A stretch of 64,000 nucleotides of DNA from IMG/VR virus record IMGVR_UViG_3300036929_000011, positions 1 through 64,000 of that record, one strand, 5' to 3'. Each line of letters opens with the position of its first letter. Position 1 is the first letter of the stretch. Of this stretch, positions 1 to 64,000 are shown piece after piece. The position numbers were made by a program, and so were the translations under genes. This DNA comes from a virus (taxonomy: Duplodnaviria; Caudoviricetes). Below the pieces are notes generated by a model, which did not search any database, had not been told where the DNA came from, and saw only the letters and a list, made by a program, of their open reading frames with translations.

Positions 1-560
1 GGCGACCATGAAATGATCTCGACCGCGTGGCCGCCCCAGATGCGCTTGTCGGCCGCCACAGCCGCGTCCCATCGGTCTGTCGTCTGGCAGGCCACCGGGA
101 GCGTAAGCCCCGCGAGAAGCGGCCCGCCCACCGCAACGGCCGAAGCCAGGTGCACGGGGTCGCCGAATCCGACGCTGAAGAAGCGATCGAACTTCACGCC
201 TGCGACGCCATCGCGCAGGAGGTAGTTCATCAGGTCGAGAAGCACGACACCCTTGTCGCCCTGGAATGTACCGTCCCACCCGAGGTCTCGGTAGATCTTC
301 AATGCGTCGTCGACGGTAAGCGGAAGTTGGATTCCGAGCAACGCCGCAAGCGTCTTGAGCAGGTTGACCGCCGCAGCCGGGCCGCAGTTTCCCCACGTGT
401 CGTTGCCGAGGCAGTCCGGATCCCAAGCCAGGCCTAGCTGCCAGTCCCGTGGAGTCGCCGCTAGCAACGGGTCGCTTGGCAAAAAGTCGTGCAGCTTCGC
501 GACCAGCGCCACGCGCGCAGGGTCGTGCGCCTGAAGGCCTAGCTTGAGATGACCGAACAT
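1..560 (-). CDS. Papain-like cysteine peptidase (runs off window edge; not in ORF track)
   Basis: Manual translation from ATG 560 (GAGG SD): MFGHLKLG...LGNDTWGNCGPAAA (catalytic Cys)...WGGHAVEI (catalytic His). Frame is open to position 1. Confidence 0.7.
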   Translation of the reverse strand, partial: MFGHLKLGLQAHDPARVALVAKLHDFLPSDPLLAATPRDWQLGLAWDPDCLGNDTWGNCGPAAAVNLLKTLAALLGIQLPLTVDDALKIYRDLGWDGTFQGDKGVVLLDLMNYLLRDGVAGVKFDRFFSVGFGDPVHLASAVAVGGPLLAGLTLPVACQTTDRWDAAVAADKRIWGGHAVEIISWS

Positions 561-567
561 TGCTGCC

Positions 568-957
568 TCACTTCGCCGGTGTGTAGCTGTTCCGGATGCT
601 GATGTTGTGCTGGGCCAGCCAGTCGTTCGCGTTCTTGCGCAGGGCCAGGTCTGCCGGCGTTGCCGATGCCGTACTCACCCTGACGTTCGTCCGCTGCGCA
701 AGAGCGGCGACCACGCACGCCACCTCGTCGATCGTGAATTTACCCTCGGTAACGAGTCCGGACAGGCAGACCGCGTAGTCCTGGGAAACAACGCCAAGCA
801 GACACGTCTCGATTGCTCCGAGAGCGGCGCTCGATTCCGGGTTGACCTTCGCGCAGTCGACGGTCGCGTTCCAGAACTGGTCGGGCGTAACGTTGTGGCA
901 GGCTGGGGCCGGGGTCAGAAAAGCGAGAGCAAGAAGGCAGGTGAACAGAGTGCGCAT
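568..957 (-). CDS. Secreted or lipoprotein, 129 aa (spanin-like candidate)
   Basis: Start MRTLFTCLLALAFLTPAPAC (signal peptide plus Cys) with AGGA SD. The track start at 1272 is an over-extension. Confidence 0.6.
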   Translation of the reverse strand: MRTLFTCLLALAFLTPAPACHNVTPDQFWNATVDCAKVNPESSAALGAIETCLLGVVSQDYAVCLSGLVTEGKFTIDEVACVVAALAQRTNVRVSTASATPADLALRKNANDWLAQHNISIRNSYTPAK

Positions 958-986
958 TGGTGATCCTTTCGTTCGAGGTTTGGGAG

Positions 987-1355
987 CTACTTCGTCTTGC
1001 GAGGCAACACCGGAGTCTCTGCGTCGATGCGAGAGACTGGCACGGTCACGCTTCCAGGATCCGGAGTCCTTGCTACTCGGATCATGGGCGCCACGTTGTC
1101 CCGGCTCGGGTTCCAGGGCGCCTGCGCGCCAGGAGGCGTCGCGAGCCCGAGCAGTGCCAGGGTCTTGCGCAGGAACGGCATCGCCAGGGCAAGGCCGCCG
1201 CAGGCAGTCGCCGCGTAGCCAAGCAAGTGCACGATGCCGATTACGTGCGGGATGCCACTGGCGGCCAGCCAAGCCGACGCAGCTGAGAAATCTGGACCCG
1301 CAATGGCGAGACCACCAAGAACGAAGAGCACGGTGTTGAGATTGAGTCGGATCAT
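987..1355 (-). CDS. Holin-like membrane protein, 122 aa
   Basis: MIRLNLNTVLFVLGGLAIAG... with 2-3 hydrophobic segments, a Pro-rich/charged C-tail and GGAGG SD. Confidence 0.55.
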   Translation of the reverse strand: MIRLNLNTVLFVLGGLAIAGPDFSAASAWLAASGIPHVIGIVHLLGYAATACGGLALAMPFLRKTLALLGLATPPGAQAPWNPSRDNVAPMIRVARTPDPGSVTVPVSRIDAETPVLPRKTK

Positions 1356-1374
1356 GATCGGTCCTCCTTTGCTG

Positions 1375-1578
1375 TCAGTCTTTGAGTCTTCCGATGCGGA
1401 GCCACTTCCAAAGCTTACTCCTTCCCCGGCGCGCCGAGGCGGCGTCAATCTGCCGATGGTTTCCCACGACCCCGCGCGTGTTGAACCGAGCGTGCGCGAG
1501 CCACCACAAGAGCAAGCCTATCAAAATCGCCAGGACCGTGCAGGCGCCGACCAGGCAGGCGACAAACACGGCAGTCAT
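1375..1578 (-). CDS. Small single-TM protein
   Basis: N-terminal hydrophobic helix, basic tail, ATGA coupling. Confidence 0.55.
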   Translation of the reverse strand: MTAVFVACLVGACTVLAILIGLLLWWLAHARFNTRGVVGNHRQIDAASARRGRSKLWKWLRIGRLKD

Positions 1579-1982
1579 CTGGAAACCAAGATGCTGTCAT
1601 TTTCGATCTCTTTCAACTGTGCGTGGATGACCCCAAGTTCTTTGAGTGCTTCGCGGACCTCGACTCGCACGGCTTCCTTCAGCTCCGCTCGAACCCCTGC
1701 GGCGACGACCTCCTTGAAGACGCTTTTCGCCGTGAACCACCCGATCGTGTTCAGCGTGAGCAGGGCTCCGAGGAGGACACAGGCGAGCACGCTCCATCGG
1801 CGCAACACGCGCAAGGCCGGACACCACCGCTGATGGGTGTGCACGTAGCGCTGAACGTAGCCCACCGTGGCACCCTCGTTCAAGGCCTCCTGTAGCGCAT
1901 GGGGCGATGGCGTTTCGTCGAGAGCGCGCTGCTCACCGGTATCCGTGAGGGGGTCAATGATGCCGAGCGGATTATCACTCAT
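1575..1982 (-). CDS. Membrane protein with C-terminal coiled coil, 135 aa
   Basis: TM segment WSVLACVLLGALLTLNTIGWF followed by heptad-like sequence. Confidence 0.6.
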   Translation of the reverse strand: MSDNPLGIIDPLTDTGEQRALDETPSPHALQEALNEGATVGYVQRYVHTHQRWCPALRVLRRWSVLACVLLGALLTLNTIGWFTAKSVFKEVVAAGVRAELKEAVRVEVREALKELGVIHAQLKEIENDSILVSR

Positions 1983-2027
1983 GACGTGCTCCAATTGCGC
2001 CCCGGTGCTTAGCCCACCGGGCCAGGC

Positions 2028-2372
2028 CTACTTCTTTTCGTCGTCTGCCGTGCGCAGCCGATCGATGAACTTGCAAACGACGCGCTCGACGAACGAGCCG
2101 CCGGCCACCGTGCCCTCGGCGCCGTACTTCTCCAGAAGGTAATCTTTGGTCCCGCTCTCGATGTCGACCACGACCTCAGCGGTCGGCCACTGGGTCCACG
2201 GGGTCGCGTTCCTCGCGCCACCCGGGAGGGCCAGCTCTTCGATGCGTTCGAGCTGCATCTGCTCGAAGGCCCGGTTTTTCCGTTTCCGGTTGCTGTGGTT
2301 GGTCTCGGCCTGGGCTCCGGAGAGGGCCATGTACAGGCAGACAAGCTCCCGGTCGTTCGTGGTGAATTTCAT
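2028..2372 (-). CDS. Hypothetical protein, 114 aa
   Basis: GGAGG SD before MKFTTNDREL. Confidence 0.65.
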   Translation of the reverse strand: MKFTTNDRELVCLYMALSGAQAETNHSNRKRKNRAFEQMQLERIEELALPGGARNATPWTQWPTAEVVVDIESGTKDYLLEKYGAEGTVAGGSFVERVVCKFIDRLRTADDEKK

Positions 2373-2388
2373 TGCGCCTCCTGCCGTA

Positions 2389-2417
2389 ACACTAAGCGAC
2401 TGGCACTTTCCGGTCAA
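2389..2417 (-). promoter_or_regulatory. sigma70-like promoter TTGACC-N17-TAGTGT
   Basis: Canonical 17-bp spacing, directly upstream of the SD of the 2372 gene. Confidence 0.45.
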
Positions 2418-2422
2418 GATCA

Positions 2423-2536
2423 TCACGTCCAGAAGGGGTGGTAGGTGTTCTGCTGGTCGATGCCCATGACGGTACCGTTCTGGTACTCGTACATGCCGGC
2501 GATGCCTCCGAGGGATGGGTACGGTAGGTATGACAT
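2423..2536 (-). CDS. 37-aa ORF MSYLPYPSLGGIAGMYEYQNGTVMGIDQQNTYHPFWT
   Basis: Fills the gap after the esterase gene. Below the ORF-track cutoff; may be a gene remnant. Confidence 0.35.
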   Translation of the reverse strand: MSYLPYPSLGGIAGMYEYQNGTVMGIDQQNTYHPFWT

Positions 2537-2556
2537 CTTTGAATCTTACCTTGTTC

Positions 2557-3834
2557 TCAGTTCGTGACCGTCTTGCTGAAAATCAGGCACCAGTTGTGCA
2601 TGGGCATGTTGATTCCGGACGGGTCGAAGACGATGGAGTCTCCTTGGGAATCTCGCAGGGTTCCGCGCGCGCCAGTCACCCGTCCAGGCCCCGTCTGTCC
2701 CACAGTGCCCTGCCACGCGTAGTTGACCACGGCGTTGGCCGGTATCGACGTCGAGCAGACGATGTTCACTGCGTTGGTTCCGGAGATTGAGACGGAGTTG
2801 ATCGTGAGCGGCGTAGTGCCGTCGGCCTGATACGCCTGGAAACCCTCGTTCGCGATGGCGGTTACCCACGAGCGGTCGAAAACGAGTTGGCCGACCGGGT
2901 TGAACGTGAGGGTAATGGTCGACCCGCTACGGGTGCAGGACTGCGGGGAAAGGGCCGCCCAGCTCGCCGACCCGTCGTACACGAGGCGCTTGTACGCGAG
3001 CCCGAGGTACGCCCCGAGCCACTTGCTGCTGCTGTTGTTAAGGTGCCACTCCATCCCGGGGACGTACTCAAACTGGTACATCGCACAAGCCATCCTAAGG
3101 AATGCTGGCAGTGCGGTCGCGGCGTCTGTCTGGGCGAGGGCGATGGACGGCGTGGGAGTAGGAGCGTAGAGGTGGCTCGCGATCTGAGCGACGAGCGTGA
3201 TCGGTCCGAAGGCCTGCAGGGCGCAGATCCCGGCGTTTGCGCGCCACGCTGTCGCGAGCGCTTGTAACTTGCTGTTGTACGTCGCCCTCGTCGTACCCTC
3301 GGTGTAGTCGGTCTCGCCCTGGATCCAGGCCATCGCCTGCGCGGCGTAGCTCCACCCCGCTTGACCGGCCAGCAACTGGCCGTACTGCACTTGCTGTAAC
3401 AACCTAGCATAGCTGACCGTACCGGGTGACAGGGCCGCGATGTCGACGCCTCCCTGCCCGGGGGACGTCATGTGCATCCGGTACGCGGCGGCCGCTGGGT
3501 TCTCAGCCGCTATCAACTGCGAGATCATCTGTGCGGCGCCATAGCATGGAGTCTCGCCAATGGCATTGTTCGACGGACAGAGCTGCTCGACTAATGCCGA
3601 CAGCGACGCGTAGGACACCTCGTAACCATGCGCTGGGTAGTCGACTTGTGGTCTCACACCGTCCACGAACATCTTGTGGGTCAGCGACGGTACCGACGAC
3701 AGGATCGGCTCCATTATGCTCCCCGACATCGCCCCGAGTGAGAGGCTCTGCCCGTTGATGGCGAAGCAGTTCATATCTGCCGGCCCAGCGGCCCGCAGAT
3801 TAGAGCCGGACGAGTGTTGCAGTAGTGATCGCAT
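2557..3834 (-). CDS. SGNH/SASA (sialate O-acetylesterase-like) domain protein, probably virion-associated
   Basis: GQSLSLG and AWIQGETD motifs, late His motif (WHLNN), beta-rich C-terminal domain. Confidence 0.7.
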   Translation of the reverse strand: MRSLLQHSSGSNLRAAGPADMNCFAINGQSLSLGAMSGSIMEPILSSVPSLTHKMFVDGVRPQVDYPAHGYEVSYASLSALVEQLCPSNNAIGETPCYGAAQMISQLIAAENPAAAAYRMHMTSPGQGGVDIAALSPGTVSYARLLQQVQYGQLLAGQAGWSYAAQAMAWIQGETDYTEGTTRATYNSKLQALATAWRANAGICALQAFGPITLVAQIASHLYAPTPTPSIALAQTDAATALPAFLRMACAMYQFEYVPGMEWHLNNSSSKWLGAYLGLAYKRLVYDGSASWAALSPQSCTRSGSTITLTFNPVGQLVFDRSWVTAIANEGFQAYQADGTTPLTINSVSISGTNAVNIVCSTSIPANAVVNYAWQGTVGQTGPGRVTGARGTLRDSQGDSIVFDPSGINMPMHNWCLIFSKTVTN

Positions 3835-4450
3835 CCATCGCACCTGCCACAGAAGCCACGACTCCGATCGACTGGATCTCGCTCAGTGGGAGACCGGTCA
3901 GCGTGATGAGCGCGTGGCGATTGAGATAAGCAGAGACGGAGGAGTTGTAGAACGTCGTCAATACGCTGAACAGCTGGGCATTGTTCCCCGACTTGGGCGC
4001 TAGACACTCGATGATGGCCGTGAACACATGGGTCGCGGGTCCGACGTTGACGATGAAATTGATCGGGCTTGTATTGGCGACGGCAACTTGCCCGGCGGTC
4101 GAACCGTAACCATAAAAGTCGACGAACTGAGATGACGCCGGTAGAGCTGCGTTGACCCGCAACCCGATCGCGCACGTGGCGTTGACGGTCCCCTGGAGTA
4201 TCAGCCGAAATCCTCCGAGAGTGTCGCACGCGAGGTTCGCCACAAGCGCCGTCGTGTCCCACGTCGTCTTCGTCGTACCGAACGTGCCCGAAACGGTGTG
4301 GAGCGGGGACCACTGGGTGTTCCCGGTTCCCCACTTGACCCACCCCTTCGTACCGTCGACCGTCTCAACGATCGTGCCAACAGGATCGGCCAGACCGCTG
4401 ACGCTCGGGTCGAAGTTGTTCGCGATCGAAAGTGGTGTGCCAAAGCTCAT
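3800..4450 (-). CDS. Putative virion structural protein, 216 aa
   Basis: GAAGGAG SD before MSFGTPL; Thr/Gly/Val-rich; lies in a fibre cluster. Confidence 0.6.
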   Translation of the reverse strand: MSFGTPLSIANNFDPSVSGLADPVGTIVETVDGTKGWVKWGTGNTQWSPLHTVSGTFGTTKTTWDTTALVANLACDTLGGFRLILQGTVNATCAIGLRVNAALPASSQFVDFYGYGSTAGQVAVANTSPINFIVNVGPATHVFTAIIECLAPKSGNNAQLFSVLTTFYNSSVSAYLNRHALITLTGLPLSEIQSIGVVASVAGAMDAITTATLVRL

Positions 4451-4463
4451 GCAGACTCCTTCG

Positions 4464-6050
4464 CTAGAAGATCTCCCAGTTGCTGGTGGTGGCATTGGCC
4501 ACGAGCCAGATCGTCGACCCCGTTACGTTCTGCACGTAGTTCCCCGCCACGTTCTCGATCTTGTCGCCGCCATTCCGCACCAGGGTGATGTTGTTGACAG
4601 CAGCGTTGTAGCCACTGTCCTTGGAGCCGATCACGAACCCGTCGCTAACCGTCGCGATGGATGGCAGGTTCAGCGAGATAGCGGCCGTCCCAGTACGTCG
4701 CACATGAAGTAGGAAGTCAGTCGGCAGGATAGTGTACGGACCCGCGACGTTGACGTCGGTCCCGTGTACGGTCTGCCCCCCTCTAAACTTGATGCTCCCG
4801 TCCAGGCCGAGCGACCAGCTTCGAGTCGCACTGGCCGGACCTGCCCCCGTAAAGGCAGGAGCGGCGATCTTGAGAGAGTAGCAATCGGTCACGACGACCG
4901 CAGATGCAGCCGATACGGTGGGCTGCCCAATGTTCACGAAGGCCAGCGCGGTAATCGGGGTGGTGGCGCCGGTGAGCGTGAGTGTTGCCGCTGCTACGGA
5001 CACACCATTCCATGCGGCTCCGCCTGCGGCCACTACCGTCGCGGTTGGCACAAATTGCGATGCCCCCGCCTGTACCCACAACGCCAGGGGCGTCGTGATG
5101 GTGGCGTTCGCTCCTGCGATAGGTGCCCCGGTGATCGCGACTGTCGCTCCGGTCGTGACCGTCGATGCTGCCGCGAAGGCATAGGTGCGGGCCTGCACGA
5201 GGAAATCGCGCTGGGTGGTGATCGCACCGGTTGCCCAGGTCTTGATGGCCGAGAGATTGAAGTTGGCGTCGGGGACCTCCGTCGAGGCCGTGAGGTTCGT
5301 GTGGGCCGCCGCGACCTGCGTGACACCGGTGAAGGTCCCGCTCGAAACGGGCGCCGGGTTGACGAGGAGCAGGCTGAGCAGCCGTACCGCGCCGGTCACC
5401 CCGAGCGACCACGCATTGGTCAAAGTCGCGTTTCCGGCGCCGATTGGAGGTGCCCCGATTCGGACCGTGTAGGCGTCGGTCACGGTCAGCAGGCCGGCGC
5501 CGCCGCCCGTCGTAATAGTCGGTTGATGGAAGTGCGCCGCGACCAGCTCAGTGACCGTGACGTTGCCCGCCCCCATGGTCGCCGTGAGCGTGGAATTCTC
5601 CACACGGAGACCGTCCCAGATGGAACCAGCCGCAGGGGAAGCGATGGTCTTGGAGGTCGAAATCGCCAGTGCGCTTGTCGCGTTGGCGCCGGCTCCACCA
5701 ATCCTGAGAGTGGCGTTGGTAGCATCCCAGAACAGGTTTGCGTTGTCTTCGGTGAGTGTTCCAGGTCCCGCCGCAAATGGAATAGATCCTGGGGTGAATC
5801 CTCCTACAGCGGACGAATCCAATGCGTGCCGAGCGCCAAGCGCATCGGTCCAGTACAGGTGTGTGCCGTCCGATTCGAGCGCGCCAGATGCCGGTACCGT
5901 CAGCACCACGCCCGGAGCTACGTACGCACAGGCGAGCCCAGCTCCAGCTTGTCCAGCGCTCAGCTTGAGGATATCGACGACGAGGGCGTCGGGACCGTTG
6001 AGAGCGTGATGGGCGCCGCTTTCCAGAACCAGCGGTCTGAAGTCTGACAT
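4464..6050 (-). CDS. Fibre-like virion protein with internal beta repeats, 528 aa
   Basis: Ala/Thr/Gly-rich; three repeats of the type TVRIGAPPIGAGNATLTNAWSLGV; C-terminal fibre-type domain (TIASVSDG..IGSKDSG..NNITLV). Confidence 0.7.
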   Translation of the reverse strand: MSDFRPLVLESGAHHALNGPDALVVDILKLSAGQAGAGLACAYVAPGVVLTVPASGALESDGTHLYWTDALGARHALDSSAVGGFTPGSIPFAAGPGTLTEDNANLFWDATNATLRIGGAGANATSALAISTSKTIASPAAGSIWDGLRVENSTLTATMGAGNVTVTELVAAHFHQPTITTGGGAGLLTVTDAYTVRIGAPPIGAGNATLTNAWSLGVTGAVRLLSLLLVNPAPVSSGTFTGVTQVAAAHTNLTASTEVPDANFNLSAIKTWATGAITTQRDFLVQARTYAFAAASTVTTGATVAITGAPIAGANATITTPLALWVQAGASQFVPTATVVAAGGAAWNGVSVAAATLTLTGATTPITALAFVNIGQPTVSAASAVVVTDCYSLKIAAPAFTGAGPASATRSWSLGLDGSIKFRGGQTVHGTDVNVAGPYTILPTDFLLHVRRTGTAAISLNLPSIATVSDGFVIGSKDSGYNAAVNNITLVRNGGDKIENVAGNYVQNVTGSTIWLVANATTSNWEIF

Positions 6051-6060
6051 GGGTTGTGTC

Positions 6061-6474
6061 CTACAGTACGGTGTAGTCGTCGTCAGCGACCGAGATCGTC
6101 AGGGTCGTTGTATCCTTGGCACGCCCGAGGCCTTCGACGACGTTACCAGAAACTGGGGTCGCCGGTGGCGTCGCCGTGATCTGGCCCGCCACCATCGCCG
6201 CGAAATACTGTGTCCCAGCGACAAGGCCGACGAATCCTCCCAGGTCGCCTGACGACCGCAGAAGCCCCGAGGTTGGGGTCGGCTTCGAGACGATGAACCC
6301 CCACACCGGCATGGTCGCCATCGAGGTCGCGTTGGCCTTGGCGTAGAGGTCCGACGCTTTGAGGTAGACGGCATCCCGCACCGCAACCGCGGCTTCGACC
6401 GTGACCATCACGTCGGAATTTGTAGAGCTGCCAGATGAAGGTGACGTCCACCGCGAGTAGGTGCCAGTGGTCAT
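6061..6474 (-). CDS. Capsid cement/decoration-like protein (DUF2190-like)
   Basis: AVAVRDAVYL..A.A.....GF....G..GGFVGLVAG..YF pattern. Confidence 0.5.
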   Translation of the reverse strand: MTTGTYSRWTSPSSGSSTNSDVMVTVEAAVAVRDAVYLKASDLYAKANATSMATMPVWGFIVSKPTPTSGLLRSSGDLGGFVGLVAGTQYFAAMVAGQITATPPATPVSGNVVEGLGRAKDTTTLTISVADDDYTVL

Positions 6475-6830
6475 TGGTCCCTCGTGACTTTGCCCACGAT
6501 CACATCCCCAGCGCCGCCGCCCGTGCGCGCGTAGACGGCCCGGATGAAGGCCATGTCGGTCTCGATTCCGTCAGCGCACGAAGACCCGGCCGCGCCCGCA
6601 GGCGAGCTCAGGGACGGCGTGAAGGTCCCAGGCATGTCGAACGGCAAGACCTTGTCCTGGCTGACCTGGAATGACAGCGCGCCCGTCGGGGCGTGGCTGG
6701 CACCGCTCCAGTCGAACGCGAACGAGATATGTCCGTGCGTGACGGCAATCCACTCCCCGGTCAGGGACTGCCCGAGATCGCCGGATTGCCCCCCAGACGA
6801 CCAGTAAAACGTGGTGGTATCGGTTCGCAT
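6471..6830 (-). CDS. Small beta-rich virion protein, 119 aa
   Basis: Composition and context; coupled to 6474. Confidence 0.55.
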   Translation of the reverse strand: MRTDTTTFYWSSGGQSGDLGQSLTGEWIAVTHGHISFAFDWSGASHAPTGALSFQVSQDKVLPFDMPGTFTPSLSSPAGAAGSSCADGIETDMAFIRAVYARTGGGAGDVIVGKVTRDQ

Positions 6831-6895
6831 TCGGCACCTCTCTCGTAGATGCCGATAGCTTCTCGCGTTCTGGGGCGCCGGTCAAGTCAGTTGGG

Positions 6896-7090
6896 CTAGA
6901 ACCCCCAGATCGGTCTGAATCCGTTCGAGACGATTGAATTACCTTGGATAACGGTCTGCGTCCCACCGAACGTGTAGGATCCACCCATCTCCTGGATAGC
7001 ACGCTCGACTCTCTGAGCCCTATTTCTCCGAGCCGCAAGCTTCTGACGCTTACGCTGATCTTGCACCTTGGTTCTCCTCTTGCGGCCCAT
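6896..7090 (-). CDS. Small highly basic protein
   Basis: MGRKRRTKVQDQRKRQKLAARR; fills the gap between neighbours. Confidence 0.5.
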   Translation of the reverse strand: MGRKRRTKVQDQRKRQKLAARRNRAQRVERAIQEMGGSYTFGGTQTVIQGNSIVSNGFRPIWGF

Positions 7091-7093
7091 GGT

Positions 7094-7438
7094 CTAGTTA
7101 CGGCGTGCGCGCCTCAGCTCCCTGGAGGCGTGCTTGGCCGCGTCCACCAGGGTCGCCATGATGAAGCTGTTGTCCTTCCCCACGTGGTCGGGCTTCAGGC
7201 TCTCGACGAAGTAGAGCAGTGCTGCCATCTGGCCTTGGTTCATGGGCCGGAACTGCTCCAGGAACTCCACGAGCCGGCCAAGTGTATCTACGAACGCCTC
7301 GGAGAGCTGGCGGCGGTTCGCGGCTGCCAGAAGCTTGATGGGCACCCGCTGGGCGAGACGCTCCTCCAGGGCCTGAATCAGCGTGGCGGATTCGTCGGCT
7401 TCGGCTGGGCTTGCGGTGGGTTGGGTCGGGTCGGTCAT
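7094..7438 (-). CDS. Hypothetical alpha-helical protein
   Basis: AAGGAG SD; clean ORF. Confidence 0.65.
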   Translation of the reverse strand: MTDPTQPTASPAEADESATLIQALEERLAQRVPIKLLAAANRRQLSEAFVDTLGRLVEFLEQFRPMNQGQMAALLYFVESLKPDHVGKDNSFIMATLVDAAKHASRELRRARRN

Positions 7439-7475
7439 CGTGATTCTCCTTGCGGAAGTGCGATCTCTTTCATTT

Positions 7476-7775
7476 TTACCTGTTATTTACGTGCCATTGG
7501 AGCATGGCAGCATCGCCTTCCCTACGACATTCCGGACACGTAGCGGCCTCCGGTTCGATCGTCCAGGCCTCGCGGATGCTCGCCCCACATAGTGGCGTGT
7601 GCTCGGGCTCGACCACCAGGTGCAGGATGGGCGGCGCCACGTGGGGAAGGTCGATGGGCGGCCGGGCGGGCGGCGTCTGGGCAGGTTGAGCGCTCCGTTG
7701 TCCCAGCCAGCGCAGGACCAGCAGCGCGGTCACGAACACCACCAGGACCGCAACTGGAAAGACCCACGCGTTCAT
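7476..7775 (-). CDS. Membrane-anchored protein with C-terminal Zn-binding motif, 99 aa
   Basis: TM helix then H..LCG...CPEC; ATGA coupling. Confidence 0.6.
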   Translation of the reverse strand: MNAWVFPVAVLVVFVTALLVLRWLGQRSAQPAQTPPARPPIDLPHVAPPILHLVVEPEHTPLCGASIREAWTIEPEAATCPECRREGDAAMLQWHVNNR

Positions 7776-8590
7776 CCTGCCGCCTTCATCTTTCGGATCG
7801 TGAACAGCGCAGCCTCGGCAGGAGGGCAACGAGCGAGCATCACGGATCGGGCATCGTCGGATGGTTCCGCCTCGATCATCTCGGCCGTGATGAGGTGTGG
7901 CTGCTCCACGACTATGCCTGGCACCCGCACCCCGTGAATCGAGTAGAGCCGCGATCCGTCACGCCAGAGGCAGAATGGTCCAGTCTCGCTGTGCGGTTTG
8001 TTGCTGCCGTCGACCGTAAGCTGCGCCGGCCTGTCGCTGACGATACAGAATTTGGAGTGCATCCAGCGCGGACCCGAGTGAATCGCAGCCTGCTCGTAGT
8101 GGTCCCAATTCGAGTAGTCCAGATCGAGCTGAGCTACGTACCGACCGAACGATAGATATGAGCACCACCCGGACCACTGATTACCGCCGTTCTGCATCCG
8201 CCACGCCTTCGCCGCACAGCCCAGCGCTTTGACCGCTGACTCTCGCATCAGATGAGTCGATAGACGTATCATATCTACCACGTCGCATCCACCTAGACCC
8301 CACCACTGCACGGTCGCCTGCTCGGGATGTTCACGTAGCCACCACATCCATGCAGCAAATCCGGCAGCAAACACCCCGACAAACGGCGACGGCACGAACA
8401 CGATTCGCTCGTCAGGAGGAGGTTCTAACTCAGCCGCTCGGTATAGTCCCTTCACCGCATCCCGCACAATGCGCCGTTCCTCATCGTCCATCGCCTTGGT
8501 CGACATCGCATTCGCGCTCCATCGGTCCAGCCACTCCGGAAACCGCGCCCTGTGTTCGGGTAACAGCTTGTAGAGCCTCTTGCGTGCCAT
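7772..8590 (-). CDS. DUF6745-like phage protein
   Basis: LYRAAELEPP...FVPSP and FCIVSDRP...PH...GP...WRDG..LYSIHGVRVP motifs; possibly leaderless. Confidence 0.7.
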   Translation of the reverse strand: MARKRLYKLLPEHRARFPEWLDRWSANAMSTKAMDDEERRIVRDAVKGLYRAAELEPPPDERIVFVPSPFVGVFAAGFAAWMWWLREHPEQATVQWWGLGGCDVVDMIRLSTHLMRESAVKALGCAAKAWRMQNGGNQWSGWCSYLSFGRYVAQLDLDYSNWDHYEQAAIHSGPRWMHSKFCIVSDRPAQLTVDGSNKPHSETGPFCLWRDGSRLYSIHGVRVPGIVVEQPHLITAEMIEAEPSDDARSVMLARCPPAEAALFTIRKMKAAG

Positions 8591-8595
8591 GTCCG

Positions 8596-8621
8596 TATTG
8601 TTGATCTTGCCGGTCGGTTTT
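8596..8621 (-). promoter_or_regulatory. Conserved bipartite motif copy 1 (AAAACC-N9-GATCAACAATA)
   Basis: One of six copies with invariant spacing; ATG lies 6 nt after AACAAT. Confidence 0.75.
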
Positions 8622-9429
8622 ACGGAGAAATCGGCATCGGGTATTGTCCGTCCCTAGCCCCAAGAACTTCCTGCTCGATACGGGTGCAGTCCGCCGATAC
8701 CCGGTGGATGAGGGTACACCAACCGGCCCGCTGCATGAGCACGTGGTTGGCGTCGCCTTGGTGCCAGGCGGTGCCGATCGACAAGACGCGCCCGTCTGGT
8801 TCGAGACGGTTTAGCCAGGTACCCTCTAGCAGATCGAGGACCTTCTTCCGCTGGGCCGGATCGTGGCTATTTTTCTGGTCGACTACGTCGTCGAAGATCA
8901 TCCGGTCGGCGCGCCCTCCGATGCCGGTCGTGAAAACACCGCGCGCATGCAGCGATGGATCTACCGTGCTGTAGCCTGAGCGTTTGAGATACAGCTCATG
9001 GTCAGTCCATCGGTCGCCGCGTCTGACCTCTGGAAAGACCTGGCGGTAGGTTGCGCTCTCGATCGTCCGCTTGCAGGCCCCGACGCGCTTGGCGGCCGAT
9101 GGGTCGTCGTTCGTCACAATCTTGATTCTCGTCGAGATGTCGCGGCCCATGATCCAGGAACAGAGGGGAACCGCGAAGGAACTAGTTTTTCCATGGCCGA
9201 ATGGGGCAAGGATCAGCGCCCGTAACCCGCGCTCCCAGCAGTAGTTGACGTGCCGAATCCATGCCTGGTGAATTGGCGCCAGCTTGATTGCATTGCCCAT
9301 GTGGTCCCGGCAAACCATCTCGACGTAGTAGTCGAAGCGACTCTGGCCCATCCGCATGCGCTTGACCATCATGGCCGCGGTTCTGACCATCTCCTGCTGG
9401 CGGTGTAGGGCCTCGGCCGAGAGTTCCAT
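8620..9429 (-). CDS. terL: Terminase large subunit, ATPase domain only (269 aa)
   Basis: Walker A APFGHGKT, Walker B GRADRMIFDD, coupling motif IGTAWH. Stops before any nuclease domain. Confidence 0.75.
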   Translation of the reverse strand: MELSAEALHRQQEMVRTAAMMVKRMRMGQSRFDYYVEMVCRDHMGNAIKLAPIHQAWIRHVNYCWERGLRALILAPFGHGKTSSFAVPLCSWIMGRDISTRIKIVTNDDPSAAKRVGACKRTIESATYRQVFPEVRRGDRWTDHELYLKRSGYSTVDPSLHARGVFTTGIGGRADRMIFDDVVDQKNSHDPAQRKKVLDLLEGTWLNRLEPDGRVLSIGTAWHQGDANHVLMQRAGWCTLIHRVSADCTRIEQEVLGARDGQYPMPISP

Positions 9430-9761
9430 TAGAACCTGCGGCGATTCCAGAAAGCTTCCGTGTTGGCCCTAGAGAAAATGCTGTCGGGATCCGCTGCATC
9501 GAAGTCCTGCTCAATCTTGACCGGATGGTCATCTTCGCGCGCAAACGTGTCTGCGACTGCGGTGGCGGCCGGGTCCTCCTTCGCCAGCACCATCAGGTAT
9601 GCCGCGAGTTCTCGGCATACCTGTTCGCCTTGATTCCTGCTGCTGACCTGGACCGCTAATAATGCCTCTTGCTGCAAACCCCTTAGTCCGGCGCCCTCTT
9701 CGTCGGGCACTATTTCTTTGTCGTTGTCGTAGATCTTCACCCAGACCACAACGCGCGCCAT
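9429..9761 (-). CDS. Hypothetical protein
   Basis: GGAGG-type SD; coupled to terL. Confidence 0.65.
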   Translation of the reverse strand: MARVVVWVKIYDNDKEIVPDEEGAGLRGLQQEALLAVQVSSRNQGEQVCRELAAYLMVLAKEDPAATAVADTFAREDDHPVKIEQDFDAADPDSIFSRANTEAFWNRRRF

Positions 9762-9763
9762 GG

Positions 9764-9970
9764 CTACCCTCCCGCCTTCCGAAAACCATGCTCGGCCTGG
9801 AGCGCCGCCACGAGCCGGTCAAATTCTCCCTGGTACCGGGCGACCAGCTCGCCGATGGCTTGGAGCTCGAAGTCTAGGAACCGATCGTGCTTCTGGTTGT
9901 GTCGTGTCCAGACTATCTCGCGCTCAATGGGTGAATCCAACAAATACCCACCTCCCGATTCTTGTGCCAT
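9764..9970 (-). CDS. Hypothetical protein, paralog of 9924-10307 C-terminus
   Basis: AGGAG SD before MAQESGG; shares ELxAIxELVxRxxxEFDxLxAA. Confidence 0.5.
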   Translation of the reverse strand: MAQESGGGYLLDSPIEREIVWTRHNQKHDRFLDFELQAIGELVARYQGEFDRLVAALQAEHGFRKAGG

Positions 9971-10307
9971 CCGACTCCTGTAGAGTGACCTCACTTCTGA
10001 CCGCCGCCAGAAGAGAATCAAATTCTTGTCGGTGCCGCTCTACCAACTCTCTGATGGCTTCCATCTCGCTGATGATGCCGCCGGACCGGCCATTGCAGAA
10101 ACCGCGTAGAAGCTCGGCCTGAATCGTGTCTGTCCAGTGATGCTCAGCCCCAGAGTACTGGTAGCAGGCGCCGCACTTCATGCTCAGACTCATCTTTTGG
10201 AATTTTTCCCAATCCACCACCCTGACTCTACACGCCCGTCGGCCGCACAACGTCGCCCGCTCTTCCGTCCTCCATGGGATGGGCTGCCGAAGAAGGTGCG
10301 CGCGCAT
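9924..10307 (-). CDS. Hypothetical protein with Cys motifs
   Basis: TGATG coupling to the upstream gene; LCG..CGAC. Confidence 0.6.
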   Translation of the reverse strand: MRAHLLRQPIPWRTEERATLCGRRACRVRVVDWEKFQKMSLSMKCGACYQYSGAEHHWTDTIQAELLRGFCNGRSGGIISEMEAIRELVERHRQEFDSLLAAVRSEVTLQESDGTRIGRWVFVGFTH

Positions 10308-11074
10308 CAGTTCCCCCCCGCTGGCTCGATGCCGAAGGTGCGGTTCATCTTCCGCAGGAACCCCTCGGGAGTCATCCCGGGCGGCAAGGCGCCGTCATGC
10401 GTGCTCACGTAGTCGATGTCGGATTCCGACAGCTTCTCGCTCTCAGGGATATTCTCGATGCGCTCGGTGGGCCCGCCCAGCCAGAAGCTTTCCATCTTGC
10501 CGGCCATCGAAAGCGCCGTGCTGATGGCCCGCGCGACCGAGGCCATCTCGTAGGAATCCAGCGGGCGCTCGACCGTCTCCCTGAGCTGCTGGCCCTCCTT
10601 CCCAAGGCGGTAGACCGTCACCATGCGCGTCCAGGTCATGGTCTTGAGCTGCTCGTGCATTTTCACGACTAGCACCGTGCAGGCGGCACGCATCGCGTTC
10701 AGCACTTCCAGGTTCTTTTTCCGCACCTGACCGAACTCGTCGAGAATCTGCGCCGTGATGCCGGCGGTTACCCGCTCGCGCGCGTCCGTGCTGACCTGGT
10801 TCTCCAGCTGTAGCCGGGACCGAAAAGATGGCCAGCCGTTCACGGGCAGGCCGCTCTCGATGTACTTATGCACGGTGTCGACCGCGCAGCGGAACTTCTT
10901 CGAGAGCGCGGTCTGGTTGCGTTCGCCCGCCTTCCAGAGCGCGTACATGGATTCCCACTCTTGATGCGAGAACCTGCGGCCCTTGCAGCTCTTCCCGACG
11001 GGTGTATCAGGTAGGGGCGCATCCGTCAGTGACGCGGACGAATCTAGGTCTGGGCTCTGGTTTGGGTCTGACAT
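10307..11074 (-). CDS. Putative terminase small subunit (N-terminal HTH)
   Basis: HTH-like NQTALSKKFRCAVDTVHKY, helical core, upstream of terL. Confidence 0.5.
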   Translation of the reverse strand: MSDPNQSPDLDSSASLTDAPLPDTPVGKSCKGRRFSHQEWESMYALWKAGERNQTALSKKFRCAVDTVHKYIESGLPVNGWPSFRSRLQLENQVSTDARERVTAGITAQILDEFGQVRKKNLEVLNAMRAACTVLVVKMHEQLKTMTWTRMVTVYRLGKEGQQLRETVERPLDSYEMASVARAISTALSMAGKMESFWLGGPTERIENIPESEKLSESDIDYVSTHDGALPPGMTPEGFLRKMNRTFGIEPAGGN

Positions 11075-11204
11075 CTATCCCTCCGGTGGCGCTTGCCAAC
11101 GACTCGGGATGGGTTCCGGGTCGGTGGGGAGTCGGGAGCGGCTCGGTAACTACCGAATGGTACCCGATCGATGGCCGAACAGGCAAGATCGGGGGTCTGA
11201 ATCG

Positions 11205-11321
11205 CTACGTGGGAGGACCGAGGAAATAGGCTCGGCATCGGCACCATTTCTCAACGCAGCACCAATACAACGCCCAATGCACTGCCTTTGCGTGCCCGCA
11301 CCCTGGGCGCTCGCACCGCAT
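11205..11321 (-). CDS. 38-aa Cys/His-rich protein
   Basis: GGAGG SD; MRCERPGCGHAKAVH...CC...CRC. Confidence 0.5.
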   Translation of the reverse strand: MRCERPGCGHAKAVHWALYWCCVEKWCRCRAYFLGPPT

Positions 11322-11395
11322 GCTGTAGTCCTCCGTCCCGCGCAGGATGCGTTCCGCAGCCAAAGCGGCTTCCCTGGTGGCCCTACGGCGCCGTG

Positions 11396-11833
11396 CTATC
11401 CGGTCGCGGATGGCTTTGTGGTAGCAGAGTCCCATAGTTCTGCCGAAGTGTTCTGTTCGCGCTCTACCTTGGCCATGATGTCCCGCGCCTGTTCGAGCAG
11501 ACGCGGGGTTTTGTTTACCCTGGCGACGCCCCACATCACGGTCGTGTGATGGAGCCCACCCAGTGCCTTGCCCGCTGCCGGGTAGCTCGCCCCGACTTCC
11601 CGTAGGAGCCACATCGTGACCGCCCGAGCTTCCGCAAGCGGCTTCACCCGCCCGCCGTGTAGGAGCTGCTGCGGGGTGAGTCCGTAGTACTGGCACGCGG
11701 CTCGTACCCATGGGGATAGGGCGCGCGCCGGGGGCTTCCTGACCCTGGCGATGCCTGCGACGGCAGCGTCAAGGCCATGGGCCTGGAATAGGGCGCAGAA
11801 GGTCATGAGGGCCTGATTATGGGTGGGGTCCAT
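11396..11833 (-). CDS. DnaA C-terminal (domain IV)-like HTH protein
   Basis: AACQYYGLTPQQLL..GR...LAEARAVTMWLLRE...SYPAAGKALGGLHHTTVMWG matches the Bac_DnaA_C pattern. Confidence 0.75.
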   Translation of the reverse strand: MDPTHNQALMTFCALFQAHGLDAAVAGIARVRKPPARALSPWVRAACQYYGLTPQQLLHGGRVKPLAEARAVTMWLLREVGASYPAAGKALGGLHHTTVMWGVARVNKTPRLLEQARDIMAKVEREQNTSAELWDSATTKPSATG

Positions 11834-11843
11834 CGGCTACGCC

Positions 11844-12605
11844 TCAGAATGCCAGAGGCTCGCCTGTGTCTGGGTCGATGGGGGGTTCGGATTCGGTGGA
11901 GGCGGCGTCCTTCTTTGCCTTCCCTCGCTTCTGCTTCGCCAGCATCCTCTCGACCTCGGGATGGCCTTTGCCGCCTCCCTCTTCCGCGTCATCGGCGTCT
12001 TTCTTGTTCTGGGCGTGGGTTGCGGCCACGTCGCCAAGGGTAGCCGTCAGGGGCTCGTGCTTGGCCGAAACCTTGCCGCTGCCGTCGCACCCTTCGCACT
12101 TCACGTCAAGGGGTGGATTGCCCATCTTGGTCTTGCCCGTGCCACCGCACTCCTCGCACTTTTCCTCCTCTGGCTGGCCCTTGCCTCCGTCCATCGCCAG
12201 CAGCTTTCCGGCCGGCTTCTGGGCCTCCAGGGGGAGCTGGTATTCAGACGGCATCATGGTCCGCTTGCTGAACGTTTCCTTGGTGTCGAGCCTCGTGACC
12301 CGCACCTCGCCGTTGCGGTAGTCCGTGACCTCCTCGCACTTCACCTCGCGCTCTTCCCCACCTGATTTCAGGATGCCGCGCAGCTTGCTCGTGATTCCTT
12401 CCAGGAGCTCGACGTCGGCCTTGATGGCGTCCACCGCAGCCTTCTTCTCGGATTCCTTTGCCTCGATCTTGCTGAGATTCGCTTCGAGGTCCTGGCCGGC
12501 CTTGGCTAGCTCCCGGTCGCTGAGCTTGCAGAGAAGCAGCCGGGGCACGGTCTTCTTCACGGCCTTCTGGTCCTTCGGGTCCTTGGGTTCTTTGGTCTTC
12601 TTCAC
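11844..12605 (-). CDS. Conserved phage protein with coiled coil and DnaJ-type Zn finger
   Basis: GGAGG SD; CEECGGTG..CEGCDGSG. Confidence 0.7.
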   Translation of the reverse strand: MKKTKEPKDPKDQKAVKKTVPRLLLCKLSDRELAKAGQDLEANLSKIEAKESEKKAAVDAIKADVELLEGITSKLRGILKSGGEEREVKCEEVTDYRNGEVRVTRLDTKETFSKRTMMPSEYQLPLEAQKPAGKLLAMDGGKGQPEEEKCEECGGTGKTKMGNPPLDVKCEGCDGSGKVSAKHEPLTATLGDVAATHAQNKKDADDAEEGGGKGHPEVERMLAKQKRGKAKKDAASTESEPPIDPDTGEPLAF

Positions 12606-12632
12606 GATGTCCTCCAGTCGTTTCTGCGGTCG

Positions 12633-12658
12633 TATTGTTGATCTTCGTCGGTCGTTTT
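12633..12658 (-). promoter_or_regulatory. Conserved bipartite motif copy 2
   Basis: AAAACG-ACCGACGAA-GATCAACAATA, upstream of GGAGG SD. Confidence 0.75.
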
Positions 12659-12663
12659 TCGGA

Positions 12664-13170
12664 CTATTTCCACCGCCAGGTTGAGAAGCCGCCTTTCACC
12701 CCTGACCATTCCAGGAGCACGATGTCCTTCGGGTATGGCGCGGACTCTCCCTGGAACGTGAGGCGCGGCGATATGGCGATGACGTGCGCTCTGGCGTGCA
12801 CATGCAGGGCGTACCAGTTGGACCCGACTGCCGCCGGAACGAGCATGAAGATGCGCCCTCTGCGGACTGTCCGCGCGCACTTGCTCACCCACGGTTCGAT
12901 GTCCGCAAAGGGTGGATTGAGAAACATGTCGCAGAAGTCTTGGCCAGGGAGCTGCGACCAGTCGACCGCCAGGGCGTTCTCGGCGATCTTGGACCCTGGC
13001 CCGAGGTGGTAGGTGACGGAAGCCATCTCAAGATTGACTCTGTTCTCGGCGGTCGCGGCCAAGTCATAACCCCACACGGCCACGTGAAATTCGCGCGCGA
13101 CGGCTCGCAGGAACTCCGGAGGCGTTCGGTAGTCCTGCCGGCTCTTGCCCGGCTTCTGAGTAGGTGGCAT
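12664..13170 (-). CDS. dam: Phage N6-adenine DNA methyltransferase (phage Dam family)
   Basis: QDYRTPPEF, DLAAT.EN, FLNPPF catalytic motif, RLTF; true start at 13170/13173. Confidence 0.8.
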   Translation of the reverse strand: MPPTQKPGKSRQDYRTPPEFLRAVAREFHVAVWGYDLAATAENRVNLEMASVTYHLGPGSKIAENALAVDWSQLPGQDFCDMFLNPPFADIEPWVSKCARTVRRGRIFMLVPAAVGSNWYALHVHARAHVIAISPRLTFQGESAPYPKDIVLLEWSGVKGGFSTWRWK

Positions 13171-13421
13171 CACCCAACCCTCCTGAGCGCGACCTTGACC
13201 CCCGCCTCGCGCAGCTCTCGTTCCCGCTCCTGCAAGGCTTCCCTGGCTTGGCCCTGCTCGGCTAGTAGCTTGTCCAGCTTGTGCTGGGCCTCCATCACGT
13301 CGACCTCGCAGTGATCGACCCAGGCTTGCGCGGCTGCCCGGGCGGCCTGCATTCGGGCTAGGTCGGTGGGGCTGAGGGGCCGTGGGCTTTCGTGAGGCTT
13401 GATGGCGGTTGCTTGGTCCAT
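13170..13421 (-). CDS. Small coiled-coil protein
   Basis: AGGAG SD; heptad pattern. Confidence 0.55.
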   Translation of the reverse strand: MDQATAIKPHESPRPLSPTDLARMQAARAAAQAWVDHCEVDVMEAQHKLDKLLAEQGQAREALQERERELREAGVKVALRRVG

Positions 13422-13423
13422 GG

Positions 13424-13681
13424 TCAGATCTTCTCCTGGGTAAGCGGCTGTAGCTTGCGCAACCAAACCTCGTAGGGGCCATCGTCCCCGAGCGACGGGA
13501 ACCGCCCTTCTCCGAACGCCTCGACGTCATCCCTGTCCAGATGCGGGCACTTTTCCTGCGCACACGGGATAGCGGCCACGTCTTCCAGCAGTTCGATGCT
13601 CGCGCAGATTCCCTTCCCGCAGGTCCCCCAACACCACGCCTTGACCTGCGGCATCTGGAAGATCGCGAATAGCTTCCTCAT
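13424..13681 (-). CDS. Cys-rich hypothetical protein
   Basis: Coupled ORF; CWGTCGKGIC..IPCAQEKC. Confidence 0.6.
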   Translation of the reverse strand: MRKLFAIFQMPQVKAWCWGTCGKGICASIELLEDVAAIPCAQEKCPHLDRDDVEAFGEGRFPSLGDDGPYEVWLRKLQPLTQEKI

Positions 13682-14466
13682 CAGCCGGCTCCCTTTTTCT
13701 CATCGGTGGCTAGCTCGACTGTCGTTCTCTCAGCAACCGCCATGGTGAACCACCATATCCACTCGTTGTGCCTCGCCAGCCATTCCGACAGCAGAGCGGT
13801 CCTACGAGCAAGCTTGGTCTGCGCCTCGTCGCGCGCTTGCTCCGCCTTCTCCGCGCGCTCCCGCAGCTCGTCGCGCTCGCGGCAGGCTTTGTCGTACGAC
13901 GCCTGCGTGACCTGCCCGGCCTGCGCTTCGGCTGGGGCCGGCTGCTCGGTAATTCCTTCCGGCGTCCCATCGCAGTTGAATCCCAGCCCCTCGCACGTGG
14001 TCAGGCACTCTCCTCCCTCGGCCTTGGTGCGCAGCTTTCCGCACTTCGCGCACGGGTATTTCGCTTCGGCCTTGGGCTCTGCCACCGCGGGCGCTGGCGT
14101 CCGCATCAGGTCGGGCTCTCCGATGTTGGCTAGGTGAGCGCGCACCTCGGCCAGCTCGTTGCGGGCGCCGTCGCGCTCGCTCTCCAGGTAGGCGATCCGC
14201 TCCGCATCGGCCTGGTGCAGTCGCTGGTAGTCGTCGATTCGCGCTTCCGCCTTCTCCACGCGCTCCCGCAGCTTCGCCGCTTCCTTCTCGGCGTCTTCGC
14301 AGTGAACTTGCGCGCGAGCTTCTGGCGACGGCTTACCTTTGGTCCACGGGTCGCAACCGCAGGCCGGGCACCTGACGCCGCCGCGATCGCTGTTCCACTT
14401 CGTAATCGCAAACCACGCCACGCAGTTCTGGCAGACAATCTCTCTCGTCTCGACTTGGATAATCAT
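13681..14466 (-). CDS. Zn-finger/coiled-coil accessory protein
   Basis: CQNC..CPACG and CAKCG..CLTTC motifs alternating with coiled coils. Confidence 0.65.
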   Translation of the reverse strand: MIIQVETREIVCQNCVAWFAITKWNSDRGGVRCPACGCDPWTKGKPSPEARAQVHCEDAEKEAAKLRERVEKAEARIDDYQRLHQADAERIAYLESERDGARNELAEVRAHLANIGEPDLMRTPAPAVAEPKAEAKYPCAKCGKLRTKAEGGECLTTCEGLGFNCDGTPEGITEQPAPAEAQAGQVTQASYDKACRERDELRERAEKAEQARDEAQTKLARRTALLSEWLARHNEWIWWFTMAVAERTTVELATDEKKGAG

Positions 14467-14565
14467 CTAGCCCCTCGCTCGTTGTAGTTTCGCAATCGTT
14501 CGCCGCGCCCATTCCGTCAGGCACAGCAGCGCGCCGACAACGAGGAGGGAGAGGGTGAGCTTCAT
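14467..14565 (-). CDS. 32-aa membrane peptide MKLTLSLLVVGALLCLTEWARRTIAKLQRARG
   Basis: Coupled on both sides (ATGA, TAG-ATG). Confidence 0.55.
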   Translation of the reverse strand: MKLTLSLLVVGALLCLTEWARRTIAKLQRARG

Positions 14566-14807
14566 CGTGAGCACCTTGCGCAGGTTCGGCCAAGAGTTGC
14601 CATCGCTACGACCTCTTCGTCAGCAATTCGCTCGCTCATCCGATTGCACTCATCCATGACTTCCATGAACGTAACGAACGTCTTCGTGGAGGCGTCGACA
14701 ATGCTACCGGTCGACAAGTCCATGACGACTGGACGGTACCGGCTCACCCACTTGTGCAGCCCCATCCAGCACAGTGCCCGGCCAATCAGGCGGCTAAGGC
14801 GGGTCAT
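14562..14807 (-). CDS. Hypothetical protein, 81 aa
   Basis: ATGA coupling; LCWMGLHKW..CARC. Confidence 0.6.
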   Translation of the reverse strand: MTRLSRLIGRALCWMGLHKWVSRYRPVVMDLSTGSIVDASTKTFVTFMEVMDECNRMSERIADEEVVAMATLGRTCARCSR

Positions 14808-15172
14808 GGCTCCCCCTCCCCGGTGTAGTGCGCTCGGACGCCGTAGGTGAATCCGTCGATCCACGCTCGGCGCTGATTCTTCGCGACGTGCGGCCCGCCG
14901 ATGATGACCGAGTCCAGCTGGTCGAGCTTCTTCTTTGCTAGGTCTTCCAATGGCGCCGTGATGCCATTCTCAACCACGAGGTGATCCTTGGTGCGAATGA
15001 CGAACAGGTTCGCCGTCCAATCGAAGCCCGCGGTGGCGCTGACCACGTTGCTCATGTACGCGGTTGGACACCCTCCGTTCCCGGTCTCGACGACGACGCG
15101 CAAATCATCGCACCGATTCGGGTGCCGATCGCAGTAGCCGATCAGGATGTCGCGCAACTCGACGGCGGTCAT
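14804..15172 (-). CDS. Hypothetical protein, 122 aa
   Basis: ATGA coupling. Confidence 0.6.
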   Translation of the reverse strand: MTAVELRDILIGYCDRHPNRCDDLRVVVETGNGGCPTAYMSNVVSATAGFDWTANLFVIRTKDHLVVENGITAPLEDLAKKKLDQLDSVIIGGPHVAKNQRRAWIDGFTYGVRAHYTGEGEP

Positions 15173-15408
15173 GGCTTCACCGGACCTTCCGGTAACTCTG
15201 CCCAGTGGGTTGGCTGGTGCTTGCGCTGCCAGGTGATGCCGATGTTGCAGCCGTCCTCTCTCTCCCAATAGGGACGATGGCGCCGCGACAACCTGTCATA
15301 GTTCCACTCTCCAACGGTACACTCACCGCTCAACACCATCGGACACCATAGTAGGATCCGCCTGTCCTTCGGTGCCGTAGCGATCGGTTTCCAGTCCACT
15401 TGCGTCAT
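15169..15408 (-). CDS. DUF551-like small phage protein
   Basis: WKPIATAPKD..ILLW...PTHWAELPE. Confidence 0.7.
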   Translation of the reverse strand: MTQVDWKPIATAPKDRRILLWCPMVLSGECTVGEWNYDRLSRRHRPYWEREDGCNIGITWQRKHQPTHWAELPEGPVKP

Positions 15409-16631
15409 GGTTTCACCGGCCTTGCTGTGCGCTCAGTTCCGTCCGCCCACGTCTCCAGCGCCATCAGTGGCTCGTCATCTTCGAACACGATGCCTGTCTC
15501 GCGAAGTGCGTGGTGCTCTCCTTCGTGGCCTTCGACCTGCTGGCATGTCAGGCCCTGCCTCGATACTGACTGGCATCGTGCGGGAAGCCTCACCGCCTGG
15601 GCTGCATGCTCGGACGCCAGCGGGCAGTTCCTCCCCGTCTTTGCTGGCTCGTCGTCGCGAATCTGCGGGCAGTCCTTGTGCCAGCAATCACCGTCGGGAG
15701 TGGCGTGGCATGCCTTAGCTGCGGCTGGCTCGACCCGCTCGGCTTCACCAAAGAAGATGTCCGCCGGGTCACTGTGGCAGGCTCGGCACAGGTACGCGTG
15801 TCGCTTCTCGTCGTACAAACATGGGCCGCCTCCCTGGCACAACTCGCAGACCCTGCGCCCGTTCCTGAATCCGTTACTCGTCGCCCGGCCCCCGTCCTGT
15901 GCCGGTGCGGGCTGGGCGGACTTCGCGGCTCCACCTCCTAGCAATGCGTTCCACTCTGCGCACAGGTCACCGCCGACAGTGCCGCACCCGTCGGAGCCCT
16001 TGGACGTCGCGTAGATTTCGCGCAGACGAAGCAGGGCAACCTCGCAAGCGCGCAGGCGGTTCAGTTCGTCGATGGTGGCGCACTGGGCGCGTTCGGCCGC
16101 CATGGCCGCGAGTTGCCGTAGACCAGCGTTCTGTTCCTCGACCCACGTCTTGCTGCCTGGCGGAAACGGAGTCTTCGTCCATTCATCGACCAGCGCATCC
16201 ACGTCGATGGGTGAGTTATCTCTCGGACGCTTCTCCACGCCAGCTGTAGTGTGTCCAAGGAAAACCCCGCTCCGAAATGCATGATCCCCGTCGTGACCCT
16301 CCAGCAGGACGCATCTCATGTCAGGATCCGTTGGGTTGGCCCAATAGTGGGGGCACTGGGATATTTCCGGCGGACGTTTCTCCCCGCAGGCCGGGCAGTA
16401 GTTGTCGAGTTCGTCGAGCGTTCGTCCGCAATGGGTCCAGCATTTCATGGTGGTCTCCTTCTCAGCTCGTTCCTGGGTCCTCGGTGTATCGGTCGCTGCA
16501 AATCCCGCCATGGTCGCGCAGTGGAAATCCGCGCCTTGGGCACGTGCCAAGTCGAAGGCGGCGTTATGCTTCGCCCAATCTTCGCAAGCCTTCTTGCGCA
16601 CCAGAAGCTCCTCAATCGGAGTGGCGTTCAT
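15405..16631 (-). CDS. Mosaic multi-Zn-finger accessory protein, 408 aa
   Basis: ATGA coupling at 16631; at least 5 Cys/His modules; internal SD+ATG at 16448. Confidence 0.6.
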   Translation of the reverse strand: MNATPIEELLVRKKACEDWAKHNAAFDLARAQGADFHCATMAGFAATDTPRTQERAEKETTMKCWTHCGRTLDELDNYCPACGEKRPPEISQCPHYWANPTDPDMRCVLLEGHDGDHAFRSGVFLGHTTAGVEKRPRDNSPIDVDALVDEWTKTPFPPGSKTWVEEQNAGLRQLAAMAAERAQCATIDELNRLRACEVALLRLREIYATSKGSDGCGTVGGDLCAEWNALLGGGAAKSAQPAPAQDGGRATSNGFRNGRRVCELCQGGGPCLYDEKRHAYLCRACHSDPADIFFGEAERVEPAAAKACHATPDGDCWHKDCPQIRDDEPAKTGRNCPLASEHAAQAVRLPARCQSVSRQGLTCQQVEGHEGEHHALRETGIVFEDDEPLMALETWADGTERTARPVKP

Positions 16632-18571
16632 GAGTCCCTCCCGTCTTGCCAGTTCGGCGGCCCGGTCCATCGGGGCGGGGGTTCTTCGCCGTCTGGACTT
16701 CCGGCCGCCGCTTGCTCCGGATCGTCCTTCGTTACACCAGTGTACTGCATGATCTCTGCATTCCACTTCACCGCAGCAGCGCCCTTGGCTCCGTTTCGAT
16801 TCTTGCGCACGATCCACTTGTCGATGTGGTTCCTAAGCTCTTCCGGGGTGGCGTCGGCGTTCAGTTTTACGATCTCGCCATCGTCGTCGCGCGGCTGCAA
16901 ATAGGGGAAAATGATCAGATCTGCCATCGCCTCAATCTCTCCGCTGTCGCGCAGGTCTGAGGTTTCCGGCTCTCCTCCTCGCTTCGCCGCTTCCCTATTC
17001 AGTTGGGCCAGCAAGAGAACAGGAACACGTAGATCCTTCGCGAGCTGCTTCACCCGATGGCAGAAGCCAGCTACCTCGCGATTGCGATTCTGAGAACTCT
17101 CATCCGACCGGATGAGACCGAGGTAGTCGATTGCAATCAACCCTGTTGGCTTTCCGGATGCCTTGACCTTCTTCGCGTACCAGAGATGCGCCTGCTCTTC
17201 GAGCTTCGTAATTGACACCATCCGATCGTCCAACGTCAAGAGAAGCTTCTCCATCCTACCGTTCGCTGTGACGACATCGCTCCACCGCAAGCTTGCGTCG
17301 TCGAGCTTGATTTCGTCCGAGAACAGGTGGACCGCCGGCACTCCGGAATTCTTCGACAGGCATCGGATACCGATGTCGATCCGATCCATCTCCAGGGAGA
17401 AAAACAGGCTTGGGACTTCGTGCTGCGCATTGTGAATCAAGATGTCCAACGCTGCACTTGTTTTCCCAGATCCGGGCAAACCAGCTATGACGGTCACATA
17501 CCCGCGTCGCATCTTGTTGGTCATCCGATCAACCGACTTGATGCCGAAGCTGAGCGTGTTCTTGCTCCTTCCCTCCTTGCGGTCGATGATCTCTTGCATG
17601 ACCTGCGGAAAGAGATCTTCCGCATCTATGGGCCCGTCGTCGATTGCAAGCGACCGGTTGATGCAATCCATGACTGCGGCGATGCCATCCGCCGCGCGGA
17701 GATCGTTGAAGTCGCTCGCCCCCTCTGGTCGGTTTGCCGAGAACTCCGGAATCGCCACTACACCGCCAACCTCCCTCGCAGCTTTCTCGGCGGCAGTCTT
17801 TCCAGGATTCCCCTTGGTCGCGATATCGTCGTCGGCACAGATGACGAGCTTTGCTGTCGGATATTTCTCCCGAAGCGCGCGCGCTACTGCAGGCAAATTG
17901 CCACAGTCGAAAGCCACCGCCACGGCGTGACCGATCGCCTCGTGGATGCTGGCCGCGGTTGCGTAGCCTTCGGCAATGCATACGACCTCACCGGGTTCGC
18001 CAAGCATGAACCAGCATCCAGCTTTGCGTCCCCCTGCTAGGAACATCTTCCGGCCATTGGCATCGATGAATTCGAGCGAGTGGATCTTGCCCTGGGAGTC
18101 ACGGACGGGCACCACGAGCCGATCCTGATGCACCCGTAGACCATACGATTTGACCTGCTTCTTGCGCAGGTACGCGTGGTCGGAGCATTCCGTGGCATTG
18201 CTCCAAATCTCGTCAGCCCTGGCCGCAGCTTCCTGCCGAACCTTTCGCTCTTCCTCATCCCTGGCGGCCCGAGCAGCGTCCAATCTCCGCTTGTGTTCGG
18301 CGTTCTCGTCTGCCGAGATTCGTTTTAAGTCCACCGCGCAAAACGTCTGCCAGTCCTTTTTGTCGATCGTCCAATTCCCAAATGCACCGGACGGGATCCC
18401 GTCGGAGTGGTACACGTAGAAGCCATACTTGTTTCCTGGTCGCTTGCTGTCGAGATCGATTCGTACGAGCTTCCCTGACCCGTCGATGCTTCCAGGTGGC
18501 ACAAGCCCAGCTTCCCGAAGCTTCTCGCGAAATTCGTCCTCTGCCTTGAACGGGTCGATGTTCAGCGTCAT
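16628..18571 (-). CDS. Primase-helicase fusion (Toprim plus DnaB-like SF4 helicase)
   Basis: IAEGYATA and CADDD Toprim motifs; AGLPGSGKT Walker A, IAIDYLGL, LLAQLNRE, SDLRDSGEIEAMAD, KNRNG. Confidence 0.9.
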   Translation of the reverse strand: MTLNIDPFKAEDEFREKLREAGLVPPGSIDGSGKLVRIDLDSKRPGNKYGFYVYHSDGIPSGAFGNWTIDKKDWQTFCAVDLKRISADENAEHKRRLDAARAARDEEERKVRQEAAARADEIWSNATECSDHAYLRKKQVKSYGLRVHQDRLVVPVRDSQGKIHSLEFIDANGRKMFLAGGRKAGCWFMLGEPGEVVCIAEGYATAASIHEAIGHAVAVAFDCGNLPAVARALREKYPTAKLVICADDDIATKGNPGKTAAEKAAREVGGVVAIPEFSANRPEGASDFNDLRAADGIAAVMDCINRSLAIDDGPIDAEDLFPQVMQEIIDRKEGRSKNTLSFGIKSVDRMTNKMRRGYVTVIAGLPGSGKTSAALDILIHNAQHEVPSLFFSLEMDRIDIGIRCLSKNSGVPAVHLFSDEIKLDDASLRWSDVVTANGRMEKLLLTLDDRMVSITKLEEQAHLWYAKKVKASGKPTGLIAIDYLGLIRSDESSQNRNREVAGFCHRVKQLAKDLRVPVLLLAQLNREAAKRGGEPETSDLRDSGEIEAMADLIIFPYLQPRDDDGEIVKLNADATPEELRNHIDKWIVRKNRNGAKGAAAVKWNAEIMQYTGVTKDDPEQAAAGSPDGEEPPPRWTGPPNWQDGRDS

Positions 18572-19533
18572 ATGAACTTCACCGGTGTGGAGCGAGGCTT
18601 GGGTTTCTCCTCGCCGTTTCGATCCGAAACTCTAGGTTTGGGCGCGCACTCGTGGAGCTCTTCCCGCAGGTCTGGCCATCCACGCACGATGCACCCAAAC
18701 AAAAAACCGACCTTGACCATGTCCGGATGTGTCCATCCCTGAGCTCCATCCTTCACGTGCCGGCACGCCAGACGAATCGCCGGTTCTAGGTCTTTGCAAT
18801 CCTCCGGGGTCATGGAGGACAGCCACGATGCTGCCTTTTCGACGTCAGACGCCTGTGGCTGCGCAAATAGCTTCTTGGCCCCTCCGATGGTTTCAGCCCT
18901 GATCGCCAGGTACATCGAGACCACGTTGTAGGGCGTCGGTTTCCCGTACTCGTTGGCTGGTGGTACTACGTGCTCCGTACCACACAGATCGCGCGCGAGC
19001 TCTCTCTCTTGTTCCGGAGTCCCGGAGTCCCGGAGTCCCGGAGCGGCTTTGCCCGTACAATCGGGCGCCGAAGTGGGGGTAGACGCCGGTTTGCCTGGGC
19101 AATCGGGCGCCGAAGTGGGGGTAGACGCCGGTTTGCCTGGGCGTTGCCTGGGCATTGCCTGGGCATTTTCCTCATCCTCACCATATCGCTTCGCCGGTAC
19201 CCAGTTTGCCGGGGCAGGAAGTACGCTCTCTCGTTCGTGGTGGTCGGGACGCTGGTATCGGTGGAAGTGGGAAATCTGGATCAGCTTCCGTCCCTCATGA
19301 TCGACGTACCGAATCACGAACCCTCGTGATGCGAACATATCCAGCATGGACCCGACGTCGACGCTGTCACCTGGGAAGACCTGACCCTTGAGAAAGAGAG
19401 GCCGATCCTCAAGGCGTCCCTCCTTGTCCGCGTAGCACGGAAGGTAAGCCCATAGGACGCGGGCATCCATGGGAAGACTGGCCACGTCCTCATCCATGGG
19501 GGCGCGTGGGTGAATTGCTCGTATGCGGGCCAT
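18568..19533 (-). CDS. Phage replication initiator / replisome organiser
   Basis: N-terminus MARIRAIHP..ARVLWAYL..AD.EGRLEDRP..LK.QVFP; directly upstream of the helicase; internal repeats. Confidence 0.75.
   Translation of the reverse strand: MARIRAIHPRAPMDEDVASLPMDARVLWAYLPCYADKEGRLEDRPLFLKGQVFPGDSVDVGSMLDMFASRGFVIRYVDHEGRKLIQISHFHRYQRPDHHERESVLPAPANWVPAKRYGEDEENAQAMPRQRPGKPASTPTSAPDCPGKPASTPTSAPDCTGKAAPGLRDSGTPEQERELARDLCGTEHVVPPANEYGKPTPYNVVSMYLAIRAETIGGAKKLFAQPQASDVEKAASWLSSMTPEDCKDLEPAIRLACRHVKDGAQGWTHPDMVKVGFLFGCIVRGWPDLREELHECAPKPRVSDRNGEEKPKPRSTPVKFI
19014..19164. repeat. Iteron-like cluster in the initiator gene
   Basis: (CCGGAGTC)x3+ at 19014-19043; 42-bp tandem duplication 19058-19141; TTGCCTGGGC at 19091, 19133, 19144, 19155. 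Confidence 0.85.
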
Positions 19534-19536
19534 TCG

Positions 19537-19863
19537 TCAGCCCTCGAACTTTCTTAGGTGGCACAACCGCCAAAGTTCGTCCCAGTTGCGCACAGAGTGG
19601 GCTCGCTCGATCATCTGGCGCAGAGCGAACAACGTGGGCCCGCCGTCATCCTGCACCGCATGTTCTGCTTGATGGCATGGTTGGCAAAGCGTCTCAAGAT
19701 CGAAGTCTGGGCAATCCCATGGACGCAGGTGATAGCTTCGGTGGTGGACGACCAAAGTTGTTTCGCGGTCGCCGCAACGAATGCATTCGAAGGCGTCGCG
19801 CTGGAAGATCTCCAGTCGCTTGCGCTGCCACCGAGGATCCTGAAGGTCGGCCTGGTAGCTCAT
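19537..19863 (-). CDS. HNH endonuclease (short McrA-like), 108 aa
   Basis: DPRWQRKRLEIFQRD.FEC..CG...LVVHH..Y....LETLCQPCH..EH. Confidence 0.85.
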   Translation of the reverse strand: MSYQADLQDPRWQRKRLEIFQRDAFECIRCGDRETTLVVHHRSYHLRPWDCPDFDLETLCQPCHQAEHAVQDDGGPTLFALRQMIERAHSVRNWDELWRLCHLRKFEG

Positions 19864-20075
19864 GCTGCTTCCTCCTTGATTCTCGACGGCCGCGGAACCG
19901 CTCCCAGGACGCCCCCACAGCGCGGGCAGCGCGCGTGCATGGCGAGGTGGGCAGCTCGACACCTCCGGCACCAGCGCACGCCACCGGCGTCGTTGCAGAC
20001 GTCCGCTACTAGGGTAGCAAGAGCGTCCGTGCCGTGGTTACAGCGCCGCTTGGACTTACCGTCGCGCCGTTTCAT
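19860..20075 (-). CDS. Small Cys-rich protein
   Basis: GAGG SD; CRRC..CPRCGG. Confidence 0.55.
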   Translation of the reverse strand: MKRRDGKSKRRCNHGTDALATLVADVCNDAGGVRWCRRCRAAHLAMHARCPRCGGVLGAVPRPSRIKEEAA

Positions 20076-20093
20076 GGGGAGACCTCGCGGAGC

Positions 20094-20287
20094 CCCGACC
20101 CCACCGCCTGGTTTGGGTCAGGAGGGATTTCGCTGCTGCAGTTGGCGGCGGGGTCGGGAAAAGTCGTCACGCCATCAACCGTCGGGCTCGACCGCGCACC
20201 GTTCACACGCTCAGCACCCGAAAGTTGCTTTAGGACCACCGGGGGTGGGGTGCGTTCTGTGCGCGATCGATCTCGACGGTTGATGGC
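20094..20287 (-). ncRNA. Structured RNA/leader candidate with long stems
   Basis: 14-bp perfect IR 20171-20184/20274-20287, nested 12-bp stem, second 15-bp stem 20094-20108/20144-20158; G.U pairs work on the minus strand. Confidence 0.5.
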
Positions 20288-20367
20288 ATGCATGGTGATC
20301 CTAAAGCGGGGTCAAATCTACGCCACTCGCAGTGGCAAATAAAGGCCTTTCTGGTTGGGCGCGGCGG

Positions 20368-20580
20368 CTACGGCTTGACCCGTGCGAGGTCCTTCTTCAC
20401 GGCCCGCAAAACGGCTGACATGACCTTGACGTTGGCCGGGCGCACTTCCTCCCGGGCGGTCCGGAGCTCGGTTGCGATCTGGGCCTCGATGGCCTGCTTC
20501 CGGTATTGCAGGAGGGTCAGCTTCGATACGGCCGGGATGGCGGGAACGATGTGGGTGGGCTGGGGCGCGTAGTGTTTCAC
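20368..20580 (-). CDS. Hypothetical protein
   Basis: GGAG SD; GTGA coupling. Confidence 0.6.
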   Translation of the reverse strand: MKHYAPQPTHIVPAIPAVSKLTLLQYRKQAIEAQIATELRTAREEVRPANVKVMSAVLRAVKKDLARVKP

Positions 20581-21074
20581 GACGATTCTCCGGTGAGAGG
20601 TGGAAGGAGCCGCTGGCCTCCGACCTTGGCTTCCTGGATTGCCTGGTAGAGCGTCTGGCCACCGTTTCCGACAATGCAGGCCAGAAACTCTTGTTCGAAC
20701 ACCTGGGCTTGTTCCTCGTCGGTATCGGCGAGCTCCATCTTCATCTCGACCGCTTCGAACTTGGCCTTGATGATCAGCAGCATGCAGCGCCAGCGTCGCC
20801 GGTATTCCTGGTCCAGCCAGTCCTCAACCTGCGTAGGCGTTGGCTTCCTTCCGGGAGCGCGGCCGTCCCTGGCCTTCTCGATAGCCTCCTCTTTCGATGG
20901 CAGCGGAAGCTCGAACCTAATTTGGCGCCCGTGCGCGGAGAACTGAATCGCCGCCTTGCCCGGCATGGTGCCGTAGGTGAAAGCCGCTTCCCTTCCGCAA
21001 TGGCGTCGAATCGTCTGCTCGATCTCGGCGCGGGACTTCTCCTCTGACACCGTCGTACCTCGTGCATAGGTCAT
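20577..21074 (-). CDS. Conserved phage hypothetical protein
   Basis: YARGTTVS.EKSRAEIE...RRWRCMLLIIKAKFEAVE..FEQEFLA pattern. Confidence 0.75.
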   Translation of the reverse strand: MTYARGTTVSEEKSRAEIEQTIRRHCGREAAFTYGTMPGKAAIQFSAHGRQIRFELPLPSKEEAIEKARDGRAPGRKPTPTQVEDWLDQEYRRRWRCMLLIIKAKFEAVEMKMELADTDEEQAQVFEQEFLACIVGNGGQTLYQAIQEAKVGGQRLLPPLTGESS

Positions 21075-21502
21075 GGTCTCTCCATTGCAATCTCAAGCAC
21101 CTTGGCGGCGTAGGGCGTTGGTCGCTGGTCACATTTCCGCCGTTTCCCTTGGTAGATACCGAGGGCCGCTACCTCGCTGCCGTCGCATAGGTCGAGCAGC
21201 CTTCGCAGGTGGGACGCCGCGAGGTGGGCGTTGACGGCCGGCCTCCAGAGACCGCGCTTCTTCCTACCTCGGGCGGCGCTTCCGGTGGGAAGGATTTGCC
21301 AGGCCCCGAGCTCGCCCGCCTTGCCCACCTTGCGTGAGTCGCAGCCGGTCTCTACCCTCGCCACGGCGTCTAGGAGCTGAGGGCGAATGTGGTGCTCGGC
21401 GGACTCGCGAAGCACGTGATGGGCAAGCTTCGGGCAGGCGAGCCCCGGAGGGGAGACAGCGAAGAAGATGGATAGGATGGCGGCGGTCACGTTACCGTCC
21501 AC
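21071..21502 (-). CDS. Lytic transglycosylase (SLT) with N-terminal hydrophobic signal
   Basis: LLDAVARVET (catalytic Glu), GELGAWQILP, Y.G motif. Confidence 0.75.
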   Translation of the reverse strand: MDGNVTAAILSIFFAVSPPGLACPKLAHHVLRESAEHHIRPQLLDAVARVETGCDSRKVGKAGELGAWQILPTGSAARGRKKRGLWRPAVNAHLAASHLRRLLDLCDGSEVAALGIYQGKRRKCDQRPTPYAAKVLEIAMERP

Positions 21503-21753
21503 TCAATAGCCAGGGCCACGTAGCCATCCCCCAGCCCCTCGATCACCTGCGTGATGGTCCCGTGCACCTCGCGCCCCGTGTAGCCCTCGGTTTCGCTCTC
21601 CACCTCGGGATCCCACTCGTACATGACGACCAAGTCCCCCGCCTGGAAGTCCCGGTCGTTCTTGCGCAGGTTGAAGGGCATGAGACCGCGGGCGGTGGGC
21701 TCGAAGAACTGGGGCCAGCACTTCAGGTAATGACATTTCGCGCCGTCGTCCAT
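21487..21753 (-). CDS. DUF3850 / ASCH-like protein
   Basis: HYLKCWPQFF...LRKNDRDFQAGD....EW....YTGR...ITQV. Confidence 0.8.
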   Translation of the reverse strand: MDDGAKCHYLKCWPQFFEPTARGLMPFNLRKNDRDFQAGDLVVMYEWDPEVESETEGYTGREVHGTITQVIEGLGDGYVALAIEWTVT

Positions 21754-21768
21754 GGTGAGCCTCCGGTC

Positions 21769-22161
21769 CTATTGTTGATCTTTCCCGGCGGTTTTCTTCA
21801 GCAAAATGTGCCACGCCGCTTGCGTCTCCTCGATGCGGGCGTTCTGCCACTGGCGCAGCTCGGCGCCGGTCATCTCCCGGAACGGCCCGGCCTGGGAATG
21901 CAGGTCCCGGTGGGCCTGGGGGCAGAGAGGGATGCACGTGGAGTCGGGCGCCTTGAGACGCATGCCCGGCCTCTTACCGGCATGGTGAGCCTGGACCACT
22001 CCACGACAGCGGTGGGCAGGGGCGCAGCAGCAGAGCGTCTTCACCCACAGCATGTACTCGGTGTCGTGGGCCTTGCGGGCTCGGCGCTCCGGCGAGACCT
22101 GGCGCAACGGGGTCAAGCGGCGCAGGGGCGTGCGGGTGCGGAGAGGGGTTAGGCGCTTCAC
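21769..22161 (-). CDS. DUF968-like (HNHc/NinG-type) protein
   Basis: EYMLWVKTLCCC..AHH..GMRLKAPD..CIPLC..HRDLH. Confidence 0.7.
   Translation of the reverse strand: MKRLTPLRTRTPLRRLTPLRQVSPERRARKAHDTEYMLWVKTLCCCAPAHRCRGVVQAHHAGKRPGMRLKAPDSTCIPLCPQAHRDLHSQAGPFREMTGAELRQWQNARIEETQAAWHILLKKTAGKDQQ
21770..21795 (-). promoter_or_regulatory. Conserved bipartite motif copy 3
   Basis: AAAACC-GCCGGGAAA-GATCAACAATA; encodes the last codons and stop of the upstream gene. Confidence 0.75.
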
Positions 22162-22358
22162 AACCAGCCTTTCTTCGTTGCCAGCCATTCGGGAATGACC
22201 AGCTTGCCCTCTTCTCCGATTTCGCTGTCCTCCAAGATTTCGGTCTCATCGTCGAGCTGCGAGATGGGAATCCACACTTCCTCGCCGTCTTCGTCCTCGA
22301 CCAGAATAGCGGCGTCGGTTTTGCGCTTCAGAGTGACTGGGATGGCGAATGTGCTCAT
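22158..22358 (-). CDS. Small acidic conserved phage protein
   Basis: TDAAILV..GEEVWIPISQL..IPEWLA.KKG. Confidence 0.75.
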   Translation of the reverse strand: MSTFAIPVTLKRKTDAAILVEDEDGEEVWIPISQLDDETEILEDSEIGEEGKLVIPEWLATKKGWL

Positions 22359-22540
22359 GGCACCGCCTCGCCTTCAGCAACCGTGTGTCGCCGGCACGCG
22401 TAGCAGTACAGCCAGTGTGTCTTCAGGTCTTCCAGTTGGGGAGCTTTGGTGGGGTCGTCGAGGTCCAGAATAGCGAGTTCGTCCCCTCCACATTCTGGGC
22501 ACAGCGGCCATCCGTCGCTCCTCCAGCGATAGGGCTTCAA
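22355..22540 (-). CDS. Zn-ribbon protein, 61 aa
   Basis: TTGA coupling; DGWPLCPECGGDEL..CYAC. Confidence 0.55.
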   Translation of the reverse strand: MKPYRWRSDGWPLCPECGGDELAILDLDDPTKAPQLEDLKTHWLYCYACRRHTVAEGEAVP

Positions 22541-22890
22541 CGCGCCGCCCTCCTTGCAGGCCCTTCCTTCAGCAGCCGCTCCTCGCTCCGCTTCCGCTGT
22601 TCTGCCGTCATGTTGCGGAACTTCCAGTTCCCGATGGAGAACTTTTTCGGGATGGGCTCGGTGCCGTCGCGAAGGCCCAGCATGCGGTCTTTCGTGCACT
22701 TCGAGCACTCGGGGTCCTGCTTGCACGGGCAAGTCTGTCTGGCTCGGTAGCGCGCGAGCTTGGCCTGGCACCCTTCGCACCGCGGGTCGAAGGTCTTGGG
22801 GATTCCGTAGGCCAAGCCGCCATGACAGGATGTGCACAAATTGGCCTTCATCCCACGATGGACTCGGCCAGGGTAGGAAAGCTTCGGCAT
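22537..22890 (-). CDS. Cys-rich hypothetical protein, 117 aa
   Basis: Coupled; four CxxC-like pairs. Confidence 0.55.
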   Translation of the reverse strand: MPKLSYPGRVHRGMKANLCTSCHGGLAYGIPKTFDPRCEGCQAKLARYRARQTCPCKQDPECSKCTKDRMLGLRDGTEPIPKKFSIGNWKFRNMTAEQRKRSEERLLKEGPARRAAR

Positions 22891-23141
22891 CACCTGACCT
22901 TCCTTTTCGCGTCGGCCATCATGCGGGCGTGCGGAGGGCAGTAGCAAAGGTCCGGCCCGCCCGAGACCGCGTGCTGGTCACATAGCTTGGCATCGCACGT
23001 TTCCTTCTCACCCTTGCGCAGCACCGGGTAGTCGCACAGCTGCGTGTGGCGGTTGAGACACCCTGGGACCGAGCACTTAGGCTTGTCTCTGGTGCAGACA
23101 ATCGCCGTCACTCCGCCAATCGTAATTGGGATGCACGGCAT
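22890..23141 (-). CDS. Cys-rich small protein
   Basis: CS..GC...LCDYP..TCDAKLC..H..CPPH. Confidence 0.65.
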   Translation of the reverse strand: MPCIPITIGGVTAIVCTRDKPKCSVPGCLNRHTQLCDYPVLRKGEKETCDAKLCDQHAVSGGPDLCYCPPHARMMADAKRKVR

Positions 23142-23143
23142 GG

Positions 23144-24718
23144 CTACGCCGCCTTCCCGCCGTTAGCAAACGAGTAGGCGTCCACAATTTGTAGTGGGCC
23201 ATCTGAAACGACGGTAGCGAACAACACCCAACCGCCCTCCAGGCACATCCGCACGAAGGCTGGCTGTTCGGCCGGCGAGATGGCTTCCATTCCGTCGACC
23301 GTGAGAATCTTTGCCTTGCCGGCCATGCGCTTGACCAGGGCCACCGCGAACTTCAATCGCTCCGAACCGCTCAGCACCGTGAGGTTCTTCTTGTCTAGGT
23401 AGACGGCGTCCGGGGTGACCTCCAGGCCAGGGATCATGTCGGAATGAGCGGCGAGCTCGGAGGGGGCCTCCTTGGATAGACGCTTGATGATGCGATCCAG
23501 CTTCTCCCACTCCTCGTCGACGGTCTTCTGGGTGGCCTCGGCCGCGAGCAGCTCCTGCTTGGCCGCGCGCCACTTGGCAGCGGCTTCCGCCCGCACCACG
23601 ACCGCCTCAGCTTCGACCTTGGCGGCCTCGGCTGCGATGGTCTGCTCCGCGAGAGCCGGCATGTCCTCGTCTCCCGCGATGGCCGCTTCCAGGGTGTTGG
23701 CCTGGTTGATAGCGGCGTCCGCCTGGTCGAGCAAATCGCAGGCGACCTTCTGGCGATCGCGATAGCCGTCGAGGTCTGTGACAGCCTTTGCCAGACGCAG
23801 CTTCGCCTCGTCGAACGCCCTGAGCGCCGCCAGGTGCTCGCTGTTGAGCGCTGCGAATTCGCCCTCGGTCGGCCTGACCGACTCTGGCCTTCCCATTATC
23901 TCCTCGGCGTGGGCCCTCAGCTCTGCCACCTTCGCCCGCGTTCCTTCGCTCTCGGACACGCGACGGTCCGCCTGCCGCCGCCGATCCAGCAGCACCGCCA
24001 GGTCCCGCTCTGCCGCCGCCACGTGGGTGCGGGCCGCCTCCGGGGTCATGGGCTCGGGATTGTCGACCCGCAGGCCGTGGCCATTGGCCGCCGCCGTCTT
24101 CATCACCACCGCGGCCTTGGCCTGGTCCGATGCCTGGCCGGCCGTCTTGCGCTTCGCCTCGTACATCTCACGCACGCGGGTCAGCACCTCCTGGCCGTGG
24201 CCCTCGGTGTTCCACTCCTGCGCGGTCTCGCACCACCGGTTGAGGTCTTCGCCGGTCACGGTGACCGGGTTGGCCTCCATGATGAGCTGGCGCAGTTTCT
24301 TGGCATCGTTGATGACCTTGTACACCTCCAGGGGGTCGAGACGTCGGCCCGAGAACATCGCATCGATCTGTTCCTTCGGCCGCGGGATGGGGACGCCGTC
24401 CGATCCCAGTAGCTCCAGCTCGCCCTTGCCCTTGCGCTTGATGGTCCGCTTGAGCTGCATCGCCGTCCGGCGGGCCTGCTCGACCTTCACCATGTCCAGC
24501 ACCACGCCGCCGTTCGGGGCGTCGAACCGCAGTGCCTCGGGGCCAATGCCTTCCGCCTCCACCGCGGCGCGAATGCCAAATAGAAAGCTCGACTTGCCGG
24601 TAGCTTCCTTGCCCTTGAAGATCGTCCCGCCAGGGCCGACCTCAACATCGACTTGGTCCCAGCCTCGGAAGTGGTTCAAGCGCAAGCGGGTAATTTGGAT
24701 CTCGGGTTCGTTCGCCAT
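23144..24718 (-). CDS. SbcC/Rad50-like ABC ATPase with coiled coil
   Basis: LRLNHFRG, Walker A GKEATGKSS, signature LSGSER, Walker B ILTVDGME. Alternative coupled start at 24787. Confidence 0.8.
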   Translation of the reverse strand: MANEPEIQITRLRLNHFRGWDQVDVEVGPGGTIFKGKEATGKSSFLFGIRAAVEAEGIGPEALRFDAPNGGVVLDMVKVEQARRTAMQLKRTIKRKGKGELELLGSDGVPIPRPKEQIDAMFSGRRLDPLEVYKVINDAKKLRQLIMEANPVTVTGEDLNRWCETAQEWNTEGHGQEVLTRVREMYEAKRKTAGQASDQAKAAVVMKTAAANGHGLRVDNPEPMTPEAARTHVAAAERDLAVLLDRRRQADRRVSESEGTRAKVAELRAHAEEIMGRPESVRPTEGEFAALNSEHLAALRAFDEAKLRLAKAVTDLDGYRDRQKVACDLLDQADAAINQANTLEAAIAGDEDMPALAEQTIAAEAAKVEAEAVVVRAEAAAKWRAAKQELLAAEATQKTVDEEWEKLDRIIKRLSKEAPSELAAHSDMIPGLEVTPDAVYLDKKNLTVLSGSERLKFAVALVKRMAGKAKILTVDGMEAISPAEQPAFVRMCLEGGWVLFATVVSDGPLQIVDAYSFANGGKAA

Positions 24719-24786
24719 GGTTCGGGTCTCCTCGGGTTGAGTCAGGTCCAGTAGTTGGTCGTTCAGGTAAATTCGGACGATGGTCA

Positions 24787-25062
24787 TCAGGCGCTGTTGC
24801 CGACGAAGAAGTGGAAGATCAAGGCGCCATCCTGCAGCTGAACGGTCGACACATAACGGCCCGCTCTTGCCGCTTCGTCTGCTGGGTGCCCGGTTCCATG
24901 CATCCAGACTGGGTAGAGCATGTTTTTCGCTTCCGTTTCCACCATCGCCCACAAACACGGCTCTCCGTACTGGAGTTGCACCGTAAGTGCCTTCGCTCCG
25001 ACCGGCATCTGCACTTCCTGACGGTCAGCTATCGTCAGCGGAAACTTCCAGATCGATTTCAT
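24787..25062 (-). CDS. DUF7352-like small phage protein
   Basis: MKSIWKFPL...MP.GA..LTVQLQ.G.PCLWAMV...GTGH. Confidence 0.7.
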   Translation of the reverse strand: MKSIWKFPLTIADRQEVQMPVGAKALTVQLQYGEPCLWAMVETEAKNMLYPVWMHGTGHPADEAARAGRYVSTVQLQDGALIFHFFVGNSA

Positions 25063-25081
25063 GGTTGGGGTCCTCCAGATC

Positions 25082-25107
25082 TATTGTTGATCGGTCGTCC
25101 GCGTTTT
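25082..25107 (-). promoter_or_regulatory. Conserved bipartite motif copy 4
   Basis: AAAACG-CGGACGACC-GATCAACAATA, upstream of GGAGG SD. Confidence 0.75.
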
Positions 25108-25112
25108 CGGCA

Positions 25113-26159
25113 CTATTTCGGCGGCGCCTTCGTCCACTTGCACGTGATCTTGGCGTCGCCGAGGCGAATCAGATCCTCGCGCCCGATAGCCTTCAGGATT
25201 TCCACGGTAGCCCCCATCCGTCGCGGCTTCGAGATGACCGGTCCGTACATCATTGCGTCTACCTCGACCGGACCGTTCTGCATCACGAAGGCGTCGATAT
25301 TGTTCTCGACCAGGTCTCTGATCTTCTTCGCCTCACGCAGGACGCGGTCCGCCCCTTCGAGCCAGCCCAGGGCCTTGACCGTCGTCTCGACCGTAAGGGG
25401 CTGGTCGGTGAATTCCGCGAAGGGAGCAGGTAGGCCGGCCTTGATGGCAACTGCCATGGGAAGCAGATGGGCGTCGCAGTGCATTCGGGACCAGCAGTGG
25501 TCGCACTGTTCGCCCACGGCCGCCTCGGGTTGCGGCCCGTCCACGTCCACCTTGGGAACCGCCCGCACTCTCTCGACCACTTCGCGCAGACGGTCCTCGC
25601 GGATGTCCCCCGACTCCTGCGGCGTCACGCCCCATGCGTCCCAGCAGCAGAGCACTATCTTGGCCTGCTCGATGGGACGGCTCTGGGCGGTCTCCAGCCA
25701 GAAGGCTGCGACGTAAGCCAGCTGTTGCAGATTTTCGTCGGGCGGCGGGAGGTGACCGGCCCAGAGCTGCCCTCGCTTCTTCCAGTCCACATCCACGAAG
25801 CGAGGCTCCGTCCGGTGCAGACACATGAGGTCGGGGGTACCAGCGGTGAGCACTGCGCCGGTCTCTGGGTCGCGCAGCGTGACCTTCTCCTGCACGAAAT
25901 ACTGCCACTGTTCGACCGGGTAGTTGGCCTCCAGCCACTCCAGAATCTTGCTGGTCTCGGGAAGCAACTCTTCCTCGGTCGGCAGGTTGTCGGTGTCGCC
26001 GACCAGCATGCACGACAGGATGATCGTCACCTGCTTGTCCACGGCGCTGCCGAAACGGGTGGCGGCGTAGGAGGAGGGGTACTTGGTCGCGAGCCACGGG
26101 GCGCGTAGACATTGCTCGGCGAGCTGAAGGGACGATGGGCGAACGGGGATTCGTGACAT
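25113..26159 (-). CDS. PD-(D/E)XK (Cas4/RecB-like) exonuclease
   Basis: N-terminal CLRAPW, GTPDL..VDVDWKK, QQLAYV, C-terminal CDHCWSRMHC. Confidence 0.8.
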   Translation of the reverse strand: MSRIPVRPSSLQLAEQCLRAPWLATKYPSSYAATRFGSAVDKQVTIILSCMLVGDTDNLPTEEELLPETSKILEWLEANYPVEQWQYFVQEKVTLRDPETGAVLTAGTPDLMCLHRTEPRFVDVDWKKRGQLWAGHLPPPDENLQQLAYVAAFWLETAQSRPIEQAKIVLCCWDAWGVTPQESGDIREDRLREVVERVRAVPKVDVDGPQPEAAVGEQCDHCWSRMHCDAHLLPMAVAIKAGLPAPFAEFTDQPLTVETTVKALGWLEGADRVLREAKKIRDLVENNIDAFVMQNGPVEVDAMMYGPVISKPRRMGATVEILKAIGREDLIRLGDAKITCKWTKAPPK

Positions 26160-26300
26160 TGACTTACTCCTGTTTGAAAGTGCCGGTCATCTGGCCCACG
26201 GCCGGCAATGGTTTCTAGGCTGTCGCGAGGTCGGCACCTCGGTCGCTTGCGCAATCGACTCCAGCGCTGCCGTGACGGGCTGGCCCCGTGCCAGACTCGT

Positions 26301-27296
26301 TCACCAACCTTGAGGGCAAAGGCCCTTCTCGGCCTTCTCAATCAGCCACTTGATCTGTTCTGACGTCAGTTCCAGGAACCCACTGACCTTCGCTTCCTCG
26401 GCGTCCTCCAAATGTCCGTTGACCCAGCCGAGCTTGGCTCGCTTGGCCTGCTCTTTCTGCTCGGCCTCGGGAAGGCTTGTGTCCGCGGTCCCAATCTGCG
26501 CGGCGATAAGGGCTTGGGTCAGCCTCTGGACTTCGGTCATGCCGGCCTTGGGCACGGCGGCGGGCTTGGCGCCGGAGGTGCGGGGGGCGTGGGCGCCAGG
26601 ATGGCCCTGGTCGTCGTCATCCGGCGGGGCGTCCTCGTCGGTGAAGATGTCAGAGCACGCGGTTGCGTTTCTGACCGCTTTGACGTAGGCGCGCTTCTGT
26701 GCAATTGAGATAATCGTGTTGTGGAGATCCATGACCTTGTCCGGGCTGATTGCCCCGGTCTGATCGAGAATTTTCTTATCCTCATCCCCGTATTTGGCGC
26801 CGCATCCTCCCTTCTTGGCAAAGCACAGCCACCCCCCGCCGAATTCTTCCTTGCCCTTGATGATCGTCGCCTTGCCGCAAGCTGGGCATAGGCGTGCCGA
26901 GGTTTGTACCAGGTACTTCTGTTCCCGGCTATTAGCAGATCCAATGGCTTCGCCGACTAATTCCCCAGTTACGGAATTAAAAAGTTTGCAGCGTACTTCC
27001 CGAAGAATGAAGTCGGGACGCTCGTCTCTCGTTTCAACAATGTACTCGGGGCGAAGCCTGAACACCTGGCAGAGAACTTCAGCGCCCGGCTGCAAAAGCG
27101 CCTTCTTGGGCTTCTTTCCAACCTGAGTCGTCCCGGGAATCTCTCCGAAGTCGGTGCCCTCCTTCATCACCTTTTGCATCACCTCGACGACGGCCATCCG
27201 CATTGCGACCGCGCGATTGACGTCGAGGCCGTAGTCTGGCCTAACCATGGTCCCTTGCTCTGCCACTACAACTGCCGTCTTGGCTTGGTCACTCAT
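26301..27296 (-). CDS. Putative ssDNA-annealing recombinase with Zn-ribbon insertion
   Basis: DFGEIPGT..ALLQPGAEVLC..ANSRE..NTIISIAQKRAYVKAV..SDIFTD; adjacent to the exonuclease. Confidence 0.6.
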   Translation of the reverse strand: MSDQAKTAVVVAEQGTMVRPDYGLDVNRAVAMRMAVVEVMQKVMKEGTDFGEIPGTTQVGKKPKKALLQPGAEVLCQVFRLRPEYIVETRDERPDFILREVRCKLFNSVTGELVGEAIGSANSREQKYLVQTSARLCPACGKATIIKGKEEFGGGWLCFAKKGGCGAKYGDEDKKILDQTGAISPDKVMDLHNTIISIAQKRAYVKAVRNATACSDIFTDEDAPPDDDDQGHPGAHAPRTSGAKPAAVPKAGMTEVQRLTQALIAAQIGTADTSLPEAEQKEQAKRAKLGWVNGHLEDAEEAKVSGFLELTSEQIKWLIEKAEKGLCPQGW

Positions 27297-27757
27297 CTGG
27301 AATCTCCTTCTCGTTTGATTCTAGCTTTCCGATACGCTATCTCAGCATCTTCCTTTCGCACGAAGACGCCGAGGCGTTGCCTGGACCTTCTTCCTCCAAT
27401 TACAGCGGCCCACTTGCTTCCGCTTCGGAATACACCTCTGACACCACTTGTATTGTTCTTCTGGATCCTAGTGTTGAACGCCTGCTGACTCGGGGTAGCC
27501 CAGCGACAATTTCCTAGCTCGTAATTACCGCCGTTATCGATCCGATCAATAGTCTTCCCGGTCGGACGTTCCCCCATATCTTCCAGGAAGTTCTCAAAAG
27601 ATTTCCAGCGTTCACAAACAGTTATTCCACGAGATCCGTACTTCTTGAACATATCCCCCTTGGTCGCTCGTGTGCGCGACAACATAGAGCACCATGTGCG
27701 ATAGGTTGGAGATTGTCCCCCGCGGTGTGCATGGTCATGCTTGATTGACCGTTCCAT
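27293..27757 (-). CDS. C-terminal HNH+AP2 fragment starting at an ATG inside the element's TIR
   Basis: ATG = TIR positions 27757-27755, in frame; AGAGGG lies upstream. Confidence 0.55.
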   Translation of the reverse strand: MERSIKHDHAHRGGQSPTYRTWCSMLSRTRATKGDMFKKYGSRGITVCERWKSFENFLEDMGERPTGKTIDRIDNGGNYELGNCRWATPSQQAFNTRIQKNNTSGVRGVFRSGSKWAAVIGGRRSRQRLGVFVRKEDAEIAYRKARIKREGDSR

Positions 27758-28095
27758 GCTTATCCGGTTGACACCCTCTAGGTGTGAAAAAGCTTAGTTT
27801 TCGGACGTTGACTCTGCACGTGGGAAACCACCTCAAAAAGAGAATTGAAATCGCCCGGCGACACCGATCCGTCCGCTTCCAATCGCCCTAATCGCTTGCC
27901 TTTACTGGCAGAGCGTTCGGCCGTTCCATCGGTGTAAAACAGCGTAATAGCTCCACCTTTTGCTAGCTGTTGTGCCTCTGCGACACCTGTCATCATGGCT
28001 TCGATCTTTGGCGCTATTGTGTGTATAACCATCGGAGCAGTTTTCATTGTTCAAGTCCTATCGAATCAGTGGAGCGCGTGAACCGGATAAGCATG
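27755..28095. mobile_element. Non-autonomous transposable element (MITE/MIC-like), 341 bp
   Basis: Perfect 15-bp TIRs CATGCTTATCCGGTT (27755-27769) / AACCGGATAAGCATG (28081-28095); 8-bp TSD GACCGTTC at 27747-27754 and 28096-28103. Confidence 0.9.
27778..28047 (-). CDS. Passenger ORF of the element, 89 aa, unknown function
   Basis: Wholly inside the TIRs; AGGA SD; ATGA-coupled to the stop of the N-terminal HNH fragment. Confidence 0.5.
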   Translation of the reverse strand: MKTAPMVIHTIAPKIEAMMTGVAEAQQLAKGGAITLFYTDGTAERSASKGKRLGRLEADGSVSPGDFNSLFEVVSHVQSQRPKTKLFHT

Positions 28096-28404
28096 GACCG
28101 TTCTCCCACCTGATCACCTCGTAGGCATCCGCATGATGCCGATCTCCCACTGCGCAGATGCATGGCGTAAACTATTGAGTTTTCCCCACAAGAACATCGA
28201 CAAAAATACCGCGACACTCCGGAGGCGTTGCTCGCGCGCGCTATAACTTTCCACCGACCGAACGTCCTACCGACTAGGCTCCATCTCTTCGCGGCATCGG
28301 CCTTTCGGTCAAAGGTCATGTTCTGGTCTCCTCGGGAAGGTTGCCCGCCGCCCGGCAGTTACGGCAAGGTCCGGGCGGCGGTATCCGCGTTGGTGCGGCT
28401 GTCT

Positions 28405-28707
28405 CTATTGTTGATCTTGTGGGGCGGTTTTCTCCGAAAAAGTTTCGGCTGCTCCGACCACCTGCTCGCCGAGCCACTGGTCGAACATCGCGTCCGTCTG
28501 CTCGCCGAACTTGAGGTACGCCTGGTCGGCGTTCGGGACCTGATGCGCCCGGCAGAATTCCCGCCAGCGCGCGCCGACCCAGCAAATGAACCCCGTCATC
28601 AGACCGCCAGGCCAGGACCTGTCGTCCGCCGCCATCTGCTCCTCGGGCGTGTGACCTTGGGACCGAGCAAAGAGCCAGTATCGGGGATTCCATTCCCGTG
28701 CGCTCAC
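28405..28707 (-). CDS. Hypothetical protein, 100 aa
   Basis: GTGA coupling; NPRY..FAR..G.TP..Q..WPGG.MTGFI.W pattern. Confidence 0.65.
   Translation of the reverse strand: MSAREWNPRYWLFARSQGHTPEEQMAADDRSWPGGLMTGFICWVGARWREFCRAHQVPNADQAYLKFGEQTDAMFDQWLGEQVVGAAETFSEKTAPQDQQ
28406..28431 (-). promoter_or_regulatory. Conserved bipartite motif copy 5
   Basis: AAAACC-GCCCCACAA-GATCAACAATA; embedded in the last codons of the upstream gene; 11-bp stem (28345-28381) in the leader. Confidence 0.75.
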
Positions 28708-28949
28708 GTCGTGGCCTCCAGCAACGCCTTCGCCCCATCCGGACCCAGGTACGCCACGAGGCTCGCCTTGACGATGTAGATGCGCAGCCCCACCCGCGTG
28801 TGCTGAATCGCCCCCTTGGCAATCCAGAGGTTCACGCTCTGGCGGTTCACGCCGGCCAGCCGTGCCGTCTCGGCCACTGTGAGATAGCCTTGCGCGCGCA
28901 TGCGGTCCTCTTGGGCGTGCTGTAGTGGTTTCCGTACTGTTGACTTCAT
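28704..28949 (-). CDS. Excisionase/MerR-like HTH (HTH_17) protein, 81 aa
   Basis: YLTVAETARLAGVNRQSVNLWIAKGAI..RVG..IYI. Confidence 0.8.
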   Translation of the reverse strand: MKSTVRKPLQHAQEDRMRAQGYLTVAETARLAGVNRQSVNLWIAKGAIQHTRVGLRIYIVKASLVAYLGPDGAKALLEATT

Positions 28950-29305
28950 GATGGGTTTCCTCCGTGCTCTTGCCAGAACTGCCTGGCCTCCGGCGTCCCT
29001 GGCCGGAAGCCAAAAACCTCTTCGACGACAGCTCCCACGTCGAGCTCGTAGAGCTTGCCATGGGTCTGCATCTCCATCGATAGGACGACCCAAAACGACT
29101 GATACTGTCCCTCAATGGCAGCAATGTGCTTACGGCCGTGGCCGGATACGTCGCGGGAGTCGACCTTGCCGCCACAGAGTCGGCACTGGATACGGTCCCA
29201 TTCTCGCGTACACCAGCCACGAGCATTGCTCTCCCCGCGGGCCTCGTGGAAATTGGCGTGCTTCCACATGCCAGCCAGGATTATGAGAGCGAGAGAGTCG
29301 TTCAA
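28946..29305 (-). CDS. Hypothetical protein with C2H2-like motif
   Basis: TTGA coupling (or ATG at MWKH); CRLCGG..HGRKH. Confidence 0.55.
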   Translation of the reverse strand: MNDSLALIILAGMWKHANFHEARGESNARGWCTREWDRIQCRLCGGKVDSRDVSGHGRKHIAAIEGQYQSFWVVLSMEMQTHGKLYELDVGAVVEEVFGFRPGTPEARQFWQEHGGNPS

Positions 29306-29835
29306 GCGCCCAGGTACTCCAGCGCGTACTCGCGCAACTGTCGGCTTCGCCCCAGTCTCTTCTTTGCGTCCTGGACCGCCTGGTAGACGTCCCGCACCGG
29401 GACCTTCCGCAGCTTGGCGACCTCGGCCGGCTTGCGCTCCTCCAGCAGCACCTCGCCCGCCAAGTCCCCACCGGGCAGCAGCGCCAGCATGCGGGTGATG
29501 AGGTTCGCGACCCGGTGCCGGTCCAGATGCGCCTCCGCCGGCTCGGCCGGAAGTGGGACGTGGTCGATGCTTCGCAGGACCTCCCGCTTGCACCCGTCCA
29601 GCTCGGCGATGCAGTGGCGGGACGCGTACACCGGGGCACGTGCCTTGCGGACGTAAAGCCAGAGCGCCCCCGTCATCGCCTTCGCCTGGCAGGCTTCGAG
29701 AGGCGCCCCGTCTGGCTTCCAGGTGCGGGCCGCTTCGAGCTTCGCCAGTTCGGCCTGCTGCCGCAGCTCCTGGATTTCCAGCCAGCCGCAAAGAAAGGAG
29801 TAGTTGCGCACAATTGCCGTGGTTGCGTCTTTCAT
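29302..29835 (-). CDS. Divergent sigma70-family factor (region 2 plus region 4), 177 aa
   Basis: IQELRQQAELAKLEAARTWKPDG.P..A..AMTGALWLYVRK resembles region 2; LLPGG..VLLEERKPAEVAKLRKVPVRDVYQAVQDAKKRL resembles the region 4 HTH. Alignment by eye. Confidence 0.6.
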   Translation of the reverse strand: MKDATTAIVRNYSFLCGWLEIQELRQQAELAKLEAARTWKPDGAPLEACQAKAMTGALWLYVRKARAPVYASRHCIAELDGCKREVLRSIDHVPLPAEPAEAHLDRHRVANLITRMLALLPGGDLAGEVLLEERKPAEVAKLRKVPVRDVYQAVQDAKKRLGRSRQLREYALEYLGA

Positions 29836-29838
29836 TGG

Positions 29839-30318
29839 TCATGGTCCTTCGGTTGGTGGTAGTACGGCGTTCGGTATGCAGCCCCAGACCTCTTCAATCA
29901 CGCTCTTCCAGGATGGCGGAGGTGCATAGGTTATCTCAGGCGGACCATCGGCGACTATAGTGGACACAGAGCTGCCGATAAAGTGCTCCGCGTGTGTAGG
30001 CTGATGGAAGCCCACAATCTGACTGCGCGCTTCTTCGCTTTCTATCAGATATAGAGCCTCAGCCGCCGCGACCTTCTCGGCTCCGAGGGCGTCTATGTGA
30101 CACCGTTCGTGTTCAACAACTGACGCGAACATCGCATCGGTGACCCCAATTTTCGCGCCGATTGGCCGACTACACAGCAAGCAATAGGCACAGGACAGAG
30201 CGTAGTTGTACTCCCACCAACTGGCTCGAAAGTGGATGCGCGACATAGACGTCAGAAGAGCATTATGCTCGGTATGCGCATCTGCGCTCTCGCCGAACTT
30301 GGTGGCTCCTAGGAGCAT
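29839..30318 (-). CDS. Hypothetical protein (lower GC)
   Basis: AGGA SD; fills the gap. Confidence 0.55.
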   Translation of the reverse strand: MLLGATKFGESADAHTEHNALLTSMSRIHFRASWWEYNYALSCAYCLLCSRPIGAKIGVTDAMFASVVEHERCHIDALGAEKVAAAEALYLIESEEARSQIVGFHQPTHAEHFIGSSVSTIVADGPPEITYAPPPSWKSVIEEVWGCIPNAVLPPTEGP

Positions 30319-30322
30319 TGTC

Positions 30323-31201
30323 CTACGCCGCCGCGTCCTCAGCTTGAGCCAGAATCGCCGCCTCCGCCAACCGCGACCTCAGCCCCGACAACTGACCCTG
30401 GAGCTCGACCAGCGACGTCCCCAGCAGCGCCTCGTAGCCGGCGACCTTGGTGGCCACTCGGTCGCACTGCTTAGCCTTGGTCTTGAGCGCCCGCGGGCCG
30501 GCTTCGACGTTCGATAGGATGGCCTCGAACTCGGCAATCTCGGCGCTGGCCTCACGCTCGACCGCGGCGAGGATGGCCTGGACGGCGCTCTCGGTGCGCA
30601 GGGCCGGGATCTCGTAGCAGACGTGGGCGCCCACCGACCGGATCACCTCGGCGGCCAGGCGGAACTTGTCCACCGACGCCGGGGGGAGAAAGTAGAACCC
30701 GCCGCGCGCCCGCAACGCTACCGCGTCCAGAGACTCGCAGAAATGCACCAGCAGGCTGGAGATATCGGAGGGGACCAGGTTGACCAAATGCCGCTGGTAG
30801 CTCGCCTGAATCGAGTCCGCAAGAGGCCCGGTCGCCGGCTCGATCTTGAGGACGCCGTCAGCGTCGACGGTCGCCACCACGGATTGCTGATAGGCCAGCG
30901 TCTCGCCCTGGGCGGTTTCCTCGACCAGGCTGTAGCCCTCGCGCCCGGCCAGGGGCCGCACCAGCTTGCGCTGCTCGGCCAGCGTCTCGACCGCGCGCTT
31001 GAGGGCGGCCTTGGGCGCTACGGCTTCGGGCACCAGAGCGATGTCCAGTCCTGCCGCCTGCCAGGCCACCCGTAGCTTCTCGACGTCGACGAGGCCGCTC
31101 AATTCCCACCAGCTCATCGCCCCGGCTTGCGGGGTTCCTTCAGGGACAGCGAGAAAGTCTTTGCTTGTAACGATGCCTTGGGTCGTTCCGGTCGTGGTCA
31201 T
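30323..31201 (-). CDS. DUF3150/DUF6744-like protein
   Basis: CAGGAGG SD before MTTTG; WWELSG..W.AAGL..P..AALKRAV..GGFYFLP; next to the AAA/vWA pair. Confidence 0.6.
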   Translation of the reverse strand: MTTTGTTQGIVTSKDFLAVPEGTPQAGAMSWWELSGLVDVEKLRVAWQAAGLDIALVPEAVAPKAALKRAVETLAEQRKLVRPLAGREGYSLVEETAQGETLAYQQSVVATVDADGVLKIEPATGPLADSIQASYQRHLVNLVPSDISSLLVHFCESLDAVALRARGGFYFLPPASVDKFRLAAEVIRSVGAHVCYEIPALRTESAVQAILAAVEREASAEIAEFEAILSNVEAGPRALKTKAKQCDRVATKVAGYEALLGTSLVELQGQLSGLRSRLAEAAILAQAEDAAA

Positions 31202-31215
31202 TGGGTCCTCCTGCA

Positions 31216-31231
31216 TGTTTCACGTGAAAAG
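31216..31231. promoter_or_regulatory. parS-like palindrome TGTTTCACGTGAAAAG
   Basis: 14/16 match to TGTTTCACGTGAAACA; intergenic, abutting an SD. Confidence 0.4.
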
Positions 31232-31270
31232 TCGAAACCTAGTCTAGCTAGTCGTGTCTAGTTTGTACAA

Positions 31271-32593
31271 TTATTCCTTGATCTGGATTTTCTTTCCCCA
31301 ACCGCACGGCGCCGACGAGTACGGCCCGACCAACACCCAGATCGTTTCGAACCCGCGTGGAGCTGCCGCCGGTGCCGGCCCCTGGCCGTCCGTGACGAAC
31401 ACGAACAGGTCGACCTTGGGGCGCAGCTCTTCGACCGCCTGAAATACCGGCCGAAAATCTGTCCCACCTCCACCTTTAAGCTGCGATGCCAGCTCGGCCG
31501 CCGTCCGCACCTCGCGAGTCTCGTGCACGGCCGCGTCGCATGCGAGGAACACGATTGGCGTCCCGATGGCTCGTAGGCATCCCTGGGCCTCGCTTACAGC
31601 ACGCACAAGCTCGTCGTGGCCCATGCTTCCCGAGGTATCCACTCCGAACGCTACGCGCGGCCGTGGGGCGCACAGGGCCGGCATCAGGGGCGTACTGCCC
31701 CCCAGGGCGCGCGCGACCGCCCCAAACGCAGCCTGGCGCCGCGAGAAGCGCGTCCTGGTGTAGTCGACCCTCCCGGCGATCGTTGCCACCCCGGCCCGGA
31801 TGGCGCGTCGTAGCTGATCCTGCCAGCGGACCTTCGGCGGCTGGAGCTCGGACTCGGCCCACACCAGCAGGCCGCCCGGAACACTCCCCCGCCCCTTCTG
31901 GGCGACGTGCTGCTGGATAGCCTCGGCCACGTCCCGGCGGATGCGGTCTAGGTCGGCCGAGCTGCGGGGCTTGGCGCCGGACGCGCCCTCGGGCTCACCG
32001 TCCACCGGGGGTCCGCCCGAGCCAGAGCCGCATTTCCCGCGCGCGACGTCTGCCTTGCCGTTGCCCTTGCCGTTGCCCTTGCCTGTAGCGCAGCCCTCGC
32101 CCTCACTATCGCCGTCCTGTTCTGTCCCCTTGCCATCCTTGCCCTGGCCGCCCTTTCCGGCCTGCGTGGTCGCCTGCTTGAGCAGCTCGTTATAGTACTC
32201 CTCGGCCATCTGGCCGTTCTTCAGGCCGTACTTCTTGGGCAGGCTCGGGTCGGCGGGCAGTAGCTCCTCTTTTAAGTCGTCGTTGATCTCAAGATCCACG
32301 GCCACCCCGGCAATTTCTCGATTGACCTGCGGGATGGCGTCTATGCGATCGCAGTGCCGGCGCAGCAGGTGGAGCAGCTCGTGCGAGACGACCTCGCCGG
32401 CCTGGGGCGCCGTGATGACCGCGAGGAAGTCCGGGTCCACCAGGAGGATGCCGGTCTTGGTCATCGCCATCGTCCTCACCGGCGCGAATCGCCGCACCAG
32501 CCCGCTGAACCCTGCTGCGAAGTACGGAAACCTTTGCTCGGCCGCGAGGATGGCGGCTGAGAGGCGCTGCCCGTCGGTGAGCGTGGAGTCCAT
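31271..32593 (-). CDS. vWA-domain metallopeptidase-like protein (DUF2201 type)
   Basis: HELLH zincin motif, Gly/Lys linker, MIDAS DTSGSM, GGGTDF, TDG. Confidence 0.85.
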   Translation of the reverse strand: MDSTLTDGQRLSAAILAAEQRFPYFAAGFSGLVRRFAPVRTMAMTKTGILLVDPDFLAVITAPQAGEVVSHELLHLLRRHCDRIDAIPQVNREIAGVAVDLEINDDLKEELLPADPSLPKKYGLKNGQMAEEYYNELLKQATTQAGKGGQGKDGKGTEQDGDSEGEGCATGKGNGKGNGKADVARGKCGSGSGGPPVDGEPEGASGAKPRSSADLDRIRRDVAEAIQQHVAQKGRGSVPGGLLVWAESELQPPKVRWQDQLRRAIRAGVATIAGRVDYTRTRFSRRQAAFGAVARALGGSTPLMPALCAPRPRVAFGVDTSGSMGHDELVRAVSEAQGCLRAIGTPIVFLACDAAVHETREVRTAAELASQLKGGGGTDFRPVFQAVEELRPKVDLFVFVTDGQGPAPAAAPRGFETIWVLVGPYSSAPCGWGKKIQIKE

Positions 32594-33771
32594 CAGGATC
32601 CCACCTTGATGCCCGCGGCCTGGAAGATGGGGAGGTACTTGGCCAGGACCTTCTCGGCGTCTTTCAGCATACCCTTCGGGCCGCGCACCAGCCGCACCTC
32701 GTTCGAGGCCAGCGTCTTGACGGCGGGGAAGATCACGTCAGCGACCTCCATCAGCGGGACTAGCATGTGCCAGAGGGCCTCGGCGCGTGCCATCCTCTTG
32801 ACGGCCGACTGCGGGGCCACGAGGGCCGCGCACGCCGAGCAGACAACCATGGTTCGGTCCAGCCGGTCGGGGTCGTGCTTCCACTCGATTTCGCCGTCGA
32901 GCAACCGCTCGGGGTCAGGCAGGTCGACGTTGACCAGCCAGCTGCGCAGCTCGCGGATCGCCGCCGGGCCGACGAAGGCGCCAACGTAGCGATCGGTATC
33001 GGCCTCGTCGAGGTGGTGGATTTCGGAGGCCGCCAGAGCGCGCGTGGCCATCTCCCACGAGCGCCGCGACGGCCAGGCCAGCGATGCCTCGGGCGATCCA
33101 CTCGCCGGCTGCGCGTGCAGCAGACTGGGCTTACGCCGGAGGAACGAGGTGATGATCCCGGAGGCCTTGGCGTAGGCCGCTGGCCAGAGCTTCAACACGC
33201 GCTTCTCCTCGGCCTCGGCCGTGGTCGCGACCTCGACCTCATTGCCGTTCCCGGCCTGCAGGAGCCACGAGCACCAGTCCTGACAGGATGGGCCCGTCCA
33301 GTCTGGCAGCGTGCCGAATCGGTTGGCCAGCGGGGCCGCGAGGTCGTAGCCGCCGGCCGCATCGTCGACGCTGTTCTGGGCGGCGAGAATCCGCACGGTG
33401 TCGGGCAGCACGAAGTCGCCGACCACACGGTCGAGGACCACGCGAAGCAGAGCTGCTTGGACTGCTGGGGGCGCGCAGTTGACCTCATCCAAAAATACCA
33501 CCGCGTGCTTGGCCGCCGCAGCTCGGAGCGCCCAGGCGGGCGGCGCGTACCCGACCGATCCGTCGGGACGTGGAACTGGCAGGCCGAGAAAATCGGTCGG
33601 GTCGCGGAGGGACGCGATCACGACCTCGACCTCCAGGCCCGCAGCCTGGGCTACACGCTCGATCAGCGCGCTCTTGGCCGTGCCGGGGGCGCCGATGATC
33701 CGGAGAGGAAGTCCCCAGTGATGTTTCGACCCGACGGTAAAGAGGGCGGCGTGTACAATTTGAGTGTCCAT
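32593..33771 (-). CDS. MoxR-family AAA+ ATPase
   Basis: GAPGTAKS, VVFLDE, APPAVQAALL, PLANRF, PSRRSW. Confidence 0.85.
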   Translation of the reverse strand: MDTQIVHAALFTVGSKHHWGLPLRIIGAPGTAKSALIERVAQAAGLEVEVVIASLRDPTDFLGLPVPRPDGSVGYAPPAWALRAAAAKHAVVFLDEVNCAPPAVQAALLRVVLDRVVGDFVLPDTVRILAAQNSVDDAAGGYDLAAPLANRFGTLPDWTGPSCQDWCSWLLQAGNGNEVEVATTAEAEEKRVLKLWPAAYAKASGIITSFLRRKPSLLHAQPASGSPEASLAWPSRRSWEMATRALAASEIHHLDEADTDRYVGAFVGPAAIRELRSWLVNVDLPDPERLLDGEIEWKHDPDRLDRTMVVCSACAALVAPQSAVKRMARAEALWHMLVPLMEVADVIFPAVKTLASNEVRLVRGPKGMLKDAEKVLAKYLPIFQAAGIKVGS

Positions 33772-34221
33772 CTAAGCCCTCCTTCCCGCTACGTGGTTCC
33801 AGCGTTGCCGATCGAGAATCTTGCTGATCTGCTGTTGGCAAACGCCAAAGGCGTCTGCGATGCGCTGCTGTGTCCACCCGTTTGCGCAAAGCTCTCGGAT
33901 GCGCAGAACCTTCGCCTCAGTAAGCTTGGCACCGTATGCACGTTCGCCGCGTGCCACGCGTTCTGGGTGCAAGCGTGAACCGTTGCGGTCACCACGTGGC
34001 ACGCACTCCGGATGCGTTTTTGAGCCGTGCGCATCCTGTATGCCGTCGGGAATTTGGCCGTGCACAAACTCCCATGCCACGCGATGAGCCTGTCTCATCT
34101 TACTTGCCATCCAGAATTGACCATAGCCACCGCTCAGAACCGCCGTCCACTCCAGACACGGCGTGGTCATCCCATGCCGCACTTCAGTCGCCAGCTTTGT
34201 CTTCGCATAAAACCGCTCCAT
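33772..34221 (-). CDS. Degenerate HNH homing endonuclease (catalytic core deleted) with C-terminal HTH
   Basis: CLEWT..GYGQF..AHRVAWEF.HG.IPDG runs straight into DAHGSKTHPE; C-terminal WTQQRIADAFGVCQQQIS. Confidence 0.7.
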   Translation of the reverse strand: MERFYAKTKLATEVRHGMTTPCLEWTAVLSGGYGQFWMASKMRQAHRVAWEFVHGQIPDGIQDAHGSKTHPECVPRGDRNGSRLHPERVARGERAYGAKLTEAKVLRIRELCANGWTQQRIADAFGVCQQQISKILDRQRWNHVAGRRA

Positions 34222-34463
34222 CAGCGCACCTCCCCTTCCGTGCCCTGGTGCCACTCGACGATCACGATGCTGGTCTGGTGCCAGTCCCCGTCGCCTCCAA
34301 GACGCCAGTCGGTCCTGATGATCGCCGTCTCGTCGCCTGGGATGTTGGCCATGCGGGCGAGTTCGACGGTTTCACAGTTCGGGCCACGGAAGAAGCTGTC
34401 TTCCGCGGGCGTGCCGTTGATCATGCGGGCCTTGTGATACGTGGTCTGGGTCTTGGTTGCCAT
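34221..34463 (-). CDS. Early hypothetical protein
   Basis: CCAGGAGG SD with AC-rich leader. Confidence 0.7.
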   Translation of the reverse strand: MATKTQTTYHKARMINGTPAEDSFFRGPNCETVELARMANIPGDETAIIRTDWRLGGDGDWHQTSIVIVEWHQGTEGEVR

Positions 34464-34501
34464 GGGATCCTCCTGGGTGGTTGTTGTTGCGGGTCTCGGC
34501 G

Positions 34502-34741
34502 TTAGGTGAGGTACAGGATGACGAGCTCGTCGCCGTCGATCACGATTTCGATCGACTCTGCGTCTCGATAGCGCACGGTCGAGTTCGTCGCCTGTTGCAC
34601 GCGCGATAGTGTTGTCGCGATCTCATCGCGATCGGTGGAGTAGGTACCGCACGCGCCCCCCTGGCCGCAGTGACAGCCGTTGGGCTTTCCTCCACTGTAG
34701 ACGCTGACTAGGTCTCGCGCCGAAATCTCTTGTACGGTCAT
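34502..34741 (-). CDS. Early hypothetical protein, 79 aa
   Basis: CCAGGAG SD; SVYSG.PNGCHCG..CGTY. Confidence 0.7.
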   Translation of the reverse strand: MTVQEISARDLVSVYSGGKPNGCHCGQGGACGTYSTDRDEIATTLSRVQQATNSTVRYRDAESIEIVIDGDELVILYLT

Positions 34742-34818
34742 GGTCGTCTCCTGGGTAGTGGTTGTGGTATCGGGGCCGACTCCAGGCCGCTCCGTCGAGA
34801 GGCCCGGACCTGGCACCG

Positions 34819-35019
34819 CTACGTCCTGCGAGCCAGCTCCTCGGCCATGAGGTCGTTCTCGGCAATCTCGCCGTCGAGGATGGCGGCTACCGCCTGCTGT
34901 GGCGTCAGCCCTGGCGGAGGGGGCCGGCGCGTGAGAATTGCCTCGGCGATAGCGTGGGCGTCTGGGATTGCGGGCAGGTCGTCGCGGTCTCGGTGGGTCT
35001 GGGTCAGGTCGTTTTTCAC
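34819..35019 (-). CDS. Early hypothetical protein, 66 aa
   Basis: AGGAGG SD, GTG start. Confidence 0.6.
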   Translation of the reverse strand: MKNDLTQTHRDRDDLPAIPDAHAIAEAILTRRPPPPGLTPQQAVAAILDGEIAENDLMAEELARRT

Positions 35020-35234
35020 GGGGTCCTCCTGAGGTCGTCTACGATGGCGGTCATTTCTGCGGTCGTGGCCAGCGATAGGTCGATCTGGGCAGCTCGGCGG
35101 TCGTGCTCGGCGGCCAGCGCCGGCCAAATCTCGTATCCCCAGCTGCCTACGATTGGTGGCATCATCCCCCGGCGCGCTGCCTGGTATTTGGTCCGCAGAG
35201 CGGTGGCGGCTGCGCGGTGGCGGGCGGAGGTCAC
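35016..35234 (-). CDS. Early hypothetical protein
   Basis: Coupled on both sides. Confidence 0.6.
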   Translation of the reverse strand: MTSARHRAAATALRTKYQAARRGMMPPIVGSWGYEIWPALAAEHDRRAAQIDLSLATTAEMTAIVDDLRRTP

Positions 35235-35587
35235 AGCGCTGACCCCGGGTGGTCAATTCGGGTGAGCTTGGCGAGGCCCTCGACCACCGCGGTCTGGGTC
35301 TCGCGCAGAATCACGCGAAGGTCGGCGATGGTCGTCTGCTGCTCCTTGAGTTCCTGGGCGGCGCAGGTCGGGCAGTAGGTGATCGTCTCGCCGGCCCTGA
35401 CCTCGGCGCCGTACTCGATAGGCTCGCCGCAGTCACAGCACGTTTTGCGGGGCTCCTCGCCGGTCCCGTCGCAATCCGGGCAGGTCTCCATCCGCGGTGT
35501 AATACCGGTCAGTGGGTCGCTGATGTCGATGCGGCCGTCACCTCCGCAGGCGCGGCACTCTGGTGCGTCGTGGGTCGTGGTCGTCAT
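35231..35587 (-). CDS. Early protein with DnaJ-type Zn finger and coiled coil, 118 aa
   Basis: CRACGGDG..CPDCDGTG..CCDCG..CPTC; AGGAGG SD. Confidence 0.7.
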   Translation of the reverse strand: MTTTTHDAPECRACGGDGRIDISDPLTGITPRMETCPDCDGTGEEPRKTCCDCGEPIEYGAEVRAGETITYCPTCAAQELKEQQTTIADLRVILRETQTAVVEGLAKLTRIDHPGSAL

Positions 35588-35787
35588 GGTCGTGTCCTCC
35601 TGGCATTGGCTGCGAATCGTAGGAGCGTGCGGGCCACCCGCCTGGCGTCGGCGGGGCGAAGCTGCTGGCGGGGCGGGCGCATGGCCAGCAGCACGTAGCC
35701 CTGGACGCCACCCCGGTCGTACTCGCCGCCGACGGTCACGGCCTGCCGGCGGTCTCGATGATCTCGAAATGTCTGGCGCAGGCTCAC
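35584..35787 (-). CDS. Early hypothetical protein
   Basis: GTGA/ATGA coupling. Confidence 0.5.
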   Translation of the reverse strand: MSLRQTFRDHRDRRQAVTVGGEYDRGGVQGYVLLAMRPPRQQLRPADARRVARTLLRFAANARRTRP

Positions 35788-35843
35788 GCCCGAGCCTCGG
35801 TGGTGCTGGTGCTGGCGGTACCACGCCGTGCGCTGGTCAGCAT
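35784..35843 (-). CDS. 19-aa ORF MLTSARRGTASTSTTEARA
   Basis: GAGGA SD with AC-rich leader; stop overlaps the next GTG. Confidence 0.4.
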   Translation of the reverse strand: MLTSARRGTASTSTTEARA

Positions 35844-35939
35844 GATCAGTCCTCTCGTGTCTCGGGTGGTGGTGTCCTCGGTCCCGCTCCCAGGTCTACG
35901 CGTGGTAGGCCGGGGAGCGCGCACGGGGCGCGTGGGTGA

Positions 35940-36179
35940 CTAGCCTCGGACCTCGTCGCAGAGCCTGCCGTCCGAGCAGGCCAGACTGTATGCCTCATCG
36001 CCCAGCTCCGAAAACACCTCGTCGTCGATATCGTCCATCTCGTCAGCCGAAAACTCGCCGTATAACTCTACAATGCTGCGCCCGAGTTCGGCAGCCGCCG
36101 CCAGTTGCTCGTCGTCCACGTCCTTGGTGTCTTTTACCAGCCTGCTGTTGACCATGTACACCAGGTTGAGCTTCGTCAT
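35940..36179 (-). CDS. Early acidic protein
   Basis: GGAGG SD; Asp/Glu-rich. Confidence 0.7.
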   Translation of the reverse strand: MTKLNLVYMVNSRLVKDTKDVDDEQLAAAAELGRSIVELYGEFSADEMDDIDDEVFSELGDEAYSLACSDGRLCDEVRG

Positions 36180-36291
36180 CGTCGGTCCTCCGTCTCGTGG
36201 TCTCGCCGCAGGTCACCTGCCTGCGGTCGGTGTCGTGTGGGCCCTGGCGCCGCTGTCGATGCGGCTGACCGTTCGCCGGCCAGGGCTGGGG

Positions 36292-36510
36292 CTACCTGAC
36301 GATCTTGAGGTCGTCGATGCTGCCATCTGTGACCAGGACAGACTCTCCGTCGAAGCTCACATCGTCCAAGTCTGCCGGGAGCGCGTCCGCGTCGTCGCTA
36401 CTCAGGGGCGGCGATATCAGGTAGGTGGCGTCTGGGCTGCGGTCGGCGGAATCTGTCTCTACCAAAAATCGCTCGCCCGTGGTCTTGCTCTGTCGGAGTG
36501 TCGTCGTCAT
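36292..36510 (-). CDS. First early gene, acidic protein
   Basis: TAGGAG SD; Asp-rich. Confidence 0.7.
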   Translation of the reverse strand: MTTTLRQSKTTGERFLVETDSADRSPDATYLISPPLSSDDADALPADLDDVSFDGESVLVTDGSIDDLKIVR

Positions 36511-36660
36511 GGCAGGTCTCCTAGGTTGGTGGTGGTGGTCGTCGTGGTCGGGACTACTGGCGCCTGAGCGCAGCAGATTTGGCTTGGGCTGAGTCGAGTC
36601 GCTGCCTCGCGGCTGGTCTCGCGGTCCCGGGCTGCTGTCTGCTTCGTCGCGGTCACAGAT

Positions 36661-36717
36661 ATATTATTACGCTAGTCCTGCTATTTGTAAAGAAAAACAC
36701 GCTATCTATATTCGCTA
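36661..36717 (-). promoter_or_regulatory. AT-rich sigma70-like early promoter (TTTACA-N17-AATAAT) with four TAGCR repeats
   Basis: Conspicuously AT-rich tract; -35 at 36686-36691, -10 at ~36661-36669; YGCTA at 36670, 36679, 36700, 36713. Confidence 0.6.
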
Positions 36718-36731
36718 GTTGTTACGCGCAC

Positions 36732-37109
36732 TTACGGCTCTTGCTGGCAGTATCGCAGACGCAGCCACCGGGCCACGGCGTCTACGATCGAGGATACCCT
36801 GGGTAACTCGGGGTCGGTGGTGGTGCCGGCCGGGGAGAATTGTAGCCGCGACCACTTTTCGACCAGCGTCTCGACGGGAACGCCACTCTGGAGCGCCAGG
36901 GACGCCGTGATCGAGAGCGCGTCCAGCAGGCCCGAAATCGTCGAGCCGGTGCGGTCCCCCTTCAGAAAAATCTCTGCTAGACGGCCGTCTGGGTAGGTCC
37001 CCGTCGACACGTAGATTTTCAGATCCTCCGGCCCTCGCTCGGTCATGTAGCGCAGGTGGATTCGCTTCGTGAGGCCGCGCCGTTCCGCCGGCAATCGCTC
37101 GCGCGACAT
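36732..37109 (-). CDS. Stand-alone TSCPD domain protein (class II RNR C-terminal-like), 125 aa
   Basis: RERLPAERRGLT..IYVSTGTYPDG..EIFL..GSTISGLLDA..SLALQ.GVP.E.LVEK..F.P.G..P....SIVD..RWL. Confidence 0.8.
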   Translation of the reverse strand: MSRERLPAERRGLTKRIHLRYMTERGPEDLKIYVSTGTYPDGRLAEIFLKGDRTGSTISGLLDALSITASLALQSGVPVETLVEKWSRLQFSPAGTTTDPELPRVSSIVDAVARWLRLRYCQQEP

Positions 37110-37384
37110 CAGTTTGTGCCTCGGTTCGCCGCCTCGCGGATGCCTCGATCGACGCGCTCCTTGCCGAAAAGGTCGCAGGCTAAGCGGTAGTTGCATACCT
37201 CCAGATGCGCAATCAGCTGCGCCTGCTGGTGGATCACGCCCTTGAGCTCTTCGTTTTCTCGCCCGAGAAACGCGCCCGCTTTTTCTGACGCACGTTCTGC
37301 CTGGCGAGCTCGGTGCAGATACCAGAGCACCAACAGACCGGTCAGAGGCACGGCGCAGTCGAGCAATAGGTACAGTGTTGCCAT
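37109..37384 (-). CDS. Small membrane-anchored coiled-coil protein, probably leaderless
   Basis: TM segment LYLLLDCAVPLTGLLVLWYL; ATG 6 nt after AACAAT; no SD. Confidence 0.6.
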   Translation of the reverse strand: MATLYLLLDCAVPLTGLLVLWYLHRARQAERASEKAGAFLGRENEELKGVIHQQAQLIAHLEVCNYRLACDLFGKERVDRGIREAANRGTN

Positions 37385-37389
37385 GTCCA

Positions 37390-37415
37390 TATTGTTGATC
37401 CGTTGCTGCGGTTTT
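37390..37415 (-). promoter_or_regulatory. Conserved bipartite motif copy 6
   Basis: AAAACC-GCAGCAACG-GATCAACAATA. Confidence 0.75.
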
Positions 37416-37571
37416 ACGGGAAAATCCTTTGTTCCGCTTCCGGCGTCCAACCGTCATGCCAAACATTCTATGGTCGATGGTCACGGACTGGTGCCCATAT
37501 CACGGACGTACGGATTGCGAGGTGGCCACGCGCAAGCGGTTTGAACGCGAGCGTATCCTGGCGGCGCTTGC

Positions 37572-37595
37572 GGAGCTGGACGTGACGCCAGCTCC
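37572..37595 (-). terminator. 8-bp GC stem after the lysozyme (no U-tract)
   Basis: GGAGCTGG/CCAGCTCC, 10 nt past the stop of the late operon. Confidence 0.3.
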
Positions 37596-37604
37596 AGTCT
37601 TATT

Positions 37605-38288
37605 TCATCCGTTCTCGGGGCTGGCTTCGGAGCACATCCCGCCGGCCAGTACGTTGCAGTCGCAGAACCCCACGCCCGGGACTTCCTGATGGATTCCCTG
37701 ATCGCCGTCTGTGTACTGGAGCACCTGCCAGGTCGCCCAGGGGATGGGTAGCTTCGTCGGCGCCGCAGGGTCGGGCAAATGATAGCGCGGTACCCATAGG
37801 TCCATCCCGTCCGCCCGCGGCCACGCTGGATTGCCGATCACCTGCCAGTGCTGGTCCGAGGTGTAGATCAACGGGCGCGAACCCGCCAGCACCCCGAGAG
37901 ACTCCAGGCGCGCATAGAAGGCGTCCAGGTAGCGCAGGCCGAACGCCCGCATCTGCGGCAGCGGCACGCTTGAATAGCTCTTGCCCTCGAAGTCGCAGCA
38001 GAGACGTTCCCTTGGTTGTAGCGGACCAACGACATCGGCGAAGTGTTCGGCCTGCGTCGATGGGTCGGTCTCGGCGTGGAAGAAGTGATACCAGATCGCC
38101 ATCGTGAAGCTCGGGCAGTTGGCGCGGAACCCGTCCCGGTGCCGCTCGAACTGATCGTCAACGGCATGGGCTCCCTCGGTGGCCTTGGCCCCGAAGAATG
38201 TCGCCCCACTTGCCGCCAGAGCAACCCAATCCCGGACGGGCTTCCAATGCGACACATCCGGGCCCCATGGCATTTGCGAGATGTCCAT
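37605..38288 (-). CDS. GH25 lysozyme (endolysin)
   Basis: GPDVSHW, F.GAKATEG, WYHFF, CCDFE, PLIYTS, LWVPRY, QYTD..CDCN. Confidence 0.9.
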   Translation of the reverse strand: MDISQMPWGPDVSHWKPVRDWVALAASGATFFGAKATEGAHAVDDQFERHRDGFRANCPSFTMAIWYHFFHAETDPSTQAEHFADVVGPLQPRERLCCDFEGKSYSSVPLPQMRAFGLRYLDAFYARLESLGVLAGSRPLIYTSDQHWQVIGNPAWPRADGMDLWVPRYHLPDPAAPTKLPIPWATWQVLQYTDGDQGIHQEVPGVGFCDCNVLAGGMCSEASPENG

Positions 38289-41200
38289 TTAACCCACCCT
38301 CCTTGCACTGAGCATACTTCCCTGTCTCACGATAGACGGGTACGACCCATCCGCTGTCTGTTGCGCGAACTGCAGCAGGACGGTCCCATCTGTGTTGGCG
38401 ATCAGAAGCCCGTCGATCTCGATCAGGCCGCCGTTGAACCCGGCCGTGACTTGCGTGGCACCGAATTCCGTCTCGCTGGTCAGGACGTCCATCAGAGCGG
38501 GCGAATGTACGCTTTCTACGTCGGTGGCATAGACCTTGACCTCCGCGTGACCGTTGCCATCTCCGACGGATGCCGTTCCCGCCATCTTCCATCGCGCGCC
38601 ACCGGTCTCCGAAAGATCCACCCGCAAACGTGCGCGGAACTCGTACTGGTATCCAGCCTGTACCGTCACCTCCAGATCTGTGTTCGCCAGCACGACGCTC
38701 GTCGTGGAGAAGTCGTCCGCGAGCATGGAGAACTGCTCTTCGATGATCTGGGGTTGCCAGAAGGCGAAGCAGTAGGATCCCGAAGCACCTGGCCCAATCA
38801 TCAGAGGTTGCCCGATGCGGACGTTCTGCCCGCTCTTGAAGTCCGTCGGCGATGAGCGCGCGACGACCGTGCCAATGTTTCCCGGGTCGCCACTGAGGAA
38901 CAGCCACTTTCCAATCGCCGGCAAGGCGGTGCCTGGATCCATTCGGATCACCATCGTTTCGTCGTTCCCGACGATGACGTAGCCGCCCGTCACGTGGCTC
39001 ACGTAGTCGTCGACGCTCACGGCATTGGTGAGGGCGACGCCTTGAAGGACGTTGCCGAAGCTTGCCGGGATGAGGCTGCCGTCGCTGAGCTGGACCCCGA
39101 CTACTACGCCGACTGGGAACACGTAGTTCCCCGGCGACTCGCCCAATGGGTAGTCGAAGCTCTGATACTGCATCGGCTCGCCTCGTGGGCACGGCAGGAT
39201 ATCGTTGGCGTAGCCCTGTCCAGTCAGCGAACACAACACACGCTGCGCTCCGACGATCTCGAAGCCCGTCACACCGAGAGAGTCCCAAGTGAGGGACAGA
39301 AATTGCACGCCGAGATCAACGTTGAAATAGAGCAGAGCACCGGTTCCGGCCAGCGGGCCGCCGTCGAAGTCGATGGTAGCCTCGTAGTGTCCAGTCAAGA
39401 GAGCTAGCAATGGTGAGTCGAAAACTTGGCCAAACGGATCGAGCAAGCTCCACACCTTGACGCGTGCCCCGTCCGGGCATTGGCCGATGCCCAGCACTGG
39501 GGAGATCGGAGCCTCGCTCGGACGCGTGAGCACGGCGATGTTGAACGACGACGCTTGCATTCCAGCCAGGAGTATTTGCGGTGGTTGACCGGGTGAGATC
39601 TGGCCGAGAACATCGTTGTCGTACACGCTCAACTGGCCTGGTGTTGATAGCGTGAGTGGTTGCCACACCTGACTGTGGCTTAATTCGATCGACTCCGACG
39701 CTTGCACATTGCCACCGACCACGAGCTGTGAGAATCGGATCTCCAGGTTTTGCGCGTTCCCAGAGCTGAGGCCATGTGGATTGTAGAGACCGAACCCGGT
39801 ATTGTTGGCCGACCCACTCTCATCGGCGAGAAAGTTGTTGAACGACGACTGCCCGAACAGAGAGAGGTGGGCAAACTCGCAGCAAGTGTATTGCGCTCCG
39901 TTGCCCCACTGTCCCGCATAGGCGTTGTCGACATTCACACCGGCTGTTTCGACGACGCTATTGTTGGATCCCGTGGTCTGGCCTTCCACGTGCGCAAACA
40001 TCAAAACGCCGGGATTTTCGAGCCAGAGCTTGTCACCGGGGTTGACGGTGCCCTGCGTGAGTCGGACGTAGAAAATCGAGGAATTCTCGCTTTCGTCGGA
40101 GTGGTACCAGGCTCCCTGTCCCATCGCCGTCGTCACGCCCGGTTCCGTCGGATCCTCGCATCGCACGCGGAACGATCCCATATCAGTCAGCGCGGGAAAA
40201 GAGCCGATCGCGCCGGCCAGGGTGATGCTCGTGATGTCCGGCCAGTTCGCACCATACGCTGCTGACGAGAAGGCCAGAAACGAGCCATCAAGCTCGGTAC
40301 CTGGAAACGCTGTCACCAAGCCAAGTCGGATCCGATCCTCGGTGCTGTTGGTCAGATCTGACCCGCGGAAAATCTGACAGTTGTAGTCAACCATCGCGGT
40401 CCGATCGATCGTGCCGTGGTTGTCGCCCGGCATTTGGTCGTAGACCAAGCCACCGGCGATTGGCTTGCACAGCACCACGTATTTTCTCGTAGCGCCCACG
40501 GGAGGGATGATCGCGGCGAGACGGCCCATCGTCTTGATCGCTACGGGCGTGGTCCGGTCTGGCGTGAAGACACTCAGAGGTGGCGCGTCGATGTATCCGA
40601 TGTTCGCGTCGTCACCGGCGTTTCCGTCGAGGAAGAAGTACCGAATCAGGGTGCGATCCCAGTTCGCCACGTCGCCTACGCCACCACCACCGGACGCTGT
40701 GATTTGAATTTTCCGCACGCCTCCGTCAGTGACTGTCGCAAGGGTGACGTTCGCCCCCCCCTTCAGTTTCGTATCGAGGAACGCCGGATCCGGATCCGTC
40801 GAATTGGCCTTCACGTCGTGGGCATCGCCACCGCCACCACCGTCTGCAATCTTTCGGAACCATCGGTTTAGCATCTTGATGATGCCCTGCTGGATGAGCG
40901 GGTCAGCCTGGTCCTCGTTCGTTTCGAACGGCCCGATAAGACGCAAAGGCCGGCCATCGGGGTCAGTGATGTTTTCTAGGTAGGAGCATCCCCCGCGAAT
41001 GATCGTTGCATCGGTGGCACCCCCATTGACCATACACCAAACGATGTAGGTGCCCTTGATGTCGACCGTGATATTCGCCGTCGGCGAGGTGCCGAGCGAA
41101 ATCGGTTCAATGCCGGCGCCGCCAGATGCCGAGCCCTCGGGACGCCAGAGCATCCACTGATAGCTGTTGACCCCCGTGACGTCGCTCAGGGCGAACGACA

Positions 41201-41291
41201 TCACCGATCCCGCCGCTGCGTCCTGCCTCCATGTGGTAGTCGGCGGGAGGGCGTCCTTCCGGACCTGAATGGTGACGCTTGAGAACGGCAT
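38289..41291 (-). CDS. Tail fibre / receptor-binding protein, 1000 aa
   Basis: Position after the baseplate; beta-rich modular sequence. Confidence 0.7.
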   Translation of the reverse strand: MPFSSVTIQVRKDALPPTTTWRQDAAAGSVMSFALSDVTGVNSYQWMLWRPEGSASGGAGIEPISLGTSPTANITVDIKGTYIVWCMVNGGATDATIIRGGCSYLENITDPDGRPLRLIGPFETNEDQADPLIQQGIIKMLNRWFRKIADGGGGGDAHDVKANSTDPDPAFLDTKLKGGANVTLATVTDGGVRKIQITASGGGGVGDVANWDRTLIRYFFLDGNAGDDANIGYIDAPPLSVFTPDRTTPVAIKTMGRLAAIIPPVGATRKYVVLCKPIAGGLVYDQMPGDNHGTIDRTAMVDYNCQIFRGSDLTNSTEDRIRLGLVTAFPGTELDGSFLAFSSAAYGANWPDITSITLAGAIGSFPALTDMGSFRVRCEDPTEPGVTTAMGQGAWYHSDESENSSIFYVRLTQGTVNPGDKLWLENPGVLMFAHVEGQTTGSNNSVVETAGVNVDNAYAGQWGNGAQYTCCEFAHLSLFGQSSFNNFLADESGSANNTGFGLYNPHGLSSGNAQNLEIRFSQLVVGGNVQASESIELSHSQVWQPLTLSTPGQLSVYDNDVLGQISPGQPPQILLAGMQASSFNIAVLTRPSEAPISPVLGIGQCPDGARVKVWSLLDPFGQVFDSPLLALLTGHYEATIDFDGGPLAGTGALLYFNVDLGVQFLSLTWDSLGVTGFEIVGAQRVLCSLTGQGYANDILPCPRGEPMQYQSFDYPLGESPGNYVFPVGVVVGVQLSDGSLIPASFGNVLQGVALTNAVSVDDYVSHVTGGYVIVGNDETMVIRMDPGTALPAIGKWLFLSGDPGNIGTVVARSSPTDFKSGQNVRIGQPLMIGPGASGSYCFAFWQPQIIEEQFSMLADDFSTTSVVLANTDLEVTVQAGYQYEFRARLRVDLSETGGARWKMAGTASVGDGNGHAEVKVYATDVESVHSPALMDVLTSETEFGATQVTAGFNGGLIEIDGLLIANTDGTVLLQFAQQTADGSYPSIVRQGSMLSARRVG

Positions 41292-41294
41292 GGC

Positions 41295-42797
41295 TCACCT
41301 CGCGAGGCGGGGGACGTTCATCTTGTAGGCCGTGGGCGTGATGCTGAGAATTCCAGTTGCCACGCCTTTGTAGTAGATCGTCGCAGCCTGGGCCGACGAA
41401 ACGCGCACGAGCCGCTGCTGGAATTCGTCGTCGAGTTGTGCGATGGCGAATGAATCGGATCCACCGCCACAACTGACGCTTGCTAAGTCACCCGATGAGC
41501 TTCCCGCATACGCGATGAATAATTCTACGACTGGAGACACCGCCGGTAGGGATCCAAGTGTCCACGCCGTATAGGAGACCTCGGGTGTGCTGATCGGCGT
41601 TTCTTTGAAGCCGTTCGTTACCGTCGCCTGCAAGGTCGCCACTTGGGTGACAGCTCCGCGAATCCAGTCTCCATCGTAGTAGGCGCGAACATTCGTTCCT
41701 GTTCCTGCGCCGTAGAATGCCAAACCTATGTAGACACAGGCTGCCCTTGGGAACGCAGTGGCCGGGCTCGCAATGGCAAGCGTTGCCTTCGGGTATCCAA
41801 GGGGATCGGGTGCCGTGGCCGAAAGGACCAGATGCACGGGAATCGGCGTCCCGCCCAGCGCCACTGGGCCATAGTTCATCATTGGCTGGTGCCGGCCACC
41901 GCACAGGTAGAGGTAATAGGGTTTGTCGTTCCCGGGTGGTGCGTTAGTCGGAGGAGCCGCAGTGTCATTCTCTACGATGGCCTGGCCAGTTCCCTGGAAC
42001 GTCAGCAGCTCGCCGTCAATGACGAGACGATGGACCACGGCGCTTCCGAGTGGCAGCACAGCACTCGCCAGCGTCAGCTTGGGCTCGCATCCATGGAGGA
42101 TCCCGTGCTGGCTTGTGCCTGGAAACTCGATCACCCGCCACGCCCGGCGCACCGGCAGAAATGCCGTGGAGTCCGCTACTGCAGGCGGAACGAAGACGTC
42201 GAACAGTGCCAGCGTGCCTGCGGGAATTGTGGGGGGGACTGGGGCAGTCGCCGCCGTACCAGCGATCACGCTGATTGTCGCCAGCGGGTTTGATGTCTTA
42301 TAGACGTTCTGCGGCGCCACTGTTCGCAGACTTGGATCAAGCAGAATGTTTCGGCTTGTGATGTCGGCGAGCTGGTCTCCAGGCGTTGCGACCACGGTGC
42401 AAATCACAGGGTGGGTCGCATCAGGCGTTCCGCCACCCGGCCAGCTGATAGTCTGTGCAGGCCAGCGCAGGAGCTGATAGCCCGAGATGTCCGGATTTGC
42501 TGGCGTCGCGGGTAGAACGCCCTCGCCAGCACCCAGGTCCATATCGAACACACCCGCAATTCCGTCAAGAGACGGCGGCTGCGTCGTGCCCGAAAGCGGC
42601 TGGCTGTTGGTCCCCTTTGCCCCAGCCCCAAAGTCGTCGAAGGTTCCAGAAGCCGGATCGTAGAAGTCGGCCCGCACACTGCGGCTCTGGGCGGCGTCCA
42701 TTAACTCGCGCCCCGCCAGGGTCCCGATGCGGTTCAGATCGGTTGACAGGATCTGTTCCCGTGCGCTCTGGTTCATTCGTGAGGGGATACCGGCCAT
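41295..42797 (-). CDS. Tail fibre/baseplate-associated protein, 500 aa
   Basis: REQILSTDLNR N-terminus; PDATHP..V pattern of proximal fibre genes. Confidence 0.65.
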   Translation of the reverse strand: MAGIPSRMNQSAREQILSTDLNRIGTLAGRELMDAAQSRSVRADFYDPASGTFDDFGAGAKGTNSQPLSGTTQPPSLDGIAGVFDMDLGAGEGVLPATPANPDISGYQLLRWPAQTISWPGGGTPDATHPVICTVVATPGDQLADITSRNILLDPSLRTVAPQNVYKTSNPLATISVIAGTAATAPVPPTIPAGTLALFDVFVPPAVADSTAFLPVRRAWRVIEFPGTSQHGILHGCEPKLTLASAVLPLGSAVVHRLVIDGELLTFQGTGQAIVENDTAAPPTNAPPGNDKPYYLYLCGGRHQPMMNYGPVALGGTPIPVHLVLSATAPDPLGYPKATLAIASPATAFPRAACVYIGLAFYGAGTGTNVRAYYDGDWIRGAVTQVATLQATVTNGFKETPISTPEVSYTAWTLGSLPAVSPVVELFIAYAGSSSGDLASVSCGGGSDSFAIAQLDDEFQQRLVRVSSAQAATIYYKGVATGILSITPTAYKMNVPRLAR

Positions 42798-42821
42798 GAT
42801 GTTTTCCTTTCGCTCAGCCTA

Positions 42822-44273
42822 TCACAGGGTCATCTGGGTGACCCAAAAGGTGCCGACGGCCCGCAAGGTGTTTGAGACCGAGCTGGCCACCAAAAGTAAG
42901 ATCGCTGCGACCTGGCCGCTGAAGTAGCCAAGCTTCTCCAACTCGAACGTCCGAAGCGGTAGACCGTCGATTGGCGCAATCCAATCCGTCACTATCACGC
43001 TGCTGTCAGCAAGAATCATTGCAAACATAAACGCGTCTGTGCTGGGATCGATCGGTCCCACGGTCACCAGGCCCTGCCGTACCATCCAAGCGGATCCGGT
43101 CGGCGGCGCGAGTACGAAGGCCATGGTTCCCGCCGGGTCTGCCACCACTTCGCCAACCCCACCAAGGCGCATGCTGTTCTCGACGTAGGTATCGAACTGG
43201 ACCCCGCCCGCGCGCTTCACCCGGGCCTCCTCGCTGATCGCATGCAGAGCGGCCGTCAACGACGGCGCGAGCCCGATGTCCGGAAACCCCCAAGCTTGGT
43301 CATCGCAGAACGTATCGTCACCGTAGCAGCCAGACCCGTCTGGCTCGGTCAGCTGACCTGCCACCGCAAGCCTGAAGTAGGCGCGGCCTTGTCGAAGGTC
43401 GGGGACCTCAAGCGTGCGAAACGGCTGCTTGCCGGTCAGGTCGTCACCAAGGGCGTCGTCGCAGAAGTCAGATTCTGCGAACAGAGAATCGGCAAAGACG
43501 AGCTCAAGCTCCATCCTCGCGGCGTCGCTGGACTGGTCCCGGTAGGGTTCGACCATGTACGTGTCCGGGAGCTGGCCCTGCGCCCCGTGGACCGCCTCCT
43601 GAATCGCCTTGGGTGTGGCGGCCTCTGGAATCAGCCTGACCCGCAGCCGGTACGCCTCTCCATCCTCGCCCGCCTGTCGCCGACAGCCCCGCTCGTCACC
43701 GTGCATCGACAGCCAGTCCATCTCGGCTCCGGTGACGGCGGTCGCAAACCCATAGGTGGTGTACCCACCCGGGCCTAGGATGACGTCGCTGACGCTGTCC
43801 AGAACCGCCGTGCTGAGCGGATCGATGATTGCGTCCACTGGGTCGCCTGGTGCCAGCACATCGTCAAAGACTGGGTCGGTGGTATTGGCCAGGTCAATCT
43901 GTCGAACTGTCCGCAGGGGCAGTAGGATGCTCGTCTGGTGGGCCGCCACGGGAACGTCAAGCGCCACCAGCAACTGAACGCCTCGCGCGTCAACGAACAT
44001 GAACCCCTTGGGGATCAGCGCCGTGGTCGTGAGATCAGGCCTGGTGATGGTCAGGTCGCAGGATCCTGACCTCCCAGTGGGCGCCGTGGAGATGGAGCAC
44101 GCCTCCACCTGTTGCATCACGGCCTTGCTCGTCGCTTCGGCGATGGCCAGCTTGGCGTTGATGATTGCCGCGCCGTCGGGAGTCGCCATGAAGTCCGACA
44201 GCCAATTCTCATCGCACGTGCGGCGAAGCAGGGCCAAGCCATCGGCCTGAGTGAGGGGGCCGGAGTCACTCAT
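42822..44273 (-). CDS. Baseplate wedge protein (gpI/J-related)
   Basis: LSMHG.ERG..R..GE..EAYR.R..ATPKAI motif; follows baseplate J. Confidence 0.65.
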   Translation of the reverse strand: MSDSGPLTQADGLALLRRTCDENWLSDFMATPDGAAIINAKLAIAEATSKAVMQQVEACSISTAPTGRSGSCDLTITRPDLTTTALIPKGFMFVDARGVQLLVALDVPVAAHQTSILLPLRTVRQIDLANTTDPVFDDVLAPGDPVDAIIDPLSTAVLDSVSDVILGPGGYTTYGFATAVTGAEMDWLSMHGDERGCRRQAGEDGEAYRLRVRLIPEAATPKAIQEAVHGAQGQLPDTYMVEPYRDQSSDAARMELELVFADSLFAESDFCDDALGDDLTGKQPFRTLEVPDLRQGRAYFRLAVAGQLTEPDGSGCYGDDTFCDDQAWGFPDIGLAPSLTAALHAISEEARVKRAGGVQFDTYVENSMRLGGVGEVVADPAGTMAFVLAPPTGSAWMVRQGLVTVGPIDPSTDAFMFAMILADSSVIVTDWIAPIDGLPLRTFELEKLGYFSGQVAAILLLVASSVSNTLRAVGTFWVTQMTL

Positions 44274-45388
44274 ACAAAGGTGATCCCTGTGCTGAGGATT
44301 CGGATCATCACCGTCGGGTCGAACGGCACGACGTCACCTAGAGGATAAAGAAGGGCACCATCGGAGACGATCACCCCCGGAACGTTTTGCGCCGCCGAGA
44401 TGAGCGCCGAGCGGAACAGGATGCCGTTATCGGGACCGGGGGGCAGGAACTGCGAAACAGCTACGCAGACGGCACGCACGCGCGAGATCGCCAGCTTCTC
44501 GTCGAAGCCCAGCTTGAAGGCCAGGTGCCATTGGACAGTCTGGTACTCGACGGTCCCGCTCAGTACAAAGACCGGGATTCCAGCCGCCCGCCACTTGAGC
44601 AGCGAGTCCGAGACGGCCGTGACCATGGTGGAGGTCGCGTTGCCTGAGCGATCTCCGATCACGAGTTGCACGGCCCCAGCCGGGAATCCTCCGAGTGGGT
44701 TGACGATCTCAGTCGCCGTTGCCACGGCCACGCCCGGGACCTGCTTGGCGCCGTACTCGATTGCCCCAAGAATCGCCTTGCTGACAGTTGGGAAAAAGCC
44801 TCGGATCCGGCCGAGGAACTGGATATCGCTCTCGGTATCGGTTCCGCCCGCCGCCGGCCCTGGATTGTTGACCGTAATGGTCGAGTCAAACGGCCCAGTC
44901 GAGAAGGCGGTCACGGTGTTGGCGTTGACGTTCGTCGCCGAGCCCACCGTCGCGGCCGTGGCCGAGACCTGCACGATGGTGTCCCAGTCTCCAAAGGTAG
45001 CGTCCTGGTCAAGCCCGAACTGCACTCCGTCCGCCGTCTGCACGACCGACCCCGCCGAGTAGACACCCGGGGTGGCTACGCCGGGCATCGGCCGAGCCAG
45101 CACCAAGTCGACCGATGCCGGCGTCGCGCTGAAGCGGGTCAAACCATATCGATCGTAAGCCTCCCGATCGAGCTGGGCACCGCGGGCCGTCTCGGCGAAG
45201 ACCCCACGCATGGCTGCGGCCCCGCGCGAGGCCACCTCCTCGCCGATGACCGAGTCGATGCCGATGACGAGGTTCAGATCGCTGCCCGGAATGTCGGCCA
45301 CTGCCGGGTTGAGCTTTATGTTTGGCGTCCCAGCGACGGCTGCCCGGCCCACCGCAAATAGAGAAGAGCGATCGACGAAAAGACTCAT
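44270..45388 (-). CDS. Baseplate J-like protein, 372 aa
   Basis: TARGAQLDR..G.TR..A, AAGGTD.ESD.QF..R, AIEYGA..VPGV. True start 45388 (ATGA). Confidence 0.85.
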   Translation of the reverse strand: MSLFVDRSSLFAVGRAAVAGTPNIKLNPAVADIPGSDLNLVIGIDSVIGEEVASRGAAAMRGVFAETARGAQLDREAYDRYGLTRFSATPASVDLVLARPMPGVATPGVYSAGSVVQTADGVQFGLDQDATFGDWDTIVQVSATAATVGSATNVNANTVTAFSTGPFDSTITVNNPGPAAGGTDTESDIQFLGRIRGFFPTVSKAILGAIEYGAKQVPGVAVATATEIVNPLGGFPAGAVQLVIGDRSGNATSTMVTAVSDSLLKWRAAGIPVFVLSGTVEYQTVQWHLAFKLGFDEKLAISRVRAVCVAVSQFLPPGPDNGILFRSALISAAQNVPGVIVSDGALLYPLGDVVPFDPTVMIRILSTGITFV

Positions 45389-46176
45389 GGGGTGACCCCT
45401 CCATTGGGCAAGGCCGAGGCACTGGCTGTCAGGTCCTGGCCGTCGGAAGTCTTCGCCCGTATCGTCAGCGCCAGCAGGCCGCGAGAATCCATCACGATGC
45501 TGGTCTGCGATTGCACGACGTCGGGCTCTTGCTGCACCCCTTGGGCGAGGTCCGTCTTGATCGAGGTGAGGTTGTCGCGCGTGGCCGGCGTCTTGAAGTC
45601 GGTGGCCAGGCCGTAGCCGGGCAGGCATGCGAAGCTGTTCTTTTTGACCATCGCCCGCCGCAAGACGCGTTTCTTCGTGCCCGGCAATCCTTCGTGGTGG
45701 GCCCAATCCCCAGAACTGTCCACGGTGATGCCTGGCTGAAACGGATCCGTCGCCAGGTCGACCAGCCCCGTCCGCCGGCGGATCTGCCGGGTGCGTACCG
45801 GACGGATGGCCCCGACGAAGCTGGCCGAGTAGGGCGGACCAATCGCCAGCCCAAGCGCAGAGACGAGCGCCGGCTTGGCCGTCACCTGGTAGGTGAGCCC
45901 AACGACCAGCGGGTGGTCAGTCTGCACGTCCAGGGCGTACTCGCCGGGATTGAAGACCCCGAAGGCTGGGTATGCGATGACGTTCGGCAAGACTCCGACG
46001 CAGAACAAGGTAGCCCCGGTACCGACGGTAATCGTGACCCCGTAGTTGGCAGGGTTCCGCCCGTCGTCCAAAGCCGAGCTGCTCTTGTGCTTCGGCTCCG
46101 AGCTGAACACGACCCGCACCACCTGGCCGCCCACCGCGAGGGCGCGAACAACGTTGAAGGTGGTGATGAAGGGCAT
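45385..46176 (-). CDS. Baseplate wedge subunit (Ig-like plus gp25/W-like)
   Basis: C-terminal GDWA..G...KKRVLRR..PGYG..QEPDV pattern. Confidence 0.65.
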   Translation of the reverse strand: MPFITTFNVVRALAVGGQVVRVVFSSEPKHKSSSALDDGRNPANYGVTITVGTGATLFCVGVLPNVIAYPAFGVFNPGEYALDVQTDHPLVVGLTYQVTAKPALVSALGLAIGPPYSASFVGAIRPVRTRQIRRRTGLVDLATDPFQPGITVDSSGDWAHHEGLPGTKKRVLRRAMVKKNSFACLPGYGLATDFKTPATRDNLTSIKTDLAQGVQQEPDVVQSQTSIVMDSRGLLALTIRAKTSDGQDLTASASALPNGGVTP

Positions 46177-46200
46177 TGGGTGAATCCTATCACTCCGCGA

Positions 46201-47043
46201 CTATTTGGTCTTGGTCACCGTTGAGTTGAAGGTTGGGAGCTCGGCCAGGAATGCCGTGAAGGCAGCGAGAAGGGCAGAGAACCCTGGACCCAGCGGGGAG
46301 AGGGCTGGGTTAGCCGGGAGAGTAGCAGCGGTATAAAGCGCTGACGCAGCCGCTTCGGCCGCTCCAATGAAAGTGGTCTCCGCAACCGTTCGGGTCTGCC
46401 CGAGCTGCACCGGCTCGACCGCATCCGCCCCCCCCAGCTGTACCGATGGCGCCGTCACGACCGCCCCGCTCGAATCGAGGTCGATCTTGGTTCCGTTCGC
46501 GTTCAGCTCGATCGCCTTCGAGGTCGTGACCGTGGCATTGCCATCCTGGTCGAGCGTGACCTGGACGCCCCCAGCTGTCCTGATGTCGATCGGCACAGAC
46601 TTCGCGTAGATAAGCAGCCGGTCGTTGCCGAAGATGGGCTTGCCGCTGTCGGTGGGCTGCCGGTTGGAGCGCGAGTGCAGGATGTTGGTGATGATCCCGC
46701 CGGTCAGATCGCCATCGGGGAAGTCGCACTTCACAATGTCGCCCGGACGGATCGGAGCCAAGATGGTCACGTCGCCCGCCTGGATCCCGGCGTACCGGCA
46801 GGTGACCGGAATCATCAGCGGCTCCAGCTTCACGTCGACGTCGACGCCGTCGCTGGCGTTCCAGACCGCCGCCTTGTCATTCGGGTTGAACTCTCCCGTT
46901 TCGGTGTCGACCGTCGCGACGGTGCCGTTGCTACACCAGTAGCGCAGGTCTGCTCCCACGCTGCGGGCCGCCTTCCGGAAGTTCTCCGAGTCGATGCTGT
47001 TGCGGATGTTGGTCCCGAAGCGATGCCGTGTCGCCGCCATCAC
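46201..47043 (-). CDS. Baseplate spike (gpV-like)
   Basis: OB-like N-terminus (APIRPGD..V.FPDGD..G), beta-helix-like middle, VQLGGADA.EPV.LG. Confidence 0.7.
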   Translation of the reverse strand: MMAATRHRFGTNIRNSIDSENFRKAARSVGADLRYWCSNGTVATVDTETGEFNPNDKAAVWNASDGVDVDVKLEPLMIPVTCRYAGIQAGDVTILAPIRPGDIVKCDFPDGDLTGGIITNILHSRSNRQPTDSGKPIFGNDRLLIYAKSVPIDIRTAGGVQVTLDQDGNATVTTSKAIELNANGTKIDLDSSGAVVTAPSVQLGGADAVEPVQLGQTRTVAETTFIGAAEAAASALYTAATLPANPALSPLGPGFSALLAAFTAFLAELPTFNSTVTKTK

Positions 47044-49196
47044 TGCACCTGCCTACTCTGCTGGCGCCCGACCTTGTCCAGCACGGCCGCGGTCTCTACG
47101 TCCTGCGCCGTCTGCTTCTTAGCAGCTGGGCTCGTCTTCTTGAGCTTGGCGACGTCGTTCTTCTTCTGATCGTCTGTGGCGAAGGTCTTGGGGTCGTTGT
47201 CGGGCATGTAGTTGCTGAGCTCCATGTGCGCGCTGAAGCCCTCTTCTGCGGAGAAATGCAGGTGCACCGCCCGGCAGTAGTACACGTCTGGCAGCTTCGC
47301 CGCCCGGTAGGCAGCCTGAATCTTGCGTGCCGTCTCTTCAATCTTGGCCTGGTCGAGGCTTCCGTCCGTGCGCCAAGCCCCCCAGCGATCGTTCTGCTTG
47401 GTCAGCAGCCCGACGATGTTGTTCGCTTTCGTGTCGTAGAACTCCGAGAGCGTGCTGATGACGAGGTTTCCGTCCTGTTCGGACTTCTGGGCGACCGTGA
47501 CGTGCACCGGGCTGCCGGCGCAGAGCTTGAGGATGTCAGGATTGTCGTTGTGGTTCTCGACTAGGGTTCCGGCCTGCTGACTCGCCACCGGGTCGATGTA
47601 GCTGGCCAGTTCGTCGGTCTCAAGCTCAATGGTCAGTTCATGCCGGGTGAGTTGGTGGTAGATGCTGCACGCGGCCTGTTCGAGCATTCCCATGTCTCGG
47701 ATGCCCTTGAGAACGAAGGTGCGGACGACATTGATCATCCCGCCCCCCTTTTCGTGCATCTTGTTGGCCTTTTTGCCCTTGTGCTTGTAGAGCGGTCCGC
47801 TCGGGTAGCGCGCGGAAAGAACACGCAGGGTGGCGTCGGCGTCGGGATTGTAGCTTCGCACCTCGACGGCGCTGACCCGGACCTTGCCAAGCTTGCGCGC
47901 CAGCTTCATCTTCGCGAGGTTGTGGCCCCAGACCATGAAGCGCACGTCGCTGTGAACCTTCTTCCCGGCGATCGTGAGGTCGCGGCTGAAGCCATCGCGG
48001 GCGCCGCCCTGGATCGAGATTGCGCTATCGATGTCGTCGAGGAAGGCCTGCGGCGGGCTGATGAGCAAGCAGTTGGCCGGGTTGACGGTCTGGACTTTAC
48101 CATCCGTGCTGCCCGTCCCGGCGGGCAGCGACGGGCAATACATCGGGATGCATCCGCACAGCTCGCACGCCTGCGTGATGAGATCCCAGATGCTCATGCC
48201 GTCGGCGTCGACCGCCTTGGGTGGCATTGATGGCGATCCGCCAGTTGCGCTGTCGCCCTGGCCCTTGGCATCGGCGCCGTCACTCGGGTTGTCCGTCACC
48301 GGGTTCGGCTCCTGCCCAGGCACGGATCCATTCGAGGCGTTGCGGCTGGCCGCGGTCTGGAGGGATCGGTTCAAGGTCTTGCGGTCCAGAAACGGTTCTT
48401 TGCTCGGGTCGGCCGCGTACCAGTACGCCCGGAACGGATCGCCTCCGGTATCGCCCGAGGTGGGCGGGTACAGGGCCAGGATCCGATTGACGTAGGTGGT
48501 GAGGGCTTCGCACGCGCCCTGGATCATGTACGCCTTGGCCTGGGCCGCGATCTTGCCGTCGATGAGCACGCTCTCGTAGCTGCGCGCCTTGATGTGGATC
48601 ACGCCGCTAGATTCGTCGTGCTCCATCTCGGGCAGGTCGATGTAGCCATTGAACCGCAGGATGCTGGTCTTGCTGATGTCGGGCTTCAAATGCCACTTGT
48701 CTGGGCTGGCGAAGTCCTCTGCGGTCACGGTCCCGATCCAAGCTTCCACTCGGCATTCCCTCATGATACGCGGGTCGAGCGGCATGTCCTGGAACGGGAA
48801 CGCGGCCGTCAGCTCGTTCGCCGTGCGGAAGCTTTTGTCCTCGATGTCCATCTCGGTCGGCACGGTCACGAACGACACCGAAAACTCGTCGCCCTTGCCC
48901 TGGGGACCGGCGGCGGAATCCTTGCCAGCGGTCGCCGCCTGCCGCTGGAGGCTCTTGGCCAGCGCTGACAGGCCGACCATCGCCGCCTGCGATCTGCTGG
49001 CGCCTGTGACTCGCCCAGCGGCCTCCTGTGCAATCTGAGCCTCGACTACGGCCCGGTCTGCTGCCGCCTTCGCCTGGGCGTTCTTATAGGGTTTCTCTCC
49101 GTCCTGGGCACTTGAGTCGTCGGTCTGTCCGAAGTCCTCAAGGCGCACGAACAGACGCAAGAACCAGGCTGGTCGGTAGTACCGAGGCTCCGTCAC
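47040..49196 (-). CDS. Baseplate hub / late-control D-like protein, 718 aa
   Basis: Position; FNGYID..I.ARSY..LID; WDLI..CE..G; VEVRSY. Confidence 0.65.
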   Translation of the reverse strand: MTEPRYYRPAWFLRLFVRLEDFGQTDDSSAQDGEKPYKNAQAKAAADRAVVEAQIAQEAAGRVTGASRSQAAMVGLSALAKSLQRQAATAGKDSAAGPQGKGDEFSVSFVTVPTEMDIEDKSFRTANELTAAFPFQDMPLDPRIMRECRVEAWIGTVTAEDFASPDKWHLKPDISKTSILRFNGYIDLPEMEHDESSGVIHIKARSYESVLIDGKIAAQAKAYMIQGACEALTTYVNRILALYPPTSGDTGGDPFRAYWYAADPSKEPFLDRKTLNRSLQTAASRNASNGSVPGQEPNPVTDNPSDGADAKGQGDSATGGSPSMPPKAVDADGMSIWDLITQACELCGCIPMYCPSLPAGTGSTDGKVQTVNPANCLLISPPQAFLDDIDSAISIQGGARDGFSRDLTIAGKKVHSDVRFMVWGHNLAKMKLARKLGKVRVSAVEVRSYNPDADATLRVLSARYPSGPLYKHKGKKANKMHEKGGGMINVVRTFVLKGIRDMGMLEQAACSIYHQLTRHELTIELETDELASYIDPVASQQAGTLVENHNDNPDILKLCAGSPVHVTVAQKSEQDGNLVISTLSEFYDTKANNIVGLLTKQNDRWGAWRTDGSLDQAKIEETARKIQAAYRAAKLPDVYYCRAVHLHFSAEEGFSAHMELSNYMPDNDPKTFATDDQKKNDVAKLKKTSPAAKKQTAQDVETAAVLDKVGRQQSRQVQ

Positions 49197-49459
49197 CGTC
49201 GCCTCCGCCGCTTCTCAATGGCTGCAATTCTACCGGGTACTCCTCCGAGGCGCGGTAGCCTAGCGACACGCTTGGGACGAAAGAAGAGTTGACGAAGTAT
49301 GCGCCATGCATCCCGTGTTCTTGGTGGCCCGGCATTGCATATTCTTCTAACTGTTATGCAAGGATGAACGATCTCGAAGTCAATGGCCTTTTGGCCCCAC
49401 CAAAGTTCGTAAAAGAACCGTCGAGCGTCATGTCGCATTACTCGAATCGAGTACCGCAT
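49193..49459 (-). CDS. Possible 88-aa Arg-rich ORF (lower GC)
   Basis: Stop overlaps the GTG of the hub gene; atypical composition; no clear SD. Confidence 0.3.
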   Translation of the reverse strand: MRYSIRVMRHDARRFFYELWWGQKAIDFEIVHPCITVRRICNAGPPRTRDAWRILRQLFFRPKRVARLPRLGGVPGRIAAIEKRRRRR

Positions 49460-49473
49460 GATAGTAGGAAAAC

Positions 49474-50736
49474 TCAAGAGTTGGCCCCCGTGGTCGGGCT
49501 GTTTCCCCACGCCTCCTGGAGCACCGTTTGGTAGCTGGCCTGGGCGGGCACGTATATCGGCGGCGCTCCGAGGTCACTCGGCCCGGATGACGTGGCCGGG
49601 ACCTCGCTGGAGTCCAAATCGTTGAAATCTGCGATCAAGATCCAAGGGTCGGGGTTCCCATAGTATTTGGCAGCCACGTCCCGCAGGTCGCTTCCGGCGG
49701 GCGGACGCACGATGGCGATGATGTCCGGGACCTGCTTGGCGGCGATCGAAGCATCGGTCTGCGCCGCCTGCGCGGCCATCTGGTCCCACTGGTGGACCAG
49801 GTCGAACTGCGTGGTTTGTCCGTCCAGGCGCGAGAGCGGGTCGTCGGTGGGATACCTGGCGAGCTGCGCGCGCTCCGCCTGAATCCGGAAGTCCTTGGCC
49901 GCTGACTCGTCGACTGGCCCGCCCTGCTGAGTGGACAGCACTCCGGCGAACAGTCCGCACGCGGACCCCAGAGCTGCCCGTCCGTTGGCGCAGGCCATGA
50001 CTACGAGATTGCACATGCCTCGTACCCGGTCGGCGATGGCGCTTGGAAGCTCGGCCGCTGTCTGCAGCATGTCCGAGGCACCGTTGACCACGTTGGTGGC
50101 GTCGAAAATCGCATTCTGGACTTCGTCGAGCGCATCGGAAACGGCGAGCATTTCGTTCGTGCCCGTCGCGATTCCCGACCACGCGATGTCGATCCAGCTC
50201 TGCGTCGCCTCCTGCGTCTCCTCCAGCACTTCCGACAGTTCGGTGAAGCTGTCCTGTTTGACGATGCTCGCCGAGAAGGTCGGCGGCTTGGTCTGCAGCG
50301 CATCCCCTCGCCACTCGAAGGTGATGCTCCACTCGATGTCCTGGGCGCGGTTGTACTTGGGCTCGTACTTGGAGATCCGACCCCGCTGAACGATGGCCGG
50401 GTCTTCGCCGTTGGTCAGTGCGCGCCCGCCCCAGCGCACTTCCACCGGCACGCCCTTGTCGCACAGAATCCCGATCTGAAGGTCCAAGGCGCGGGCCCCA
50501 CCCTCGCCGAGGTCGAAGTCCATCCACCGGCCTGTCATCGTGGTCGGCGGTCGGGTCGGACCGGTCACCGTCTGGGTCGCAACAGGATTGCCGGTGTAGT
50601 ACGTCGTCTTGCCCCGCTGCTCGCGCGCGAAGGTCGTGCCCTTATAGGGTAGCGCGCCGCCGGTCAGCTTGATCGGGGCGTAGTTGCCCTCCAAGGGAAT
50701 GATCTCGACGAGCCCTTGTTCCGACGCGTCAGCCAT
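49474..50736 (-). CDS. Tail tube initiator with C-terminal LysM-like domain
   Basis: Follows the tape measure; GSDLRDVAAKYYGNPDPWILIADFN. Confidence 0.7.
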   Translation of the reverse strand: MADASEQGLVEIIPLEGNYAPIKLTGGALPYKGTTFAREQRGKTTYYTGNPVATQTVTGPTRPPTTMTGRWMDFDLGEGGARALDLQIGILCDKGVPVEVRWGGRALTNGEDPAIVQRGRISKYEPKYNRAQDIEWSITFEWRGDALQTKPPTFSASIVKQDSFTELSEVLEETQEATQSWIDIAWSGIATGTNEMLAVSDALDEVQNAIFDATNVVNGASDMLQTAAELPSAIADRVRGMCNLVVMACANGRAALGSACGLFAGVLSTQQGGPVDESAAKDFRIQAERAQLARYPTDDPLSRLDGQTTQFDLVHQWDQMAAQAAQTDASIAAKQVPDIIAIVRPPAGSDLRDVAAKYYGNPDPWILIADFNDLDSSEVPATSSGPSDLGAPPIYVPAQASYQTVLQEAWGNSPTTGANS

Positions 50737-52445
50737 CAGGCACCCAATGCATTTGTTGTGGCGCCGCGGGGGGCGTTGACCATGTGGTCGATCTCATTCA
50801 CGGCCTTGTGGAAGACGCGGTCCGGGTCGGCCTCCTTGAATTCCTGGGTTAGCGAGACGTGGTTGATGTACGTGTTGTGCTCGTTCTTCGGGATATGTGG
50901 CGAGGGTCCTTTGCCCAACTCTGGGTTCGCGGCAAGCAGCTGGGCGGCGAAGTTGTTGAGCAGGGTCGACACCCGCCCCGCGGCCTCGTCAAGCACGCCG
51001 GGGGCCTGCACGCTCTTGGCCGACATGCCGGCGATGCCGTACATTCCGAGCTGCTTGGCGGCAATCCCGGGCTCCATCGCCTTGAGTTCGGCCGCCAGTG
51101 TTTCACGGGAAAGCATCTGGCCAGGCTTGAGCCCGTAGGCCGCGAACGCGGTCTGGAGATGGCCCATCGTCTTCGAAACAGAGTCCTCGTGGAGCGCCGA
51201 TGACATGGCCTTTGCGCCGGCCGTGAGGGCCGTCATGGCGCGCGGAGCTGCCGCCTGCTTGGTCAGTCCTTCCGACTGCGTTTTGTCGATATACGCGGCC
51301 AGGCCTTGAAGACCAACGTATAGCACTCCCAGAGCGCCGCTCGCGATTCCGAGCTGACCCGCAAAATGAGAAAGACCTCCGGTAGCAGCACCGGCCGCCG
51401 GGCCCAGTGCCCCGAGCATCGAGGTCAATCCGCCAGCGGCCCCACCAGGGGACATGGTCCAGCTCGCCAGCTTGAATGAGCCCCAGATGGCGGCGATCTC
51501 TTTCCAGTGATCGAGCAGGAATGATGTCACGTCCTTCATCGTTCGGAACGCGCTGACCAGCTTCTCGCCGTACTCGGCCGCGATGCTCTTGCCGTTCTCA
51601 CGCACGCTGGTGATGTTCTTCGCCCACTCCCGCAGGCTCTTGCTCTGCTCCTGGAACAAAGGCCCAGTTAGGTCGCGCACGATGTTATCGACGGCGATCT
51701 TGATGTCCGCCATCGCCCCAGCCATGCCACCGCCCATCCCAACCGCCGCCGGTACGAGATCGCCCATCGCCTTTTGAATCTTGGCGAAGCGCTGGGTCTC
51801 CGACATCTTGTGGAACTCTTTCATGTTCCCGACGGAGAAGCGCAGCTGCTTGTTGAAGTCGTCGAAGCCGCGAATGTTGCCGGTCATCACGGCCCGGCTG
51901 ATCGATGTCGCCGCCATCTCTGCGCTGGTGCCCAGCACCGTCTCGCTGGCGGCGAGCTTCTCGGTCAGATCAAGCATCTGCTCTTGTGTCAGGTTGTGCC
52001 GGGTGCCGATCGCGTAGGCCGACTTGTAGACGTTGGCCAGCTCGCCGCGGGTCTTGTGGAGCTTTCCCTCAGACGCCTCCAGCTTGTCGACGATCTCCTT
52101 GCCCTCGGCCAGGGAGTACGTCCACCGCTCGGCCGCCGAGACGTCGCTACGCCAGCCGCCGAAGGCGAAGTGGACACCGGCGATCTTTTTCGCCGCCCCT
52201 TCGAGCTCAAGGTTGGCTTCCTTGGCCTTACCGGCGATCTCGTGAAACCCGAACCCGAGCCCTACGGCACCGAGTGCCCCCATGGCCGTGCTGTGCGCGA
52301 ACTCCTTGACCTTCGACGTGGCCTTCTCGGTCGCGTGGTGCACGCGCTCGAAGGCGCTGGCCATCTTCTCAGCGACAGGGCTGGCCTTGTCGGTTGCTGT
52401 AAAGGCAATTCCTTCAACCGCTGTCGTTCGCTCAGCTTCGCTCAT
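50736..52445 (-). CDS. Tape measure protein, 569 aa
   Basis: Ala/Gly-rich helical; F.A.DKASP N-terminus; follows the chaperones. Confidence 0.8.
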   Translation of the reverse strand: MSEAERTTAVEGIAFTATDKASPVAEKMASAFERVHHATEKATSKVKEFAHSTAMGALGAVGLGFGFHEIAGKAKEANLELEGAAKKIAGVHFAFGGWRSDVSAAERWTYSLAEGKEIVDKLEASEGKLHKTRGELANVYKSAYAIGTRHNLTQEQMLDLTEKLAASETVLGTSAEMAATSISRAVMTGNIRGFDDFNKQLRFSVGNMKEFHKMSETQRFAKIQKAMGDLVPAAVGMGGGMAGAMADIKIAVDNIVRDLTGPLFQEQSKSLREWAKNITSVRENGKSIAAEYGEKLVSAFRTMKDVTSFLLDHWKEIAAIWGSFKLASWTMSPGGAAGGLTSMLGALGPAAGAATGGLSHFAGQLGIASGALGVLYVGLQGLAAYIDKTQSEGLTKQAAAPRAMTALTAGAKAMSSALHEDSVSKTMGHLQTAFAAYGLKPGQMLSRETLAAELKAMEPGIAAKQLGMYGIAGMSAKSVQAPGVLDEAAGRVSTLLNNFAAQLLAANPELGKGPSPHIPKNEHNTYINHVSLTQEFKEADPDRVFHKAVNEIDHMVNAPRGATTNALGA

Positions 52446-52448
52446 GGT

Positions 52449-53056
52449 TCACGTCGGGGGTTGGCTTGGGGTGTTTTCCTTCTCGACTATCCGCGAAATG
52501 GCCTCGCGAAAGGCCCCCAGCTCTTCTCTCGTGAGGCGAAGTATTTCAGAAAGTGGTTGGTGTCCGTACCTGGCGATATAGGCGATGTCGTCCCATTGGG
52601 CACGTTCGAGACGGGCTAGGACGTCGTCTCGACCGTTTCGCTGGCTAAAAAATCCGCAGCTTGGGACCTCCTGGGAATGGAGATGCTCTGGAAGCCCTGC
52701 ACGACCAGGTCTCGCACCTGCGCCGAGAGACCGCGGAAGAACTGCTCCTTCTGGTCGTTTTCCCAGGTGATGGGCTTGCCGTCGGCGGCTACGACCGCAC
52801 GCATGGCGCCCTCATAGCTGAAGTCCACGTTCTTCAGACGGCTGGCCGCAAGCGCCGCCTGCTCTTCCTCGAAGGTGAGCTGACGCAACGTCACCGAGGT
52901 CGGATCTGTCTCCAACTCACGCACGCCCTTGTCAATCAGGGTCTTCTTGCCATCCTTGTCGGTCGCGTATTTGGGTCCAGGAATTTGGAACGTGTGACGG
53001 GGCAAGCGCGCCGTGAGGGCGCTCGCCATCGATTGCAGGTTCGGTGTCTCGGCCAT
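52449..53056 (-). CDS. Tail assembly chaperone GT (-1 frameshift product, ~202 aa)
   Basis: Slippery T TTT TTA at 52652-52646; the -1 frame is open to TGA 52449 and encodes WDDIAYIARYGHQPLSEILRLTREEL. Confidence 0.75.
52616..53056 (-). CDS. Tail assembly chaperone G
   Basis: Between tube and tape measure; GGAGG SD. Confidence 0.8.
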   Translation of the reverse strand: MAETPNLQSMASALTARLPRHTFQIPGPKYATDKDGKKTLIDKGVRELETDPTSVTLRQLTFEEEQAALAASRLKNVDFSYEGAMRAVVAADGKPITWENDQKEQFFRGLSAQVRDLVVQGFQSISIPRRSQAADFLASETVETTS

Positions 53057-53065
53057 GTGGTCCTC

Positions 53066-53506
53066 CTAGAACAAGGGAATGTAGCGGTCGGACTTCGCCG
53101 CGAACGTCATGCCGACGAAGGCCTCGCGGCTGCTGATGTCCACGTTTCCGATGTCACTGAACTTCAGATCGGGAATGCTGATCTTGAAGATCGCCCCCGA
53201 TGGGAAGGCCAGCCGGAACGCCAGGTTGAGCTGGATCGTCGACTGCCCGGTGCGGGCGCGATTGTAGAGCGCGAGCTGCATCTGGAAGATCTGCGTCCCC
53301 TCGGGCTCGACCGTGAAACCCGTGTCGATCTCGTCGAAGATCTCCCGGTGTCGTTTGGCGGCCTCGCCTAGGAACCCCTCCGATAGCAACGTCACGACCG
53401 GCTTGAAGCTCGCGACCTTGATGGCCGTCGTCTCGTTCAGCAAGACGCCGTTCTGGGTCATCCGCAGCGTCGTGTCTCGGCCAAGAATCCGGAAATCATT
53501 TGCCAT
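53066..53506 (-). CDS. Tail tube protein
   Basis: 146 aa, directly after the sheath. Confidence 0.75.
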   Translation of the reverse strand: MANDFRILGRDTTLRMTQNGVLLNETTAIKVASFKPVVTLLSEGFLGEAAKRHREIFDEIDTGFTVEPEGTQIFQMQLALYNRARTGQSTIQLNLAFRLAFPSGAIFKISIPDLKFSDIGNVDISSREAFVGMTFAAKSDRYIPLF

Positions 53507-53518
53507 GGTGAAGCTCCT

Positions 53519-55339
53519 TTACGCGGCCTGGGAGATGATGACGTTCGGGCCGATCATGCTGTTGATGACGATGGTCTTCTGCGATCCGTACATCTGGACT
53601 TCGAGCTGGTAGAGGAACACACCTTTCCCGTTGAGGGTCGGGGTGTTGCCGGCGTCGGCGCCGTCCTTCACCAGGTAGGCCAGCGCCCGCGATTCCCCGA
53701 TGCCGGGATTGACGAGGTTCTCCAGGTAGATCCGCATATCGCCCGCGAAGGCGTCCTGACGCTCCTGGGTGCCAGGCAGCTTCGAGTACTTCGTCGCGAG
53801 CGCGAAAACGACGTCCTGGATCTCGTCGGCGAAGCTACGACGGTTGTCGTCGACGCGGCTCTGGTTCGTGAGCGGGTTCGCCCCGGTCACGCCCGAGTAG
53901 AACCACCACCCCGCCGATCGATCTTTGGTGAACCACGCCACTCCGGCGGCCTTCATCGCTACATAGTCCGCCTCCTGTAGCGGATTCGCAGCGAAGCACG
54001 GCTCCTGGGCGTCGACGGCTTGAATATCGGCGTTGAACGGGTTGCCGACCGAGGACAGGTACTGGCTGCGGCCATCGTTGGCCAAGTTGACGACCATGGC
54101 CGCACGAGAACCGCACGAGCTGATCAGGATGTCGGCGTTCAGCTCGGTCGAGAAGACCTGAATGAACGGGCCATCTGCCCAGTAGCGGTCGTCATCGTCA
54201 CCAGTCACGCCGTCGGCCGAAATAAGCCCGGTATAGACGCCCTTCGCCGTCACGGCCTGGGCTGCGCTGATCCCGAGGGCGGGCGCGGTCGTAACCATGG
54301 CCTTGCGACCACGGCCGACCTTGCTGGACTCGATCGCGTTGTTCCAGAGCTTCGCTCGCAGCATCTTGCCGCCGGTGCTGGGCGCCAGGCCGTTGGTCTG
54401 GTAGTTACGAGCCGACCAGATGGCCACGATGTCGTTCGTCGCGTCCACGCCCGGCAGGGTCTTGTCGATCGTCGCCAAGTACTGCATGAGCAGGCGGTTG
54501 GACAGCGTATCGGGACTCGGGGCCGCGCCGCCGCCAGCAGGCGCGAAGATCGCTGTGGCCGACGCAGCCGCGTTGATGGTCGAAGGCGTACCCGAGATGA
54601 CGGTTCCGGCGTTCACACCCGGGAGGGCGGTGTCGATCAGGGTATTGAGACCCGCGATGGCAAGCGTCGTGCCCTTGACGAAGAAAGCCGTAGCTCCGGT
54701 GGTCGCGCCCGAAGTGACGTAGGTCAACTGCCCGGTGGTCGCGTCCTGGACGAAGCTGATCGCCAAAGTGAACGAGCCCGCGCAGGTCGTGCCCTGGGGG
54801 ATCCGGATGGTCTGCGAAAGCGCCACGACGACCGTCGCAAGGCCGATCGTGTTGTCGGCGAAGCGCGTGCCGGCCGGGATGATGATGTCCTTGTTCGTCA
54901 CGCCGCTGGTGATGTCGGCTGCGTTCACCGTGACGGCAAAGGATACGAACGCCTTGGCGACGCTGCTGTTGTCCACCACCATATCGCAGTCGACGCGCTG
55001 AATAACCAGGCCCGAGAAGGTCTTGCCCTTCAGCTCGGCCCATCCATTGCCGTCGTAGGTGACGCCAGAACCGTCTTGCGCCGCAGTCGACGGGTCGACG
55101 CCACCCTGACTGATGAGTGGCATCTTGGTCGCATCGGGCATGAAGAGCGCGCTGGCATCGCCGGGGGTGTTGATGATGGTCGGAGCGAACGGCCCGGCCG
55201 GGAACTCTCCCACGAGACAGGCCCGCACGGTTCCCTGGCCAACCGGCTGATTCGGCCCCGAGTTGTCGACAACGACGATGCGTTCGAGCTCCAGCAGCTT
55301 CTGCAGACTCGGCATCAGGCTTGTGCGCAATAGAAACAT
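53519..55339 (-). CDS. Tail sheath protein
   Basis: VGEF..GPFAP N-terminus; C-terminal RRSFADEI..F...YLE.L; 606 aa. Confidence 0.85.
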   Translation of the reverse strand: MFLLRTSLMPSLQKLLELERIVVVDNSGPNQPVGQGTVRACLVGEFPAGPFAPTIINTPGDASALFMPDATKMPLISQGGVDPSTAAQDGSGVTYDGNGWAELKGKTFSGLVIQRVDCDMVVDNSSVAKAFVSFAVTVNAADITSGVTNKDIIIPAGTRFADNTIGLATVVVALSQTIRIPQGTTCAGSFTLAISFVQDATTGQLTYVTSGATTGATAFFVKGTTLAIAGLNTLIDTALPGVNAGTVISGTPSTINAAASATAIFAPAGGGAAPSPDTLSNRLLMQYLATIDKTLPGVDATNDIVAIWSARNYQTNGLAPSTGGKMLRAKLWNNAIESSKVGRGRKAMVTTAPALGISAAQAVTAKGVYTGLISADGVTGDDDDRYWADGPFIQVFSTELNADILISSCGSRAAMVVNLANDGRSQYLSSVGNPFNADIQAVDAQEPCFAANPLQEADYVAMKAAGVAWFTKDRSAGWWFYSGVTGANPLTNQSRVDDNRRSFADEIQDVVFALATKYSKLPGTQERQDAFAGDMRIYLENLVNPGIGESRALAYLVKDGADAGNTPTLNGKGVFLYQLEVQMYGSQKTIVINSMIGPNVIISQAA

Positions 55340-55348
55340 GGCTGTCTC

Positions 55349-56038
55349 CTATGGGGCGGTGAACGTGGACGTCGCGAACGGATTGCCGGCCGAATCGACC
55401 AGCTGTTTCGTCACTTGCAGGGCCATTGGCCACACGGGCACGACCTGCACCTTGGGGGCGCTGGCCGAAATCGTGAACGCCGCATCCCGTTTTTCTCTCA
55501 TGGCCGCGTCCTCATTATCTATCACGGCGCCTGCCAGCAGGGCAAACCTCCCGGTGATGCCGTAGTACTCGGGCAACGGAACCACGAGGCCGTACCTGGG
55601 TCCCGTCTGGTCCATCAGGTTGTCCACCGGCTGGAACAAGTCCTCGATCGCCTGCATGAGCTGCGAGCGCTCGCCAGACAGATTCGTGCGGATCACGAGC
55701 TGGAACTCAGTCTGAAGCTCGGCGGTCTTCTGCAGGCCCCAGCCCGGCATTCCCTTGGGCTCCCAGGTCTCCTCAAGAAGACGCGGGGTCATCTGGGAAT
55801 CGGCATACTTGAACTCGCCCGGTAGGACACAGGCCGCCGGGAAGACGCCGGTTTCGAGAAAATCCGGCCACTCGTCGTAGACGGCCGCAAAGTTCTGCGC
55901 CTGGCTGCCTGGAAACGTGAGTCCCTGAACGAGCCGCCCCAGCGCCACGGCAAGCGCGTTTCTGACGCCGATGCTCGCCTTGCGGCTGAACTGCGCCAGC
56001 GGCATCTGGGCGGGCAGGGAATTGAAGTTGATGGTCAC
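55349..56038 (-). CDS. Tail terminator-like protein
   Basis: Position; FPAACVLP, FQLVIRT..ERSQL..IEDLF. Confidence 0.6.
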   Translation of the reverse strand: MTINFNSLPAQMPLAQFSRKASIGVRNALAVALGRLVQGLTFPGSQAQNFAAVYDEWPDFLETGVFPAACVLPGEFKYADSQMTPRLLEETWEPKGMPGWGLQKTAELQTEFQLVIRTNLSGERSQLMQAIEDLFQPVDNLMDQTGPRYGLVVPLPEYYGITGRFALLAGAVIDNEDAAMREKRDAAFTISASAPKVQVVPVWPMALQVTKQLVDSAGNPFATSTFTAP

Positions 56039-56625
56039 AATGCCACCCCCCGCACCAGCAGGCCCTCGACATCGTCAATCACCCTCCGGGTCAGCTCCGC
56101 CTTCATTCCGCCGATGACGTTCTTGGCGGGGAGTCCGCGGCGCTTGATGGCGCGTGCGATAAGGAAGGCAATGGCGCGCGCGCGATTGTCCTGCTGCCAG
56201 CGCGATCGAAAACGGAAGGCGCTCTTCTCGGTCCCATCAGCGCGCATCTTCCTCCGCGCGCGCCGCTCGTGTTTCGACATCGGAGCCCGGTCCATGCCGT
56301 GCAAGTGCACCCAACGGGCCAGCGCCTCCTGTCCTGCCCTGGAAACTCCAACGCCAGCCCGCCGGCCACGATCGATGATCGATGCCTGGATGGTCGGGTT
56401 GTAGAACAGCGCCCCGTCGGTGATGTCCTTTACCTTGCCGCTGCGCTTGTAGTCGCCGGTGTTGACCGGCTGGTACGGCTTGACGCCCGCAATAGCGGTC
56501 TGGAAGAGTACGGGCGCGTGCATGCGCACCGAAATTCGGATCTGCTGAACGATGCCCGTTTGGTAGCGCTGCACAATCTGCTTGGGCCACCTGACGAGGT
56601 CGGAAATCTGGACCGAAGAGGCCAT
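56035..56625 (-). CDS. Neck/tail completion protein (HK97 gp10-like)
   Basis: PVNTGDYKRS, GRRAG, IARAIKRRG. Confidence 0.65.
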   Translation of the reverse strand: MASSVQISDLVRWPKQIVQRYQTGIVQQIRISVRMHAPVLFQTAIAGVKPYQPVNTGDYKRSGKVKDITDGALFYNPTIQASIIDRGRRAGVGVSRAGQEALARWVHLHGMDRAPMSKHERRARRKMRADGTEKSAFRFRSRWQQDNRARAIAFLIARAIKRRGLPAKNVIGGMKAELTRRVIDDVEGLLVRGVAL

Positions 56626-57236
56626 CAGGCCTGCCTCCGGTCGAAGGTCTGGTTGCGGCTGCGATCCACCATCTGCTTATTGAGAGGCACCCGCCAGTGG
56701 CTCCCGCCGCGCATGAGCGTAGGGGCCGCCGCATGGACGTAGCGTCGGGGCGTCGTCCTGGGGAATCCGGGGCGGTTCTCCTGCACTTCCCAGAAGTACT
56801 CGCCGTTCCGCTTGCCCGTTCGGGTAATCGCCGGGTCGATCAGGTCTGGCGTCTTCCCGGTCAGATCGTCCTCGCTGTACTTCGCGCTGATGCGGTCGAC
56901 GACGATCCCGCCTTCCTCGACCCGACCGAAGGCGCTCAACACCTCGGTGGTCGCGCTCATGTCCCGAATTCGCGGGGTGGGCAGGATCTCCCGCCGACTG
57001 ATCTCCAGCGGGTTGCCCTCCCCGACCTTGTTGCCCGACCAGAGCACATGGACGATGAACACCCGGTATGGCCGCAGCCCCATCGCAGTTGCGATCTGCC
57101 GGATGTTGTCGATGGTCGGCGACAGCTCGCTCATAAAGCTTGCACGCACCTCATCGGGCCGCAACGGCCGCACCGACCCCGCGAGCTCGGGAAGCTCGGC
57201 CGCGGGGTCGTTCTGTTGTGTGCGGTCGCCGGCCAT
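56625..57236 (-). CDS. Head-closure/stopper-like protein
   Basis: Position between adaptor and neck genes. Confidence 0.55.
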   Translation of the reverse strand: MAGDRTQQNDPAAELPELAGSVRPLRPDEVRASFMSELSPTIDNIRQIATAMGLRPYRVFIVHVLWSGNKVGEGNPLEISRREILPTPRIRDMSATTEVLSAFGRVEEGGIVVDRISAKYSEDDLTGKTPDLIDPAITRTGKRNGEYFWEVQENRPGFPRTTPRRYVHAAAPTLMRGGSHWRVPLNKQMVDRSRNQTFDRRQA

Positions 57237-57250
57237 TTGAGGCCTCGCGA

Positions 57251-57478
57251 TCAGGTCAGGACGCCGAGGGCGTCAACCCAGTCCGTGCCCGTGCTGAAAT
57301 TCCAGGCCAGGTCGTCGGTATTCCAAATACCGGTTCCTGGGAGAAACGTCGAGGCATCCGGGCGGGTGGCGTCGGTGCAGACCTGGCGCGACTGGACCGC
57401 GGGCATGCCAACGGTCTCGGTCTGGCGGAAGGCTCCGTTGCCCAGGTCTTCGGTCAAGATGTTCTTCGATTCGGCCAT
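57251..57478 (-). CDS. Small virion protein
   Basis: AGGAG SD; GTGIWNTD..WNFSTGTDWVDALG. Confidence 0.65.
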   Translation of the reverse strand: MAESKNILTEDLGNGAFRQTETVGMPAVQSRQVCTDATRPDASTFLPGTGIWNTDDLAWNFSTGTDWVDALGVLT

Positions 57479-57516
57479 GATGACTTCTCCTTGTCGGGGC
57501 GAAAAAGGAACCCGCG

Positions 57517-58368
57517 CTAGGCGAGCGTGTGGTTGTGTGCCGGCGACGTCGGGGTCACCGTGAAGTTGTACCAGAACGCGAATGAGTGCGCGCCGTCCGC
57601 CGGGGTCGTCGGGGCGATGGTCATGGCCGTGGCGTCGACGGTTCCCACCGTCTCGTCGAGACCGTTGACCTGCTCCTTGTAGACCGCGAAAGCCGTGGCG
57701 GCCGGGCTCTTGTTTGTCGGGACGCCGAGAGCGGTCCCGAGGCCAATCGAGACGGATCCGGCAAATCCGCTGCCACCAGAGATGGTCGCACTGGTCAGGG
57801 TGGCATATGCCTTGTCCGTGACGACGGTGCGTGTGCCAGCCCCAACCGCGATATCGATTGCCTGCGTGGCGGCGTTGCCGTTCTGGTCGACGCCGACTAG
57901 GGTCAGGGTGCCGGCGGTGGATCCGGTGATGATGCGGACCTGGAGCTTGCGGGCCACATCGGGCTGCAAAAGGATGGTCAGCGCCACGTTGGACGGAAGA
58001 ACCGTGTTCACGACGCTGATCAGCTCGGCCAGCTTGGTGGTGGTCGGGAACTCGACCTTCCGCGCCTGCACGAGCGCGCTGACGGTCGTGGTGGTGTTCT
58101 GCACCGTCACGCCGTTGACGTTGGCGCCGACCGTGAGGGTGCCCACGGCGAACTCCGGGATGCCGTTGCTCCAGAAGTAGGCCAGGGTCCCGGCGCGCTG
58201 GGTTTCGAGCGCGGTGTAGTCGCCGGCCACGAGCCCCTTCAACTCGCTGCTGACGTTGACCGCAGGCCCGTAGGTCAGGGAGCCGACCTTGGCGGGAGCG
58301 GTAATAGAGCGGGAGCCCTTTGCGAGCACGACGTCGGTGCCGGTGAGATTTGTAACGATTAGAGACAT
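57517..58368 (-). CDS. Virion structural protein, 283 aa
   Basis: True start MSLIVTN with GAAGGA SD; the track start lies inside the HNH gene. Confidence 0.7.
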   Translation of the reverse strand: MSLIVTNLTGTDVVLAKGSRSITAPAKVGSLTYGPAVNVSSELKGLVAGDYTALETQRAGTLAYFWSNGIPEFAVGTLTVGANVNGVTVQNTTTTVSALVQARKVEFPTTTKLAELISVVNTVLPSNVALTILLQPDVARKLQVRIITGSTAGTLTLVGVDQNGNAATQAIDIAVGAGTRTVVTDKAYATLTSATISGGSGFAGSVSIGLGTALGVPTNKSPAATAFAVYKEQVNGLDETVGTVDATAMTIAPTTPADGAHSFAFWYNFTVTPTSPAHNHTLA

Positions 58369-58378
58369 TTGTGATCCT

Positions 58379-59038
58379 TCAGTTGAGAGGTTTATTGAGC
58401 GCTCTCCATTCCTCTGGAGTTCGCGCGTTTTTACTTCGGTTGCATGTACCGCAGGCTGGAACAATGTTCTCAGCGGTAGTTCCTCCACCCCTGGAAACTG
58501 GTATGACGTGATCTTGTTCCATCTTTCCACTGGTTCCGCAGTAGGCACAGCGCCCCTGATACAGTTCGAGGATCGCCGCCCACTGTTGCACCGTTAGGGT
58601 GGCAAGGGAATTGGCCAATCTAGCCCTTCTCCGATTCCCTACTGTACGGACAATTTCACGTACCTTTTCCGGATTTGCCGCCCGCCATCGCGCATTGCTT
58701 GCCTTTACTTGTTCACGGTTCTGCTGATAGTAGAAGCGTTGCTGGGCAAGAATGATTTGCTTACGTTTCTGATATGACGCTCGGGCCTTCTCACGACATT
58801 CATCTATGCGCTCCTCTCTTTGTTTTTTGGCCCTCTGACATCGTTCTTTCAGATGTGCCCTGGACCATTCGAGAGATCGCTTTTTGTTCAGCTCTACGTA
58901 TTCAGCCGACTCGCGACGTTTTTTCTCCTTGATCTGCATGCATTCCGCACAGTACGCGCTGAGTCCGTCACGCCGAGACGCGTGCCGACGAAATCCCTCC
59001 TTCGGCTTATCTCGCTTGCATGATGGACAGTGCTTCAT
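58379..59038 (-). CDS. Free-standing HNH endonuclease with N-terminal Zn finger
   Basis: CPSC..DGL..YCAEC; CAYCG..DHVIPVSRGG..NIVPAC..CN.SK; lower GC than flanks. Confidence 0.9.
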   Translation of the reverse strand: MKHCPSCKRDKPKEGFRRHASRRDGLSAYCAECMQIKEKKRRESAEYVELNKKRSLEWSRAHLKERCQRAKKQREERIDECREKARASYQKRKQIILAQQRFYYQQNREQVKASNARWRAANPEKVREIVRTVGNRRRARLANSLATLTVQQWAAILELYQGRCAYCGTSGKMEQDHVIPVSRGGGTTAENIVPACGTCNRSKNARTPEEWRALNKPLN

Positions 59039-59044
59039 GGCTCC

Positions 59045-59464
59045 TCAGTTGGCGACAGGAATGTTCAGCGGCGGTCTGCCGCCCGATTGGAAAGCGGAAG
59101 CGTAAGCGTTGATGGGCGCCCCCAGGTTGTCGTAGAGCTTCTGCACCCAGTAGCGGTATTCCCCGCGAAGCTGGTCGGCCTCGTCGGGGTTCAGATCGAT
59201 CTCATCGACTGACCTGGCCACCATGCGGGTCTGGGCCAGCATGATGTTGTTCTCGGTGATGTCGCACTTTGCGACCAGGTTCCGGATGATGGCGATGGCC
59301 GTGTCTGGAATGTGCTCCATCGCCTGCTCGACCAGGAAGGCCGGCTGGGTAGCGGCCGGGATACCCAGAATGATCGCGCTCGCTGGAGTTACCTGCAAAT
59401 ATCCGCCATGATAGCGGATTCTCGCCTTCTCCTCTTCTGTGAGAACTGCGAGCGCCATCGTCAC
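59045..59464 (-). CDS. Head-tail adaptor-like protein
   Basis: LTEEEKARIRYHGGY; after the MCP cluster. Confidence 0.6.
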   Translation of the reverse strand: MTMALAVLTEEEKARIRYHGGYLQVTPASAIILGIPAATQPAFLVEQAMEHIPDTAIAIIRNLVAKCDITENNIMLAQTRMVARSVDEIDLNPDEADQLRGEYRYWVQKLYDNLGAPINAYASAFQSGGRPPLNIPVAN

Positions 59465-59475
59465 CTAGGTCGCGC

Positions 59476-59715
59476 TCAGGCGACCTCCTCAAGCTGCACG
59501 CCCTGCGAGATCAGGGCCTTGATGTCGTACCCGTGACTGGAGATCGTCTTGCCCTTGGTCAGCGTGTAGCAGCTTCCACCGCGCGCAATCTGAGCCTCTT
59601 CCTTCACTCGGAAGCGCTTCTCTCCCGTGCCAGTGCGCATTGACTGCTGCACGGACGGCTGGGTCTCTTCGCTGCGGTTCTGCTGATTGTTGTTCTGCTG
59701 GTTCGGGTTCGCCAT
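59476..59715 (-). CDS. Small head-associated protein
   Basis: AAGGAG SD; Q/N-rich N-terminus; typical gene after MCP. Confidence 0.65.
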   Translation of the reverse strand: MANPNQQNNNQQNRSEETQPSVQQSMRTGTGEKRFRVKEEAQIARGGSCYTLTKGKTISSHGYDIKALISQGVQLEEVA

Positions 59716-60078
59716 GACGTTCTCCTTGATTCCACGAGTGGAAAAGTAGACCAGACGGGAGTCAGAGTGGGTCAGGACGAACGACTGAAGTCGATGTCCT
59801 TACCATAGCGCTAACGCGGCTAGGAGCGTACACCACAAGACTACCCGTCTGGCGTCGCAGACATGAGCGGGTAGGGCCGAAGCCCGCCGTCAACGTGAGC
59901 GACAATGGCAGACCGAAGTCTGCCGCAAGGTCGGAACGAGTCCGACCAGTAATCGAAGGTCCGAAGACCAACGATTTCAGTCCAGCCGAAGCTGGACAGA
60001 ACCTTCGCGGGCACACCCCCGCCGTCGTATGGACGAACGGCGAGGATGATCGGCTCCGCATTGTGGACCTTTCGGCGA
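59716..60078 (-). ncRNA. Highly structured intergenic RNA candidate (363 nt)
   Basis: At least 9 hairpins, four cUUCGg loops, 13-bp long-range helix; no credible ORF. Confidence 0.6.
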
Positions 60079-61443
60079 TCAACTTCCGTGGACACACACG
60101 CTGGCGCGCTTGTAGGTCGCCGGGCTGCTGGTCGCCGTCGCGTCGGTCGGGATCGCCCAGTCGCCTGAGAACGACCACGCGGCCGAGGTCGTCTGCTGGA
60201 GGCGATCCATCGGGGCGCGGAGGATGAGGCGGATACGCTCGGTGAGGATCTGCATGCCGCCGTTGACGACCGAGAACTCGCCGATCTTGCCCTGCACGCC
60301 GGATTCAGAGATGTACTTCGACTCGTCGAGGAACTTCTCTTCAATGGCGCCCTGGCCGGTGACGATCGGGCGGTGAAGAACCACGCCCGCCGGGTTGGTG
60401 GTCTCGAACGCGGTCGTGAAGCCGTCCACCGGGTCTTCGTTGACCGTCGCGGTCGTCGGGCACTCGTTGTTGCGATAGACGGTCGCGCCCAGCAAGAACG
60501 CGATGGCGAACTTGCGATAGTGGATGTAATCGGGCATCGACTGGTTCAGCCGCTGAAACTCGTTGTCGCCGAAGATCTGCGACTGCGAGATCGGGTCGAG
60601 GTGATAGTGGTACGTCCCGTCCTCGTGGGTCGGCACGTTGTCGAACTGCAGCTGGGCGATCTGGGCCCGGATGTCGGCCATCCGGAACTGGTCGGTCGAC
60701 GCGACGTCATCGACGCGCGTGCCGCCGCCCGAGTAGACAATCTGCGAGCGGTTGACCGCGAGCACTGCCTGGCGGTCGAGCGTGGTCACGTTCGCCGTGA
60801 GGGTCAGGGTACCGCTGTGGATCTCATCTCCCGCGATATCGGAAGTGAAGCCAGTGCAGGTATAGGCCACTCCGTTGACTGTGATCGACAGCGGGTTGGA
60901 TGCGCTGACGATGGTCGGGCGGCCATTGAACAGCTTGCGGGTGAATCCCGCGAGGTTCTTCACCGGCATCGCGGTCCCAGGACCGTAGGCGCCATTGGCC
61001 ACGGTGTTGCCCGCGACGTAGCAGTTGTACAGCTTGTCGCGCACACCGCGGTTGATGCTCTGCCCAGCGTGGACACCGAGCTGATGCATGTTGCGCAAAT
61101 ACTGAGAGGCCAGCGTCACGTAGCTGGTCGGCATGTGGGTGTCGATTGAGCGTCCGTACTGCTGCGCCGTCGCTTCCCACTGTTCGATCGGGTACTGGAC
61201 CGTCGGCACTTCCGCGTTCGGATTGATCGGACGCGTGGTTGGTGCGATGAGGCCCGCCCGGGTGAACGTCTGATTCGCTCCCAGGTTCACCGGCCACAGC
61301 TCCGCCACGGCCTCCAGCCGGAAGAGCAGGCGCGGGAACAGAGGGTCGCGGAATGTCCGTTGCAGCGTCCGGTCCTGAATGGCCGAGACGACGCCAGCGT
61401 TGAAACTGGTGTTGACGATTGAACCGTCGGGGAAGTTTGCCAT
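60079..61443 (-). CDS. Major capsid protein, 454 aa
   Basis: Follows scaffold; TLGQ-like QYGRSI..S..LAS.YLRN..LG.HAGQSINR, Y.YHLDP..D pattern of HK97-fold MCPs. Confidence 0.8.
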   Translation of the reverse strand: MANFPDGSIVNTSFNAGVVSAIQDRTLQRTFRDPLFPRLLFRLEAVAELWPVNLGANQTFTRAGLIAPTTRPINPNAEVPTVQYPIEQWEATAQQYGRSIDTHMPTSYVTLASQYLRNMHQLGVHAGQSINRGVRDKLYNCYVAGNTVANGAYGPGTAMPVKNLAGFTRKLFNGRPTIVSASNPLSITVNGVAYTCTGFTSDIAGDEIHSGTLTLTANVTTLDRQAVLAVNRSQIVYSGGGTRVDDVASTDQFRMADIRAQIAQLQFDNVPTHEDGTYHYHLDPISQSQIFGDNEFQRLNQSMPDYIHYRKFAIAFLLGATVYRNNECPTTATVNEDPVDGFTTAFETTNPAGVVLHRPIVTGQGAIEEKFLDESKYISESGVQGKIGEFSVVNGGMQILTERIRLILRAPMDRLQQTTSAAWSFSGDWAIPTDATATSSPATYKRASVCVHGS

Positions 61444-61565
61444 GGGTCAGCTCCTATTTCCTTGGGGCGAGCGCACGATCAAGGGATCTCACATATCGAC
61501 GCATTCGTCAATTGGATCCCCTGGCGCGCTCTGTCCAACCAAGGGATCAAATCCTGAACCTTTCA

Positions 61566-62372
61566 CTACATGCCAGGAACATAGCCGTAGCTCCTTTGCC
61601 GGGCGGCGAATTCCTGGGGACTGTCTTCTTCGGCGTTTCTATCCACCGTTGGCTCGCCCGCAGTGGCAGGCTTCGGCTTCACTTCGCCGGTAGCAGTCGA
61701 CTCGGGCGGGGTCGTGGTGGGCGCAACGACTGTCTTGGGCGGGGGCGCCGCTGGGGCGGCGGCAGTCGCGAATAGAACCGGGTGCGTTTCCTTCAGCTTG
61801 CCAAAGAAGGTCTCCGGCTGAAGAGTCGCATCTTTGCCTACCGCACGGGCGAACAGCGTGACCGCGTAGTCTGGATCCGTGATGCCAGCGATGCGCGCCT
61901 CGGCCCTGAGCTCGGCCTCCACGCGGGCGTCGTTGGCATTGCGCAGCCGCTTTTCGAGCTTCTTGACTGCCTGCCCGCCTTCGCGAGTCAGCTTCTCGTT
62001 GCTCTTACGCAGCCTCTCGTTTTCGGCTCGCAGTTGAGCAACGGCCGCGTCAGCGGTGTTGGTAGCCGCCGTCTTGCCGCCACCTGCCGCCACTGTGCCG
62101 CCGGCCTTGATGAGTCTTTCGGCTTCCTCAATCGTGACCCCGGTACGCCGACGAATCTCGGCCGCCGCTTCTCGCTGGACCCGGGCCTTGAACGCGGCCT
62201 CGGGAATCTCGATGATGCCCTTGCGCTTCCCCTGCTGTTGCTGCCCCTGCTTCTTGGGCTTCGGCGCAGCTGCCTGAGCCGGTGGGGCGGCTGGCGGTGT
62301 TACGACAGTCGTTCCCTGTGCCGATGGGTCGGCGTTCGGATCGGGAGTGTTGAGGGGTAGTTGGTCTGCCAT
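61566..62372 (-). CDS. Capsid scaffolding protein
   Basis: Pro/Ala-rich ends, central coiled coil, LKE.HP.LF. Confidence 0.7.
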   Translation of the reverse strand: MADQLPLNTPDPNADPSAQGTTVVTPPAAPPAQAAAPKPKKQGQQQQGKRKGIIEIPEAAFKARVQREAAAEIRRRTGVTIEEAERLIKAGGTVAAGGGKTAATNTADAAVAQLRAENERLRKSNEKLTREGGQAVKKLEKRLRNANDARVEAELRAEARIAGITDPDYAVTLFARAVGKDATLQPETFFGKLKETHPVLFATAAAPAAPPPKTVVAPTTTPPESTATGEVKPKPATAGEPTVDRNAEEDSPQEFAARQRSYGYVPGM

Positions 62373-62468
62373 GACGTCTCCTGTACTCGCCGGTTAACCG
62401 CCCGGTGGTGGCGTTGCAGAGAGTCTGCGGGTTTTGTGTCGGGACAGCCTCCAGAGAAGGCCGTGAAA

Positions 62469-62903
62469 TCAGAGGGTGGCCTGACCGGAAGGAAGATCGG
62501 CCAGCAAGCTCGAAGCGAGGTCGGTCGAGACTGCGTAGGTGAAGCTGGCGGTGAGGGCGAGATCGGCAGCGGCGAAGAGAACCTTCTTGCCACCGTCCCA
62601 CACGCATTCACCGGCCGCGGGAACGAGTGCGCCGGGACCGCTGATCGGACCGCGGCGGAGCTTCTTCACACCCGTCGCCGAGCCGCCGGAAACGGAGGCA
62701 ACCACGCATTGGAAGAGGCCAGCCGAGGTCGGGGCGTTCGCCAGGGTCGAGACGTTTGACGTCACGGCGATGCCGGTCTCGGTGAAACCCATCTTCGAGG
62801 CTGCGTAGGCGAGCAAGGTGCCGAGCCCGAGCTTGACGGACGCGTCGCCGAGCTGGTTGATGTTGCCGGAATCAATAACGGATTGCAGGGAAGAAGTGGT
62901 CAT
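62469..62903 (-). CDS. Head decoration-like virion protein
   Basis: GGAGG SD; Ala/Ser/Thr/Gly-rich; head operon. Confidence 0.55.
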   Translation of the reverse strand: MTTSSLQSVIDSGNINQLGDASVKLGLGTLLAYAASKMGFTETGIAVTSNVSTLANAPTSAGLFQCVVASVSGGSATGVKKLRRGPISGPGALVPAAGECVWDGGKKVLFAAADLALTASFTYAVSTDLASSLLADLPSGQATL

Positions 62904-62920
62904 GAAGGAAACCTCCAGGG

Positions 62921-63316
62921 TCAGGAAACATCGCCAGCGATCAAAAGTTCGATGTCCGCGGTGCCGACGAGATTGATCGCAGTGATCTCGTCTCCCGAGT
63001 TGGGGGAATGCCAGAGCAGCAACGAACTGACCTTGATGGCCTGGTCGGTGCCGGATGGGCTGGTGATGAGAACCTTGATCGACGAGCCGTTGATGACCCG
63101 CAGACCAAGAAAGCGCCCCTTGGTGATTGAATCGAACGACACCGCATAGGGCACAAGGTCAGTCGCGCCGACAACGCTCAGCCGCGTCGCCTTCGAGGCC
63201 GCGTAGGTCCCGTTGAAGGACGTATTGAGCATGTCGGACAGCGAAGGTCCGCCGGGGACGGGCGTTGGCTGCCCCGTCACGGATCCGCTGTGCCAGATGG
63301 TGACCGACTGGGCCAC
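62921..63316 (-). CDS. Virion structural protein
   Basis: Beta-rich; head operon. Confidence 0.55.
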   Translation of the reverse strand: MAQSVTIWHSGSVTGQPTPVPGGPSLSDMLNTSFNGTYAASKATRLSVVGATDLVPYAVSFDSITKGRFLGLRVINGSSIKVLITSPSGTDQAIKVSSLLLWHSPNSGDEITAINLVGTADIELLIAGDVS

Positions 63317-63317
63317 G

Positions 63318-63500
63318 TTACCCCATCTGCTTCAGGCCGGTGCCGGCGAGCGGAGTCTCTCTAACCGGGTTTACGCGAGTGCCCCAGGCCTCGTCCTCGC
63401 TCATCTTGGGCAGGCCGTTGTCGGGCTTGCCGTGCGTGCGGTCGTACTCGTCCAGGGGATCCTTCGGTTCGCCTTTGCCAGTGCTCTCGTCGGTAGCCAT
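63318..63500 (-). CDS. Small hypothetical protein
   Basis: GGAGG SD. Confidence 0.55.
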   Translation of the reverse strand: MATDESTGKGEPKDPLDEYDRTHGKPDNGLPKMSEDEAWGTRVNPVRETPLAGTGLKQMG

Positions 63501-63509
63501 GATGCCCTC

Positions 63510-63980
63510 CTACTTCGCGTACTCGCACTTGCCGCTTCCGCATACGCACGTGGCGCCGCGGTCGCAGCCGCATTCGCAACCGTCGCAACCGCAGACGCAG
63601 CCGCGCTCGGCTTGCTTCTGGTCGCCTTCGGTTTCGTCGTCTTCCTCGTCTTCGTCTTCCTCGTCGCCCGCCGCTTCCTCCAGCTCCTTCGCCTGCTCGG
63701 TGAGGTCTTGCTGCTGAACGGTCAGGTCGTCGATGGTCTTCTGGATGGCGTCGGCGTCCTCGACCTGGCCCTTGGCCTTCTCAAGCATCTCGATTGCCTC
63801 GCACAGCTCCTCGGCGGCGTGACTCACGCACTCGTGCGCGGGGGGCGGGGGCTCGCCGTCGGTCTGATCGCCGTCGTCGGCTTGGACGTCTTCGGGAAGC
63901 GCACCATCGTCGCCACCGGGGCCAGTCTTGCCGGCCTTGCGGGCGGCCCAGTTCGCGTAATCGTGTTGGACGTCGGCCAT
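63510..63980 (-). CDS. Acidic protein with Cys-rich metallothionein-like C-tail
   Basis: Poly-Asp/Glu run then GCVCGCDGCECGCDRGATCVCGSGKC. Confidence 0.65.
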   Translation of the reverse strand: MADVQHDYANWAARKAGKTGPGGDDGALPEDVQADDGDQTDGEPPPPAHECVSHAAEELCEAIEMLEKAKGQVEDADAIQKTIDDLTVQQQDLTEQAKELEEAAGDEEDEDEEDDETEGDQKQAERGCVCGCDGCECGCDRGATCVCGSGKCEYAK

Positions 63981-64000
63981 GGGCTACCCCTTCTTGAGAT

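Follow-up and report, generated by a model that had tools for sequence, protein, structure and literature searches.

A probable IS1595-derived mobile insertion cassette with a single passenger gene splits an HNH-like/AP2 gene in a phage genome

Organization of the locus

The window analyzed in this study, namely the whole 64,000-nucleotide stretch of viral DNA (Duplodnaviria; Caudoviricetes) forming positions 1 to 64,000 of the IMG/VR record IMGVR_UViG_3300036929_000011, carries on its minus strand an HNH-like/AP2 gene that is split into two fragments by a 341-bp segment holding a small gene of its own. The features of the locus are as follows, in window coordinates.

27755 to 28095, no strand: whole cassette, probably a non-autonomous mobile insertion cassette of the IS1595 family; 341 bp, bounded by its ends and the duplication
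27747 to 27754, no strand: first copy of the target-site duplication, GACCGTTC, which occurs once at the same place in the intact allele L213
28096 to 28103, no strand: second copy of the target-site duplication, GACCGTTC, an exact direct repeat of the first
27755 to 27778, no strand: terminal inverted repeat (TIR) distal to the cargo start; perfect over 15 bases and imperfect beyond them
27757 to 27755, minus strand: outward-reading ATG, the last three bases of the distal TIR on this strand
28072 to 28095, no strand: TIR proximal to the cargo start, compared with the end consensus of the family
28094 to 28092, minus strand: inward-reading ATG within the proximal TIR
28044 to 28094, minus strand: leader frame of 16 codons from the ATG of the terminal CATG, fused here in frame to the N-fragment
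28046 to 28044, minus strand: TGA of the leader, overlapping the cargo ATG at 28047 to 28045
28056 to 28059, minus strand: AGGA motif resembling a Shine-Dalgarno (SD) site, 8 nt upstream of the cargo ATG; a candidate ribosome-binding site
27778 to 28047, minus strand: cargo (passenger gene), 89 aa, a conserved small protein encoded wholly inside the element
28044 to 28319, minus strand: N-fragment of the split HNH-like/AP2 gene, 91 aa; phrog_374 at 1.4e-15
27293 to 27757, minus strand: C-fragment, with 154 aa when the terminal-repeat ATG is taken as its start; phrog_374 at 2.1e-48

An earlier sequence-only reading of this DNA had described perfect 15-bp TIRs and an exact 8-bp direct repeat around the segment, and both were found again when the letters were re-read: CATGCTTATCCGGTT lies at 27755-27769 with its exact inverse at 28081-28095, and the two 8-bp copies directly abut them. 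In a repeat search the arms extended imperfectly, with 21/24 positions matching when counted from the tips. By our own arithmetic, a 15-bp inverted repeat abutted by an 8-bp direct repeat is expected about 4e-7 times per window, and a chance origin of the repeats is excluded. The low GC content noticed before was also borne out (50.4% in the element vs 62.7% in the window), and among 341-bp windows the element ranks in the lowest 0.4%. The split gene itself is GC-poor as well (51-56%); because both the element and the interrupted gene have this property, the gene and its insert form a foreign-looking island.

The upstream half of the split gene reads in frame into the leader of the element and stops at the cargo ATG, where the two codons share the letters ATGA, as previously proposed. 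At the other end, 20 nt separate the cargo stop from the outward-reading ATG. Scans for sigma-70-type promoters and intrinsic terminators gave none inside the window element, and an Rfam search over the region gave nothing inside it. The virus record as a whole (75.5 kb, estimated 92% complete) holds one copy of the element, and a search for a transposase across these 75.5 kb found none.

The interrupted gene and its intact relatives

Removal of the element together with one repeat restores a frame of 225 codons without stops, which aligns end to end with intact homologues of 223-235 aa, straight across the junction; the earlier claim that excision restores the frame was thus verified. The first 75 codons of the N-fragment are native, encoding a Cys-rich domain that ends in ERS, and the remaining 16 are supplied by the cassette. 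The residues ERS are present in both window fragments, since the duplication encodes those three residues. The C-fragment contains an HNH-like core motif and an AP2-like tail; a public gene caller starts it at an internal ATG and gives 130 aa (P0008). A search with the C-fragment retrieved the 223-235-aa proteins at 65-74% identity (68-75% in local alignments), and the intact homologues read through the junction as ...CGCLRGEQ.(A/G)ERS(T/L)KH..AHRG....

The uninterrupted allele, which had been named as something to look for in relatives, was found in four syntenic metagenome contigs (L210, L211, L213, and L214) at 68-81% nucleotide identity. In L210/L211 and in L213/L214, the intact gene overlaps the same downstream 331/339-aa gene by 4 nt. 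In L213, the 8-mer GAACGGTC (GACCGTTC on the plus strand) is single and lies at the exact insertion spot, and the alignment of L213 with the window falls into two BLAST pieces overlapping by exactly 9 nt. The L213 allele is an empty site within an equivalent genomic setting, and the HNH-like/AP2 gene of the window has indeed been split by the element.

The break in the window gene coincides with the boundary between the Cys-rich N-domain and the core. Natural relatives of 146-159 aa start where the C-fragment starts, which places the break at a domain boundary. Neither half of the split gene carries stops or frameshifts, and in the dN/dS comparison with the intact alleles dS is saturated, so that this comparison does not date the insertion. 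A degenerate-pattern search of metagenome and viral contigs for a near-identical relative, with the junction either filled or empty, found none; therefore, the insertion could not be dated.

Concerning the function of the split gene, its description as a canonical HNH endonuclease did not hold. Pfam and NCBIfam searches gave no HNH match, and the name "HNH endonuclease" comes from the PHROG families alone, with a strong match to phrog_374. An arginine, R72, is invariant in 63/63 aligned relatives and, in our own reading of the motif, would stand where the first HNH histidine is expected. The Pfam AP2 model (PF00847) had no match in the window protein; the relative P0018 reached 32.3 bits against it (1.3e-07), just under the curated cut-off of 33.3, and several homologues carry precomputed PF00847 matches. 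A PDB sequence search with the C-fragment returned noise only, and the INPHARED cultured phages gave only distant matches to the HNH-like gene. We propose that the split gene is dispensable for the phage.

The passenger gene

The homologues of the cargo form seven clusters at 72-91% identity. The dN/dS between copies is 0.03-0.10, which indicates purifying selection and, for this reason, a real gene, in agreement with the earlier description of a transposase-less element with a genuine passenger. More remote relatives form a family of 70-113-aa proteins (33-51% identity) without any Pfam model. Five contigs examined for three of these relatives (L215-L219) show ordinary rows of small genes with no terminal repeats, which suggests that the cassette captured an ordinary small gene.

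Pfam, PHROG, and NCBIfam searches of the cargo gave nothing. An AF2 prediction on a shallow alignment (pLDDT 48) was set aside and replaced by one on a deeper alignment (pLDDT 94, pTM 0.83), which predicts a small beta-rich domain with two helices. A Foldseek search of this model against PDB and BFVD gave nothing at E <= 0.001, all E-values being above 0.1. The best structural neighbours were KTSC proteins, with weak scores (7x8c_A: Z 5.1, rmsd 3.1 over 65 residues), and a viral KTSC cluster in the ESM Atlas also compared weakly with the model (TM 0.54/0.53); the KTSC model PF13619 had no Pfam sequence match in the cargo. The predicted fold may thus be called weakly KTSC-like. The KTSC domain itself has no assigned function. 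A lead towards a relaxase or mobilisation protein from an ESM feature search (0.92; 108-135 shared features) was rejected, as nothing else supports it.

Copies of the cassette at other sites

The DNA around the cargo was obtained for 3 of the 7 clusters (L128, L129, and L212). In all three, the gene lies between the same TIRs in a different place with different 8-bp flanks, and the L212 copy is 90% identical in DNA to the window cassette. These are the further copies that the earlier reading had suggested looking for, and the cassette appears to have moved as a unit. The leader stop lies at -2 relative to the cargo start in L128 and at +4 in L129. The INPHARED cultured phages contained no copy of the element. 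The end sequence did not occur in the published literature searched, and no report of phage genomes with IS1595 cassettes was found there.

These data also bear on the class of the element. A miniature inverted-repeat element (MITE) has no coding capacity, whereas the present element has an 89-aa ORF under purifying selection. The combination found here, with IS-type TIRs and a duplication, no transposase, and a passenger ORF, is that of a mobile insertion cassette (MIC), and signs of movement come from the empty sites in L210, L211, L213, and L214 together with the copies in L128, L129, and L212.

The end family and its cognate transposase

Viral contigs were scanned with the paired ends and with a 16-mer of the end, which yielded more than 118 stretches; a script then joined ends into elements when their 8-bp flanks matched. 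At least 94 elements of 213-2265 bp in viral contigs share these ends and 8-bp duplications. Among the matches listed, the duplications are exact in 85/94 and differ at one position in the others.

Autonomous elements with the same ends were also recovered, as the earlier reading had proposed to check. Among the matches listed, the 19 largest elements (1567-2265 bp) encode a transposase of about 349 aa, and the other 75 of the 94 are without one. The protein matches Pfam DDE_Tnp_IS1595 (PF12762) at 8.2e-35 and the NCBIfam model NF033547, "IS1595 family transposase", at 6.8e-56 (189.5 bits vs a cut-off of 75), and three autonomous copies have an N-terminal Zn_ribbon_IS1595 domain (PF12760; 1.8e-13 to 8e-13). 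For example, L076:5619-6668 encodes an IS1595 transposase between identical ends. In the large elements, the transposase gene usually follows one or more passenger genes. These features agree with the IS1595 family as published (PMC8101967), whose members make 8-bp duplications and have a transposase with a zinc-finger N-terminus and DDE_Tnp_IS1595 domain.

Related transposases were found in bacteria. Metagenome-assembled genomes (MAGs) of Xanthobacteraceae, Pseudorhodoplanes, Rhodoplanes, Propylenella, and other Alphaproteobacteria encode transposases with 73-88% identity, with CATGC... ends and 8-bp duplications; we would guess that the phage host is related to them. Distant copies in bacterial genomes, with transposases of 40-49% identity, are plain multi-copy IS1595 elements of about 1 kb that keep the GCTTATCC core and have other tips. 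The ends may fit the ISSod11-group consensus nnnGcnTATC. No transposase is present in five other virus records, each of which has between one and four cassettes; two of these records are complete, one of them with terminal repeats. As the window record has no transposase either, movement presumably depends on a transposase supplied in trans.

Target sites and cargo diversity

Among the elements listed, the target-site consensus in cargo orientation is palindromic, with T at -2, RWWYRWWY in the duplication, and A at +2; the window target GAACGGTC is a near-palindrome of this RWWYRWWY type. Many duplications contain or adjoin the start codon or the SD site of the next gene. Among the matches listed, a co-oriented SD and ATG within 33 nt downstream was seen in 13 cases vs 2 divergent ones upstream, and most of the retained insertions lie at gene boundaries, not inside genes. 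Sorting of insertions by ORF span into those inside and those between genes was too noisy in GC-rich DNA and was not used.

The cargo fills the shell tightly in the elements listed, with a start 24-90 nt from one end and a median distance of about 29 nt between the stop and the other end. Three tandem cassette pairs are spaced by exactly 8 bp among the matches listed. Within the clade that carries passengers, almost every tip reads CATG.

The first ORFs of 90 elements fell into 73 sequence clusters among the matches listed; one cluster of seven was spurious, being antisense to the transposase gene. Pfam recognises 11 families among 67 cargos of the elements listed, including N6/N4, MT-A70, C5, and other methyltransferases, NADAR, RNA ligase, MazG-like, crAss001_48, and TnpB/Cas12f-like proteins. 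With PHROGs, further DNA methyltransferases, PAPS reductase, and many families named without a function were recognised. The cargos are typical phage accessory genes.

Possible restart of the C-terminal half and other readings of the locus

The duplication of 8 nt together with the terminal C amounts to 9 nt, and therefore an insertion in the present phase keeps both halves of the interrupted gene in frame. The earlier reading had supposed that the C-terminal half is restarted from the ATG in the terminal repeat. The in-frame ATG for the 154-aa piece does exist, but it is buried in the predicted fold and preceded by a weak SD match, and we regard production of this half as conceivable but doubtful. 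If it is translated, a working C-terminal half would have one point in its favour, namely the natural 146-159-aa relatives.

The restart might simply be a matter of luck in the insertion phase, with the 154-aa piece translated by termination-reinitiation after the cargo and working as a short-form protein. The ATG is in the right phase for the C-fragment, the distance of 20 nt from the cargo stop is short, both halves are free of stops and frameshifts, and the break falls between natural domains, with short relatives that exist as proteins of their own. However, the insertion may simply be recent, as its ends and duplication are still perfect, and if so, the intact halves prove nothing. Further, the SD match is weak, the ATG is buried in the predicted fold, and the nuclease activity of the family is only putative, given the invariant arginine that we read at the place of the first histidine. 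We therefore hold this reading tentatively, as possible rather than probable.

A stronger version, put forward earlier under the words "non-polar by design", holds that the palindromic CATG tips were selected to restart interrupted genes from the outward ATG, so that the phage keeps a working half of the nuclease. In addition to the in-frame ATG at 27757-27755 and the cargo stop just upstream of it, the 9-nt phase that holds both halves in frame simultaneously, the near invariance of the CATG tip in the passenger-carrying clade, and the natural short relatives that share the start of the fragment speak for this version. Across the family, however, the expected preference is not seen: in flanks with a single long open frame, the ATG frame is used in 6/24 cases downstream and 7/26 upstream among the matches listed, at or below the one third expected by chance. 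Frame 2 dominates among the flanks, as the target consensus explains. It also speaks against design that the excess of leader stops beside cargo starts (36/70 elements vs 20.6 in shuffles among the matches listed) shrinks to 16/44 with each left-end type counted once. Retained insertions are mostly at gene boundaries, the only SD match before the outward ATG is GGA, and the public gene caller picked the internal start. Both the MFE and the centroid mRNA folds are predicted to pair the two TIRs, burying both terminal AUGs, and transposon tips are conserved for cleavage anyway. Selection of the tips for restarting interrupted genes is thus improbable, and the earlier claim of design was not upheld.

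An assignment to the IS4 family as an IS231/ISH8-type mobile insertion cassette had been suggested, and the 5'-CATG tips and the transposase-less passenger do recall MIC231. However, the autonomous elements with these ends, among the matches listed, all encode an IS1595-family transposase and not DDE_Tnp_1. The duplications are 8 bp in all elements listed, which is the IS1595 norm (PMC8101967), rather than the 10-12 bp of an IS231-type cassette. The IS1595 transposase between the same ends refutes the IS4 assignment, which we consider extremely unlikely. A chance repeat or an ancestral, immobile arrangement of three ORFs, for which the single copy in the virus record might speak, has a negligible probability in view of the empty sites in syntenic relatives, the same cassette at three other sites, and the at least 94 family members with duplications.

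Proposed mechanism

It is very probable that the 341-bp segment is a non-autonomous IS1595 derivative, a mobile insertion cassette consisting of two TIRs of about 24 bp, a ribosome-binding site, and one passenger gene, moved in trans and expressed by read-through. Mobile insertion cassettes of this sort, in which an IS1595 derivative carries a passenger, are already a known kind of element. The reading given here is carried by the anatomy of the element, by relatives with an empty site, by further copies of the cassette elsewhere, by the cognate transposase family, and by the purifying selection on the cargo; from these comparisons, transposition of the cassette is inferred.

An IS1595-type DDE transposase made elsewhere, either host-borne or from a co-infecting autonomous copy, would recognise the ends in trans. 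The cassette would then be inserted by an 8-bp staggered cut into GAACGGTC within the GC-poor, presumably dispensable HNH-like/AP2 gene. The cargo is most likely transcribed by read-through of the operon, because the cassette is without a promoter or terminator and has the same orientation as the operon. Translation may start from its own AGGA site, and ribosomes finishing the truncated N-fragment could help cargo translation by coupling at the overlapping ATGA. Across the family, a leader stop lies beside the cargo start in 36/70 elements vs 20.6 +/- 2.5 in shuffles when counted per element among the matches listed; with left-end types counted once, the figure is 16/44 vs about 29% expected, which is not clearly commoner.

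Beyond this proposed mechanism, the whole end family might be a gene-by-gene shuttle adapted to phages, in which IS1595-derived shells bring phages single accessory genes ("morons"). The ends would then be shaped for life inside operons, with the SD and start of the cargo placed behind the left end, stops closing incoming frames by the cargo start, and CATG tips giving an ATG at each border so that the neighbours stay translated. This extended reading is speculative and, taken as a whole, rather unlikely. If it were true, the phage in the window would keep the core half of a nuclease-like gene while gaining a KTSC-like gene.

Significance and comparison with known systems

The gain of single accessory genes by phages is mostly put down to illegitimate recombination. 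Here, one short end pair brackets about 70 unrelated one-gene cargos in environmental phages among the matches listed, accompanied by empty sites, reused target sites, and tandem pairs. IS1595 cassettes may therefore offer a route, concrete and open to testing, by which phages and hosts exchange genes one at a time, and candidate accessory or counter-defence genes could be recognised by their flanks alone. At the level of the family, the picture of a shuttle that carries single genes among environmental phages is of more interest than the one insertion.

Concerning the interrupted gene, it shares with the HNH-AP2 homing endonucleases of phages the match to phrog_374 and a relative with a near-cut-off AP2 match. 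It differs in having no Pfam or NCBIfam HNH match and in its invariant arginine, and a nuclease or homing role is putative.

The closest system to which the cassette itself can be compared is the IS1595 family, including its transporter IS. MTnSag1/ISSag10 is a passenger-carrying example from this family. The window element and its family share with these IS the short TIRs and 8-bp duplications and, in the autonomous relatives, the zinc-ribbon and DDE_Tnp_IS1595 transposase with passenger genes beside it. In contrast, nothing of the transposase remains in the window element, which keeps a single 89-aa gene, and its end family is found mainly on phage contigs with about 70 unrelated single-gene cargos among the matches listed. 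PMC7986276, citing Siguier, Gagnevin and Chandler 2009, treats the passenger-carrying "tIS" (transporter IS) as a recognised class.

MIC231 of IS231 in the Bacillus cereus group and the "mic" around qnrD are likewise transposase-less, with IS ends, passengers, and duplications, and are moved in trans. They differ from the present cassettes in belonging to the IS4 family, in their longer duplications, in their location on chromosome or plasmid, and in having far fewer cargo types.

Ultra-small mobile elements of mycobacteriophages, MPME1 and MPME2, were reportedly described by Sampson et al. in 2009. They are said to be under 0.5 kb, to have short inverted repeats, to reside in phage genomes, and to have been recognized by presence and absence among relatives, all of which they would share with the window cassette. 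They are also said to hold a single conserved ORF that presumably encodes their own transposase and to lack a classical 8-bp duplication, whereas the window cassette family has variable cargo and a transposase of a known family encoded elsewhere.

Finally, integron gene cassettes are also single-gene units of about 0.3-1 kb that have no promoter, accumulate next to one another, and shuffle accessory genes. They are moved by a tyrosine recombinase at attC/attI, whereas the IS1595 cassettes are likely to spread by DDE transposition, with TIRs and target-site duplications as its marks.

Target Sites and Tandem Cassette Pairs

The comparison of target sites, covering about 90 insertion sites on contigs L002-L129, which hold cassettes or ends of the family, revealed a common palindromic consensus, with T at -2, RWWYRWWY in the duplication and A at +2. 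Read in the orientation of the cargo, ATG occupied positions 3-5 of the duplication 12 times and the mirror CAT was counted 4 times, both by eye over these sites, and retained insertions therefore favour gene starts co-oriented with the cargo.

In three head-to-tail pairs, exactly 8 bp separated the right end of one cassette from the left end of the next.

Head-to-tail cassette pair junctions
L006:5662-5699, 8-bp spacing
L127:3003-3040, 8-bp spacing
L212:71-108, 8-bp spacing (contig with a copy of the window's cassette)

These pairs look like second insertions that reused the duplicated target of the first, giving rise to small arrays.

Irregular Junctions

The outer flanks of the two cassettes in L009 (1153-2685) did not match, and the same 8-mer, GAAGGATT, was found directly after the right end of the first cassette and directly before the left end of the second. 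The pattern suggests nested events or recombination between cassettes via their common ends. In the copy of the window's cassette on L128, an additional CATG was observed at the left junction (973-991; CATGCATGCTT...), perhaps a footprint or else the product of slippage at the palindromic tip.

The Split HNH-like/AP2 Gene and Its Neighbour

With the insert left aside, the HNH-like/AP2 gene (window 27293-28319) still formed a GC-poor island (51-56% versus 62.7%), and diverged relatives carry it at the same locus; therefore, it is an older acquisition. Its stop is overlapped by the following gene.

26301-27296, minus strand, 331-aa gene, 4-nt overlap with the stop of the split gene

This gene matched only phrog_10048 (1.9e-28), a PHROG family with no assigned function, and it was conserved beside the HNH-like gene in all syntenic contigs.

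Relation to Other Mobile Elements

A 1156-bp shell without transposase (L048:1253-2408) carried as cargo a 367-aa TnpB/Cas12f-like gene matching Pfam OrfB_IS605 and Cas12f1-like_TNB; by these domain matches, it is a predicted nuclease of one mobile element carried within the ends of another. Distant IS1595 relatives, with transposases 40-44% identical, were observed in bacterial MAG chromosomes (L144-L204). They occurred in many copies per genome in one Alphaproteobacteria MAG and in Bryobacterales MAGs, which appears to be ordinary insertion-sequence expansion.

Follow-up and report, generated by a model that had tools for sequence, protein, structure and literature searches.

Encoding a σ factor is a classic way for a phage to time its gene expression, and directing host RNA polymerase (RNAP) with a phage σ is already a known strategy; to our knowledge, few phage σs have been characterized, and hardly any are from uncultured environmental phages of high GC content. 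SPO1 uses a σ cascade of gp28 (middle) and gp33/gp34 (late) (PMC13401047). In phiEco32 and 7-11, a promoter for the phage σ lies upstream of the σ gene itself (PMC4331800). Bacterial ECF promoters have an AAC −35 motif and a 14- to 17-bp spacer (PMC5758882), and σE reads the G of GGAAC through R176, an Arg reported to be conserved in group IV (PMC1540707). Here we describe sigma-1, the product of an uncultured phage and a member of a previously unnamed family, which would direct host RNAP to a bipartite promoter, such that one phage σ runs the post-early program; we give this reading a probability of roughly two in three.

The sigma-1 gene is an ATG-initiated ORF of 177 amino acids at 29302..29835 on the − strand of a 75.5-kb virus record. 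Positions refer to the window, i.e., the whole 64-kb stretch of that record that was analyzed, unless they are given as genome positions. It is well supported as a gene: its GC3 is 0.86, a ribosome-binding site (RBS; AAGGA) lies 8 to 12 nt upstream of the start, and the start lies 3 nt past the stop of the preceding gene. The first-pass annotation, which was made from the letters alone, had described exactly this ORF as a miniature, highly divergent σ70-family factor. "Miniature" is apt only in comparison with σ70, since 177 amino acids is ordinary for a two-domain (group-4-type) σ; the family assignment was upheld by region 2 and region 4 similarity in both sequence (family profile) and structure (Foldseek, models). 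Just downstream of sigma-1 lies a conserved Cys/His ORF of 107 amino acids (28946..29269, − strand), whose homologs, at 40 to 85% identity, adjoin the σ gene in five relative lineages (L004, L020, G001, L025, and L023). It had no significant match in Pfam, where no anti-σ family was matched, and is possibly a partner or regulator of sigma-1. Genes for helix-turn-helix (HTH) proteins are also found near sigma-1 (HTH_17 at 28704-29093 and HTH_23/HNH at 33772-34254).

The sigma-1 protein by itself found nothing relevant in Pfam, PHROGs (E ≤ 10), NCBIfam (E ≤ 10), or the PDB (phmmer), and a profile of its close family (A1) retrieved no σ from the PDB, only ZraP, a chance match; the sequence link to known σs therefore runs via intermediate relatives. 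An exhaustive search yielded 178 full-length relatives, which grade smoothly into recognized σ70/ECF proteins. Among 75 that were sampled, 44 matched Sigma70_r2 and 47 matched TIGR02937 (E < 1e-3 for both). One relative, P0031, aligns with sigma-1 over its full length (E = 2.3e-18) and scores 35.7 bits against Pfam Sigma70_r2, above the gathering cutoff of 24; two close homologs had been named "sigma24 family" by JGI. When searched against the PDB, the family profile matched RpoH in both region 2 and region 4 (E = 1.4e-10), as well as RpoS, SigA, and, over positions 8 to 170, RpoE (1or7). In region 2, family positions 9 to 78 align to RpoH 63 to 130, with "DLxQeA..a.leA.rtwdP" paired with "DLIQEGNIGLMKAVRRFNP", which reproduces an alignment first drawn by eye. 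In region 4, family positions 96 to 170 align to RpoH 201 to 280, in keeping with the region 4-type HTH that had been proposed for the C terminus and that the structural comparisons described below also find. The region 2.2 motif of σ70 proteins, D/E-L-x-Q-[QE], contacts the β′ coiled coil through its Gln; in the family profile the sigma-1 sequence ELRQQA aligns with DLIQEG of RpoH. Across the close family (21 close homologs), L24, Q26, A28, E34, and W39 do not vary, and at least 90% of the 75 sampled relatives retain Q26 and A28.

A tblastn search of 50,697 cultured phage records gave no match to sigma-1 better than E = 4, a megablast search of phages with 24 kb of the window as query gave no match, and a scan of GTDB genomes found no prophage relatives. 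Scanning metagenomes added only four further loci, which are short and near-identical.

Predicted structure points to the same two domains in sigma-1. Helices span residues 2 to 66 (σ2) and 100 to 175 (σ4), separated by a 34-residue linker that is variable and modeled with low confidence. In the AlphaFold2 (AF2) model, residues 1 to 66 (29638..29835, − strand), which include the region 2.2-like motif ELRQQAELAKLEAARTWKP, adopt a σ2 fold that superposes on SigE, σ70, σS, σ28, and SigA with Z scores of 8.0 to 8.6 and root mean square deviations (rmsd) of 1.4 to 2.0 Å over 63 to 66 residues, with values of Z = 8.6 and 1.4 Å over 64 residues at the upper end; the SigE N-terminal domain (8b3z_C) is one of the σ2 domains matched. 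All 50 matches listed in the σ2 structure search are σ factor chains or σ-containing RNAP complexes, and nearly all of the top 50 Foldseek matches to the sigma-1 model are σ factors. The σ4 domain (residues 98 to 177; 29305..29544, − strand; recognition helix VRDVYQAVQDAKKRL) was modeled with a pLDDT of 87.9 and compared, without preselection, with 48,161 chains: ranks 1 to 21 (Z = 6.6 to 8.1) are σ region 4 or the σ-like domain of PhyR, and most are ECF σs, including CnrH (Z = 8.1), SigL (8.0), σE region 4 with −35 DNA (7.8), and SigW (7.6). PhyR is row 13 of these matches, and the KorA and ArdK HTH repressors likewise match the sigma-1 C-terminal domain. Z scores near 8 are middling for small helical domains, and the case for the modeled fold lies in the consistency of the hit lists. 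Taken with the family profile, the models indicate that sigma-1 is a genuine, very divergent two-domain σ factor.

The operon that contains sigma-1 is headed by a σ70-like early promoter, TTTACA-17-AATAAT (36663..36691, − strand), which lies in the most AT-rich intergenic island and matches the σ70 promoter at 10 of 12 positions. The promoter had been reported at 36.7 kb in the first-pass annotation; it is present there, with sigma-1 downstream, and its sequence is conserved in the relative G001 at 26727-26820. A strict σ70 scan passed over the G001 copy owing to its −10 rule, and inspection of the AT-rich island recovered it. We found no convincing terminator between the 36.7-kb promoter and sigma-1.

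The candidate promoter for sigma-1 is a bipartite motif, AAAAC-N10-GATCAACAATA, that occurs seven times in the genome, each time on the coding strand and at a gene boundary. It consists of two conserved blocks, a free 10-nt spacer, and an upstream A/T-rich patch. All seven copies score 43 to 56 bits, and nothing else in the genome exceeds 12 bits. TATTGTTGATC is found exactly on the + strand at 8596, 12633, 21770, 25082, 28406, and 37390, six copies in the window, as counted in the first-pass annotation; by chance, 0.27 occurrences of this 11-mer would be expected in the window, compared with the six observed. Copy 1 (8596..8621, − strand; 53.7 bits) directly follows the TerL-like ATPase gene, and an ATG without an RBS, 5 nt downstream (8590), is the start of a DUF6745 gene that opens a long run towards the structural genes. 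Copy 2 (12633..12658, − strand; exact match) is upstream of a gene of 253 amino acids with a GGAGG-GTG start, and 16 nt downstream of copy 3 (21770..21795, − strand; 55.8 bits) is the GGAGG-ATG with which a DUF3850 gene starts. Copy 4 (25082..25107, − strand), which has a footprint in five lineages, separates a PD-(D/E)XK nuclease gene from a 524/604-amino-acid ATPase-like gene. Copy 5 (28406..28431, − strand; 53.4 bits) contains the TAG stop of the gene before it and is followed by inserted HNH/IS genes, after which comes a conserved gene of 331 amino acids; G001, L004, L002, L025, and L023 have orthologous copies. Copy 6 (37390..37415, − strand; 47.8 bits) lies upstream of the gene for a 91-amino-acid membrane protein, of a TSCPD gene, and of the entire block containing sigma-1. 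Copy 7 lies outside the window, at genome positions 66072-66097.

Copy 6, like copy 1, is followed after 5 nt by an ATG without an RBS (37384). Its G001 ortholog is at 28198; the G001 copy at 529 repeats the 5-nt arrangement of copy 1, and in the G001 copies syntenic with these two such an ATG follows the motif by 4 to 5 nt. This distance would place the ATG at +1 if the T of AACAAT is −7. Two orthologous sites were compared across five to six lineages, and nothing but the two blocks stays unchanged there. In the candidate promoter, AAAAC is followed after 16 nt by CAATA or, counted differently, after 14 nt by AACAAT, and lineage-specific bases (TCA, ACA, or GCC) occur within the motif. Dependence on a Dam site (GATC) was considered and rejected, since the corresponding four bases are GAAC or GAGC in relatives. 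By its positions and conservation, the bipartite motif behaves as a candidate promoter.

The sigma-1 gene and the motif, the latter with small variants, occur together in this phage (G000) and in each of the six relative lineages that offer sufficient sequence (L004/L005, L025, L020, G001, L002, and L023), across which sigma-1 identity falls to about 51%; among these lineages, none keeps the motif without the sigma-1 gene. Elsewhere in IMG/VR, 115 stretches carry single motif copies, in low-GC contigs with no σ homolog; besides this genome, multiple copies occur only on the contig of G001, which is 100% complete by CheckV and has five motif copies and a sigma-1 homolog as its only σ-like gene. 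These phages share ancestry, and their co-occurrence does not separate cofunction from coinheritance. ECF-type promoters typically combine an AAC −35 block with a short spacer (PMC5758882, PMC1540707). As for a phage-encoded RNAP, a search for T7-like enzymes gave no match, which is weak evidence of absence since the search control gave no signal; the largest ORF, of 1,000 amino acids, argues against an N4-type virion RNAP. The first-pass annotation had named sigma-1 as the likely reader of the motif, and this link, which we still infer, is now much better supported by co-occurrence and by G001; what that annotation missed was a second σ gene, outside the window.

The −10-like xAxAAT block would suit host σ70 as well, having two bases, A(−11) and T(−7), that σ70 needs. 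It is conceivable, if unlikely, that sigma-1 is a genuine σ that reads another promoter class, such as GTGATAGG, while the motif is read by host σ70 holoenzyme that a phage activator at AAAAC recruits, in the manner of T4 MotA or Mu Mor, or by a host alternative σ. The HTH proteins encoded near sigma-1 (HTH_17 and HTH_23/HNH) would fit such an activator, but no phage activator family was detected. Moreover, the AAAAC block does not vary, and its constant distance would leave a σ70-type −35 hexamer a 13-nt spacer; ECF-type promoters, rather than activator boxes, typically show this geometry (PMC5758882). GTGATAGG[C/A]T occurs three times per genome in G000 and G001, only at late-gene (structural) junctions, and could be another promoter class; its count is only marginally above chance, however (P of about 0.05 per genome), and it lacks a conserved upstream block, whereas the well-conserved σ4 HTH of sigma-1 implies a −35-type element such as the bipartite motif has. 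Genome-wide enumeration of bipartite 5-N-5 words and of 10-mers shared by G000 and G001 was swamped by the GC-rich background and gave no reliable second class beyond GTGATAGG.

If sigma-1 does read the bipartite motif, host RNAP with its housekeeping σ would transcribe sigma-1 early from the 36.7-kb promoter; promoter and gene order are observed, and from them we infer the timing. Sigma-1 would then displace the host σ on core polymerase, as its conserved region 2.2 motif suggests, and bring the polymerase to AAAAC-N10-GA-nnn-ACAATA. Its σ4 domain would read the A-tract/AAC block and its σ2 domain the −10 hexamer xAxAAT (AACAAT in this phage), with initiation about 6 nt after the motif. The promoter copies would drive the recombination/replication genes and the packaging/structural run that they head, and the copy upstream of sigma-1's own operon would provide positive feedback; one phage σ would thus run the whole post-early program.

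Compared with ECF σs such as E. coli σE, Bacillus subtilis σW, and Cupriavidus (C. metallidurans) CnrH, sigma-1 likewise consists of σ2 and σ4 only, in the size range of about 170 to 190 amino acids, without σ3 or σ1.1, and its σ4 domain is structurally closest to ECF region 4. Like ECF promoters (PMC5758882, PMC1540707), its candidate promoter combines a −35 block containing AAC with a short spacer and a group-specific −10, and the copy upstream of its operon may permit autoregulation. Unlike ECF σs, sigma-1 itself escapes TIGR02937 and the Pfam region 2 and region 4 models, and it sits at or beyond the edge of TIGR02937; in the profile comparison, its σ2 domain is no farther from RpoH, RpoS, and SigA than from ECF σs. 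The candidate −10 block looks like xAxAAT rather than CGT type, and sigma-1 is phage encoded, with no recognizable anti-σ. A further, tentative difference concerns R176: hhalign of the close family with E. coli RpoE pairs F175-R176 with Q155-D156 (E = 0.054, register tentative), the aligned column holds D, E, H, L, or A in the sigma-1 family, and the matching candidate −35 base is A, not G.

This nonbasic residue, together with the failure of sigma-1 itself to reach any curated σ model, would also fit a protein with a σ-like fold and a role other than initiation, for example as a DNA-binding regulator, as an anti-σ-titrating decoy, or as an inhibitor of host RNAP. σ-like domains do serve non-σ roles; PhyR is among the structural matches noted above, and KorA and ArdK match the C-terminal domain. 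Against such a role, which we regard as improbable, sigma-1 has both σ domains in canonical order and size and no receiver or other partner domain; the core-binding region 2.2 motif is conserved, including Q26 in at least 90% of the 75 relatives, and the relatives pass smoothly into recognized σ70/ECF proteins.

Among phage systems, the proposed role of sigma-1 is closest to that of phiEco32 gp36 and the 7-11 σ: in each case a single phage σ, made early from host-type promoters, would serve a short, conserved, phage-specific promoter that precedes middle as well as late genes, and the genomes are similar in size (about 75 to 77 kb). The phiEco32 and 7-11 promoters are single blocks (tAATGTAtA or TGATGT), in contrast to the bipartite motif with its −35-type element, and no anti-σ70 gene was identified in this phage. 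The proposal also resembles SPO1 gp28, an early-made phage σ that redirects host core RNAP to bipartite phage promoters. We found no sequence relationship of sigma-1 to gp28 or gp36, and the resemblance is functional and organizational only. The early-to-middle switch like that of gp28 suggested in the first-pass annotation is partly sustained, by the early promoter and by gene order, which places sigma-1 upstream of five motif copies. The motif, however, also precedes sigma-1's own block and the packaging/structural run; this makes the switch resemble that of gp36 more than gp28 and does not support a two-step cascade.

The second σ gene, sigma-2 (genome 64958-65464, + strand), is more canonical, scoring 38.8 to 40.1 bits against Pfam Sigma70_r2, above the cutoff; like sigma-1, it had no usable tblastn match in the 50,697 cultured phage genomes. 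It belongs to a + strand HTH/membrane/σ module that could be immediate-early, and motif copy 7 adjoins it, with another copy upstream of the sigma-1 block. A cascade in which sigma-2 reads the motif and sigma-1 acts later, as SPO1 gp28 precedes gp33/34, is very improbable and was rejected, largely refuted by G001, which keeps five motif copies and a sigma-1 homolog but in which protein search, PF04542 at E ≤ 10, and the A2 profile (which does detect sigma-2 in G000) all failed to find a sigma-2 homolog, and which has only about 490 bp (57.95-58.44 kb) in place of the ~1.7-kb island comprising an HTH gene, sigma-2, a 140-amino-acid gene, and motif copy 7. Unlike SPO1, the core genome has one σ, as in G001, and the second σ is accessory.

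A more specific version of the sigma-1 reading is possible but tentative. Sigma-1 would be the founder of an unclassified, phage-only two-domain lineage, neither standard ECF nor group 3, which has lost the −35-reading Arg and reads AAAAC plus xAxAAT at ECF-like short spacing; it would run the entire post-early program with leaderless, ATG-start transcripts and a feedback copy of its promoter.

A phage σ that drives post-early transcription is not surprising in kind. The sigma-1 family was missed by standard annotation, with Pfam, PHROGs, and NCBIfam all blank, and it comes with a candidate promoter that is clean and conserved and that, in its seven copies, divides the genome into proposed transcription units; G001 serves as a natural control that separates the core σ from the accessory one. 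If confirmed, the σ-promoter pair would constitute a compact, probably orthogonal transcription switch and would aid annotation of related metagenomic phages.

The virus record comprises 75,534 bp and is rated 92% complete (CheckV). Its first 64 kb carry nearly all of their genes on the minus strand, including those for the major head protein, tail proteins, a primase/helicase, a MoxR-type AAA ATPase, a DUF2201 VWA protein, a DUF6744 protein, and HTH proteins. The first-pass annotation placed a putative sigma gene, here sigma-1, at 29302-29835 on the minus strand, and this was correct: the ORF encodes 177 aa, has a GC3 of 0.86, and starts with an ATG that is served by an AAGGA ribosome-binding site (RBS) and lies 3 nt past the stop of the preceding gene. 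Directly upstream, a 159-aa ORF (29839-30318, minus strand) matched no family, and none of the relatives retrieved has a homolog; this ORF is a lineage-specific insertion between the DUF6744 and sigma genes. Just downstream is a conserved 107-aa ORF (28946-29269, minus strand) with a C-x2-C...H-x4-H pattern and no family match, whose homologs adjoin the sigma gene in five relatives (the related lineage L023 has an additional paralog); it may encode an anti-sigma or a partner of sigma-1.

A search with sigma-1 alone gave no match in Pfam, PHROGs, NCBIfam, the PDB sequence set, or cultured phages. It has 23 close homologs (39 to 99% identity), two of them annotated by JGI as "sigma24 family," and an exhaustive HMMER search of 1.8 billion representatives yielded 178 relatives at E ≤1e-3, nearly all of them 165 to 200 aa long and matching over their full length. 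Pfam Sigma70_r2 was matched by 44 of 75 sampled relatives and NCBIfam TIGR02937 (sigma70-ECF model) by 47 of the 75; an explicit homology chain runs from sigma-1 to P0031, a distant relative (E = 2.3e-18), and on to Sigma70_r2 (35.7 bits; cut-off, 24). A profile of 75 sequences matched 74 PDB sequences at E ≤0.01, and the 60 listed are sigma factors apart from two HTH proteins with KorA domains. RpoH (1.4e-10) gave separate region 2 (positions 9-78) and region 4 (96-170) matches, and RpoE (1or7) matched across positions 8-170; the RpoH match essentially reproduced the by-eye region 2 alignment of the first-pass annotation.

Because our AlphaFold2 model of sigma-1 (pLDDT 75) was built from 21 close homologs only, its agreement with known structures is independent of the distant relatives. 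Nearly every Foldseek match listed for this model is a sigma factor. We also folded the C-terminal 80 residues by themselves (pLDDT 87.9) and, skipping the Foldseek prefilter, ran that model against 48,161 representative chains; the top 21 were all sigma region 4 or PhyR sigma-like domains, mostly from ECF sigmas. Z values are middling for small helical domains, both for residues 1-66 against sigma2 domains (8.0 to 8.6; rmsd, 1.4 to 2.0 Å) and for the C-terminal domain (CnrH, 8.1; SigL, 8.0; sigmaE region 4 bound to −35 DNA, 7.8; SigW, 7.6). The similarity to sigma regions 2 and 4 that the first-pass annotation had proposed to look for was thus found, and its region-4-type HTH at the C terminus was borne out by both profile and domain model. 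The assignment is secure because both structure lists are uniform and agree with the sequence evidence: sigma-1 is almost certainly a sigma-70-family protein. The linker between its two domains (residues 67-100) is short and variable, and the model predicts it poorly; a sigma3 domain is therefore absent. With sigma2 and sigma4 only, the architecture is group-4-like.

Structurally, the nearest known proteins are ECF sigmas. At the sequence level, RpoH, RpoS, and SigA are no more distant from the sigma2 domain than ECFs are, and sigma-1 itself does not match the ECF model; we therefore call it a sigma-70-family two-domain factor and assign it to no ECF group. Two tests of ECF membership were negative. 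In a weak alignment, Asp156 tentatively falls where ECF sigmas carry the conserved Arg by which they recognize the −35 G (PMC1540707); at the matching base the motif has A instead, which would fit the Asp replacement.

This motif, a bipartite repeat and candidate promoter, reads AAAAC-N10-GATCAACAATA on the coding strand and occurs six times in the window and seven times in the genome (the seventh at 66072-66097). A weight-matrix scan of the genome was bimodal, with the seven copies at 43 to 56 bits and everything else at ≤12 bits. Every copy is oriented with the genes and placed at a gene boundary, and two have the stop codon (TAG) of the preceding gene within them. Four copies are followed, within 16 to 86 nt, by a start codon that has an RBS; the copies at 8606 and 37400 have an ATG without an RBS exactly 5 nt past it (CGGACATGGCA at 8585-8595 and TGGACATGGCA at 37379-37389), an arrangement repeated, at 5 and 4 nt, in the syntenic copies of the related phage G001. 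If the −10 hexamer is AACAAT, with A at −11 and T at −7, these ATGs lie on +1, and the mRNAs for the DUF6745 protein and for a 91-aa membrane protein adjoining the GH25 lysin gene would be leaderless. Judged from sequence, such ATG placement is internal evidence that the motif is a promoter with the geometry of the sigma-70 family. Host sigma-70 could also use the −10-like block, and the main rival explanation is that the motif is an activator-dependent host promoter, which we consider unlikely. With the same −10, the C of AAAAC is 27 nt from +1, and only 13 nt would be left to a sigma-70-type −35 hexamer, less than sigma-70 region 4 needs. The motif spacing does fall within what has been described for ECF-type promoters: an AAC −35 motif, a 14- to 17-bp spacer, and a group-specific −10 (PMC5758882, PMC1540707).

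As the first-pass annotation had suggested, we compared the distribution of gene and motif, and both are present in every related lineage with enough DNA. The motif is exact where sigma identity to the window is 91% (L020), 77% (L004/L005), or 74% (L025, which adds a variant with 1 nt inserted); it reads AAAAC-N10-GAGCCACAATA in L002 (63%; two copies), AAAAC-N10-GAACAACAATA in G001 (62%; five copies), and AAAAC-N10-AAACAATAATA in L023 (about 51%). In alignments of two orthologous intergenic sites (5 to 6 lineages), the invariant columns cluster in two blocks, AAAAC and A[C/T]AATA. Between this phage and G001, sigma-1 is 62% identical, versus 90% for the adjacent AAA ATPase, 82% for the VWA protein, and 90% for DUF6744 (30323-33771); sigma-1 thus appears to be diverging far more quickly than the genes beside it in the operon, and the motif's middle bases appear to change with it. 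When IMG/VR was scanned for the 26-nt pattern in its GATC and GAAC forms, 115 stretches were recovered (median GC, 0.37). Three are on G001, and no other contig has more than one copy; each of the remaining 112 stretches holds a single copy, and one stretch only, on G001, encodes a sigma-1 relative. No relative keeping the motif without the sigma gene was found among the lineages compared or in these two scans. Such co-occurrence among related phages is compatible with co-function and shared descent alike.

A second sigma gene, sigma-2, lies just beyond the window (genome 64958-65464; L006:2958-3464; plus strand). Its product (168 aa; Sigma70_r2, 38.8 to 40.1 bits) is more canonical than sigma-1. 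The gene shares a plus-strand module with one for a 71-aa HTH protein and one for a 61-aa membrane protein, and a 140-aa gene and the seventh motif copy adjoin sigma-2 (island at about 64.2 to 66.1 kb). G001 is rated 100% complete, and its synteny with this phage extends over the entire genome. In place of sigma-2, the HTH and 140-aa genes, and motif copy 7, it has just 490 bp or so, and sigma-1 is its sole sigma-like gene. Sigma-2 was rejected as a rival reader, G001 having five motif copies and sigma-1 without it. Since G001 keeps sigma-1 and the motif without the island, these are core and sigma-2 is accessory; together with the HTH gene, the 140-aa gene, and the seventh motif copy, it makes up an accessory island that carries the phage's own type of candidate promoter. 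The contig ends of G001 share the same 12-nt tandem coding repeat (L014:1-210; L018, G001 81660-81905), and a DUF6745-gene homolog spans them, which argues that G001 is a circularly permuted complete genome.

Gene order agrees with the layout that the first-pass annotation described, in which sigma-1 follows a sigma70-like promoter and precedes motif copies 1-5. The promoter (TTTACA-17-AATAAT; 36691-36663, minus strand) lies upstream of sigma-1 in the most AT-rich intergenic island, its sequence is conserved in G001, and we found no convincing terminator between it and sigma-1. Five motif copies follow the gene, before the recombination, replication, and packaging genes. The copy at 37400 is upstream of sigma-1's own block; host and phage promoters are reported to be paired in this way in phiEco32 and 7-11 (PMC4331800).

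The two most AT-rich intergenic islands (window 36647-36734 and 31225-31306; G001 26727-26820 and 22771-22872), both conserved between the phages, carry repeated ACTAGC words (e.g., GACTAGCG, AACTAGCTAGACT) that a phage regulator may use as an operator; one overlaps the spacer of the early sigma70-like promoter. Another element, GTGATAGG[C/A]T, occurs three times per genome, only at structural-gene junctions and 7 to 20 nt before start codons (window 42816-42825 and 46184-46193; genome 74252-74261; G001 63744, 62947, and 38581; all minus strand). Its count is marginal (P about 0.05) and its location consistent; it could be a late promoter −10 (another promoter class), a processing site, or a translational element.

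We infer that sigma-1 is the probable reader of the motif, and we put the full model, including this step, at roughly two chances in three. Because the copy at 8606 heads a run continuing into structural genes, sigma-1 may, as a single phage sigma, serve both middle and late genes. The system would work like those of phiEco32 gp36 and SPO1 gp28, without sequence relationship to either; sigma-1 and its putative cognate promoter are a phage-encoded sigma system of an already known type, of which this specific member is new.

Follow-up and report, generated by a model that had tools for sequence, protein, structure and literature searches.

A conserved structured RNA between the capsid gene and a small head gene of uncultured phages, possibly a branched terminator or attenuator

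The gap that follows the major capsid gene in the phage DNA analysed here (the window, a stretch of 64,000 nucleotides) is filled by an element that, judged by compensatory substitution among its relatives, is a genuine conserved structured RNA of the sense strand, with a fold under strong purifying selection. The RNA is single-copy and specific to one family of uncultured phages, in whose head-gene transcription unit it lies, and, as far as comparison of its relatives indicates, is a module made of a long bulged hairpin (P1), a tandem series of cUUCGg hairpins that varies among members, and a core of ~160 nt, conserved, comprising P6 and the P7 domain. As to its function, we lean, at about even confidence, towards a branched terminator or attenuator between the capsid and neck genes that would also leave the transcript with a stable 3' end. 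RNAs of large size and rich covariation are seldom met with, and several classes of that sort have proved to have unexpected biochemistry; this one sits in the middle of a head-gene module, recurs in ~22 divergent uncultured phages and is of unusual design, with a terminator-like stem enclosing a conserved folded domain.

The genes surrounding the element all lie on the minus strand, and in the direction of transcription they are arranged as follows, with the 363-nt gap separating the capsid gene from a 79-aa gene:

61566-62372, minus strand: scaffold-like gene, weak Pfam Phage_scaffold match
60079-61443, minus strand: major capsid protein gene, 454 aa, matching the phrog_1357 major head protein (E = 1.8e-8)
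59716-60078, minus strand: structured RNA element, spanning the interval between the capsid stop and the small head gene's start codon (z = -7.4)
59476-59715, minus strand: small head-module gene, 79 aa, conserved, the first gene 3' of the RNA in most loci
59045-59464, minus strand: conserved 139-aa gene, profile weakly matching PDB 8keg 'Neck gp5' (E = 8e-4)
58379-59038, minus strand: HNH homing-type endonuclease gene, Pfam HNH and HNH_5

The capsid gene has at least 29 full-length relatives and shows a marked third-position substitution bias. Using its protein as the query, 29 loci were gathered from viral contigs and more by profile from metagenomes and viral contigs, while three further capsid relatives come from contigs binned into MAGs of Myxococcales or Deltaproteobacteria, which is weak evidence as to the host. 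The 79-aa protein is modelled with a disordered N-terminus and a beta domain of ~45 aa, for which Foldseek found no match in the PDB at E <= 0.001 and a profile search found none among PDB sequences. The product of the 139-aa gene is probably a neck or adaptor protein, given its weak profile match, and a Pfam scan of the family gave no meaningful match. A copy search found the element once in the 75.5-kb IMG/VR record that holds the window, and on this ground a repetitive extragenic palindrome or MITE was rejected.

When folded on the sense strand, the gap reaches a minimum free energy of -171.6 kcal/mol against -131.3 +/- 5.5 for dinucleotide shuffles (z = -7.4), whereas the antisense strand is weaker (-155.8, z = -5.3), so that the original prediction of a sense-strand structured RNA is borne out both here and by the covariation in 7 and 17 sequences described below. 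Four stem-UUCG-stem hairpins, all of them C-G closed, are packed into 124 nt of the element; the rest of the 64 kb, both strands included, holds three, all with 4-bp stems and none C-G closed. Every hairpin that had been predicted exists at its minus-strand coordinates, as does the long-range helix, which measures 14 bp (59839-59853 with 59750-59763) and carries compensatory changes across relatives. From 5' to 3', the parts of the RNA and of the ribosome-binding site that follows it are:

60014-60048, minus strand: P1, long bulged hairpin in the variable 5' part; 76% of cells paired, 4 compensatory pairs
59999-60006, minus strand: conserved single-stranded (C)AAGUUC-like motif, GAAGGUUC in the window, directly 5' of P2
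59980-59997, minus strand: P2, 7-bp cUUCGg hairpin; 4 of 7 pairs compensatory
59951-59976, minus strand: P3, two-part hairpin with cUUCGg tip; 4 compensatory pairs
59929-59947, minus strand: P4, 7-bp hairpin with a conserved loop that, closing pairs included, reads GACUCGUUC; 100% paired, 3 compensatory
59907-59924, minus strand: P5, 7-bp cUUCGg hairpin; 4 compensatory pairs
59854-59903, minus strand: P6, three-tier stem with cUUCGg tip (59874-59885) and conserved 3' UACC; 16 of 18 pairs compensatory
59750-59853, minus strand: P7 domain, closed by the 14-bp long-range helix
59814-59829, minus strand: candidate pseudoknot, ACGC (59826-59829) with GCGU (59814-59817) in the P7a loop
59806-59822, minus strand: P7a, within P7
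59774-59800, minus strand: P7b, within P7
59740-59750, minus strand: U-rich tract UCUACUUUUCC, adjoining the 3' arm of P7
59725-59746, minus strand: P8, small hairpin confined to the window's clade; 93.7% paired, 3 compensatory
59722-59727, minus strand: Shine-Dalgarno AAGGAG of the small head gene

The evidence that these helices are maintained by selection comes from two alignments of relatives, referred to here by locus numbers. In the closest homologues (L002, L003, L032, L004, L034 and L033), the gap can be aligned by sequence at 65-97% identity, and RNAalifold applied to a MAFFT-only alignment of the window and these six gave 110 pairs, of which 42 were compensatory. The paired fraction of this alignment was 94.6% of cells, against 35-47% when partners were slid by 1-3 columns, and double changes fell in 42 pairs against 4-7 in the slid controls. 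A first covariance model, built from the 3' core alone (P6 and P7, window positions 59746-59905), then matched ten more distant loci over its full length (L039, L005, L007, L012, L041, L009, L010, L050, L057 and L049). The resulting 17-sequence core alignment has compensatory changes in 50 of 54 pairs and 90.7% of cells paired against 34-43% in slid controls, figures that are biased towards the structure because the sequences were fitted to the model, although the margin is large. Covariation among capsid-downstream homologues, for which a check had been proposed with the original prediction, is seen in both data sets (42/110 and 50/54 pairs).

A second covariance model made from those 17 sequences added L006, L008, L022, L038 and L129, such that the core is matched at full length in ~22 related phage loci with E values from 1e-40 to 1e-4, their capsid proteins ranging from 99% down to 53% identity. 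No full-length false match to the covariance model was found in 728 kb of unrelated viral DNA sharing the 16-mer of the P6 tip. Exact scans of viral contigs were less productive: a 21-mer pattern, which was too strict, returned one known locus only, and a 16-mer returned 80 loci, among which the model confirmed the full-length element only in the contig of L004, with a short partial match in L167.

These comparisons also show which parts of the module vary. The number of UUCG hairpins in the 5' part runs from 1 to 5 across the covariance-model-positive loci, P5 is dispensable because it is absent in L034, and P1 is replaced in L002 by an HNH gene and a promoter. The single-stranded motif is found as CAAGTTC at the same position in L003, L004, L032, L033, L007 and L009, and the P4 loop recurs on different stems in L015 and L049. 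The conserved core captured by both covariance models (R1 and R2) has P6 as its first half and the P7 domain as its second; in the latter, the long-range helix encloses ~75 nt with three helices, P7i, P7a and P7b. All 14 pairs of the closing helix are compensatory in the model-fitted alignment of 17 sequences and 8 of 14 in the MAFFT-only alignment. The invariant letters of the core are mostly those of two CUUCGG loops, UUnCC before P6, UCC before P7a and the P7a loop itself.

The branched P7 domain is probably pseudoknotted as well. The four letters on the 5' side of P7a can pair with its loop in all four positions in 7 of 11 distinct sequences, a number reached by 55 of 5000 shuffles, and the letters covary among relatives (ACGC:GCGU, UCGC:GCGA, CGUG:CACG, CACG:CGUG and CGCG:CGCG), which lends moderate support to the ACGC:GCGU pairing being real. 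Another possible pairing, of GUUCU (59998-60002) with AGAAC (59719-59723), overlaps the 3' end of the Shine-Dalgarno sequence, and is invariant and never covaries.

The RNA is outside every catalogued Rfam family, though it may be among the 8,495 candidate structured RNAs that a 2023 survey predicted in IMG/VR (PMC10690425). A search of window positions 59300-60500 against Rfam 15 at E <= 10 gave chance matches alone, all at or below 19 bits, and 14 related loci gave none at the gathering threshold, in line with the novelty that the original prediction had made dependent on such a search. ARAGORN identified no tRNA or tmRNA genes in the window, a nucleotide search of GenBank phages with the region gave no match, and literature searches found no description of this element. 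The survey itself (PMC10690425) contains no functional description of a capsid-downstream element of such a kind; its candidates resemble the present one in being covarying intergenic motifs that often bear a terminator or lie just upstream of a gene. A packaging RNA of the phi29 type was rejected, there being no Rfam match and the element lying between the capsid and neck genes.

One correction to the account given in the original prediction is that the gap contains a 99-codon open reading frame (60061-59762, minus strand) with an ATG start and a weak AAAGG upstream. That this frame encodes a small protein is extremely improbable, even though it is open in all 7 close homologues with in-frame indels, such as a 21-nt loss of P5 in L034. 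Differences are spread flatly over its three codon positions (17/18/18, 22/22/29 against L004, and 38/32/31), unlike those of the capsid gene at similar divergence (61/47/163), and this lack of codon-position bias means that the frame is not coding. In addition, the ratio of synonymous to nonsynonymous changes is equal in all three frames, the substitutions come as base-pair compensations, and the ORFs with which the RNA overlaps in distant clades have unrelated sequences.

Equally, the HNH gene in the window raises the question of whether the RNA serves as guide or cofactor of the neighbouring nuclease, or is part of a mobile homing cassette or intron, a proposal that we consider very improbable. 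HNH genes do immediately precede the RNA in L002, L041 and L038 (L009 has a remnant), and are found close downstream of it in the window, L012 and L033, but they accompany only ~7 of 21 loci in varying positions and are lacking in the fetched range of ten others (L003, L004, L005, L006, L007, L008, L034, L039, L049 and L050). The proteins are ordinary phage HNH endonucleases with HNH domains alone and no RuvC domain, and the capsid and small genes are intact without splicing. The gene of the window is missing at the corresponding place in L003 and L004, and its relatives occur elsewhere in L002, L041, L038 and L012; it is a sporadic mobile neighbour of ordinary homing type, outside the RNA and no partner of it. 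A group I or group II intron with a homing endonuclease was rejected, as the capsid protein aligns over its full length with relatives that have no element, and the group I, group II and HEARO models of Rfam had no match at the element.

Among the features that bear on function is the 3' end of the RNA. In L039, L041, L050, L009, L007, L010 and L012, P7 is followed directly by a run of U6-U9, and the GC-rich base of P7 with the U-rich tract behind it fits a terminator. L005, L006, L022 and the window's clade have a weaker tract. The original prediction noted that none of the UUCG hairpins has a U-tract and that they are hence not intrinsic terminators, which is correct of these hairpins; the complete element does have one, as P7 leads straight into UCUACUUUUCC. 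Also fitting are the plain terminators that relatives without the RNA have at the capsid/post-capsid boundary: L014, L023, L027 and L036 carry a canonical hairpin-plus-U terminator directly after the capsid gene, and L022 carries one there with the RNA farther downstream. Downstream of the RNA lies a small head gene beginning 'MA[NK]...' or, in L041, the 139-aa gene. In 20 of 21 loci, the tract and the next start codon are 6-45 nt apart, which leaves no room for a promoter of the downstream genes' own; the weakly neck-like character of the second downstream gene fits as well, suiting low-copy products.

Were the RNA a branched terminator or attenuator, P7 and the U tract would stop a fraction of polymerases, yielding a capsid mRNA, or a short promoter-proximal RNA, whose 3' end would be UUCG-capped and exonuclease-resistant. 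Polymerases reading through would supply lower expression of the small head gene and of the neck genes, and the element would in this way set the ratio of capsid to neck expression. In the window's clade, the weaker U tract forms the 5' arm of P8, which extends into the ribosome-binding site, and here the element would probably be more of an intercistronic stabiliser and damper of translation than a strong terminator.

Several features sit less comfortably with this reading. Intrinsic terminators have stems of ~5-14 bp and a short loop, and we know of no documented class of them with a branched insert of 100 nt, while P7 is not a compact local hairpin and closes a three-helix domain. Since a plain hairpin suffices in relatives, the ~160-nt branched, pseudoknot-bearing core and its invariant letters are left unexplained by termination alone. 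In the window, the U tract has only four consecutive U and is paired in P8, and a simple terminator scan of 56-64 kb found none in the gap.

Further evidence comes from loci in which the RNA is detached from the capsid gene. It is split from it by an HNH gene in L002, L041 and L038 (with the remnant in L009) and by another gene in L050, L057, L022 and L129, and in L008 and L049 the order is capsid, canonical terminator, promoter, RNA, gene. All 10 of the detached loci carry a sigma70-like motif, TTGACN-N16-18-NANNNT, in the 300 nt that precede the core, and none of the 11 attached ones does, the background being 0.045 per 300 nt; its second hexamer is mostly nAnnCT, and the promoter in L002 reads TTGACA-N18-TAGGCT. 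In the window's clade, there is no promoter at the element: a scan of 56-64 kb for sigma70-type promoters found none in the gap, and a phage-specific promoter motif present in six copies has none at the RNA, its nearest match, with two mismatches, falling inside the small gene. Promoters just upstream of the RNA in 10 loci fit an attenuator. The arrangements in L008, L049 and L129 better suit an RNA that is itself the product or a regulated leader and count against termination as the sole role. In L129, on a Myxococcales-MAG contig, a promoter, the RNA and a separate canonical terminator are followed by two unrelated genes and only then by the small gene, and the RNA there looks like a stand-alone promoter-RNA-terminator unit.

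A possible though on balance doubtful alternative is a discrete trans-acting phage ncRNA that would either be released from the capsid mRNA or have its own promoter, would have its own terminator as its end and would bind a protein or another RNA; it might serve capsid assembly, takeover of the host or counter-defence, with its place in the head module being simple synteny. Apart from the promoter-RNA-terminator units in 10 loci and the unrelated neighbours of the L129 unit, it would account for a candidate pseudoknot and for conserved letters in loops and junctions that exceed what a terminator needs, and the fact that identical cUUCGg hairpins vary in number suggests that they are additive and possibly multivalent sites. 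Against this, the small downstream protein shows no RNA-binding fold, and the RNA lies at most 45 nt from the next start codon in 20 of 21 loci and so looks cis-linked. UUCG loops, moreover, are usually stability caps and seldom recognition sites, which also weighs against it. A more specific form of the idea, which we put forward as tentative, is that the RNA is a new class of autonomously folding phage ncRNA, which would bind a protein through its pseudoknotted core and its multivalent array of cUUCGg hairpins and would act late and in trans, for instance by helping heads to assemble or mature, or by serving as a decoy for host defences that sense RNA or capsids, the terminator-like end merely setting the RNA 3' terminus.

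Another alternative, which we regard as unlikely, is a regulated leader, in which the core would sense a metabolite, a protein of phage or host, or RNA polymerase itself (as HK022 put RNA does) and switch P7 between terminating and read-through states, timing the expression of the neck genes. The order of promoter, structured RNA, helix with U-run and gene is that of an attenuating leader, and in L003 a three-way compensatory change preserves both P7 and the alternative stem 59841-59874, which had been proposed as the competitor of P7 in a two-state attenuator. This stem has 7 of 7 pairs in the window and L032 and 6 of 7 in L002, but some of its pairs are missing in L004 and L034, it is disrupted in L033, and distant members have nothing that corresponds to it; no other conserved antiterminator pairing was found. 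The window's clade has the element in mid-operon without a promoter, and no riboswitch or leader in Rfam matches, both of which tell against a leader. Of the two-state attenuator, the attenuator fits P7 and its U-run, the plain terminators of relatives and the 10 promoters, and the switch is not supported, its helix not being conserved.

Known systems offer partial parallels to each of these readings. In T7, the intrinsic terminator T-phi lies downstream of capsid gene 10 and represents the classical post-capsid terminator design. The element resembles it in standing at the capsid/post-capsid boundary with a GC-rich helix followed by a U-rich tract, and differs in that its stem is a long-range helix around ~75 nt of conserved, branched and probably pseudoknotted RNA, in that P6 and the hairpin array precede this stem, and in the weak, P8-paired U tract of the window. 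Bacterial sRNAs derived from 3' UTRs arise from an internal promoter (type I) or by processing (type II), examples being DapZ, CpxQ and SroC. Like them, the element is either joined to the 3' end of the upstream gene or transcribed from a promoter of its own, and its 3' end resembles a terminator; it differs in its far greater size and degree of structure, in the gene that begins 6-45 nt beyond it, and in showing neither a seed region nor evidence of a chaperone.

In lambda, PR'-6S RNA-tR' constitutes a promoter-proximal, terminated leader of the late operon, and put in HK022 provides RNA-based antitermination. The 10 promoter-bearing relatives share with the lambda arrangement the order of promoter, short structured transcript, terminator and structural genes, but the element has no sequence or structure similarity to 6S or put, no Q-like factor was found, and in the window it is mid-operon and promoterless. 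With GOLLD, ROOL and phi29 pRNA, it has in common that it is phage-encoded, elaborately folded, rich in covariation and set in a structural-gene neighbourhood; it differs from them in having no Rfam match, in its smaller size (~200-360 nt) and in showing nothing that indicates multimerisation or packaging.

Should the element prove to be a terminator or stabiliser alone, it would be an instructive case of control of capsid-to-neck stoichiometry at the RNA level, and also a source of very stable modular RNA parts. Should the RNA itself be the product, it would constitute a new class of phage ncRNA whose connection with virion assembly or counter-defence could be tested.

A further clade of loci (L015, L018, L024 and L082) gave no significant match to the second covariance model with filters off, and its 3' domains yielded no usable consensus with MAFFT and RNAalifold. 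The elements of these loci share the architecture by eye and may be homologous to the RNA. They have UUCG arrays, a long closing helix with a U tract and a YCCC...GGGG-UUA hairpin, and L015, a probable divergent variant, carries seven CUUCGG motifs.

Inside the RNA, the structured non-coding element between the major capsid gene and the gene for a 79-aa protein, a 99-codon frame (window 59762-60061, minus strand) is uninterrupted in 7 homologues at identities down to 65%, and the indels among these homologues are in-frame. Comparison of the 7 revealed no coding signature in the frame, which gene callers are likely to annotate as a hypothetical protein.

Related HNH endonuclease genes are inserted near the RNA in roughly 7 of the 21 loci that carry it, with an insertion point that differs between loci (L-numbers are loci fetched from related phages and contigs, with coordinates counted within each):

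window 58379-59038, HNH endonuclease gene
L002:5421-6299, HNH endonuclease gene
L012:6441-7076, HNH endonuclease gene
L038:1668-2435, HNH endonuclease gene
L041:3449-4270, HNH endonuclease gene
L009:2188-2367, HNH remnant

The commonest site is precisely the interval that separates the stop of the capsid gene from the RNA; in every such case a sigma70-like promoter is found 3' of the HNH gene. This pattern looks like repeated homing into one intergenic boundary, where the promoter would restore downstream transcription. In many relatives the same promoter-like pattern, TTGACN-N16-18-NANNNT, also holds a conserved position 5' of the head module, about 2.9 kb 5' of the capsid gene start, the copies being:

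L002:1081
L003:1115
L004:1064
L005:1102
L008:1011
L010:1132
L012:1128

This recurring motif may be the head-operon promoter; the equivalent site in the window's own genome falls past the window end.

More distant capsid relatives have gaps of 230-500 nt at the location equivalent to that of the RNA, in which as many as seven cUUCGg hairpins occur, together with a YCCC...GGGG-UUA hairpin and a long closing helix accompanied by a U tract:

L015:1665-2028
L018:5393-5724
L024:5393-5624
L082:256-560
also L074 and L128

These elements may belong to the RNA's family as a divergent branch, or may form a second family.

For the small head-module protein (window 59476-59715 and homologues, alignment A8), no family or fold match was found; its N-terminus is low-complexity and highly variable (30-120 aa, Q/N-, P- or A-rich), and its C-terminus is a conserved beta domain of roughly 45 aa, RGG..Y.L..GK.ISS.GYDI..L...GV.LEEV. 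The conserved 139-aa family (window 59045-59464 and homologues, alignment A9) corresponds to no Pfam family; its profile weakly matches the solved 'Neck gp5' (PDB 8keg, E = 8e-4), and the protein is probably a head-to-tail adaptor.

Within the species-representative genome collection, the only capsid relatives found were L129/L252, on a contig of a MAG labelled uncultured Myxococcales, and L130 and L131, from Deltaproteobacteria MAGs, the contigs being 66-88 kb long, a hint from MAG binning only of a Myxococcales/Deltaproteobacteria host group. The core model, a covariance model of the RNA's 3' domain, also gave a short match of 73 nt (L167:1798-1870, E = 0.0013) in an unrelated 47-kb viral contig, which probably spans just a hairpin resembling P6, a three-tier stem with a cUUCGg tip.
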